Source: Naegleria gruberi
Taxonomy: Eukaryota
Assembly: GCA_000004985.1 (NCBI GenBank)
Contig: GG738895.1
Length of the DNA: 64,000 nt
Strand: one strand, 5' to 3'
The notes under the pieces were generated by a model. It worked only from the letters and a program-made list of their open reading frames with translations, was not told the DNA's origin and searched no databases. Both the position numbers and the translations under genes were made by a program. Below, one piece after another: positions 1 to 64,000 of this stretch. Positions within the stretch are counted from its first letter, which is position 1. Each line of letters begins with the position of its first letter.

Positions 1-150
1 TTGATGATAGGAATGAAAAGCAACTATTGGCTCAATCTTCCAGTGCATAAATTATGAATACAGTAGATAAAGTAGCACTGTTAGGTAATTAAATCCAACG
101 ATATTGAATCAAATTCTATAAGACGATAATTATGAAAATTGCAAAATTCT

Positions 151-1704
151 TTAATTTTGTAATAATCCTTCCAAAATGGCAATGTAATGAACAATAGAAT
201 CCAAATACACATTTTCATCCAAATATTCGTTGTGGTCATGAAGCAAAACCTTGGTATTTGGCATGTAACTGTATCCGATCATGTTGACACCGGCAGCTCT
301 TGGGAACTAATAAAGAATTAATAAATATAATGCAAAATAACTTACTCTGGCATCAGTGGCAGCTGGGAAAATTCTCAATTCTGTCTTCATTCTTGAAGAG
401 ACAATATCTAAGAATTTCTTAACAGTTTCATCATTAAGATCAGCAACTGGATTGATCTTTGGTTGTTCAATAAACTTGATGGTACCATTAACAAAATCAG
501 CCCATGAACGAAGCATAATTTCAATTTCCTTCAAGTCAATATGTGGTGGAATTCTCATATCAAACAAGGCAGTAGCTGTTCTTGGAATAACATTAGGACT
601 AGAGAATTCTCCAGTTTCCTTGTTGGTATGTCCTGCTCTGAGACCTGTCAAATTGATAGTAATAACAGTACTACATTGTGTCTTTTCTCTTGGATTGTTG
701 GTTTGCAATCTCATTTGAACTTGTTGTTGTTCTCTGAATGGGAAAACCTTTTCATTGAGCAATTTGTAAATCTTTTCAGTGGCTGTTTGAGGAATGAATT
801 GAGAGCCGTGTCCAACATTACCTGTGGCAGTAATTTCAAACCAGTGAGCAACATTTTCACCATAATAAATTGGGATTATATCTTCATCCAATCCACTTGC
901 CAAACCTTCATCAATACCAAAACTAACATTCAATTCCTTCCACAATTCGTTTTGAATCAAACATTCCCATCCATCATCACCTCCAATTTCTTCATCAGCA
1001 ATAAAAACAACTTGAAGATTTCTCTCTGGTTTGAATCCAGATTCCACAAGAGCAACAAGAGCTTCCATGTAACCAGTTCCGATATTCTTCATATCTTGAG
1101 ATCCTCTCGAGTAAACTCTTCTGCCCTTTCCTGTATTTTCATCAACCATTGTTGCATCAAATGGTGGATACTTCCATTGATCCTTATCAACAGGAACTAC
1201 ATCAGTATGACTATTAATCATGATACTTCCCTTCGAAGCATCTCTTCCTTTCCATGTAAATATAAAACTTGGTTTAGCAGGATTGCAATGGAAAATATAA
1301 TACTTGAGAATGGAATTTTCTCCAGTCTTTAAATTAGCATTCACTTGCACTTCCTTGATCGGATCAGTACTATCATCAATATGGAAAACACTTCTTGTCC
1401 ATTTCAACAGAAAATCAATAGCAGTGGCATAATCAGGCTTTGGATGTTGAGTAGGTAATCTCAAATAGTCTTGGAATCGTTTCATGATATCATCACGAAG
1501 GCTTTGATCCGAGTAGATTTTACTCTTGTATTGATCGGCTAAAGTTGTTGTTGTTGTTGTTGGAATGTGGATATCTACAATGGGATCTGCATTAATTTGT
1601 TGTTGTTGTTGATCCGATCCAAATACAACATTGATGAACAATACACAACACAATACAATTATTAAAATTGATGGTGATGAATTGTAAAAATTAAATCTTT
1701 TCAT
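151..1704 (-). CDS. Aminoacylase-1-like metallopeptidase (peptidase M20 family), probably secreted; 2 exons (346..1704, 151..306)
   Basis: ORF 307..1704 (-) carries M20 motifs (SHTDVVPV, GSQDMKN, IADEEIGG) and a hydrophobic N-terminus. The frame is left at a GTAAGT donor (340..345). After a 39-nt intron (307..345, ending TTAG), exon 2 reads FPRAAGVNMIGYSYMPNTKVLLHDHNEYLDE...LLQN*, which matches the conserved ACY1 C-terminus. Confidence 0.85.
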
Positions 1705-2047
1705 TTTTTGTGGTTATATTATTTTTATTGATATAAATATTACAATCAATTGGGAAATGGAATATTCGATCATGTTTGAATAAAGAGGTATTGTATTTTA
1801 CATTAACATCGTAATAACCAAAAATTACTTAACCTGCTTGAAAGGATATGGATCTTTATTGGCAGGTCATTAGAATTCCAACAAAGTCTCAAATTGTAAA
1901 GCTTGTGGAAGAGATGATTTAAAGTAATTGAAATTTGTTTTGATGAAGACGGAATAACGAAATTTTTGCTTTAATGAACAAGAAATCAACAAGAAACGAA
2001 AAAGTTTGTCCTCTAGGTTGGGAATTCGGAAGTTTCGAATTAAAATA

Positions 2048-4021
2048 ATGGAATTACCAACCGAAAAAATGTCTCAACCAGATCTATCAACATTACCACC
2101 AAGACCTCACCATATCAAGATTCTAGGACCACCCTGTGATTGCAAACCAGTGAAACTAACCGTACTAAAACAAGTGGAAGAAAGTACAACAAATTTTGGA
2201 GCTTTCTACTACAAGTGCGCAACATGTCGATACTTTAAATGGGCAACAGATTCTGGTAATTCCATTGATTATGGTGACTTGTGGGCTCCATGTTGTCTTC
2301 TTCATCCCAACCGAAAGTGTAAATTATTGCAAATTGCAAGAAACAGCATTAATAGAGGAAAATTATTTTGGATTTGTGGAGTTTTGGATACTCCTTGTAC
2401 CCATTTTCAATTATTCGAAGGAAATATTGATGATTACAAAGAGTTTGTACCGAATTTTGATGAATCGTTATTGGAAAGTCAAGAACTAGAGAGTTCTCAA
2501 TCAAGTCAAATTGTAATGTCTCAGGCAAATTCAAGAAACATGATCGTTAGTCAATTACCAGAGGAAATCATGGCAGAAATTTTGAAATACTTGGACATGA
2601 TTCCTAATTGGGTGAAAATTATTGGAGTCTGTAAAGAATGGAAGAGAATGATTGATAATGTGATCGACCAGAAAGTGAATGATGGCTTAATTGAGCTTAA
2701 TCTTGGTTTTTTACATTCAAAAAGTCCATTTTGGTATTTTTGTGAAATTTTCAAAAGATTTTACAAAGTAAGAAAGATTACAATTTGTAACTTTGAATTG
2801 TATAGCGAATTAATGAGATTATTGGAATGGGTTGGTGTCGAAACTCTGGTATTATATAATTGCACAACCAAAATGTCCTGTAATCAGAAAGATCAAGTTG
2901 ATGACTCAGATAAGGTCTTAAATGAATGTTTTTCATTTAGGTCTAAATGCACTGAAATGTCATTCTTTCACATTCATGGAGAAACTCTATTATACAATTT
3001 CAATCATAATCATGTGGTACCTCATTTGAATGCTATTAATTCGGACATTTACTTTGAGTTTGTTAAAGAAATGGAAAGAAAAGTTGACATTACCCATAGA
3101 AGGCAGTTTCAAGAGTTGTCTCAGATTATTGCAATTAATTGCCCAGAGGATCTGAATTTTGTTTGGCTTAATGGTCCAGATGCTAGATCCTACCACAAAC
3201 ATGAGCAAGTAGACGCAAACTATGGAGATTTACTCGATTTACCTTTCGAACAAGAAGAATTGGAAAATATTGGAAAGTGTCATGTTAATGTGTATTCTCT
3301 GCCTACAGATATTGACGTTGGTTTTCTAAACCTATCTCTATTGGGACATCATAGAACACCAAAGATTTATGTGAAAAATGGAAAAAAGTACAGCTTTCCT
3401 ACCGTTGTTGATAATCAAGTAATTTCACATCCAGAAATTCAAAAGCAATTCATTCTAAACTGTGGAATTTCCAAGTATTTCAATGTTAACATGCTTGAGA
3501 TTGTCAACAAGGAACATTTCGATATTGCAGTAGAGAGTGGAATTGTACATTTTGAAAATGTTCACAAGCATGCATCCTTCAAAATATGTTTGGAAATATT
3601 GGCAAAGAATTTACTTGAAGATATACTTAAGGTTAATGGGAATGAAAGACTATTTTCCTTATGGAAAGGAACGTGTGTTTATAGACTTGTGTACTGGATA
3701 TACACTTTGCATTCGAAAGGTTTAGTCAAACCAATTCCTTCTTCAATTATTCAAATAGCCAAATCTATTGATTCAGAATGGAAGCAACGAAAACTTCTCT
3801 ACTCTCCTGTTTCAAAATTTTACGTAGATTATTCGAGAAATATTGGTGCTATTAGAGTTCCATTCTCATGGGAAGCTTTTGTTAATTATGGCGAATTGAG
3901 ATATCTTTTTGATGAATCATCTGAAAATTCAAATACAGAAATGGTGGAAAAGAATGCAAATAGAAGAACTTCCAATCAATTCGATTCTCTTAACCAACCA
4001 AAGAAGAGGAAACTAGAATAA
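2048..4021 (+). CDS. Protein with two GRF-type zinc fingers followed by an F-box-like motif; C-terminal two thirds unassigned
   Basis: First ATG of the 671-aa ORF is at 2048. CDCKPV...NFGAFYYKCATCRYFKW and CCLLHPNRKCKL...RGKLFWICG...CTHFQLF fit the zf-GRF pattern. LPEEIMAEILKYLD...CKEWKRMI fits an F-box. Confidence 0.6.
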   Translation: MELPTEKMSQPDLSTLPPRPHHIKILGPPCDCKPVKLTVLKQVEESTTNFGAFYYKCATCRYFKWATDSGNSIDYGDLWAPCCLLHPNRKCKLLQIARNSINRGKLFWICGVLDTPCTHFQLFEGNIDDYKEFVPNFDESLLESQELESSQSSQIVMSQANSRNMIVSQLPEEIMAEILKYLDMIPNWVKIIGVCKEWKRMIDNVIDQKVNDGLIELNLGFLHSKSPFWYFCEIFKRFYKVRKITICNFELYSELMRLLEWVGVETLVLYNCTTKMSCNQKDQVDDSDKVLNECFSFRSKCTEMSFFHIHGETLLYNFNHNHVVPHLNAINSDIYFEFVKEMERKVDITHRRQFQELSQIIAINCPEDLNFVWLNGPDARSYHKHEQVDANYGDLLDLPFEQEELENIGKCHVNVYSLPTDIDVGFLNLSLLGHHRTPKIYVKNGKKYSFPTVVDNQVISHPEIQKQFILNCGISKYFNVNMLEIVNKEHFDIAVESGIVHFENVHKHASFKICLEILAKNLLEDILKVNGNERLFSLWKGTCVYRLVYWIYTLHSKGLVKPIPSSIIQIAKSIDSEWKQRKLLYSPVSKFYVDYSRNIGAIRVPFSWEAFVNYGELRYLFDESSENSNTEMVEKNANRRTSNQFDSLNQPKKRKLE

Positions 4022-4223
4022 ACCGTAGACAAGTATTGTAAAATTGATAAAATCTATTCGTTAATCCAATACTGACAAGTAAATCCAAACTTGGACAAAT
4101 TGTTTGTATCATCATTACCATCCATCAAATGTCTTTACAGCTTCCAATTTGCCTTCCTTTTTCTACAGTTTTTTCCACACATTCAGTCAACCAGATCAGA
4201 ACCGTTCATCTCACTCAAAAAAA

Positions 4224-4799
4224 ATGAAACCATTCTTCGCCCTTCTCATTCTCCTCCTCATCCAACAACTTGTTTCCTGCCAATCCATCACCAAACAAAC
4301 CTATTACACTGAAGTCAATTGTGTTGGTGATATTTACACGACCATGTTCCTCGATAGTGGTTCAGCTTGCACATCGAAAGGATCAACTACTTGTAATGTG
4401 ATTACAATTTCTGGTCGTCAAGTTTACTTTACACAGGAATGTACCTCTGAAGTTCCACCTACACCAACCACTTTCACTGATGTCATTGCTTACACATACA
4501 AGAATGGTTCTTCTTGTAATGGGCAACTGAGATCTGCACAGGTCATTCCAATGGGAAAATGCATTATCGAATATGGTACCACTTATTATGCTTATTATGA
4601 TGCAACTGGATTCAAGACTTATTATTATGATAATGCTTGCAAAAGCAAAATGTTCACCACATCATTGTTTTTGAATACTTGTTTGAATGGTAATGTAAAG
4701 TACTCTTCTTTGGGAGGAAGAAATGCAGCCTCTTTGGAAACAAGTGCATCTTTGGGTGTGATTGTGCTAAGTGTATTGTTTAGTTTGGTTTCTTTCTAG
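4224..4799 (+). CDS. Small secreted Cys-rich protein with a hydrophobic C-terminal tail (GPI-anchor-like)
   Basis: ATG at 4224 is preceded by an A-tract. MKPFFALLILLLIQQLVSC looks like a signal peptide. The protein has multiple Cys and a C-terminal SASLGVIVLSVLFSLVSF. No family was recognised. Confidence 0.5.
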   Translation: MKPFFALLILLLIQQLVSCQSITKQTYYTEVNCVGDIYTTMFLDSGSACTSKGSTTCNVITISGRQVYFTQECTSEVPPTPTTFTDVIAYTYKNGSSCNGQLRSAQVIPMGKCIIEYGTTYYAYYDATGFKTYYYDNACKSKMFTTSLFLNTCLNGNVKYSSLGGRNAASLETSASLGVIVLSVLFSLVSF

Positions 4800-4866
4800 T
4801 TAGTTTAATAAAACTAAATATTTCCAAATATGAGCTCTTTGAAATTCATAAAAACAACAAAAAAAA

Positions 4867-5444
4867 ATGTCTCAACAATCACAACAAGATTCATCATGGT
4901 TGGACTCTATGTTTATGGATCCTTTTTTAGGTGAGTATCAAAGGCTACCATTATTTACTGATTATCATCATCATTCCATAATTTTCGGAATTTGTTTAAA
5001 TTTCTATGATCACAACTTGTATTCGGAATTCATGATTTGAAAAACAAAATATGATTGATATTATTTGTAGGCTGTGCATATGAACCTGAAACTTCAATTG
5101 AAAACAAACCACCTCCAAGAAAATTACCACCTCTCAATGAACCAAATCAAAAGCCTCATCTTTCCATCTCTCACACCAATGAAGTGGTGAATATTTACTT
5201 TGATTTTAATGATACTGAGTGGACTAAACATGATGTTCATATTGATATTGATGATTTACATCACATCTTGTCCATTTCAAATATTAACAAGGCTAAACCA
5301 AGCTTTCAACGAAAACTTCATCTTCCTAAATATTTGAATACTAAAGAATCAAAGGCTAAATTTGCTGATGGATTTGTTGTCATTACATTCAAGAAGACTA
5401 TCAACTTGGAGCAGGCAACACCTAGAAAGGTTCCTTTGGAATAA
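4867..5444 (+). CDS. Small heat-shock protein-like (alpha-crystallin/HSP20 domain); 2 exons (4867..4930, 5071..5444)
   Basis: The A-tract+ATG at 4867 opens MSQQSQQDSSWLDSMFMDPFL, which ends at a GTGAGT donor (4931). The acceptor TTTGTAG ends at 5070 and joins in frame to ORF 5055..5444. The C-terminal FQRKLHLPKYLNTKESKAKFADGFVVITFKK matches the ACD pattern F.R...LP......A.f.dGvL.i..pK. Confidence 0.6.
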
Positions 5445-5566
5445 TTGTAAATCTTTCTTTTTGTAAATATTAAATTATAATTTATACAATAATTGTAACA
5501 CAACATATTAGACTGACAAGAGTAATTGAGAGTAGCTCATTAACATGATAAAACAAGCAAAAAAAA

Positions 5567-6871
5567 ATGTCTCTAAAAGAACTTTATCCTGACCTTCTGA
5601 TAGATCAAGTTCTTCCCTTTCTCCCTGCGAGGTTCATACTAGATTATAAAATGGCTCCGATCTGGTTTAAAATTCTACCAGATGATTATCAACGCATCCT
5701 AACACAACGATCAAATGATTGGCTATTTACTAAAAGGTATGAAAAGCAGAAATCAAGTGTAGTGGATATTCTGTTGAAAATCATTATCAAATACAAGTCT
5801 GAATGCTATGGAAAATTTGAAAATATTGTCCCAACTGAATTTGGTTATCTTGTTGATAAATTGGAGGAAGGGAAGAGTAAGAATTACAAATCGATCAGGG
5901 AAGAACTAACATTCAGAGATGTGCAATTTATATTCGAGTTTGTGAGTCGATATAATTTCATATATTTGGGGTCCAAGTTTAATAGTATTATGAATAAGAG
6001 TACAGAACCTTTCGAGTTTAGCTGGGTTTATGCTCTTGATCCCTATTACCAAACTAATCAACAATTATTATTGAGAAGATTCAGAAAAAGTTACGATCCT
6101 TTAAGATATATCCACACAGATCTGAACTCGATTGAAGGATGTAAACGAATTCGAGGTCAATTCTATTTCAAGAATGGACACTATTGTTGCGAGCTTTACC
6201 ATGAATTATTCGTTAACATTGAAAAATTGGACAAGATTGAAGTTGACGCCACTTGGTCACTAATAATTTTGCATTCCTTGTCGTTTGATGACCTACATCC
6301 TGTCACTGACGAATACTTTTTGCAGAGATTCTTTTTACCTGTCATTGAATCTCGTCTGGTTTTCCAAAGTGAACGAGATCCCACGCCAACTTGTACCTTC
6401 GGTTCTGATAATGCTATATATTCACGTTTCAATGTTTCACTAATTCCCTCTCAAAACAAAATGGAAGTAGATGCCAAGATCAATAGACAGACTCTATCAA
6501 CCTTATTTTACATTGCTGTATGGTCTTTATTAATCTATTTTAAGCTGCTTTGGCCATTCAGTGATTATTTTGTTTTTCAACCTTACTTTGGAGAAAACCC
6601 ATTCCATTGGAAATCAATACTATTTATTATTTCAGATTTTTTTATACCAATCTATCCGGATTTTTTTATTCTAATCTATCTTATGAGAAGTATTCTTGTT
6701 TATTATTGGGGATTTTGGACAATTCATCATATTACCATATTGGAAACTCTGGTATTCATGTTCTTGTTCTCTGAACTCTGCAATTACATTACAATGTACT
6801 ATTTGCAACACGGAGCTGAGACACATCATGTTAGAACAATACCATGGATAAGGAAGAAAAAGAAGAATTAA
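5567..6871 (+). CDS. Hypothetical protein: F-box-like N-terminus plus C-terminal multi-pass membrane region
   Basis: 434-aa ORF with A-tract+ATG. The N-terminus reads LLIDQVLPFLPARFILDYKM. The last ~130 aa contain several long hydrophobic segments (LSTLFYIAVWSLLIYFKLLW, ILFIISDFFIPIY, ILVYYWGFWTIHHITILETLVFMFLF). Confidence 0.55.
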   Translation: MSLKELYPDLLIDQVLPFLPARFILDYKMAPIWFKILPDDYQRILTQRSNDWLFTKRYEKQKSSVVDILLKIIIKYKSECYGKFENIVPTEFGYLVDKLEEGKSKNYKSIREELTFRDVQFIFEFVSRYNFIYLGSKFNSIMNKSTEPFEFSWVYALDPYYQTNQQLLLRRFRKSYDPLRYIHTDLNSIEGCKRIRGQFYFKNGHYCCELYHELFVNIEKLDKIEVDATWSLIILHSLSFDDLHPVTDEYFLQRFFLPVIESRLVFQSERDPTPTCTFGSDNAIYSRFNVSLIPSQNKMEVDAKINRQTLSTLFYIAVWSLLIYFKLLWPFSDYFVFQPYFGENPFHWKSILFIISDFFIPIYPDFFILIYLMRSILVYYWGFWTIHHITILETLVFMFLFSELCNYITMYYLQHGAETHHVRTIPWIRKKKKN

Positions 6872-7021
6872 ACTCAAAGAAGATTCCACTCCCCTCACAT
6901 CAAAGATTGAACCCTTAATCCAGCTTCCTAAACACTTGATACAAAGATGGATGCCCAAATTCTTGCTCTATTATTAGGACAAATAAAAAAGGCGCGAAAC
7001 TTAATTTAACAGCAAAAAAAA

Positions 7022-8320
7022 ATGCCTCCCCATTCTTCCCTCTTTCAAACAATCCAGTCACATTCCGATGAAACTCTTCGGAACAGAAGTACCACCAGAA
7101 AAACAACAACATCTCGGGAAAGGGAAAGTAGGAAGTGTCCACTTTGTATGAGATCACGTCTAGGGAGTTCATCTGAAGGTTGTGTTCATGCAAAGGCTTT
7201 GATTCAGAAAACTAATCTAAAGGCTCCATTCATAGGTTTACATAATAGTAGGCTATTAGATAGATGCCCTACCTCTAGTGTTAAATTTCCAGAGTTTAAG
7301 GCTTTAATTGAAAAGACAATCGAAGAGTTTACAGACTTGGTTCCAGCCAATGATTTTACAATCGATAAGAAGCCTTATAGAGAAATGCTTAATAGGCACT
7401 TTTATCAAAAGATTAATGATTTGGCTATTATCAGAGGAATATTTCCAAGAGATTCAAATGATAAGCAATCATGGAGTGATGATGCAATTGAATATGATGA
7501 CGAAAATGATGAAATTACTATTGTAAATAAGAACAATACCAGAATTGACCAACCATCAATCCCTCCTGCTAGACCTTTAAATCAACAATCACCATCCAAC
7601 ACACAAGCAATCATTCCAACCAAACAACCAAAGATCAAACCTGCCAGCAAACCGAAAACACCTAAGCAAACCACTGTAACACCACCCCTTACAACACCTG
7701 TTTCATTCACCAATACGCAACCAAAATCCCAACCATCCATAACAACCCCAAGCAATTGTACAAAGCAATTAATCCTAGATGTAGATAGTCCAATCATAAC
7801 AACACCAAAGATAACATATCCAACAATCAAGCCAGAGAAAGTCCTAACAACAACTCAATCCACTCCAAATCTAAAGAAATCTGATGATTCATTCCTCAAA
7901 CCATCCCCCATTAGTCCCGTTTCTGTAAGAAAGACTCCCACCATAACAACACCTGCCAGAAGGTCTTCTATCCCTTCCACTAAACAACCAACGTATCTTC
8001 CAAGTACTCCTCAAAAGATTCAAAAGCAAAAGATAATGCTCAAGAACAATAGAACTAAAAAGAGAGAATTAATGATGCTCTCCCAATCTGATTTTAATTC
8101 TCTACAATCTCTGGGTGAAGCACTTGTCCAAAACTGGGAAGAAAAACCACCAATCAACCAAATCAAATTTAAATACCCAGAGAATGGTAAGAAAATTCAT
8201 GTCAATACTACCGGGCTTGAAGTTATAAAGGACATGTTTGGAAAGTATGACTTGTTAGAATTTTCAATTGGTAAGAAACAAAGATACCTCACAACTCCCA
8301 ATAAAGTTCACAATATGTAA
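7022..8320 (+). CDS. Hypothetical Pro/Thr/Ser/Lys-rich protein
   Basis: 432-aa ORF with A-tract+ATG and a low-complexity central region (PKIKPASKPKTPKQTTVTPPLTTP...). No domain was recognised. Confidence 0.45.
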   Translation: MPPHSSLFQTIQSHSDETLRNRSTTRKTTTSRERESRKCPLCMRSRLGSSSEGCVHAKALIQKTNLKAPFIGLHNSRLLDRCPTSSVKFPEFKALIEKTIEEFTDLVPANDFTIDKKPYREMLNRHFYQKINDLAIIRGIFPRDSNDKQSWSDDAIEYDDENDEITIVNKNNTRIDQPSIPPARPLNQQSPSNTQAIIPTKQPKIKPASKPKTPKQTTVTPPLTTPVSFTNTQPKSQPSITTPSNCTKQLILDVDSPIITTPKITYPTIKPEKVLTTTQSTPNLKKSDDSFLKPSPISPVSVRKTPTITTPARRSSIPSTKQPTYLPSTPQKIQKQKIMLKNNRTKKRELMMLSQSDFNSLQSLGEALVQNWEEKPPINQIKFKYPENGKKIHVNTTGLEVIKDMFGKYDLLEFSIGKKQRYLTTPNKVHNM

Positions 8321-9030
8321 AACTGTCAACAACACTCTTGAAAATCGAGCTCAGACGAGACCAAGCAAACAAAAGAATTGGGCAAGCAAACAGAAGAAAC
8401 GTAATCATACACCCACCTCCCTTTTATGTGCACATAAAAGTAAGTCTGTATTACCAAATAAGAACAATAAATGCATGCTTAGTATACATAGGGACATCCA
8501 TTTGTGCAGCCTTATTCCCTGTATAGTCTTTGAGTATATTATATTCGTATCTAGTTTGTTGTTGACAGTAAACAAAATTTGCATCGTCTTTCGCTTGCAA
8601 AGAAAACTCGGTAAAACATACAACAAAAAAACAAACATTCCACTACAACATGTCGTGCTCTCACTAATTACTACTCCTCTACTAATAATATCGGTACCAA
8701 CACATCCATAGCGAAACATTGTGTTTTTCTGATTCAACAATAGCACACACAATAAATATTGCGCAGCAGCATCATTGGCCATTAATCTCCTTACTACTTT
8801 TTACTACTTTTTTGAAGCGAACTTTTTTAAAGCAGTATTATTAATAGGTTTTTTCTAGGAACAATGCCTGGGAAATTTCAGCAATGCCCAACAACAATAA
8901 GAAATGGAATATTGTAGGTGAGGTGAAATGGGATAATCTACCAACAAACAAGTAAAAAAAGAGAAAGCTCAACAGCAAGAAGAAAACTAAAGCCAACAAG
9001 AAATCAAAATCAAAAGTTTAGCAAACAAGA

Positions 9031-9702
9031 ATGCATGTCGTTGGTGACCATCAACAAACAGCACAAACACATGCCATGGAAGGAAACAACATGTTAGTAA
9101 TGCAACAACATGCACCAATGTTGCAACATGCAAGTGACATGTCTTTGATGCATCATCCTGACATGCATGAATGTGATTCGAACAGTAATGCATCACATGC
9201 AACTAGTATTTCTTCTCAACATGGACTCAATAGAAAACAGCAGCATGGAAAAACACCAATGAAATTTGTAGATGAAACAGTGAATGTAAGGAAGAAAATC
9301 AAAAAGAAACAAGACGAAAGCTGTTTTAAACGATCAAAATTGAGAAAATCACTCAGTAACGAAACATTCTTGGAAAATTACTTTGAATATGATAATATCA
9401 ATGGAACTAATCAATTGAAAAAATTCAAATTAATTGAATGTTCCCAGAGCAAAATTGTTACATCTGAAATAATCCCAAATTCTAATGTACATTCAATGCA
9501 TGTCAAGACATCTGAAAGCAAAACACTTGATGATGGTTCTACTTCTCACCATGTTGGATGTTCTCAAGCTCATGCACCTGTTAGCAACTCAAATGTATTG
9601 GAAAGTGAGCAAAATAACGAGTCAAATGATAACACTAATCTTCTCTTAGCACTGCTTTATGTACTGACCGCAGATTCTCAAACTCAAAATGTCTCAATTT
9701 GA
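9031..9702 (+). CDS. Hypothetical His/Met/Gln-rich protein
   Basis: 223-aa ORF starting at an ATG. No domain was recognised. It is kept only because it is the sole long ORF in this interval. Confidence 0.35.
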   Translation: MHVVGDHQQTAQTHAMEGNNMLVMQQHAPMLQHASDMSLMHHPDMHECDSNSNASHATSISSQHGLNRKQQHGKTPMKFVDETVNVRKKIKKKQDESCFKRSKLRKSLSNETFLENYFEYDNINGTNQLKKFKLIECSQSKIVTSEIIPNSNVHSMHVKTSESKTLDDGSTSHHVGCSQAHAPVSNSNVLESEQNNESNDNTNLLLALLYVLTADSQTQNVSI

Positions 9703-10080
9703 GTTTTACAATTATTCGAAAGAAGCGAATTAATTTTTTTGGACAAAATCATATTTAGAATTTTTGTCAACTGTTACTCAATAGTTCTAACTTGTTGTAA
9801 AATTACAATAGTAGCCATTAACTGTTCAATTTTTTCATAACATGATAACAGCCTTTTTCAGTAAAGGAATCGATTCTATCAATATTTTTACATTATGCTT
9901 CATTGGTTGGAATTTATCTGACTCGCTCTTTGCTACTAGATATTTCATTGTTTTTGGACCAATATGTATCAAAGTCTATCTAATGAATAATTGAAAGTCT
10001 CGGTAATCCATTTGGTAGTTTTGCATGAATGGAACAACTATTGTTAACACAAATATATTCCACGGAAAAAAAGATAAAAA

Positions 10081-10198
10081 GACTACAGCACCACAGGTTC
10101 CCAAGTTGTCTCCAACCTCAGTACTGATGTGGCTCGACGATGCTTAACTTCTCAAATCGGACGGGATGAGGTGCATTCATCGTGATATGGCCGTAGCC
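10081..10198 (-). rRNA. 5S ribosomal RNA
   Basis: The reverse complement reads GGCTACGGCCATATCACGATGAATGCACCTCATCCCGTCCGATTTGAGAAGTTAAGCATCGTCGAGCCACATCAGTACTGAGGTTGGAGACAACTTGGGAACCTGTGGTGCTGTAGTC. This aligns with the universal eukaryotic 5S layout. Helix I 5' GGCUACGGC pairs with 3' GCUGUAGUC. The gene is followed immediately by TTTTT. Confidence 0.9.
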
Positions 10199-10409
10199 AT
10201 CAATAATATAAATTCTTAGTATTTAATCAGCTTCACAAATTGTGATGATGATATAGAGTAACAGTGGATTACTAAGTATCAACTAGAACAAGACCTCTAA
10301 GATATAGAACTCATAAACTACTATCAAAAAAGAATAAAAGAAGATTGGAAATTTGAAATCACATTATACAAAAATCCACACCTAAGGATGATTGTCCTCG
10401 TAACGTTTC

Positions 10410-10475
10410 AATTATTATTTTGGACGGGAAGCCTGCCAGGAATATGGCGACAATCCCGCTACAGTCTTTGACTGT
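10410..10475 (+). ncRNA. Candidate structured RNA segment: Sm-like site followed by two hairpins (identity unassigned)
   Basis: AAUUAUUAUUUUGG lies at 10410..10423. A nested hairpin follows: CGGGA (10425-29)/UCCCG (10454-58), with inner UGCCA (10434-38)/UGGCG (10445-49). A perfect 6-bp hairpin ACAGUC-UUU-GACUGU follows at 10461..10475. The segment is locally GC-richer than flanking intergenic DNA. No known snRNA 5' motif was found upstream. Confidence 0.25.
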
Positions 10476-10824
10476 ATGAACAGTGAAGGCAACGAAGACA
10501 GAATCTTGTTGGTTCAGTAAGGTTTGTTAAAGAAATTGACAGAGTTGGATCACCTTCTATTTATTGCACATTATCGAAGCTAAATTGATGGATGCAAATT
10601 TTGGTACCATATTTTCTTTATCAATTCAAAATTGAAACTTCATCTATATATTTACTTACTGATAAATCTCTTTTAAATTGAATTTTTCAAAGATTCTGAG
10701 TAATGGCAGGTTATGAATCTACTAATATCCAAACTCCTTCGAGTTCTAGCGTTTACTGGAACAGTAACATATCGAAGAAAATTCTTCCTCACAAAATAGA
10801 TTCCAAATTAAATCATAAAAAATA

Positions 10825-22077: not shown

Positions 22078-23048
22078 ATGCTCAAAACCTCCAATCGTCT
22101 CTCCTCTCTTGTTTCTTGTCAAGCTTTAAAGGAAGCCATCAACAAGACAAGCAATATTAAAATTATTGACGGATCATGGCATATGCCAGCCATGAAACGT
22201 AATGGCTATGAAGAATATTTAAAAGAACACATTCCGAATGCTAGATTTTTTGATATTGATGGATTGAGTGATCAAAACACTGATTTGCCACACATGTTCC
22301 CTTCTGTTGAATTGTTTGAGAAGAGCATTACAGAAATGGGTATTGAAAATACTGATCAAATTGTTGTATATGATACTGCCTTTACTTCAGCATTCAGAGT
22401 TTGGTATACGTTTAAAGTTTTTGGACATGAAGGGAAGGTTAGCTTGTTGGATGGTGGATTAACCAAGTGGAAGCTATTGGGCTATCCTATCGAAAGTGGA
22501 AAACCAAATATTACTCCATCATCTCATCCGTACAAGGCCAAATATCAATCGGATTTTGTTGCAAGAATGGACGAAATTTTGGATAATTTGAATAATCAAA
22601 AATCATACATTGTTGGTATGTAATATTATTAGTGGAATATTAGTGAGATATGATACTATTTATTATACACTGAATAGATGCTAGATCAGCTGAAAGATTT
22701 AATGGAACTCAACCAGAACCTCGTCCAAATTTAAAGAGTGGACACATTCCAAATTCTTTCAATATTCCATTCCCAACTCTTGTCAATCCAGAAGATAAAA
22801 CTTTCAAGACAGATGAAGAGATTTTGAAATTATTCCAAAACTCTGGTTTGAACATTCAATACATTAATGATAAGATTGTAATTGACAAGCCAATTATTGG
22901 AAGTTGTGGAAGTGGTGTAACTGCTTGTGCCTTGCTCTATTCCCTTAATCTTCTTGGTGTTTCTCTTGATAAACTTCGTATTTATGATGGCTCCTTCTCG
23001 GAGTACGGAAAGGAATCATTCACCAATCCAGTTTCCCAAAGAAAATAA
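22078..23048 (+). CDS. Rhodanese-domain sulfurtransferase (3-mercaptopyruvate/thiosulfate sulfurtransferase type); 2 exons (22078..22615, 22678..23048)
   Basis: Two rhodanese halves are present. The 62-nt intron 22616..22677 (GTATGT...AATAG) joins IV|DARSAERFNGTQPEPRP..GHIPNSFNIPF. The active-site loop is CGSGVTA. Confidence 0.85.
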
Positions 23049-23094
23049 GTTTCAACAAGTTCCACACATCATTCACATTTCACTCAAAAAAAAA

Positions 23095-25389
23095 ATGTCA
23101 TCATATACAGAGATTATTAGTGGGTTAAGTGTTAGAGCCTCCGGTGTGCATACAAACTTGGATGAAAATGGAATGGTGACTAATAAAGATCCAAAAGAAA
23201 GACTTTTAGAAGTGTGTAAGGATATTATTTCCTACTACAATTCCTACCAAGACAAGACACAAGATTTCTGCCAGAAAATTACAGCCATATTCGAATCGTT
23301 TGTTGCAGACAAGAGGTTTAATTCAATCTTCCTTGAAAAGGATGTTGCAGCTGTTTATTCCGATTGTCTGATCAATCCGAAATATGGTATCAAATTAACA
23401 GGACACGGAGGTATTTGGAAGTTGGTCAATTTTCAACATATTGTTACGAAGGAGACGACAAAACAGTTTGTGGATATTGGTCTATTGGACATGTTCAATC
23501 AACTGAATGCCACAACTGTTGATTGTACCAATACTTCCTACACTACTTCTATCATGAATATTTATCATGTTATCGGAACTCAGAAGGAATATGCTCGATT
23601 GGTTGTTAGACCAGTGATTGCCCTGATACTCAAGCTTGAAAATAGTAGTTATGAAGCTAGAAATTATATGAATTACTTGTTTAATATTGTTGGATGTGAT
23701 AGGGAAAGAATTTTTGAAGAATATGGAAAAGATCTTGAAGAGGTCAATAAGAAATTTGAAAAGAACAAGAATCAAACAATCAAGCAACTTCTCTTTGATT
23801 TATTTGGCACAAAGAATGCAGAATTTGTTTCCCTATTGATTGACTATGCAGGAACTAAGAAGAAATACTCCTTCCCTATTGATAATGAGATTGAAACTAC
23901 TGTTGAAGATGTGACACAATTCATTTTGGAGAAGTGTGTTATGGAGGATGTAGATGTGATTGAGAGTCATGAATTACAAATTTACGATATGGATATTGAG
24001 GACTATGTGGATTTTGATTTTATTGATTCGGATATTTTTGGAAAGGATGGTAATGCTGCCAAGTTCAAGTTGAACGTTACAATTGATTATGATAAAAAGA
24101 GAAAAAAGGAAGAAAAAAGAGAATCCGAGTTGAGAGAATTATCCGAGAAGAGTATATCTAGTATCAACCTTTCAGAAAAGTCGCTGGCAGACTCTGTACC
24201 ATCTTCTCACAAATTCGATAGCAGTATTGCTAGCTCAGGAATTGAAATGTCTAGTATGGAAATGTCCGCTATGAAAGATTCAGGAAATGAAATTTCTGGT
24301 ATTCCAATGTCAGGAATCCAAATGTCTGGTATTGAAATGTCTGGAATTCAAATGTCAGGCGTTGAAATGTCAGGTATTGAAATGTCTGGATTTTCGTCAT
24401 CTCACTCAATCTCAGGTCATAATGGTCCTCTTGAAATGCCATCATTTATTTCTGCTGCTGAAAATGCTCCAAAGGTAGAGCTAACCGAGAATAGTTTATT
24501 AGGTGGCAGCTTTGAGATTCCAGATTCATTCAAAGAACCAGTTGTCACATCTCAAAAGGACAAAAAGACCAAAAAGATTGTTAATGAAACATATCAAATA
24601 TTGGATAAGATTGAATCTAATGAATCAATGATTGATAGAAAGGTTTATATTGCAAAGGATTTGGCCAACAAATCTGGTCCAAATATTGTAATCAAATATT
24701 TACCAATCAAATCAACCACCGAATTCAACAGATGTATGAAGGAAGGAGTAAATATGATTCGTATGGGAAGAACTATTCAACAAAAGAAGATTCCACTCGC
24801 AAACATATTCGATGTCTTTGAAGAAGAAGACAAGGAGAAGAATAAGGCATCCATCAGATTCCTTTGTTTTGCCATGCCTTACTATGGATCTGGAAATTTG
24901 CAAACCTATTTGGAATCAAAGAATCAACCATCCTTGGATTGGAATTTCATCTACTCTCTATTCAAGCAAATTGTTAATGGTTTGGTGTATTTGCATGAAC
25001 AAAATATTGCTCACAAGAATCTCAAACTCTCCAATGTTTTCTTTGTGGATGAGGATAAAATCGTACTGACAGATTATGGACTAAATAGTGACATTTCATC
25101 ACAAGTACCAGAACACAATTCTCTGAGCAATGTGGAAAATATTCCAATTGAGAAATTCCAAAAGGCAGATATCTATCAAGCCGGGTTAATATTTGCCTCC
25201 CTGTGTTTGCTCCTGAATGGTAACACGGTGAGTAATTTGACTACGATTTTGAAGGAAGGAGAAAGCTCATTAAGAAATTCTCTTGGTAAAATCCCAGAAA
25301 AAGCAAAGGACATGGCTGTCAAATTATTGACTCAAGATCCAAATGAAAGACCATCCATTCAGCAAGTTGTCAATTTGTTGGATATCTAG
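23095..25389 (+). CDS. Protein with C-terminal protein-kinase-like domain predicted to be catalytically inactive (pseudokinase) and an internal MSGIx pentapeptide repeat
   Basis: A-tract+ATG at 23095. The kinase-fold C-terminus has VIKYL, then HKNLKLSN in place of HRDLKxxN and DYG in place of DFG. It has no glycine-rich loop and no APE. Confidence 0.7.
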   Translation: MSSYTEIISGLSVRASGVHTNLDENGMVTNKDPKERLLEVCKDIISYYNSYQDKTQDFCQKITAIFESFVADKRFNSIFLEKDVAAVYSDCLINPKYGIKLTGHGGIWKLVNFQHIVTKETTKQFVDIGLLDMFNQLNATTVDCTNTSYTTSIMNIYHVIGTQKEYARLVVRPVIALILKLENSSYEARNYMNYLFNIVGCDRERIFEEYGKDLEEVNKKFEKNKNQTIKQLLFDLFGTKNAEFVSLLIDYAGTKKKYSFPIDNEIETTVEDVTQFILEKCVMEDVDVIESHELQIYDMDIEDYVDFDFIDSDIFGKDGNAAKFKLNVTIDYDKKRKKEEKRESELRELSEKSISSINLSEKSLADSVPSSHKFDSSIASSGIEMSSMEMSAMKDSGNEISGIPMSGIQMSGIEMSGIQMSGVEMSGIEMSGFSSSHSISGHNGPLEMPSFISAAENAPKVELTENSLLGGSFEIPDSFKEPVVTSQKDKKTKKIVNETYQILDKIESNESMIDRKVYIAKDLANKSGPNIVIKYLPIKSTTEFNRCMKEGVNMIRMGRTIQQKKIPLANIFDVFEEEDKEKNKASIRFLCFAMPYYGSGNLQTYLESKNQPSLDWNFIYSLFKQIVNGLVYLHEQNIAHKNLKLSNVFFVDEDKIVLTDYGLNSDISSQVPEHNSLSNVENIPIEKFQKADIYQAGLIFASLCLLLNGNTVSNLTTILKEGESSLRNSLGKIPEKAKDMAVKLLTQDPNERPSIQQVVNLLDI
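24236..24400 (+). repeat. 15-nt (pentapeptide) coding tandem repeat, consensus (G/S)-I-x-M-S
   Basis: SGIEMSSMEMSAMKDSGNEISGIPMSGIQMSGIEMSGIQMSGVEMSGIEMSG. The DNA units are ggaattcaaatgtca/ggtattgaaatgtct. Confidence 0.8.
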
Positions 25390-25445
25390 TCAAATCTCTT
25401 TCTTAAATCCATTATAAACATTGGTCAAATTTATTGAGGCAAATT

Positions 25446-26779
25446 CTAATTGTTTTTTATAGAAGAGTAACACTCGGTCGTGTAATATAGTTGATCTATA
25501 GCCTCACTAAATCCTCTTTCTTCAAAGCCTTCCCCTACAATCCAGTGAACATAAGCTCTCTTGCTATACATCTTATCAAATTGTAGAGCAAGGTTATTAA
25601 GATAACTTGTTATTGAACTGGTATTGTTGGCAATGTGCATTACATTTTTAAAATGGAAAGAGGTTGGATGAATATTTACAGGTGCCTTTCTTGATATTTG
25701 ATATTGAGCTTGTTCATTGTTGTAAGTTTTGAGTACTTTCGAAAGAGAATCAGTATGATGATGTGAAAAATCTCCTCTCATTGATGTGTTCATTGCTATG
25801 GAAACTCCATCAGCCTTATTAACACTATTCAAAGAGGATTTTTTTGAAAAGAGATCCTTAATATTGAATTCAGTACTGGATGTATCTTGCAAGTTTACAA
25901 AACTATTAGATATTATATTAGTTTCGGCTGTTACACCCAAATAATCAATGACATTATTTAAACTTCCTTCATTTGAGAATCTAATCTGAGATGTTAATGT
26001 TGAAATACTTTGTGAAATTAAATGATTCATGTCCTTGAAATTAGGATTCTCAATTCCACACTCCACACAAGCATCCAATAGTGAACAATTATCAAATGCA
26101 AATATACATTTCATTCTATCATAAATATAATTCAAGCCAATAACTGAATTGTAAGTATCCAACATTGAAGTAGAATAAGTTGCACCTGGAAAAACAGTAA
26201 AGGTTGACTCGAAACATTATCTCAATATTCAACATGAAACTCTCACAAACCTACCATTGGTAATTTAAATTCATTTGCCAAACCCCAGACAATACGAGAG
26301 GTTGATCCAGATCCAGTTCCTCCACCAAGTGCTTGAGTAATCAATATACTCTCCACTGAATCACATCGTTCCAGCATTTTCCTAACTCTCTCCTCAATAT
26401 AATTAATTTCACAAGATGACATTGAAAAATAGCCTTTACCAAAGTTTGAGGCAGCATCTTCATTACCACATATTATATTTTCCTCCTTAAATTGAACATG
26501 CAATTGATGATCATTATGCAATGAACTTTGTAGTTGTTGGGGATCGGAATCAAAGAATAAACATCGAGGATGATAGACATTCTCCACTCTAATGGATTCA
26601 TCATATAAACATGATAGATTATTAATTTGTGGATCATTGTGGATATTGCTATTTTCTAAAAGTGAATTAGTGTTGTTGTTGTTGGATTGTAATCCGTGTT
26701 CATCGGCAAATAATTGCCAGAGATCAGTGCCGATCTGAGTTCCGCAATTACCAATATGCAAAAATATCAATTCTTTCAT
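25446..26779 (-). CDS. Highly divergent tubulin-family protein (alpha-like); 2 exons (26255..26779, 25446..26207)
   Basis: MKELIFLHIGNCGTQIGTDLWQLFADEHGL, GNEDAASNFGKGY, ALGGGTGSGSTS and YVHWIVGEGFEERGFSEA all align with tubulin landmarks. The 47-nt intron 26208..26254 (GTAGGT...CGAG) gives KLPM|STFTVFPGATYS, compared with tubulin IMNTFSVVPSPKVS. Confidence 0.8.
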
Positions 26780-26920
26780 TTTTTTTTTAAATATTAAATA
26801 TTTTAAATACAATAATTGTAATGTCCTTAATATTTAAAGATGTATTTTGTCAAGTGTTGAAGTTCTCTTGAACTTTGATCTTTAAATAGATTTTGAAAAA
26901 AACAATTTTCAAAAAAAAAA

Positions 26921-27832
26921 ATGATTCAATTCTTGGATCCAAATGTTGTGCAATTTGAAATTTTACCTCATCTCGATGATCGATCCGTTATTTCACTCCT
27001 ATCGACATGTAAAATTGTCAATCAGGTAATTTCTATTCCGGACTATATCGAAACAAAATTGAAAATAATGGATGAAGAAATTTTGAGTCAGAAATTCAAT
27101 GAGTTGGAACAAAGTCCAATCCAAGTGAATAGAATTAATGAAATATTTAGATTAGCATATTTGAATTTTAGAGAAGGAATGTTTCAAACTGAAAAGCAAT
27201 TGTTAGGAACAGTTAAAGTGGATGAGGCACAATGTTATGGAAAATTGAAATCTCAATATACTCTTTTGCAGAGATATGTTTTCAAGAATTCCGACAAATT
27301 ATCACCACACTGTAATAGGAGTGTTTTTTCAGGTTCAACAGGATTTTGGAATTCTCATAGTGTTGATTTTAAAATCTCAAAAGAGAATACTGTATATTAT
27401 TGGTCCATTGTCCTTACAGCATTTGATCGTAAGATATCAAATAGCTGGGCAATACTTGTAGGTTTTGCTGAAGAGGATGCTGCCTCATCATTATCTAAAA
27501 GCTGGATTCCATCTGGATATTGTGTCAAATCAAATGCAATACTTGAAAATAGTTATACATCATACACAGAGAGCCTTGTGAATACGGAAGGAGATGTCAT
27601 TGGAATTGAGTGCTATGTCCAAAACAAAACAGTCTATTTCAATGTTTACTCTCCTTCGAGGAACCATCAGACCTTTCAATTCAAATCTGTGAATAGTAAT
27701 ATAGTACCAATGGTATCTATGGTACACTCTCAATCACTCCAATTACTTTCATTACTTCCGTGGGATGGGCATGTGGAAAGCTTGAAATCCTTTGGAGAAT
27801 GTGCAACAAGGATTTGTACAGCAGAAGAATGA
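26921..27832 (+). CDS. F-box-like + SPRY-like domain protein (copy 1 of an inverted pair)
   Basis: The N-terminus reads VQFEILPHLDDRSVISLLSTCKIV (F-box-like). The C-terminus reads YYWSIVLTAF...WAILVGFAEE...GDVIGIECYVQNKTVYFNV, which fits the SPRY core pattern. It is about 89 percent identical in protein to 52502..53413 (-). Confidence 0.7.
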   Translation: MIQFLDPNVVQFEILPHLDDRSVISLLSTCKIVNQVISIPDYIETKLKIMDEEILSQKFNELEQSPIQVNRINEIFRLAYLNFREGMFQTEKQLLGTVKVDEAQCYGKLKSQYTLLQRYVFKNSDKLSPHCNRSVFSGSTGFWNSHSVDFKISKENTVYYWSIVLTAFDRKISNSWAILVGFAEEDAASSLSKSWIPSGYCVKSNAILENSYTSYTESLVNTEGDVIGIECYVQNKTVYFNVYSPSRNHQTFQFKSVNSNIVPMVSMVHSQSLQLLSLLPWDGHVESLKSFGECATRICTAEE

Positions 27833-27966
27833 TTTTATTGTTTGAAGAATTAAATTTCAAACAATAAATTACTATTCTATTATTGATGGATATCCAATGA
27901 TGATGTTCACTGAATATCAATGTTTTCCAGTATTGAAACCTTGATCTCTTTTTTACAACAAAAAAA

Positions 27967-29454
27967 ATGGGAAATAACAAGAGCAGAAATCCAACTCCCA
28001 TTCCACCACCATCTTTCGAATTAGATTTCCGAACCATCAAGGAAATTAATCAGGAAAAATTTGTGTTGCATCCAGATTTAACATTCGAAATGGCAACAAA
28101 TTATTTGGAAATTGGTGAAATTTTACAATTGGCATTGTCATGTAAATTATTGTACTCGTATTTGTGGTTTGATCAGGAAAAATTGTGGAACGCAGTGGCA
28201 AGGAGAGATGGCTTTACGATTCGACAGCACGAATGTAAACAACTTTATCGTACGTTGAGGAAGAAGGAGATTAGTTTATTGGAAAATCCAAAATTTAGTT
28301 TGGTTTCTCTCTTTTGGAAACCAGAATTTGTTGCTGAATTTGGGAATATTGAATTGAATCAATTAATTTACATATTAAGAAATCCACATTTTCACATAAT
28401 GGTTAAAGCCAATTTGATTGAATTTTCATTGAAACAATTCATCACTAGTGAGAATTACAAAAAATTGAAGAATCTTTTATATTCAATGTGTAGGATTGAA
28501 AATGGAACAAACATTATATTACCAGATGGTTATTTAGAGAGACCTCCATCTAAAATAACTCTCCTTTCATTATTATGTAAACATTTATTCGAAATACCAG
28601 GTGCTGATGATATTATTATAAGATTTGCACCTTTTGGATTGGTATCTGAGGAAGTGAACAAGTATTCCTCTGTCTTTACATTTGAAAAGAGAATCATTTT
28701 AATATTATTAGAAAAGTGCAAAAGAAAGGAACCTAATTTGGATCAATACTTTACAATATTCACTCAAATATTCGAGAAGAAATTACATTTACTGGAAAAT
28801 TTCTATCAATTCAAAGACTTATTGGACTCATTTCAAACACTGGACATTGAAAAAATTACTCCTACCTTAATCCATTTACTTTCCAGTAATGAGAAATTAT
28901 TTCCAGGAGCTACCTTGCTTGATCTACATGTTTATCATCCAAAAATTGTTGCAGAAATATCAAAGCTGTCTCATTTACCTTGCAATCACTCAATGAACTA
29001 CATTCTAAAGTATTTAGATAACAGTACATTTTCATCTCAAGAACAACTTGCTATACCTCTTGATTCTCTTTTTCAAATATGGGGAAAATATGGTAAAATG
29101 ATTTCTCAATATTATCTAAGAAGGATTTGTGAATTGGATTTTGAAAGAACTGTGAATCAAATATTGGAATGTGAGCCCGTGTCTTTCTGTTCTTTTGACT
29201 GGGATAATCAGCGTTACCAATTTCAGTATTTGTTTTTCTTGAAACAACTGGAAAACCATGTCAAGACTCTTGATTCTTCTGAATATGGATTATTCTTTCA
29301 GAAACTGAAAAAGGTATCAGAAACCATCCATCAGAACAGCAAAGGAGAGGGATACACGAAAATACTGAATTCTATTCTCTTTGAGATTGAGCGGTTTGCA
29401 TCCCAGTATCCATTCAGTAACTCTTTGAAAAAAGCAATTGAACGAGATTTTTAA
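27967..29454 (+). CDS. Hypothetical protein starting MGNNKS (N-myristoylation consensus) with weak F-box-like segment
   Basis: 495-aa ORF with A-tract+ATG. EIGEILQLALSCKLLYSYLWFDQEKLW resembles an F-box. The remainder is unassigned. Confidence 0.5.
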   Translation: MGNNKSRNPTPIPPPSFELDFRTIKEINQEKFVLHPDLTFEMATNYLEIGEILQLALSCKLLYSYLWFDQEKLWNAVARRDGFTIRQHECKQLYRTLRKKEISLLENPKFSLVSLFWKPEFVAEFGNIELNQLIYILRNPHFHIMVKANLIEFSLKQFITSENYKKLKNLLYSMCRIENGTNIILPDGYLERPPSKITLLSLLCKHLFEIPGADDIIIRFAPFGLVSEEVNKYSSVFTFEKRIILILLEKCKRKEPNLDQYFTIFTQIFEKKLHLLENFYQFKDLLDSFQTLDIEKITPTLIHLLSSNEKLFPGATLLDLHVYHPKIVAEISKLSHLPCNHSMNYILKYLDNSTFSSQEQLAIPLDSLFQIWGKYGKMISQYYLRRICELDFERTVNQILECEPVSFCSFDWDNQRYQFQYLFFLKQLENHVKTLDSSEYGLFFQKLKKVSETIHQNSKGEGYTKILNSILFEIERFASQYPFSNSLKKAIERDF

Positions 29455-29593
29455 AACAAATGAAAGTCAACTAGTTGCCTCATCACAACATGATGTTTAG
29501 AAGAGAATCAAAGATAGCCACCTTTTTGAATTGAGGGTTTTATTTCAAGTCGATGGATGGGAAGTGTACCAACATACCACATTTAATGAGCTA

Positions 29594-30393
29594 CTATTTA
29601 ACAGTGAACACATCTCCTTCAACGGCAGCCCCAGGCAATGTAAGAACAATTCCTTGAAAATGAATAGCAAGTATAAATTCATTGACACATTCATCAGAAT
29701 TAATCATTTCTTCAGTTAATCCCATGAATTTCATAACTTGTTGAATTGATTTCCTTGCAGAAAAATTGTCGTTTCTACGAAAATCAATAAAAATACTATT
29801 ATTAAGCAATGGTACACTATTTTGGTAAACTGATAATACCCTTGTTAATCCTCCATTTCCATTACGTCCTCCAAAAGAAGAAAATCTCAATATTAAATCC
29901 ATTTGCTTAATTGTGTTTAAAATTTCTCCATTTACAGATGTAACAATAAGGTCATTATGTAGACTAATTTGCAAATCAGATGATGAAAATGATATAAAAC
30001 TTTTAACGAATATAAAAGGAGTTATGAGAGAAATCATTTTTCCAACCAATTCATTATTCGATTCGTTTAGAATAGCTGGTTGTTTAGTCACTACATTGTT
30101 CACAATTGCTTGTAAAAAACCGAAAATCTCAAACAAGTCAACATTAGTGCTACATTCGTCCAAGAAGAATACGAAACATTTGTTTTCTCGCAGCTGAATA
30201 TTCCTCTAACTTTCATCCCTTCCAATAACTCAGTTTCCAAACGATGACGCCAGAAATCAACAGCTCCAATCAAAGTTTCATTCCAATTCCTAATTCACAC
30301 AAGTCGGAGAACAAGTACAGACATTGGTGATGGATGAAACAAGTGTGAAATTATTTCATTGATGAAAATATCTGCTGGCATGAGTGATGACAT
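29594..30393 (-). pseudogene. F-box-like gene with an in-frame TGA and a frame change (pseudogene or unresolved splicing)
   Basis: A-tract+ATG at 30393. MSSLMPADIFINEIISHLFHPSPMSVLVLRLV is followed by TGA (30295..30297), then IRNWNETLIGAVDFWRHRL in the same frame. The long ORF 29594..30163 lies in another frame. Confidence 0.4.
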
Positions 30394-30503
30394 TTTTTTT
30401 AGACGAATGTTTATTGTAATGAAAACTAATCTGTACTGGAAAGTAAATCATAAACATTCTGTTGTCTGTCACAGCTTAGCGAGAGACTTTCTTATTTACC
30501 ATT

Positions 30504-31664
30504 TTAATTAAATATCAAATAATTGTTCAAACTATTAAAAAGTTCTGTATCCGAAGGTTTTGAATTCATTTCTCTAATTAATTTCTTCCAATCTTTACAT
30601 TTAATTTCTTCTGGTTGGTTATTTTTTGTAATTGTCTTGAATTGTTGAACCATTACTTGACCTGCCTTTTCTAGTAAGTTGATTTCTACATTTGGAAGAA
30701 ATTGAACTATAAATGGATTTTTTTCAACTAATTTCTCAATCAATTGTGGATCTTTTGAAAATTTTTCATCAACTATTTTCAAACATTTTGCATCCTTCGC
30801 CACCAATTCCATTTCAAATTCATCCAAATTTGGAATTTCTGAAATAATTACTGATTTGTAAAATCTATAATTCATTCCATTCAAAGAAATTGCTTTCATT
30901 AAAAAATCTCTATTTCCTACAAATTTGGAAGGTATATCATTAATGATATAATCATCCACTTCGACTGCTTTTAATACAACTTGTTCATCATTTTCCCATG
31001 GTTCAATATCTCCAATCCAATATATTGGAAGTCCATATTCGAAACTCTTAATGAGTAAATCCTTATTTTGGAGTTTCCAATCTAGACCTTGATGGGTTGG
31101 GTCAATTTCGATTTGTTTGGAGATGAATTCTCTTGAATTAAGTAGTGATTCGTCAACTCCTGAGAGGACTATTCCAGATTTCATGGCTTGGAGAACAAAA
31201 TCCACATTCGAAAGTAAACTATTGTTTTCTCTAGCCATTTCAGCATAATCCACAACTATATCCGTTTGAAAAACTGTATTCAGCAGTCTCTCCTCAGCAA
31301 TTTCATAAACAAGCTTTCTTTCTTCTTCAGTTAATTGTACTAACTTTCCAATAGCTTCAAAAACTAAACTACCTAATCTATTTCTCATATCCAGAGTCAT
31401 TTCCTTCCAAGCATGTTTCCAAAAATCTTGTCTTTTCAACACTGAGAAGGGAAGATCAAAAAGTAAATTCAATACTAATAAATGGCCATTATTAAATAGT
31501 CTGAAAATCCAATACGAATCTTGTGTGAAAAGTTTTATTAGAAATGGAGCGAACGGAAGAAGTTTTGATAATTGGTGCAAGTGATGATTGCTTTCGTATT
31601 GGTGCGATAGCAAGGCAAGGTCTTGAGATAAATCAAATAATTGGAACGAAACTTGTTCAGACAT
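30504..31664 (-). CDS. Hypothetical protein with DUF4116-like repeats
   Basis: 386-aa ORF with A-tract+ATG. It has repeated segments of the form D.e.VLkAv..d.y.i..ip..f..n.dF (VDFVLQAMKSG, EQVVLKAVEVDDYIINDIPSKFVGNRDFLMKAISLNG, ELVAKDAKCLKIVDEKFSKDPQLIEKLVEKNP). Confidence 0.5.
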   Translation of the reverse strand: MSEQVSFQLFDLSQDLALLSHQYESNHHLHQLSKLLPFAPFLIKLFTQDSYWIFRLFNNGHLLVLNLLFDLPFSVLKRQDFWKHAWKEMTLDMRNRLGSLVFEAIGKLVQLTEEERKLVYEIAEERLLNTVFQTDIVVDYAEMARENNSLLSNVDFVLQAMKSGIVLSGVDESLLNSREFISKQIEIDPTHQGLDWKLQNKDLLIKSFEYGLPIYWIGDIEPWENDEQVVLKAVEVDDYIINDIPSKFVGNRDFLMKAISLNGMNYRFYKSVIISEIPNLDEFEMELVAKDAKCLKIVDEKFSKDPQLIEKLVEKNPFIVQFLPNVEINLLEKAGQVMVQQFKTITKNNQPEEIKCKDWKKLIREMNSKPSDTELFNSLNNYLIFN

Positions 31665-31800
31665 TTTTTTTCATTATAATGATAGTTTCCAATAAGTGAA
31701 GCTTCATTATCTACAAGTAACCTCCATTAATCAACTATTTGAAATCTCAATCGAGGTTGCATTCTGTCTATTCAAAAAATTTAGTTAATTGCCCAAAAGA

Positions 31801-31874
31801 TGCCTCCCTTGGGAATCGAACCCAAGACCTCTGTCTTACTAGGACAGCGCTACTGCCAACTGAGCTAGGAAGGC
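31801..31874 (-). tRNA. tRNA-Thr (anticodon AGU)
   Basis: The reverse complement GCCTTCCTAGCTCAGTTGGCAGTAGCGCTGTCCTAGTAAGACAGAGGTCTTGGGTTCGATTCCCAAGGGAGGCA folds as a cloverleaf. The anticodon loop is CUAGUAA. A T-run lies downstream. Confidence 0.95.
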
Positions 31875-32077
31875 TGACATTGAATTGAAATATTTGAGAT
31901 ATTAAGCCTATTAAAGTACAAATTTCTGTCAACACGCTTATTTTTTTGTTTATGAATAGATTTCTACTCATATGCTTATCTTTTGCACATATTAAGTTTT
32001 ACAGCTGTCCTGACCAATGGTTTAAAAAATCTCTTATTAACAAATCTTTCAGATTCCTATTGGTCATTGTAAAAAAA

Positions 32078-33580
32078 ATGTTTAAACAACTTGATCACGA
32101 TTCCTTGGTCAATATTATTGGATTTCTTAACCTTTCTGATGTATTGGAAAATTTTGCCATCATCAATTCCGAAATAAATCAACTTTTTAATGATCGGTAT
32201 GGATACTTGATCTCTTTGATCACAGATAGGATTTTATTCTCGGAAGAACATTTTCTAGCCTTGTTCAATTTTTTAGATAAGAATTTTCAAGTTGAATCAA
32301 TACTAAATGAAGAGGAGAGGGAAGTTATTAATTGTACAGCTTTGAGTAGAATATGTGGGGAGGAAAATCATGATGAGAGGAAGGTGATTGAAAGAGTCTT
32401 GTCAGAGCAGATTAATTGTGTCCAGATTGATAATTATTCCAAGATGAAAACATGTTGGAGTTGTTGTAAGAGGCTGAGCTATTTGAATATTCTGTTTATA
32501 CCTAGGGATAGCGATAGAAACATTGAAGTGTGTTATTGCCCTGGTCATGAAAAATACATTCATTACAGTTTGGATAATTACGGAAAGATTATGAAATTGG
32601 CTGACTCCTACGAATTTTCAAAGGATAGAATTTACAAATTTACTTTGCATTATAAGAATGGATTTAACGTAAAGAAAATATATTCGAAACCAAGAGAATC
32701 ACATAGAAATCAAAAAGAAATAATTCTTAAAAACAAGGAATTGTATATTGAGCTTACAGGCCCGACTCTTTACGAGTATAATACTGTAACATTAATTCAT
32801 CAAGAATCAATTAATAGTGACATTACCATTTCAATACCAAACATTCAAGATTCTGAACATTACAAGAACAGATGTTACTTGGTGAGGAGCGATTTATTTG
32901 TCAGACCACTATATGACATTAATTCTTTCTTCCATGATATTTCAGCTCCCAACAAATGTGGAGATTTGAAAGTATCAAGAAAAGGAGATTCTATTTTATG
33001 GACAATCTCAAAGAAAAATATCAAACAATTAGTATTTCGTTTCATGATTACAAATGCTATGATTCTACCACTTTCGTTGCTCCTATTTGTATATTTAACG
33101 GATTATTCTATTGATTCTATATCAACTGATAATATTCAACTCCTTATGCTTTTTCTTGATTCAGTTTCATTAAGTTGCATTTCCCTTTTTGCTTCGGATT
33201 ATTTCACTAACAGATATCGTCGTGTATCAACGGAAAGCTTTAAATTTCTGGCCAAAATTGGTATTGGAAGTTTTTTCCTAAAACTAGTCATTTCATTCAT
33301 TTTTCCATTCCTTTCTCCAGTAGATACAGCAAGTCCATTTAGATTATCATTGCAATTCACAATCCCTTACATATTTTCTTTATTTACAACCATAGTCTCT
33401 TGTTCCTGTTTAGCTCAAACATCATTTTGGTACGCACGTTCCTGTGATTGGTTTTACAATTTGAGGAAGAAGGAATCAGCACTTGGTAGAGTTTTCAATA
33501 AGTGTCTATCTTGGATAACAAACCTCTCCTCCTTGAAAGGTGTAGACAATGACACAGAAGAACGTTGTGTAGTTAACTGA
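32078..33580 (+). CDS. Hypothetical protein: F-box-like N-terminus plus C-terminal multi-pass membrane region
   Basis: A-tract+ATG at 32078. The N-terminus reads LDHDSLVNIIGFLNLSDVLENFAIINSEINQLF. The C-terminal ~190 aa have several hydrophobic helices. The architecture is the same as 5567..6871. Confidence 0.55.
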   Translation: MFKQLDHDSLVNIIGFLNLSDVLENFAIINSEINQLFNDRYGYLISLITDRILFSEEHFLALFNFLDKNFQVESILNEEEREVINCTALSRICGEENHDERKVIERVLSEQINCVQIDNYSKMKTCWSCCKRLSYLNILFIPRDSDRNIEVCYCPGHEKYIHYSLDNYGKIMKLADSYEFSKDRIYKFTLHYKNGFNVKKIYSKPRESHRNQKEIILKNKELYIELTGPTLYEYNTVTLIHQESINSDITISIPNIQDSEHYKNRCYLVRSDLFVRPLYDINSFFHDISAPNKCGDLKVSRKGDSILWTISKKNIKQLVFRFMITNAMILPLSLLLFVYLTDYSIDSISTDNIQLLMLFLDSVSLSCISLFASDYFTNRYRRVSTESFKFLAKIGIGSFFLKLVISFIFPFLSPVDTASPFRLSLQFTIPYIFSLFTTIVSCSCLAQTSFWYARSCDWFYNLRKKESALGRVFNKCLSWITNLSSLKGVDNDTEERCVVN

Positions 33581-33611
33581 ACGAGTCAAGCTCAAATAAT
33601 AACTTAAAAAA

Positions 33612-34388
33612 ATGCAACAAGATCAAGAAGATGCCACAATAGTTTTCCTGCATGATTTCGCTTTCTATAACCAAAATTCTTCCTCGGAATACTTGGTCAA
33701 TCTCTTGAAGAAAAACCTGTCAAGGCCAAGGACAAGATTTAACATGAAAAAAGTTGACAGTTTCCAAGATTTGGAATTGAGAGAAGATTTACTACGAGGA
33801 GTGTATGGATATGGATTAAAACAATTATCAGAAATTCAAACTAAATGTATCATGCCAATAATATCATCCGAACCACCACTAGATGTTGTTTGCATTTCAA
33901 GCTCGGGGACTGGAAAGAAAACTGCATTCTCAATTGCTCTTCTCCAAAGAATAGACTTGGATCATCAAGCGTACTCTAAAGGAGCACCTCAAGCTCTAGT
34001 TATTACACCTACGAGAGAAATGAGTCAAGTCATTTCTAATCACATCAAGAAATTGGCTCATTATTTGGATGTCAAAGTATTACCTTTCCATGGAGGAGTT
34101 TCAACCAAAGAAACAATCCAAGCTCTAAATGAAATTCAACATGTAGTTGTTGGAACAAACAAATTGATGGACTTAATCAGGTTTAAAGTTTTGAATTTGA
34201 AATATTTGAAACTGATAATAATTGACAGAACAGGTTGTGATTGGCTCGACATGTATGATCAACAGATTTTGAGAATTATCAATGCATCAAACAAATTCAA
34301 CCTTCAAATATGTGTCTTTGGCGATTCGAGAAATATAGGATCGATTGAACAATATCTGAAAGATCCAATTTATTGTGAACTGGAGTAG
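33612..34388 (+). CDS. eIF4A-like DEAD-box helicase domain 1 only, with degenerate catalytic motifs (pseudo-helicase, copy 1)
   Basis: The protein is collinear with eIF4A RecA domain 1. The Q-motif region is FQDLELREDLLRGVYGYGL..LSEIQ. Walker A is SSSGTGKKT, and PTREMS replaces PTRELA. VVGT is present. DEAD is replaced by IIDR and SAT by VFG. It ends at the DPI...E domain boundary. Only ~295 nt remain before the next gene, so no domain 2 can be encoded. Confidence 0.7.
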   Translation: MQQDQEDATIVFLHDFAFYNQNSSSEYLVNLLKKNLSRPRTRFNMKKVDSFQDLELREDLLRGVYGYGLKQLSEIQTKCIMPIISSEPPLDVVCISSSGTGKKTAFSIALLQRIDLDHQAYSKGAPQALVITPTREMSQVISNHIKKLAHYLDVKVLPFHGGVSTKETIQALNEIQHVVVGTNKLMDLIRFKVLNLKYLKLIIIDRTGCDWLDMYDQQILRIINASNKFNLQICVFGDSRNIGSIEQYLKDPIYCELE

Positions 34389-34683
34389 AACTCGACAATC
34401 AGAGTATGTTGATTTGTATGCATCATGTCAACTCTGCTGCATATTCATTAAGCAATATTGGACCAAGTCAAGTGATATCTTCTCCAATTTTCAATTCCCT
34501 TGGTGAGTCTCAACTCTTCATTGATATTCAATGATTTTCCTTTTAATGGAAGATTATTTGAAGAGATTAATTACTAGAAATTAATTAGTCTGTTTGGAAA
34601 GTTAAGTTACAAAAATTACAGTAAATCTAGTTATTGGTTAAAGTTCTCAATAACGTATCATAATTAAATACTTTACAAAAAAA

Positions 34684-35775
34684 ATGGGAAACAATCAACA
34701 ACCCACATCCCAACCACCAGTTTTAAAAGATGGCGCTCTTCCGAGTGTTAGTACTCCATCATCAGCATGTTATGAACGCACATTAATGCAAGAATATTTT
34801 CCTAATAATTGTAAATTAATTCGAGTTTGTGATCATGATGAAGAAAATCGAAGGAAACAAGAGGAGAATTTGAAGAATTATCGGGAGAAATACTTGTCTC
34901 GATGTAATGGAATATTGGAGAAGATGTTACCTGAGGAAATTATTGTTGAAATTTTGTATTACTTGCCAATGAAGAGTTTGATCAAATTACAAATGGTTTC
35001 AAAGAATTTTCGCTTGTATTGGACTGAACTTCCTGGATTGTGGGATAAATTTTCAGATTATCCCAAAATGATGTATATTCCAATGGTATACGAAAGTATG
35101 AGAAGTAATTTTGGATATTATAATGAATTTAGACAAAAATTAATTAATTTACATGAAAAGCCAACACGAAATTTTGATTTTACTGGATATCAATACAAAG
35201 CCATCGTTTTGGGAGATAAAAAGTGTGGGAAAACCATTTTGCATAACAGAGTCTTCAAAGGCGAACCATTTTCTCAAGAATATGTCTATACGATCGGAGT
35301 AGATTTTTCTACCACAATTTCCAAACAAAACATATACATTCAATCTTGGGATACAGGTGGAGATGAAAGATTTAGAACAATTAATATCAATTTCTTTAGG
35401 GGTATGAAAGGCCACTTTTACTGCTTTGATTTGAATAATCACGAGTCATTTGAAGTAATGAAGGACATTTTTCAAGATTGGAAGAATGTATATCTCAAAG
35501 GTGAAGACCTTAGTTCATATTTTACTAAGATTTCATTCGCATTGGTGGGATTGAAATCAGATTTGGAACGCAAAGTATCAAGAGATGAAATTCATGAATT
35601 CTTGGAAAATATTGAACCACTGAAGGATAAGACTTTGCACACCAGTAGAGTCCAATACTTTGAGTTGAGTTCTAAAGAAGATTCAATTTCAGATTTACTT
35701 TTTCCATTTGTCTATAGTTATCATAATGTAATGGAAATACCAAGGCAATATTCAACAAGTATAAGTGAAATGTAA
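34684..35775 (+). CDS. MG-start + F-box + Rab-like small GTPase fusion protein (copy 1)
   Basis: The N-terminus is MGNNQQ. The F-box reads LPEEIIVEILYYLPMKSLIKLQMVSKNFRLYW. The GTPase motifs are G1 GDKKCGKT, G2 YTIGVDF, G3 WDTGGDERF, G4 GLKSDL and G5 ELSSKE. There is no C-terminal Cys. Confidence 0.75.
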   Translation: MGNNQQPTSQPPVLKDGALPSVSTPSSACYERTLMQEYFPNNCKLIRVCDHDEENRRKQEENLKNYREKYLSRCNGILEKMLPEEIIVEILYYLPMKSLIKLQMVSKNFRLYWTELPGLWDKFSDYPKMMYIPMVYESMRSNFGYYNEFRQKLINLHEKPTRNFDFTGYQYKAIVLGDKKCGKTILHNRVFKGEPFSQEYVYTIGVDFSTTISKQNIYIQSWDTGGDERFRTININFFRGMKGHFYCFDLNNHESFEVMKDIFQDWKNVYLKGEDLSSYFTKISFALVGLKSDLERKVSRDEIHEFLENIEPLKDKTLHTSRVQYFELSSKEDSISDLLFPFVYSYHNVMEIPRQYSTSISEM

Positions 35776-35924
35776 ACAAGATGAGATGTCAATAGTTTCG
35801 GTATTGAAATTATTTACAAATAAGAGAACTAAACCACAATACACTGAATAAGGAATATTCAAACACTTAGGGTCAAAAATCCGAGTTTTAATTAATATCA
35901 GCTTGAAAGATCATAATTGTTTTA

Positions 35925-38900
35925 TTAAATCATTAAGAACTGAACAAAGACCACTAAGCACAATACTTCAGTAACAAAATAGCTAGCATTAGCAACAGAA
36001 ACTCTATCCGATTTTCCAGGTGAACCCCTTCTTGATGGTTCTGGAATTGGTTGGGAAGTACTACTTTTTGGTTGTGGAATAGATGGTTGTGGATTAACAG
36101 GACTCTCTCCATTACAATTCATCTCATAAGCTCCAATATCTGGTGCCTTTCCATAATAAGGCATTCCAACATTAGTTCCCTTATCAATCAATGTAATGTT
36201 GCTGTCACATCTCAATCTAAAATCATTAGCCAAATAATCTTTGAAATAATTGGTGGCATTATTGTAATTATTTTCAAAAATGGTGTTTGGTCCAATAACT
36301 GGTTTCCAAATACCTTGGAAATAGCTCCCAACAATTGCAATATAATTGTAATCAGTTTCCCAATATGGAAGAAGATCAAACTTTGCACTAGAAGTTCCAA
36401 TATTCAAGTCAACCAACTGAATAGTATTGTCCAAGAAGGCATTATTCTTCATGGAAACACTTCTTGGATAGTAACTAATCATTGCCGAATCAAAAATTGC
36501 TTGGAATACCAATTCATCAAGAATGGATCTTGTCAACCCTCTTACTTCCTCAATAATTGAAAGACCAGCATTTGAATACGAGAAAGCACCTGTACTGGAG
36601 CTTAATAACCCTCTTTTTGTAACAGCAGTCCAATATGGATAAGCAAGACCATCTTGATCCAATTGAGGAAGAACATAATCTTTGTGAACTGACATGAAAT
36701 TAGTGTCATTAATCACATTGTTAATGAAATTGATAATTTCAGCCTTATCACCACTTGTTAAATCTGAAGCTGTAGAATAAGATCTAATTCTTGATACAAG
36801 AGTTTCATTTTTGGACCAAACTAATTTGTTTCCATTTTCGGTTGGGTTTACAATACTGTTAAAAAGAGTATTCCAATTTGAAGTGGTAGTACTATCTATC
36901 AAAGCACATCTGCTATTATCTGTCTTGACAGCAAATCTCAAAAATGATTGATAGAATTGATTATTATGCAGCACAACTCTAGCAGCATGATTGACACCAA
37001 CTGGACCTCCAATAAAGACATTTCGTCTGAAGATAACTAAACCATTTTGTTCCATCCACATGTTCTGATTACCAAGTTTGTTAATCAATACGTTATCTTC
37101 GAGAACAATGTTATTGATATTGGTAAATTGAATATTATCTGGATGTTGACGATATGAAGTTTGATGCTCAACTCGATTGTTTTTGATTAGAATATTCCAA
37201 TTACTATATGCCAATTGAGTTCCAGAACCAACCCAAATACCATTATTATAATTCTTGTAAATGTACATGTTCTTAATTTGTGAATCGTTCACCATACTTG
37301 CAAAGTTTACACCATTGTTGTGATTATAACTAATCTTGCCGCCATCAACATTAATATTAGTTGCATCTCTGAAACTAAATCCATTTTCACCATTTCCATA
37401 TGAAGAGCAGTTCAATAATTGAACACTATCAGTGAATTGACCAAAAAATCCCATTGAAGCATACTTTCTAAACATCATATCTTGAACAATTAAACCATCC
37501 CCGTAAACTATTGAAATGCCATTGGTCAAGGCAGATGCTTCAAGCATGACACCACTCACCTTAGGATCCTTATCAAGTGAAACTTGAATGATATTTCCTT
37601 CTGCGGTATATTGATTAGCACGAGAGAATGATCCAATATGATTGGCAATAGCATACGAATCTTTCAAGACTATTCCCATTGGAGTAGTAAGTCCTGGCGG
37701 AATGGCATTAATTCCAATAGTATTGGTAGTGGCATTGTAATAGATAATTGTTCGAGGTTGAATGGCATTTCCAAATTGATTGTAATGGTAGAAATCAGCA
37801 CCAACCCAGAAATTATCTGAAACAGGATTTCCTGCAGCATCATATTTGAACATGTCATCAACTTCCAAATAGACTATTCCATTTAAAGTGTATGAAACAT
37901 TCTTTGGAGTGAGATAATTAGTATGATCATATTCATCATCCAAATCATATGGAAGAGGTTTCATTGCCAAACTCAATTTCTCGCCATCTGCATAAATATA
38001 CGAAGTTGAAACTTGAAGTTGACCCTTATAGATGGAAATTGGTGTGGACATGACCTTTTCCAAATTTTTAGGATCAATAATTAATGAACCATCCAAAACT
38101 GCTGAATAAGTTTTGGAATTTCCAGAGGAAGGAGTTGGTGGATTCAAAGGTTTGATAGTAATTGGATGTTTGGAATGGGTTGGGCGATCAAAATAGATTG
38201 ATTCTCTATAGATACCATTTCCAACAATTAAGGTGTCATCTGGAAGTAACATGTATTGAGCTGCATTCAAAGTTGACCAAGCAGAAGATAGACCAAGACC
38301 ATCATTAGAATCGGATCCACTCAATTGATTAACATAGTAGGTCAATCCATTTCTGTTGTGCATTTGTTTACCTTGATAAACAGTAACAGATTGAGATCTC
38401 AAAGTTGCTCCTTTGGAATTTCCTGGATTTCTGTCATAAAAACCAAATTTCAAGATTTTAAACTTTTGAATAGCACTAGAATCGGTATCTGTTACAATGA
38501 CTTGATAATCATTAGCACTGGAACCCAATTTAGCCAACTGAATTGAAATTCCATTTGAAGACCATTCAGCATAAAGTTTGTAAGTGGAATAAAGCAATGG
38601 GACATGAATTAATGCTAATTTGGAGCTAGAATATAAGCGAACAGATTGACCATTCATAATTCTGGTAATGGACATGGTTGGATACAAACTAATCTTGTAA
38701 TAATTGTTTTGGTCAACCAGGAGAACAAAACCAAGATCATAGCTGGTAGATAGAAAACCAGTTTGCAAATTGCTTGAAAATGTAACACCATCAGTAGTGT
38801 CATACGGAGTGTCATAGGTGACAATCGAATCATTTTGATAAATTTGCAACAATTGACTAGCAATACCAACATTTCCTTTTTGGGTATTCCAACCAGCCAT

Positions 38901-39326
38901 GCCATTGCTAAAATTACTCTGCATCAACACCTTCAAACTATTTGGAGTAGGCAATGCAATAGATTGAATAGTAATCATGTGAGTAATGGTTATCTTTTTC
39001 CCATTCACATCATTATACGAAACGTTTCTCATCACCACAGTTTCGCCAATCGATTGTGTACTATAAACCAGAGCTGAATTATAATTATATAAACCAGTTT
39101 TCAATGGAGAACCATCTGCCATTGAATAAGCGATCTGAACTGAAGTTGAAGAATAGGAATCATTGAAATAGGTAATTCTTGGATTTAAAATTACTGAACC
39201 GAATTGATGCATGATAACTTTCTGGATGGGAGTAACGTAGAGTACATCCTGAACAGTTTGTGCATGTGTAACGGTATGAAAAACTGTCAGGAGGAGCAAA
39301 ATGACAAGTGGCAGTTTTGCTTTCAT
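35925..39326 (-). CDS. Large secreted right-handed beta-helix (pectin-lyase-fold, PbH1 repeat) protein with C-terminal Pro/Ser stalk and hydrophobic tail
   Basis: 1133-aa intronless ORF with signal-like MKAKLPLVILLLLTVFHTVTHA. It has a run of PbH1-like turns (NGISIVYGDG.., NGENGFSFRDATNINV, NHNNGVNFAS, NYNNGIWVGS, NIQFTNINNIVLEDN). The C-terminus reads PQPSIPQPKSSTSQPIPEP...LCLVVFVQFLMI. Confidence 0.7.
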   Translation of the reverse strand: MKAKLPLVILLLLTVFHTVTHAQTVQDVLYVTPIQKVIMHQFGSVILNPRITYFNDSYSSTSVQIAYSMADGSPLKTGLYNYNSALVYSTQSIGETVVMRNVSYNDVNGKKITITHMITIQSIALPTPNSLKVLMQSNFSNGMAGWNTQKGNVGIASQLLQIYQNDSIVTYDTPYDTTDGVTFSSNLQTGFLSTSYDLGFVLLVDQNNYYKISLYPTMSITRIMNGQSVRLYSSSKLALIHVPLLYSTYKLYAEWSSNGISIQLAKLGSSANDYQVIVTDTDSSAIQKFKILKFGFYDRNPGNSKGATLRSQSVTVYQGKQMHNRNGLTYYVNQLSGSDSNDGLGLSSAWSTLNAAQYMLLPDDTLIVGNGIYRESIYFDRPTHSKHPITIKPLNPPTPSSGNSKTYSAVLDGSLIIDPKNLEKVMSTPISIYKGQLQVSTSYIYADGEKLSLAMKPLPYDLDDEYDHTNYLTPKNVSYTLNGIVYLEVDDMFKYDAAGNPVSDNFWVGADFYHYNQFGNAIQPRTIIYYNATTNTIGINAIPPGLTTPMGIVLKDSYAIANHIGSFSRANQYTAEGNIIQVSLDKDPKVSGVMLEASALTNGISIVYGDGLIVQDMMFRKYASMGFFGQFTDSVQLLNCSSYGNGENGFSFRDATNINVDGGKISYNHNNGVNFASMVNDSQIKNMYIYKNYNNGIWVGSGTQLAYSNWNILIKNNRVEHQTSYRQHPDNIQFTNINNIVLEDNVLINKLGNQNMWMEQNGLVIFRRNVFIGGPVGVNHAARVVLHNNQFYQSFLRFAVKTDNSRCALIDSTTTSNWNTLFNSIVNPTENGNKLVWSKNETLVSRIRSYSTASDLTSGDKAEIINFINNVINDTNFMSVHKDYVLPQLDQDGLAYPYWTAVTKRGLLSSSTGAFSYSNAGLSIIEEVRGLTRSILDELVFQAIFDSAMISYYPRSVSMKNNAFLDNTIQLVDLNIGTSSAKFDLLPYWETDYNYIAIVGSYFQGIWKPVIGPNTIFENNYNNATNYFKDYLANDFRLRCDSNITLIDKGTNVGMPYYGKAPDIGAYEMNCNGESPVNPQPSIPQPKSSTSQPIPEPSRRGSPGKSDRVSVANASYFVTEVLCLVVFVQFLMI

Positions 39327-39818
39327 TGTGTTTGTTTTTTTTTACTGTGGTGATTTCAATGATAGTTATCATAATTGACTATATTGATTGATTTGCGTAG
39401 TGAGTTTCGTAATTTGTGAACTAAAAGAGTCAACTCCTAGTCAACTGGCGTGTGAAAAGCTTAGAAATTTAAATCTCTCTAAAATTTTATTATTCTGCTG
39501 TCATTGCAATTGACTCTTTGATAAAGCAACAAAATTCAGATCTGGGCAATGGTTTTCCAGGAAAGGAACGGTGTGGCTGGGTTCGCAAAAATTATATCTC
39601 CATTCCATTGCGCCTCAATTACTTTTTTCCGAAAAAAGCGAAACACTGAACGCCACAATTTATACAAACAATTTCTTGAACATTCATTGGTCTCTTCATT
39701 GAATATTGTGAGAACAGTAATCTTAAAAACCTGTAAATGATTGAGGGAAGTAAGTGAATTGGCTTGAAAATGCAGAGATATGTCTATGTGAAAACTATTC
39801 TTTTAAGATAGATGTGAA

Positions 39819-39898
39819 GCAGGGGTTCCCGAGTGGTCAAAGGGGTAGACTCAAGTTCTACTGCGCAAGCTTCGTGGGTTCAAATCCCACCTTCTGCA
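39819..39898 (+). tRNA. tRNA-Leu (anticodon CAA), long variable arm
   Basis: GCAGGGGTTCCCGAGTGGTCAAAGGGGTAGACTCAAGTTCTACTGCGCAAGCTTCGTGGGTTCAAATCCCACCTTCTGCA. All stems pair, the anticodon loop is CUCAAGU, and a T-rich tract lies downstream. Confidence 0.9.
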
Positions 39899-40369
39899 AC
39901 TTTTGTTTCTTTTTCTTTAGTGATTATGACTTGAGCATAATATTGATATTAAATATTTGACATTGTATGTAGAATATAATATGAAAAGATGGTCGCTTTA
40001 TTTCAAGTATATAAAAAGTTAATCAGCAACGATTACAAGCACCTGAATCATCCTCCTTCCTAACAATCCTTGGAAACAGATAAGATGAGCTTAGAGATGA
40101 ACTCAATTTCCAAGTTCTTTAAATGGATGAGATTGAATCACTTATAACACAAATTTTATTAATTGTTGTTTCTTCACAAGTGTAACCTTTTGTTTGTTGA
40201 AACCTTTCTATTACAAATAGTTACTTTTGTCATTTAAGCAATGTAACATTTCAATTATTTCGAATAAATTAGTTTATTGTTATCTTTGACTTTCAACTCT
40301 TTACTTTTGAATAGCCAATCACTCGTATCTAAACATTCTCTTCTCAAAACTATATAGTACAAAACTCGT

Positions 40370-40855
40370 TTAAATCAAAAAGTCAAACTTTTGAAATACT
40401 GGATCAAAATTCGTTGAAAATGAAATACAACCATTAAAGTTTTCCTGTTTCGTACTCTTCACAACAGAGCAACACAAAATTTGGAAAGGTTTAGGTGAGC
40501 TCATATTTGAATCGTACAAGTTAGGAATGGAAGAAGTATCAATTTCAACAATTAGATTACTCGATTCTGGAATACAATGAAAACTCATCTTTTCCCACTG
40601 TGGAGTAAAGCTTGGAAATATGCTGTGTGTTCTACGTGATGAATCAATCACCATAATAATCATGTGTGTCTGTTGTGAGCTATTATTCTCAAAGAAGAGT
40701 CTCAGTTTTTCACCCCTCTTTAACAGATTACTCCTCTCACTTGATTCTCTCGACATTTTACAAGTGTGCATACATTGATAAGCTAGTGATTGTTCCATCG
40801 CCTCAGGTGAATATTGTCGGCTCAATAATTGATGTACTGTAACTTTAGTTGCCAT
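40370..40855 (-). CDS. Hypothetical 161-aa protein
   Basis: ATG-initiated ORF with no recognisable domain. It sits in an otherwise gene-poor 1.8-kb interval. Confidence 0.3.
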   Translation of the reverse strand: MATKVTVHQLLSRQYSPEAMEQSLAYQCMHTCKMSRESSERSNLLKRGEKLRLFFENNSSQQTHMIIMVIDSSRRTHSIFPSFTPQWEKMSFHCIPESSNLIVEIDTSSIPNLYDSNMSSPKPFQILCCSVVKSTKQENFNGCISFSTNFDPVFQKFDFLI

Positions 40856-41735
40856 TCTTGTTGATGTTTTTATTGGTTGTGTGTTTTGTTCCTACTTCCC
40901 AATGAGATGTTGTTCTTTCTTTTTTTCCTAGATGTAAGTTGCGTCTTAAATGATTACGATGTGTGGTGGTTGCCAAACAACAATTAACATCAACAGTGAT
41001 GAAACTTGTACCAAGTTCATTGCTAATGGAAGTTCCTTGACTGTGCGAGAAGGAGTTCAGCATCATTTCAATGATGGGATGAAAATAATTTGGAGTGCTA
41101 CTTGCCGAAGTGATGTGACATGGATAGATGGTTCTGCCTTTGATGATGAACAACTCAATGTCGTTTAGTGTGTTTCAATCGTATTATGAAATGTTGTTTG
41201 GTTCATCATGCACACTGCAATCGATAAGGATTCACTGAATTGAAGAAAGGGTGAACCTTGATGAATTCAATGATAATCTAGATGAACATTTTCTGATGAA
41301 TTTTAAAATGATTATGAGATATTGACCTGTGTAACTTTACAGTACTTTATGTAACTTGACAAAGTTCATTAAATTTTTCAAATAAAACCTATATAATAAG
41401 AATGACAAGATTGATTTGGAAATGAATTTCTTCATTATTCCAAGTCATCTTATTCTTCATTAGTTCTTAATTGTTGATTCAAAGAAGTGAACTTGGTGAA
41501 ATAGAAAAATATTTTCAACAAATTTGTGAAATAAATTACAATTTCAATTTATCTTAGCTCTAATCTAGTTGGATTGTTGTTTGTATACTGTTAATAATAA
41601 TTATTTGAATAAATCTAAATATTTGTACAGAGGTATGTGGTGTGTTATGAATGATCATCATTAATATGGTCCAATTTGTTGTTGTATCATCCTCGTAATC
41701 CTTTCGGAAGAAGTGATCATCCACAATTTGTCCAA

Positions 41736-42140
41736 TTATTTCTTGTCATTCTTGAATCTGTGGTTACAACCCGTACAAATCAACCACAAATTCATACCAC
41801 CTTGATTTTCTTTAGTAATACCAAAACCTGTTTGTAGATAGACAACTTCACTGTGGCCACATTTTGGACAAGCACCAATACCAACAGTACCTCTTGGAAG
41901 AGTTGGATCTTTTGTTAATTCGTTCCAATCAATATTACTCCATTGAATATCCTTGGAAGCTTTAATATCGTTTTTATAAACAGTGTATTCATCTGTTGGA
42001 ACTCTTTCACTAAAATCGCAATGTCTACATTTATATTCGAGTGTTTTGAGTCTTCGGTTTTCTCTTGGATACAACATATTGTTGCATTCTGAGCAAAACT
42101 TCATACCCAATGATCTATCGTCTTCAAGATTGTCCTCCAT
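41736..42140 (-). CDS. DNA-directed RNA polymerase II subunit RPB9
   Basis: The N-terminal zinc ribbon is FCSECNNMLYPRENRRLKTLEYKCRHCDF. The C-terminal TFIIS-type ribbon is CPKCGHSEVVYLQ...LICTGCNHRF. A-tract+ATG present. Confidence 0.85.
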   Translation of the reverse strand: MEDNLEDDRSLGMKFCSECNNMLYPRENRRLKTLEYKCRHCDFSERVPTDEYTVYKNDIKASKDIQWSNIDWNELTKDPTLPRGTVGIGACPKCGHSEVVYLQTGFGITKENQGGMNLWLICTGCNHRFKNDKK

Positions 42141-42459
42141 TTTTTTTTAATTAAAATTATTTTATTGTTGTGATAAAAATACACCTTGTTAATTAAACTG
42201 TCTTGTGAAAATAGTGAAGTAAAGGTTCAAGTTGTTGTGAAGGTGATGATCTACGAAACACAGAAGGTATTAATCATTCCGCTTGTTTGTTATTGATGGA
42301 GTCATGTTCTTATTGTTATGTGTTTGGTCCAAACATGAGATTCTTTCAGGCTGGCATTTTTTAGCTTGGGATTTGCCTGTAAAATATTCTTATTGTAAAA
42401 GAACCCTAGACTGGGTTGGCCAAAATTTGCGAAAGTTTGTCGAAAAAAAAATACAAAAA

Positions 42460-52501: not shown

Positions 52502-53413
52502 TCATTCTTCTGCTGTACAAATCTTTGTTGCACATTCTCCAAAGGATTTCAGGCTTTCCACATGTCCATCCCACGGAAGTAATGAAAGTAATTGGAGTGA
52601 TTGAGAGTCTACCAGAGATACCATTGGTACTATATTACTATTAACATATTCGAATTGAAAAGTCTGATGGTTCCTCGAAGGGGAGTAAACATTGAAATAG
52701 ACTGTTTTGTTTTGGATATAACATTCAATTCCAATGACATCTCCTTCAGTATTCACACTGTGCTCTGAGTATAATTTATAACTACTTGTAACTGTTGCAT
52801 TCGATTTGATACAATAGCCATATAGAATCCATTTATCATATAGTGATGAGACAGCATCCTCTTCAGCAAAACCTACAATTATTGCCCAGCCATTTGATAT
52901 CTTCCAATCATAAGCTGTAAGTACTATGGACCAATAATATATAGTATTCTCTTTTGAGATTTTAAAATCAACACTATGAGAATTCCAAAATCCTGTTGAA
53001 CCTGAAAAAACACTCCTATTACAGTGTGGTGATAATTTGTTAGAATTCTTGAAAACATATCTCTTTAAAAGAGTATATTGAGATTTCAATTTTCCATAAC
53101 ATTGTGCCTCATCCACTTTAACTGTTCCTATCAATTGCTTTTCTGTTTGGAACATTCCTTCTCTAAAATTCAAATATGCTAATCTAAATATTTCATTAAT
53201 TCTATTCACTTGGATTGGACTTTGTTCCAACTCATTGAATTTCTGACTCAAAATTTCTTCATCCATTATTTTCAATTTTGTTTCGATATAGTCCGGAATA
53301 GAAATTACCTGATGGACAATTTTACATGTCGATAGGAGTGAAATAACGGATCGATCATCGAGATGAGGTAAAATTTCAAATTGCACAACATTCGGATCCA
53401 AGAATTGAATCAT
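52502..53413 (-). CDS. F-box-like + SPRY-like domain protein (copy 2 of an inverted pair)
   Basis: The A-tract+ATG at 53413 is the same start as copy 1. The protein is 303 aa with the same stop context (CTAEE*). See 26921..27832. Confidence 0.7.
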   Translation of the reverse strand: MIQFLDPNVVQFEILPHLDDRSVISLLSTCKIVHQVISIPDYIETKLKIMDEEILSQKFNELEQSPIQVNRINEIFRLAYLNFREGMFQTEKQLIGTVKVDEAQCYGKLKSQYTLLKRYVFKNSNKLSPHCNRSVFSGSTGFWNSHSVDFKISKENTIYYWSIVLTAYDWKISNGWAIIVGFAEEDAVSSLYDKWILYGYCIKSNATVTSSYKLYSEHSVNTEGDVIGIECYIQNKTVYFNVYSPSRNHQTFQFEYVNSNIVPMVSLVDSQSLQLLSLLPWDGHVESLKSFGECATKICTAEE

Positions 53414-53581
53414 TTTTTTTTTGAAAATTGTTTTTTCATAGATCAAAGTTCGTTTTTTGTTTTTTACAATGAACAGTTTTTTGTTATAATTTTTAAATAG
53501 TGAATGGAAAAATTACAACAATTTAAGGAGCTAGCCCAAATGTTTACAACATAACACAATAATTTGAAAGTTTTTAAAAAA

Positions 53582-55018
53582 ATGAAAAAAGTTAAAAAAG
53601 TTAAAAAAGTTAAAAAATCGAAAACTGTCAAGTCATTGGCAGTTGAAGATCAAGTGGTCATACAGGCTGGCCTGTTAGCACCGTTATCATCATCGGATGT
53701 TTTGTTTTATCAAATATTACCATGCTTTCCATTAAAATTGTTATTCGAAACAGCAAGATTAGTTTGTAAAGAATGGAATTTATTTATTGTGGGAAATCAT
53801 AATGATGCTGGTCATGTAAAAGAATATTTTACAGGTCGGTACTCTCTGATCATTCCCCGTGAAAAAGAAGAATCTCTGATGACTTGTATTCGTGCTGGAT
53901 ATTTCCGAAATATAATTCAAAAATTACATTTCAAAGCTTTTGATTCATTTTGTAATCCTTCTATTGTTAGAAACTCAGGAGTGATTGAAATGGTTCCACA
54001 AATTAGTTCAACTTTATTGGATGATTCTTTTCCAAATGTTGAGGAAATTATTATTGGAACTGTCAATTCAGATTCTTGTATTATAAGAGAGGGATTTTGT
54101 AAAAACAAACTGGAAAAGTTGAAATTGTTGAAGATGACCATGCAAAGGGACGTGTCAATTTCTGATATATTTTCATGTGATTTTATGCAAAATTTGACAT
54201 GCTTGAATTTGGATAACTGCTTTATTGATTATACAACAGTTTTACAAATTAGTGAATGTCCACTGAAGAACTTGGAGAAATTGTGCTTAGGATATAATTC
54301 AATAACTCAATTGGGAGCTCTTACATTGTCCAAAAGCAAACATCTTTCAAAATTAACATATTTAGATTTGACTTATAATGACATTGGTGATGAAGGGCTT
54401 AGACATCTTTGTGAAAGTGAAACACTGTGTAATATTTCAAATCTATTATTGGAATTTAATGTAATTTCAGAATTGGAGCCTCTTTTACAAAGCTCCAATA
54501 TGAAAAATCTAGCACATTTGAATTTGTATAGATGTAGTTTGAATTTAAAAAGCTTTATGTCATTGATATCTTGCCCTAATTTACCAAAACTTTCAGAAAT
54601 TAGTCTATACCATGCAGGTTTAACAGGAATGCAAGAATTAGAAACTTCTCACATCATAGTATCCAACTCAATCAATCGACTTGATCTATCCTCTTGCAGT
54701 TTAGATGATTTGGGATTTAGGTGTTTGTTAAATTCCCTCAAATACGACTCCATTACTGAACTAAATCTTAGGTACAATGAAATTGGAAATGAAGGATTGT
54801 TGTGCCTAGCTGAATGTCCCTTCCTGACCAATTTGAGGATACTCGACCTATCTGGAAATCCAATAGATGATGAAGGTGCCCTCTACCTGGCACAAAACGT
54901 TCAATTTCCAAATATTAAGGAATTAATTTTAGAGTTTACCAAAATGACCAAAAATGGCAGTGAAAAATTTTCAGAAATTATTTTACAACGATTCCCAAAT
55001 GTTAATTTAACTATTTAA
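53582..55018 (+). CDS. F-box-like + RNI-type leucine-rich repeat protein with N-terminal (KKV)n tract
   Basis: First ATG at 53582. MKKVKKVKKVKKSK comes from a 9-nt DNA repeat. The F-box-like segment is FYQILPCFPLKLLFETARLVCKEWNLFI. It is followed by ~28-aa LRRs (LTYLDLTYNDIGDEGLRHL..., LRILDLSGNPIDDEGALYL). Confidence 0.7.
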   Translation: MKKVKKVKKVKKSKTVKSLAVEDQVVIQAGLLAPLSSSDVLFYQILPCFPLKLLFETARLVCKEWNLFIVGNHNDAGHVKEYFTGRYSLIIPREKEESLMTCIRAGYFRNIIQKLHFKAFDSFCNPSIVRNSGVIEMVPQISSTLLDDSFPNVEEIIIGTVNSDSCIIREGFCKNKLEKLKLLKMTMQRDVSISDIFSCDFMQNLTCLNLDNCFIDYTTVLQISECPLKNLEKLCLGYNSITQLGALTLSKSKHLSKLTYLDLTYNDIGDEGLRHLCESETLCNISNLLLEFNVISELEPLLQSSNMKNLAHLNLYRCSLNLKSFMSLISCPNLPKLSEISLYHAGLTGMQELETSHIIVSNSINRLDLSSCSLDDLGFRCLLNSLKYDSITELNLRYNEIGNEGLLCLAECPFLTNLRILDLSGNPIDDEGALYLAQNVQFPNIKELILEFTKMTKNGSEKFSEIILQRFPNVNLTI

Positions 55019-55099
55019 AAATTTAGTGAGCTCATCTAAATGGAATTTATTTGTGCAAGCAATTCCATTCATTGGAAATCAAGTCAATTTTTCAAAGTT

Positions 55100-56207
55100 T
55101 CATTTTATTCTTGGTAATATTGTTAAAATTATATTTAAAAAGCCTTCAGTTTCAATATTGTTTGCATTGATATTGAGATCTGTTAACTGAGATAAGTGAC
55201 TCAATGATTTGGCACCTTCAGCACCAATATTATTTGTACTGATATTCAAAGTGGTCAATTTGCCTAGTTGACTGATATACATTGCTCCAGTGTTTCCAAT
55301 TTTAGAATAACTAATATTCAAGTCTGTTAATTGTGACATTTCGGATATAATTTTTGCCCCTTCATCTCCAATATAATTACAACTAATATTCAAATTATTT
55401 AAATTTTCCATTTGACTAATGAACTTGACTCCAACTACAGACAAATTTGGACAATTCGAAACATCAAGCTTTGTTAACTGTTTAATTTCACTAATTTTCT
55501 CTACAGATCTATCATTAAGATCAGAATATCTTACACGAAGTGATTTCAAAGTTTTTGATTGTGAAATAACATTCATCTGAAATGTTTCATCATTTTCTAA
55601 TGAAAATGCTGAATAACTCAAATCGAGTGAAATCAAATTTTTCATTCCAAATACAGAAAAAGATCCTGAATATCCAATACGATTGCTACATATATTCAAA
55701 CTAGTCAAGTTTGCCATTGTACTGATATGTTTAGCTCCTTCATCTCCAATTGAATTATAACTCAGATCAAGATTGGTCAATTGAGTCAAATTTTGAGAAA
55801 TTAATTGAGCTCCTTTCGTCCTAATTCTACAAACACTATTCCCAACAAGTTTCAATTCAACAATATTCCCAATAATTCCAGATTTAACAATATTTTCCAC
55901 AATTTTATCCTCAACCTCCAAATCAACAGAAAGTTTTGCCCTATTTTTGATTACTTCATGCCAATTACGAGAAATTAATAAACAACTTTGTATAATCATT
56001 GAAGAATCCAAAAAGGTAAGAATTTCATAACAAATATCATCAGGAAATACTTGATTTCGAAATTATTATATAAAAAATTACATAATTTTAGCAATTACAC
56101 TCACAATCAGGATTGGATTTCATTCCGATAGGTGCATCAATGGATTGTTTCATCTTTTTCCTATTAGAAAAATTATCATCATTTTCCCTTCTTTTTGTTT
56201 TTGACAT
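55100..56207 (-). CDS. F-box-like + 24-residue LRR protein; 2 exons (56105..56207, 55100..56049)
   Basis: Exon 1 has an A-tract+ATG and encodes the basic MSKTKRRENDDNFSNRKKMKQ...SNPD. A GTGAGT donor opens the 55-nt intron 56050..56104 (acceptor TCAAG). Exon 2 starts L-FPDDICYEILTFLDSSMIIQSCLLISRNWHEVI, followed by LRRs such as LTDLNISYSKIGNTGAMYISQLGK. Confidence 0.7.
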
Positions 56208-56411
56208 TTTTTTAAATTTCAAATTAATTTGAAAATTGGAAAATCAAAACATTGTAAACGATTTAATTGGCGGACCATCTCACTTAATAATCAACTCAAA
56301 ACATCCACCTCCCCGACTGCTAATAAGCAGGGATGTTTAAGCGGACTATTGGTCCACCATTCGAATAGACATCAACAAGAATCGAATTTATGTAAACTCA
56401 TCAAAAAAAAA

Positions 56412-57143
56412 ATGCACGACTGTTGTAAGCAAGGACACATTCACACAGGTACTCCAACAGGTACACTCACTCAAATTTCCGGAAGAGAAACCTATGTGAA
56501 AAAACATTCGAATAGTAATGGAAAGGCCATTTTATTTATTCATGATGCTTTCGGATTGCCATTCATTAATAATCAACTCTTGGTTGATACCTTCTCTGAA
56601 GAAGCACAAGCTGATGTTTATTTACCTGATTTTTTCAATGGTGATGGTGTTCCAATTCAAGTCCTGTCAAACATGTCAAGTTTTGATTTTAATCCTTGGA
56701 GAGCTAGAAATGGACGTGATAAATTCCCAATTATTGAAAGTTATACAAGAGCACTGAAAGAACAGGAAGGAATTAAAAAACTTGTAGTAATTGGATTTTG
56801 TTGGGGTGGTTGGGGTTCCATTCAATTAGGTCAATTGGATGATTTGGTGGATGGAGTTGTTTTGGCTCATCCATCAATGCTTGAAATTCCATCTGATATT
56901 GAGGCATTGAAAAAGCCAAGTTTATTCATTTGTGCTGAGGTTGACCATGCATTCTCAGAGGAAGCACGTTTATTATCTCAATCAATTTTGGAAAATAAGG
57001 AAATGGATGCAACATTTAAATTGTGGAATGGAGTGAGACATGGATTTGCAGTTCGTTTTGATACGGAGGATAAGATTGCTGCTCAAGCTGCTGAACAAGC
57101 AAAGGATGAGGCAGTTAAATTCTTTAAGAGAATACTTCAATAA
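56412..57143 (+). CDS. Dienelactone hydrolase family protein
   Basis: A-tract+ATG at 56412. The nucleophile motif VIGFCWGGWG (G-x-C-x-G) and the C-terminal HGFAVR His motif are present. Length is 243 aa. Confidence 0.85.
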   Translation: MHDCCKQGHIHTGTPTGTLTQISGRETYVKKHSNSNGKAILFIHDAFGLPFINNQLLVDTFSEEAQADVYLPDFFNGDGVPIQVLSNMSSFDFNPWRARNGRDKFPIIESYTRALKEQEGIKKLVVIGFCWGGWGSIQLGQLDDLVDGVVLAHPSMLEIPSDIEALKKPSLFICAEVDHAFSEEARLLSQSILENKEMDATFKLWNGVRHGFAVRFDTEDKIAAQAAEQAKDEAVKFFKRILQ

Positions 57144-57322
57144 TTATTTAATACTTATTAGAAATTTATTATATGTAAAGTAACCATTGATATTTAAGTA
57201 TTTACGGAAATGCTTAATATTTGGACCCTTAACTACGGCATTGACAATAAATCAAAAACAAGATGAAATCATCATTGGTTGTGAAACACTTTATTAAGGG
57301 TAATTAAGCAAACGTTAACGTA

Positions 57323-57395
57323 GCCCGTCTAGCTCAGTCGGTAGAGCGCAAGGCTCTTAACCTTGTGGTCGTGGGTTCGACCCCCACGGTGGGCG
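57323..57395 (+). tRNA. tRNA-Lys (anticodon CUU)
   Basis: GCCCGTCTAGCTCAGTCGGTAGAGCGCAAGGCTCTTAACCTTGTGGTCGTGGGTTCGACCCCCACGGTGGGCG folds as a cloverleaf. The anticodon loop is CUCUUAA. A T-rich tract lies downstream. Confidence 0.95.
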
Positions 57396-57695
57396 TTTCC
57401 TTTTAATTTTATTATCTTTGATTTTAGCCAATCAACTGAGGAAAAATCAACTCTTCATAAGGCCATCCTAATTCGAATCAGGTACATAGTTTGCACAAGA
57501 GAAAAAAGTATTATTTTAGAACATGACGGAACATCAAGAATTGTTGTAACACAACATATTAATTGTTTCCTGTTGGTATGGCTTGTCTGGTATCGTTTCT
57601 TGTGTCATATTAATCAGAAAAAACTACCAATATTTTCAGCATCAAATAATCAATTATCATCATCATGATGGAGGTAAAACAAGAAGAAGGTTGGT

Positions 57696-59141
57696 ATGTT
57701 CTCGAGAACAAGGGTTATTTTCAAAATAATAATAATAATAATAATTAATGAATTGCTAATAGAGAATATTATATTTTCGGATGATGTTTGTTTTGAAATT
57801 ATTTCCATGATTGATGATTCGTGGTTTATTTTGAATAATTGTTCTTTAATTTCAAAACAATGGTTTAATGTGATCAAGGATCGTTCAAAACTTGTTATTC
57901 AATTTAAAAAAAAATTAACAGAAAAAAGAGTTGAATTATTAATGAAAAGTCAATTCATGAACAGTATTGTAAATGTTAAGTTTTCTTTTGGGTTGCTTAA
58001 CTCTTCAGATAAACTTAAATTCATAAGTGAAATGAAACATTTAACATCACTTGATATTGCTGACAATCAAATTGGTGATGAGGGATCTAAATTCATAAGT
58101 GGAATGAAACATTTAACATCACTTAATATAGATCGCAATCAAATTGGTGTAGAAGGAGCCAAACTCATAAGTGGAATGAAATCATTAATATCACTTAGTA
58201 TTGGTGATAATCAAATTGGTGTAGAAGGAGCCAAACTCATAAGTGGAATGAAACATTTAACATCACTTGATATAAATCGCAATCAAATTGGTGTAGAAGG
58301 AGCCAAATCAATAAGTAGAATGAAACAATTAACATCACTTAATATATATTACAATCAAATTGGTGCTGAGGGAGCCAAATCAATAAGTGGAATGAAACAA
58401 TTAACATCACTTGATATTGGTGGAAATCAAATTGGTGTAGAAGAATCCAAATACATAAGTGAAATGAAACAATTAACATCACTTGATATATATAACAATC
58501 AAATTGGTGTAGAAGGAGCCAAATCAATAAGTGGAATGAAACAATTAACATCACTTAATATTGGTTTCAATCGAATTGGTGTAGAAGGATCCAAACTCAT
58601 AAGTGAAATGAAACAATTAACATCACTTAATATTGGTTCCAATGAAATTGGTGTAGAAGGGTCCAAATTCATACCTGAAATGAAACATTTAACATCACTT
58701 AATATATATTACAATGAAATTGGTGATGAAGGATCCAAATACATAAGTGAAATGAAACAATTAACATCACTTGATATATATTACAATGAAATTGGTGTGG
58801 AAGGAGCCAAATACATAAGTGAAATGAAACAATTAACATCACTTGGTATTAGTGATAATCAAATTGGTGTAGAAGGAGCCAAATTCATAAGTGAAATGAA
58901 ATTATTAACATCACTTGATATTGCTGACAATCAAATTGGTGATGAGGGATCTAAATTCATAAGTGAAATGAAATCATTAACATCGCTTAATGTTAATTCC
59001 AATCAAATTGGTGATGAGGGAGCCAAACTTATAAGTGGAATGAAACAATTAACATCACTTAAAATATATTACAATCAAATTGGTGAAACTTTATTAATGT
59101 CTGTTATATCAATAACAGCTGAGACCAAATCTTTAGACTAA
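57696..59141 (+). CDS. F-box-like + 24-residue LRR protein (14 full units plus one partial); 5' end uncertain
   Basis: FSDDVCFEIISMIDDSWFILNNCSLISKQWFNVI is paralogous to the 55100 gene, and is followed by a regular LRR array. The ORF-internal ATG at 57696 would translate an (AAT)7 microsatellite as poly-Ile. An alternative is ATGATGGAG (57665) + GTAAAA donor + intron to 57764. Confidence 0.65.
   Translation: MFSRTRVIFKIIIIIIINELLIENIIFSDDVCFEIISMIDDSWFILNNCSLISKQWFNVIKDRSKLVIQFKKKLTEKRVELLMKSQFMNSIVNVKFSFGLLNSSDKLKFISEMKHLTSLDIADNQIGDEGSKFISGMKHLTSLNIDRNQIGVEGAKLISGMKSLISLSIGDNQIGVEGAKLISGMKHLTSLDINRNQIGVEGAKSISRMKQLTSLNIYYNQIGAEGAKSISGMKQLTSLDIGGNQIGVEESKYISEMKQLTSLDIYNNQIGVEGAKSISGMKQLTSLNIGFNRIGVEGSKLISEMKQLTSLNIGSNEIGVEGSKFIPEMKHLTSLNIYYNEIGDEGSKYISEMKQLTSLDIYYNEIGVEGAKYISEMKQLTSLGISDNQIGVEGAKFISEMKLLTSLDIADNQIGDEGSKFISEMKSLTSLNVNSNQIGDEGAKLISGMKQLTSLKIYYNQIGETLLMSVISITAETKSLD
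58010..59090 (+). repeat. 72-nt coding tandem repeat array (LRR units xLTSLxIxxNQIGxEGAKxISxMK)
   Basis: There are 14 full units plus 1 partial unit. Long stretches are shared verbatim between units, for example atgaaacaattaacatcacttgatat and caaattggtgtagaaggagccaaa. Confidence 0.9.
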
Positions 59142-59287
59142 CTAAGATTCTTTGTAGGGATTTGGGTTTGTTGATATTAGGCACCGTACATTGTGTAAAG
59201 CTTCATTTATTTAACTACCTCAATATCTTAAAGTGTGGAGTATTGTGATTGAAACGTTGAAAGATGAGTTTACATAATTCAAACAAT

Positions 59288-60300
59288 TCACTTACAGATA
59301 TCTTCAAGATGGGATCTTGGAGAGAAGATCAGTGGATGCTTTTGCATGTCAATGTAGAGTAAGGAACGATTGGTGCTCATTTCTGGGAATTCCTTTTCCT
59401 CTAAGGAAAGTTTGAAATGTCTGACAGTGTTGACAATTGACATGCAAAGTTCTAAGGTTGCAATTCTACTACCTGGGCATTTTCTTGCCTTAATTCGCAA
59501 GTTATTTGAAGTAATTGATAGAAAACTTACACCAACACCAAATGGACTGTTTACAAATGAACTCTTCATTGCCAATGGTGAATTTCTTTCATGTCTTTCT
59601 GGAATGAATTCTTGAGCTCGTGGCACAAACTCTTCACTCAAACAAGCACGTCTTTGGAGTGCAATAACTGTTGTACCCTTTGGAATATTTTATCCTCCCA
59701 GTTCTGTATCGTTATTGAGTATTCTTGCCAAAATCCAAAGGGATTGAGGCGTAAAACTTCTTCCACAAAGTTTTTAGTGAGCTTTAGTTTCTTGAATTGC
59801 TCTGCATTTACTAATAGACCGTTCTCTGAAGTAACCTCGTCTAAATTTGGCTCTCCAAATACCTCTAATAGTAGTAAAGTTTTTTTTGGTAATCTGGATG
59901 ATGAGCTAATCTGTACATGACATGACTCATCATTGTCATTGTAATGTCCATTGCAGCTTGAAGGAATGAATTCATAACTGTTCATTCTTTGAACGTTCCA
60001 TTAGCAGTTCATACAATCTTGGCTTTTCGCTTGGGTTGACCTTAAACCTGTTCATTACATAATTTGTACATATTCGAATGATTTTTCACAGGTAAATTCC
60101 ATTCTCTTGTATTCTTTTGTTTTAAAATATTGATACATGGATGGTTTTGTCAATAATCTGGATCTTGTGTTGGTTCTAAGTATTTAATTAATCTTCTTAC
60201 ATTCAATTGACTCAGGAGTTACGACTTGATCTTGGAATTCTGGTTTCATGGCAATGTTAAACAATTGCCTCGTCTCTTGCCATGGTTCCTCATATAGCAT
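59288..60300 (-). pseudogene. Cytochrome P450 relic: N-terminally truncated, two frameshifts and one nonsense codon
   Basis: Reading 5' to 3' on the minus strand, the remnants are:
- EPWQETRQLF (W..R region)
- I-helix-like AAMDITMTMMSHVMYRLAHHPDYQKK, with a frame change at a T8/A8 run (59880..59887)
- K-helix EEVLRLNP, with a frame change near 59735..59745
- ELGG-TAA-NIPKGT, with the stop at 59690..59692 where Tyr is expected
- FIPERH
- an intact heme loop FGVG|ARKCPG, split by a 42-nt GTAAGT intron (59489..59530)
The upstream space is occupied by the stop of the next gene at 60321. Confidence 0.7.
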
Positions 60301-60320
60301 TTTGCAAAGCAAATGGATGT

Positions 60321-61418
60321 TTATAGCATGGTTTTTAGAGTGGCAACAGCATAGAGGAATGGAAAGAGAAGGTCATCATCAGAGCACTCTTCTTTGGAGC
60401 TTAATTCAAAATATTGAACTTTGGTTGTGTGAATTGTTTTTTGTTGAGGCTCTGGCTCGACCATTTTTAGAAAATTGTAAATTTCAAGTCTTGTTACTTG
60501 ATGATCGAGATCTGATTTCAATCCGAGTAAGAGGAAACATCTATCATTGATATTGTAATCTGAAATATCTTTGACTGTCATTTCGTGATAAATTTCAATC
60601 ATTTCCTCAAATGATTTATGACTATTCAAATCAAAACAATACACAAAAACATTAGCTCTCGAATAAACAGATTTGAATAGCGATAGATATGTTTGATTTC
60701 CACATGTATCCCAAATCTTGAATGCAAATTCCGTCCCACTTCCATAAAGGTAATGCTTGTCAATTACTGGGAAAGTTATTGAGGGTGTATAATTTTCCGA
60801 AAATGGTAATTGATTAAAAGCTCTATCAATCAAAGTGGATTTACCACACCCTGATGACCCAACAAATATGTATTGGGCACATTGAGGCAATTCAACATCC
60901 TCATCTATTACAAATCTCTTCAGCAAGACATTTTTAACATTTTCATAACTTTCCATATCAGAAAACATGTACAACATTGGACTTTTTCTCCTCAAATCCT
61001 TCCACAGAACTTCAAATCTGGTCCAATACATTAAAAATCTCTTTGAAACTCGTTGCATTCTCCCTATACTTTCCATATCCAAAAATTGTAAAATGTGTAA
61101 AATTATTTCATGAGGAAAATTCGTCAACCAACCATCCTTCTCCTCACCCTGATTGAAATACTCATCATTGCCTCCATATCCTCTCCTAATTCCATTAAAA
61201 ATTCCTATCGGAAGCAATTCTACATCCGAAACAATAGTAGAAAGAATAGATTTCCTCTTGAATCCTCTTGGTAATTCCAACACGGGAAAATGTAGGGATT
61301 TTCCTGTAGAATAAAGTAAATTTTCAGATTGTTCACGGGAGGGGATTTTATTTTCATCTCTTGCTTGGTGATTCAGAGATGATGATGAGGGCGTCTCTGT
61401 TGATGTTTGTTGTCCCAT
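60321..61418 (-). CDS. MG-start + F-box + Rab-like small GTPase fusion protein (copy 2)
   Basis: MGQQTS fits the myristoylation consensus. The F-box reads FPHEIILHILQFLDMESIGRMQRVSKRFLMYW. The GTPase motifs are G1 GSSGCGKS, G3 WDTCGNQTY, G4 GLKSDL and G5 ELSSKE. There is no C-terminal Cys. Confidence 0.75.
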   Translation of the reverse strand: MGQQTSTETPSSSSLNHQARDENKIPSREQSENLLYSTGKSLHFPVLELPRGFKRKSILSTIVSDVELLPIGIFNGIRRGYGGNDEYFNQGEEKDGWLTNFPHEIILHILQFLDMESIGRMQRVSKRFLMYWTRFEVLWKDLRRKSPMLYMFSDMESYENVKNVLLKRFVIDEDVELPQCAQYIFVGSSGCGKSTLIDRAFNQLPFSENYTPSITFPVIDKHYLYGSGTEFAFKIWDTCGNQTYLSLFKSVYSRANVFVYCFDLNSHKSFEEMIEIYHEMTVKDISDYNINDRCFLLLGLKSDLDHQVTRLEIYNFLKMVEPEPQQKTIHTTKVQYFELSSKEECSDDDLLFPFLYAVATLKTML

Positions 61419-61521
61419 TTTTTTATGTTGATTGGTTTACAAAATATGAAATAGTTATGATTGTAATAGTCCAGAAAAGATTTTCAATCACAATATCGAT
61501 TATTGAATTTATTGGTACAAT

Positions 61522-64000: not shown

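Follow-up and report, generated by a model that had tools for sequence, protein, structure and literature searches.

A 64,000-nucleotide stretch of the Naegleria gruberi genome (contig GG738895.1, assembly GCA_000004985.1; hereafter the window) carries two paralogous genes for F-box Rab-like GTPases. Copy 1, on the plus strand at 34684..35775, is a complete ORF of 363 aa that matches the deposited protein XP_002672750.1 exactly. Copy 2, on the minus strand at 60321..61418, is a single-exon complete ORF whose 365-aa product is 100% identical to XP_002672819.1, an N. gruberi 'small GTPase'. The two proteins share 36% identity across 274 aa (E 1e-44), and the exact agreement of both ORFs with deposited proteins rejects a sequencing or annotation artefact. 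Neither gene is new. Herman et al. (2021; BMC Biol 19:142) list the pair in their Table S8 under 'Rab', with 'F-box' as additional domain; they described a divergent, lineage-specific family under birth-and-death evolution (Suppl. Material 4), and they suggested that the F-box GTPases of Naegleria act in 'GTPase-dependent ubiquitination'. The terms 'NKxD' and 'myristoyl' are absent from the text of that study and from the supplements searched, and its small-GTPase supplement contains no discussion of G-motif states. Genes in the vicinity encode an LRR protein, a dienelactone hydrolase, a sphingolipid desaturase, a DEAD helicase and a beta-helix protein; no functional link to the F-box GTPases was seen.

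In copy 2, the F-box spans aa 98-143 (60990..61127, minus strand) and scores above the gathering cut-offs for both PF00646 (aa 98-137, 27.6 bits, cut-off 20.5) and the F-box-like PF12937 (aa 102-143, 29.0 bits, cut-off 24.3). It is followed by a Rab-like G domain at aa 180-358 (60345..60881, minus strand), delineated by Pfam Ras (aa 183-345, E 1e-22), AF2 and Foldseek. Copy 1 has the same arrangement, with an F-box at aa 82-115 (34927..35028, plus strand; PF00646, 29.0 bits, cut-off 20.5) and a Pfam Ras match at aa 172-332 (E 2e-23); the PF00071 scores for the two copies are 80.9 and 83.2 bits (cut-off 21.6). Pfam finds no BTB domain in either protein, and a search of both for a FYVE domain (E <= 1) gave no match. 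In the AF2 model of copy 2, residues 1-93 are disordered, the F-box is helical with pLDDT of about 80, a linker helix follows, and the G domain is modeled with pLDDT of about 90. Foldseek superimposes this model on Rab9, Rab7 and Ras with TM scores of 0.81-0.85, normalized by target length. Rab7/Ypt7 are the best PDB sequence matches, with RhoD scoring nearly as well. Rabs are recognized by the RabF motifs IGVDF, KLQIWDTAGQE, RFRSIT, YYRGA and LVYDIT; judged by eye in the alignment, copy 1 matches these in part, with TIGVDF and ERFRTI, and copy 2 matches poorly, having SITFPV and NQTYLSL instead.

The register of the G motifs was fixed by profile, PDB (phmmer against solved Rab7/Ypt7 structures) and fold alignments. 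In the phmmer alignment, 'wdtcgnq' of the query lies opposite 'wdtagqe', and 'lglksd' opposite 'ignkid'; a regex scan of all six frames finds no canonical NKxD or DxxGQ elsewhere in either ORF, so the motif register of the first-pass annotation is right. All copy 2 motifs lie on the minus strand: the P-loop (G1) reads GSSGCGKS (60837..60860), with Cys at the Ras Val14 position; switch I, YTPSITF (60771..60791), has Ser213 at the position of the conserved Thr; G3, WDTCGNQ (60693..60713), presents Asn241 in place of the catalytic Gln; G4, LKSD (60510..60521), has Leu300 for the Asn of NKxD; and G5, LSSKE (60390..60404), offers Ser-Ser-Lys for SAK and places Leu339 at the Ras Thr144 position. In copy 1 (plus strand), the P-loop is GDKKCGKT (35212..35235), with Lys at both Ras-12 and Ras-13; G3, WDTGGDE (35347..35367), has Asp227 for the catalytic Gln; G4 is again LKSD (35551..35562; Leu290), encoded by 12 nt (TTGAAATCAGAT) identical to those of copy 2; and G5 is LSSKE (35665..35679).

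Both copies therefore bear the two substitutions reported in the first-pass annotation, Leu for the G4 Asn and Asp (copy 1) or Asn (copy 2) for the G3 Gln. The rest of the nucleotide-binding apparatus is recognizable: the P-loop fits GxxxxGK[ST], the Asp and Gly of G3 are present, G4 fails [NT]KxD at its first position while keeping Lys and Asp, and the SSK of G5 qualifies as a SAK motif. Residues equivalent to Ras 12/13/61 are Lys-Lys/Asp in copy 1 and Ser-Gly/Asn in copy 2, i.e., both copies have substitutions at the Gly12/13 and Gln61 equivalents, as do inactive GTPases of the Rnd/RhoH type. A read error at LKSD was rejected: both copies use TTG for the Leu, and no position of this codon agrees with either Asn codon, AAT or AAC. 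The idea that Gln242 of copy 2 (WDTCGNQ) is the catalytic Gln in a shifted position was dropped, since only 4/28 family members have a Gln at +1.

The first-pass annotation had argued that LKSD is a selected feature, a claim that turns on the wider family. Searched with the single sequence, a set of 5.8 billion proteins gave nothing beyond the query itself; the family was recovered by a profile search of cluster representatives, to which family alignment A2, used in a word-indexed search, added members from Willaertia only. The resulting set comprises 29 distinct relatives from N. gruberi, N. lovaniensis, Willaertia magna and environmental assemblies, so that clades called Naegleria-specific by Herman et al. 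(2021) have members outside the genus. In N. gruberi, the F-box Rab-like clade alone has expanded to about 14 genes. A pattern scan of bacterial and archaeal genomes (alignment A1) gave 82 pattern matches and no relatives, a weak negative given its low sensitivity.

Across the family, Asn is never found at the first position of G4 (0/26; Leu 16, Met 5, Thr 3, Phe 2), and the G3 Gln is absent in 26/28 members, the exceptions being XP_002669601 and the environmental sequence P0028. Other GTPase domains recovered by the same search have G4 Asn in 95/139 cases, Thr in 25/139 and the Gln in 115/197; among 119 Rab1-like controls, the aligned G4 position is Asn in 83/105 and Thr in 13/105, and Gln is universal (119/119). 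The pattern of the family exceeds chance. Because family members are related, the G4 change amounts to one ancestral substitution held under constraint, not to 26 independent events. The family-wide retention of [LMF]KxD in proteins that are otherwise largely divergent argues for such constraint, bearing out the first-pass annotation on this point.

Residues that bind nucleotide and Mg are also maintained: GK[ST] of the P-loop in 26/26 members, switch I Thr in 25/27, DxxG Asp57 and Gly60 in 24/27 and 27/28, G4 Lys in 24/26, G4 Asp in 22/26 (Glu in the other four), and G5 Ser and Lys in 24/26 and 20/26. The G3 Gln position, by contrast with these, is occupied by nine different residues, its replacements including Asp, Asn, His, Ser, Glu, Lys, Gly and Ile, a variability that fits relaxed constraint on catalysis. 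At the Ras-13 position, Gly is found in 3/26 members, compared to 93/119 Rab1-like controls, with Lys in nine and Arg in three; most members have Lys, Arg, Trp or similar. Such bulky residues at the Gly13 equivalent strengthen the case for impaired hydrolysis. Family signatures shared by Naegleria and Willaertia are CFDL, G[LM]KxDL, RVQYFE[LIV]SSK and FPFxYA.

We regard it as very unlikely that both copies are functionless paralogues drifting under relaxed selection: according to Herman et al. (2021), the F-box Rab-like clades contain disrupted members and undergo birth-and-death turnover, and the G3 position is hypervariable, but both ORFs are full length and intact, and the signatures and nucleotide-binding residues are conserved from Naegleria to Willaertia.

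The G4 substitution has a partner in G5. Crystal structures of Ras show a hydrogen bond between Asn116 of G4 and Thr144. In 142 domains with a G4 Asn, the Thr144 position is Thr in 100; it is Thr in 0/20 family members, where Leu, Val, Ile or Ala takes its place and covaries with the G4 Leu. The same pairing occurs elsewhere. P0051, a canonical Rab with GLKSD that lies nearest to the family profile, was used in a word-indexed search that yielded the Rab1-like controls and further LKxD Rabs; the Thr is found in 0/6 of the non-family LKxD Rabs. LKxD occurs in prenylatable Rabs that carry WDTAGQE and are canonical in other respects, one of them a Physarum transcript; Rabs that combine it with a hydrophobic G5 partner retain the Gln, prenylation tails (CC or CaaX) and a canonical P-loop. 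A Leu in G4 is therefore not diagnostic by itself, and the change may be a neutral alternative packing that leaves affinity unaffected.

In engineered Rabs, Asn-to-Ile at the same site gives the experimental nucleotide-free form of Ypt7 (N125I) and the dominant-negative rab7N125I, both of which, like the family, have a hydrophobic residue for the NKxD Asn. The engineered proteins keep the G5 Thr, whereas in the natural family the partner is Leu, Ile or Val, so the consequence may differ.

Copy 2 begins with Met-Gly (61413..61418, minus strand) in the sequence MGQQTSTE, which is a candidate N-myristoylation site and has Ser as residue 6. The consensus for this modification calls for Gly2 and a small or uncharged residue (Ser/Thr/Ala) at position 6; MGQQTS of copy 2 fits it, and MGNNQQ of copy 1 fits at Gly2 and has Gln at position 6. 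Among full-length family members, 23/27 begin with MG[QN], and Willaertia proteins add Cys clusters (MGQLCCG, MGQSISCC). A search of the family for C-terminal prenylation motifs (CC, CxC, CaaX) found none that is consistent; the two copies end in ...TLKTML and ...TSISEM, without a Cys motif. N-myristoylation is a candidate modification for the family.

Taken together, we favor with about even confidence a model in which the family members are SCF adaptors, membrane-anchored and regulated by turnover, with a Rab-like module that binds nucleotide but is impaired in hydrolysis. These heterolobosean (Naegleria and Willaertia) proteins would be membrane-anchored F-box proteins in which a Met-Gly acylation signal at the N-terminus is followed by a disordered spacer, then by a canonical F-box predicted to dock on Skp1/Cul1, and at the C-terminus by a Rab-like G domain, which stands where F-box proteins usually have their substrate-binding module. 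The G domain is predicted to keep guanine nucleotide and Mg binding and to have lost what makes a small GTPase a self-timing switch driven by GEFs and GAPs: it has no catalytic Gln, carries a bulky or charged residue at Ras Gly13 (and often at Gly12), and has Leu/Met for the Asn through which the G4 loop is tied to the P-loop and the G5 loop, with Leu/Ile/Val for the G5 Thr. Such a domain would be mostly in the GTP form, under fast or normal nucleotide exchange alike, and would provide an SCF ubiquitin ligase with bait, or with a constitutive effector- or substrate-binding surface; how active it is would depend on synthesis, on targeting to membranes and on F-box-mediated turnover, and not on hydrolysis. 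The first-pass annotation had predicted very low intrinsic GTPase activity, with constitutively GTP-bound or pseudo-GTPase behavior, an interpretation supported in part: the GTP-bound state is what the motifs would suggest, and an empty pseudo-GTPase is unlikely in view of the retained binding residues.

One alternative concerns GAPs. TBC RabGAPs work with two fingers, Arg and Gln, and because their Gln acts in trans, hydrolysis may still be GAP-assisted after loss of the cis-Gln alone. The family could then be a still cycling switch, its catalysis provided by a TBC-type dual finger or by the Asn thumb of a RapGAP-type protein, with LKxD/[LIV]SxK as an alternative packing of the G4 and G5 loops. 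The gamma-phosphate sensors (switch I Thr, DxxG Gly) are conserved, and canonical Rabs combine LKxD with WDTAGQE and CC or CaaX tails. Against this stand the unconstrained Gln position and the residues at Ras-13: bulky side chains there prevent finger insertion. We know of no cognate GAP for the family and consider a cycling switch unlikely, yet the most serious of the alternatives.

It is less probable still that the G4 change abolishes binding altogether and leaves the domain as a nucleotide-free scaffold, a protein-interaction fold only. The N125I mutants of Ypt7 and Rab7 set a precedent, and one relative, XP_002680417, has lost its P-loop entirely. However, P-loop, Mg and guanine-specificity residues are near-invariant among proteins with 19-42% identity to copy 2, which argues against an empty domain, as drift would be expected without a bound nucleotide; normal-looking Rabs carry LKxD, and the G5 partner shows a compensating change. 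A switch of specificity from GTP to ATP or XTP, akin to that of RhoBTB3, which G4 and G5 replacements turned into an ATPase, is highly improbable: four relatives have Glu for the G4 Asp, but both window copies retain the guanine contacts, G4 Lys and Asp and G5 Ser-x-Lys.

The preferred model, a hydrolysis-impaired G domain on an SCF adaptor, has a functional parallel in RhoBTB proteins. RhoBTB joins an atypical G domain (Gly12 to Asn) to a cullin-3 adaptor and is proposed to be autoinhibited, and to be auto-ubiquitinated rather than regulated by GEFs and GAPs. Like the family, RhoBTB1-3 thus fuse a G domain altered at the Gly12 position to a cullin-adaptor module, and in RhoBTB3 the G4 and G5 motifs are altered as well. 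The order and identity of the parts differ: a BTB/Cul3 adaptor lies C-terminal to a Rho-type domain in RhoBTB, and an F-box/Cul1 adaptor N-terminal to a Rab-like domain in the family. The two are functional analogues of independent origin, not homologues. Within Discoba, TbFRP of Euglenozoa (FYVE - F-box - Rab-like GTPase) also has its F-box directly upstream of the Rab-like domain, lacks a C-terminal prenylation motif and holds a membrane-anchor module at the N-terminus. In TbFRP, this module is a PI3P-binding FYVE domain; in the family, it is a candidate MG acylation signal, and FYVE is absent. The FRP authors found no Naegleria orthologue; the comparison follows the published description of TbFRP, which gives no G-motif states.

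Stand-alone GTPases offer a precedent for the motif states. Rnd1-3 and RhoH have substitutions at the Gly12/13 and Gln61 equivalents and retain nucleotide binding, and the 'pseudoRab' EhRabX proteins of Entamoeba are alike, e.g., EhRabX10 with DTQDME in G3 and TKAD in G4. These are stand-alone, mostly prenylated proteins; to our knowledge, none has an F-box or, as a family trait, Leu/Met at the first G4 position. Legionella effectors that join Rab domains to an F-box or U-box combine similar modules, but they are bacterial effectors, and the yeast F-box protein Roy1 binds the Rab5-like Ypt52 in trans, outside an SCF, whereas in the family the two modules are fused.

A more speculative extension of the model, which we put forward as a long shot, is amoebal surveillance: a permanently GTP-shaped Rab mimic, anchored by N-acylation and fixed to an SCF ligase, would serve as bait, so that proteins that bind active Rabs become ubiquitinated. 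The targets might be the amoeba's own effectors, or those that intracellular bacteria such as Legionella direct against Rabs. If true, this would account for the lineage-specific birth-and-death expansion and the hypervariable switch II, as well as for the loss of hydrolysis and of GEF/GAP dependence.

GTPase-deficient small GTPases are well known as a class, and the genes themselves were catalogued earlier; only a surprise from biochemistry would make the advance more than incremental. The hydrophobic pair that replaces the G4-G5 Asn-Thr in the family and in scattered canonical Rabs may be a structurally compensated alternative; if this prediction is true, these proteins amount to a natural experiment on the role of the NKxD Asn, and the pair bears on how the widely used 'nucleotide-free' Asn-to-Ile mutants of Rabs are interpreted. 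The family genes should not be annotated or modeled as ordinary trafficking Rabs. If the model is true, heteroloboseans would possess a second way of linking a cullin ligase to a small-GTPase domain that does not hydrolyse GTP, via F-box/Cul1 rather than BTB/Cul3, built independently of the animal RhoBTB proteins.

The two genes lie ~25 kb apart on opposite strands of nuclear Naegleria gruberi DNA (~33% G+C), among unrelated genes. Copy 1 (34684-35775, plus strand) encodes the 363-aa XP_002672750.1, and copy 2 (60321-61418, minus strand), an ORF of 365 aa, shows full-length identity to the 'small GTPase' XP_002672819.1; both accessions belong to one 333,733-nt scaffold. Each protein carries an F-box and a Ras-family domain (Pfam, above curated thresholds), and the two are 36% identical across 274 aa (E 1e-44). 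The genes and their F-box/Rab-like architecture are already known: both accessions were catalogued in the re-annotation of >350 N. gruberi Ras-superfamily genes, which described three divergent Rab-like clades, extended N-terminally by an F-box and evolving by birth and death (Herman et al., 2021, PMC8296547). Directly upstream of copy 2, a 481-aa protein (57696-59141, plus strand) consists nearly entirely of ~24-aa leucine-rich repeats (Pfam LRR_6, E 2e-72); its N-terminus (…FEIISMIDDSWFILNNCSLISKQWFNVIK) resembles an F-box by eye, and Pfam gives no F-box match to it at E <= 0.001. Beyond copy 2, two same-frame plus-strand ORFs (63093-63479 and 63513-63923) appear to be parts of one sphingolipid delta4-desaturase (N-terminal domain Lipid_DES in Pfam, E 8e-18); the ~30-nt gap between them points to either a short intron or a gene interruption.

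The first-pass annotation read LKSD in place of the G4 motif NKxD in both copies, with Asn or Asp at the catalytic Gln position of G3, and this register is correct. In phmmer alignments to solved Rab7/Ypt7 chains, 'WDTCGNQ' of copy 2 falls onto 'WDTAGQE' and 'GLKSD' onto 'GNKID', placing Asn241 at the catalytic Gln and Leu300 at the NKxD Asn (Asp227 and Leu290 in copy 1); a regex scan of all six frames finds no other NKxD or DxxGQ within either ORF. The LKSD codons are the same 12 nt (TTGAAATCAGAT) in both paralogues (35551-35562 and 60510-60521) despite 36% protein identity, a match that codon bias in an AT-rich genome might produce by chance. An AlphaFold2 model computed from a 25-sequence family alignment has pLDDT of ~90 over the G domain and ~80 over the F-box helices, with residues 1-93 disordered, and its G domain superposes on Rab9, Rab7, Rab1 and Ras (Foldseek TM 0.81-0.85, normalised to target length).

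Both substitutions extend across the family. A profile of the two copies, run against 1.84 billion cluster representatives, recovered proteins that match in one stretch spanning F-box and G domain; their sources are N. gruberi, N. lovaniensis, Willaertia magna and environmental assemblies. Adding five N. gruberi models re-annotated by Herman et al. (2021; Table S8) brings the set to 29 distinct sequences. Asn opens G4 in none of 26 (Leu 16, Met 5, Thr 3, Phe 2), while the G4 Lys is kept in 24/26 and the Asp in 22/26, the other four having Glu. At the G3 Gln position, Gln occurs in only two members, alongside Asp (9), Asn (4), His, Ser and Glu (3 each), Lys (2), Gly and Ile (1 each). The remaining motifs are largely retained: P-loop Lys and Ser/Thr in 26/26 each, switch I Thr in 25/27, the DxxG Asp in 24/27 and Gly in 27/28, G5 Ser in 24/26 and Lys in 20/26. 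Among other GTPase domains from the same search, G4 begins with Asn in 95 and Thr in 25 of 139, and G3 Gln is present in 115/197; in 119 Rab1-like proteins the figures are 83 Asn and 13 Thr (14 unaligned) and 119/119. Judged by these tallies against the control sets, a hydrophobic first G4 residue is a fixed, constrained trait of the F-box Rab-like clade and the G3 catalytic position is unconstrained. Other F-box Rab-like clades in Table S8 have TKxD, also without Gln, e.g., WDQCGPE with TTKKD (Herman et al., 2021). One family member from that table, XP_002680417.1*, no longer has a P-loop (LLGDGFLQKRF), and its G4 reads GFLSD, making it a candidate for a truly dead domain or pseudogene inside the same clade.

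The top-scoring chain in the phmmer search, 5ldd_C, reads 'GIKID' and is the engineered, nucleotide-free Ypt7 N125I; the same change underlies dominant-negative rab7N125I, and the naive expectation for Leu is therefore that affinity would fall greatly. Natural examples of LKxD or MKxD, however, are also found in otherwise ordinary-looking Rabs with GDSGVGKS and WDTAGQE. LKxD proteins with WDTAGQE (P0051, P0068, P0047, P0166, P0168 and P0169-P0171, all retrieved by searches) include a transcript from Physarum polycephalum as well as three paralogues that share a single 1.16-Mb eukaryotic contig. Those whose sequences were inspected (P0051, P0068, P0047) have CaaX or CC-type tails. LKxD is thus not diagnostic by itself: because it occurs in such canonical company, Leu in G4 alone is compatible with apparently working Rabs and gives no evidence of a dead domain. 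Two giant environmental proteins, P0026 (2322 aa) and P0044 (2394 aa), carry several tandem Rab-like domains with GMKVD, GLRSD, GMKSD or GMKCD in G4, non-Gln G3 residues and, by eye, LRR-like stretches.

G4 covaries with G5. In Ras numbering G4 is N116-K117-C118-D119 and G5 is E143-T144-S145-A146-K147; in H-Ras crystal structures Thr144 and the Val14 backbone are hydrogen-bond partners of Asn116. Thr occupies the Thr144 position in 100/142 retrieved domains whose G4 begins with Asn, in 0/6 non-family LKxD Rabs (I, V or A where G5 is readable) and in 0/20 family members; Leu, Ile or Val stands there in 24/26 of the family. This covariation, together with the H-Ras contacts, suggests that the polar Asn-Thr clamp is replaced by a hydrophobic Leu-Leu/Ile/Val contact between G4 and G5. 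The P-loop (GDKKCGKT in copy 1) also departs from the norm: Gly at the Ras Gly13 position persists in only 3/26 members (Lys 9, Arg 3, and Gln, Asn, Trp and others) vs 93/119 Rab1-like controls, and the Val14 position is Cys in 14/26.

Of the 27 full-length members, 23 begin with MG[QN], and the family shows no consistent C-terminal Cys motif; the membrane anchor is therefore likely N-terminal acylation, not Rab-type prenylation. Willaertia members have extra N-terminal Cys clusters (MGQLCCG, MGQSISCC), as in dually acylated proteins. The re-annotated model XP_002677491.1* (Table S8, PMC8296547) begins MFSKIWKASLTCHDLNIKITKK, then MGNKQPS, and its real start codon is probably the second Met, since the internal Met-Gly fits the conserved start.

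Retention of phosphate-, Mg- and guanine-contacting residues in paralogues ~20-40% identical to copy 2 argues that the G domain binds nucleotide; loss of Gln and bulky residues at position 13 argue that intrinsic and Arg-finger-assisted hydrolysis is probably impaired. Of the predicted low-hydrolysis or pseudo-GTPase behavior, the first half probably holds up and an empty pseudo-GTPase is unlikely. Rnd/RhoH-type proteins show this pattern, as does RhoBTB, with Gly12 changed to Asn. If the G4 change also speeds nucleotide release, GTP would be loaded without a GEF, owing to the high GTP:GDP ratio in cells; with or without faster release, the Rab-like domain would stay GTP-like. The G domain takes the place that the substrate receptor has in F-box proteins, which makes a membrane-anchored SCF adaptor the simplest model: its Rab-like face would bind partners constitutively, and its level would be set by synthesis and F-box-dependent turnover. 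We give this hydrolysis-impaired, GTP-like module an even chance of being right; it extends the 'GTPase-dependent ubiquitination' suggested by Herman et al. (2021) and parallels the RhoBTB/Cul3 autoregulation model. A cycle completed by a GAP in trans is unlikely, even though TBC GAPs supply their own Gln. An empty scaffold, which the G4 mutants might lead one to expect and the retained nucleotide contacts oppose, is more doubtful still, and a surveillance role, with the Rab mimic as an SCF-coupled bait for Rab-binding proteins, is a long shot. Altered nucleotide specificity and neutral decay are both very improbable.

As far as the text and supplements of Herman et al. (2021) are searchable, neither 'NKxD' nor 'myristoyl' occurs in them, and no discussion of G-motif states was found there. 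What appears to be added here is therefore the description at motif level, the covariation of G4 with G5, the MG signal and the occurrence of members in Willaertia. The nearest published architecture is TbFRP of the sister lineage Euglenozoa (FYVE, F-box, Rab-like, no prenylation); unlike TbFRP, copies 1 and 2 have no FYVE domain (Pfam), and the TbFRP authors found no Naegleria orthologue. Legionella has Rab-domain effectors and some carry F-box domains; no relatives of the family turned up when bacterial and archaeal genomes were scanned at low sensitivity. Two environmental (JGI) proteins, P0071 (WDTFGQERF, GTKLD) and P0125 (WDTAGQERF, GNKQD, CIIH tail), join an F-box to a fully canonical Rab; F-box-Rab fusions therefore also exist outside the family clade, with intact catalytic motifs. 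Among atypical small GTPases that are GTPase-deficient and linked to a cullin adaptor, the heterolobosean family probably represents a lineage-specific variant.
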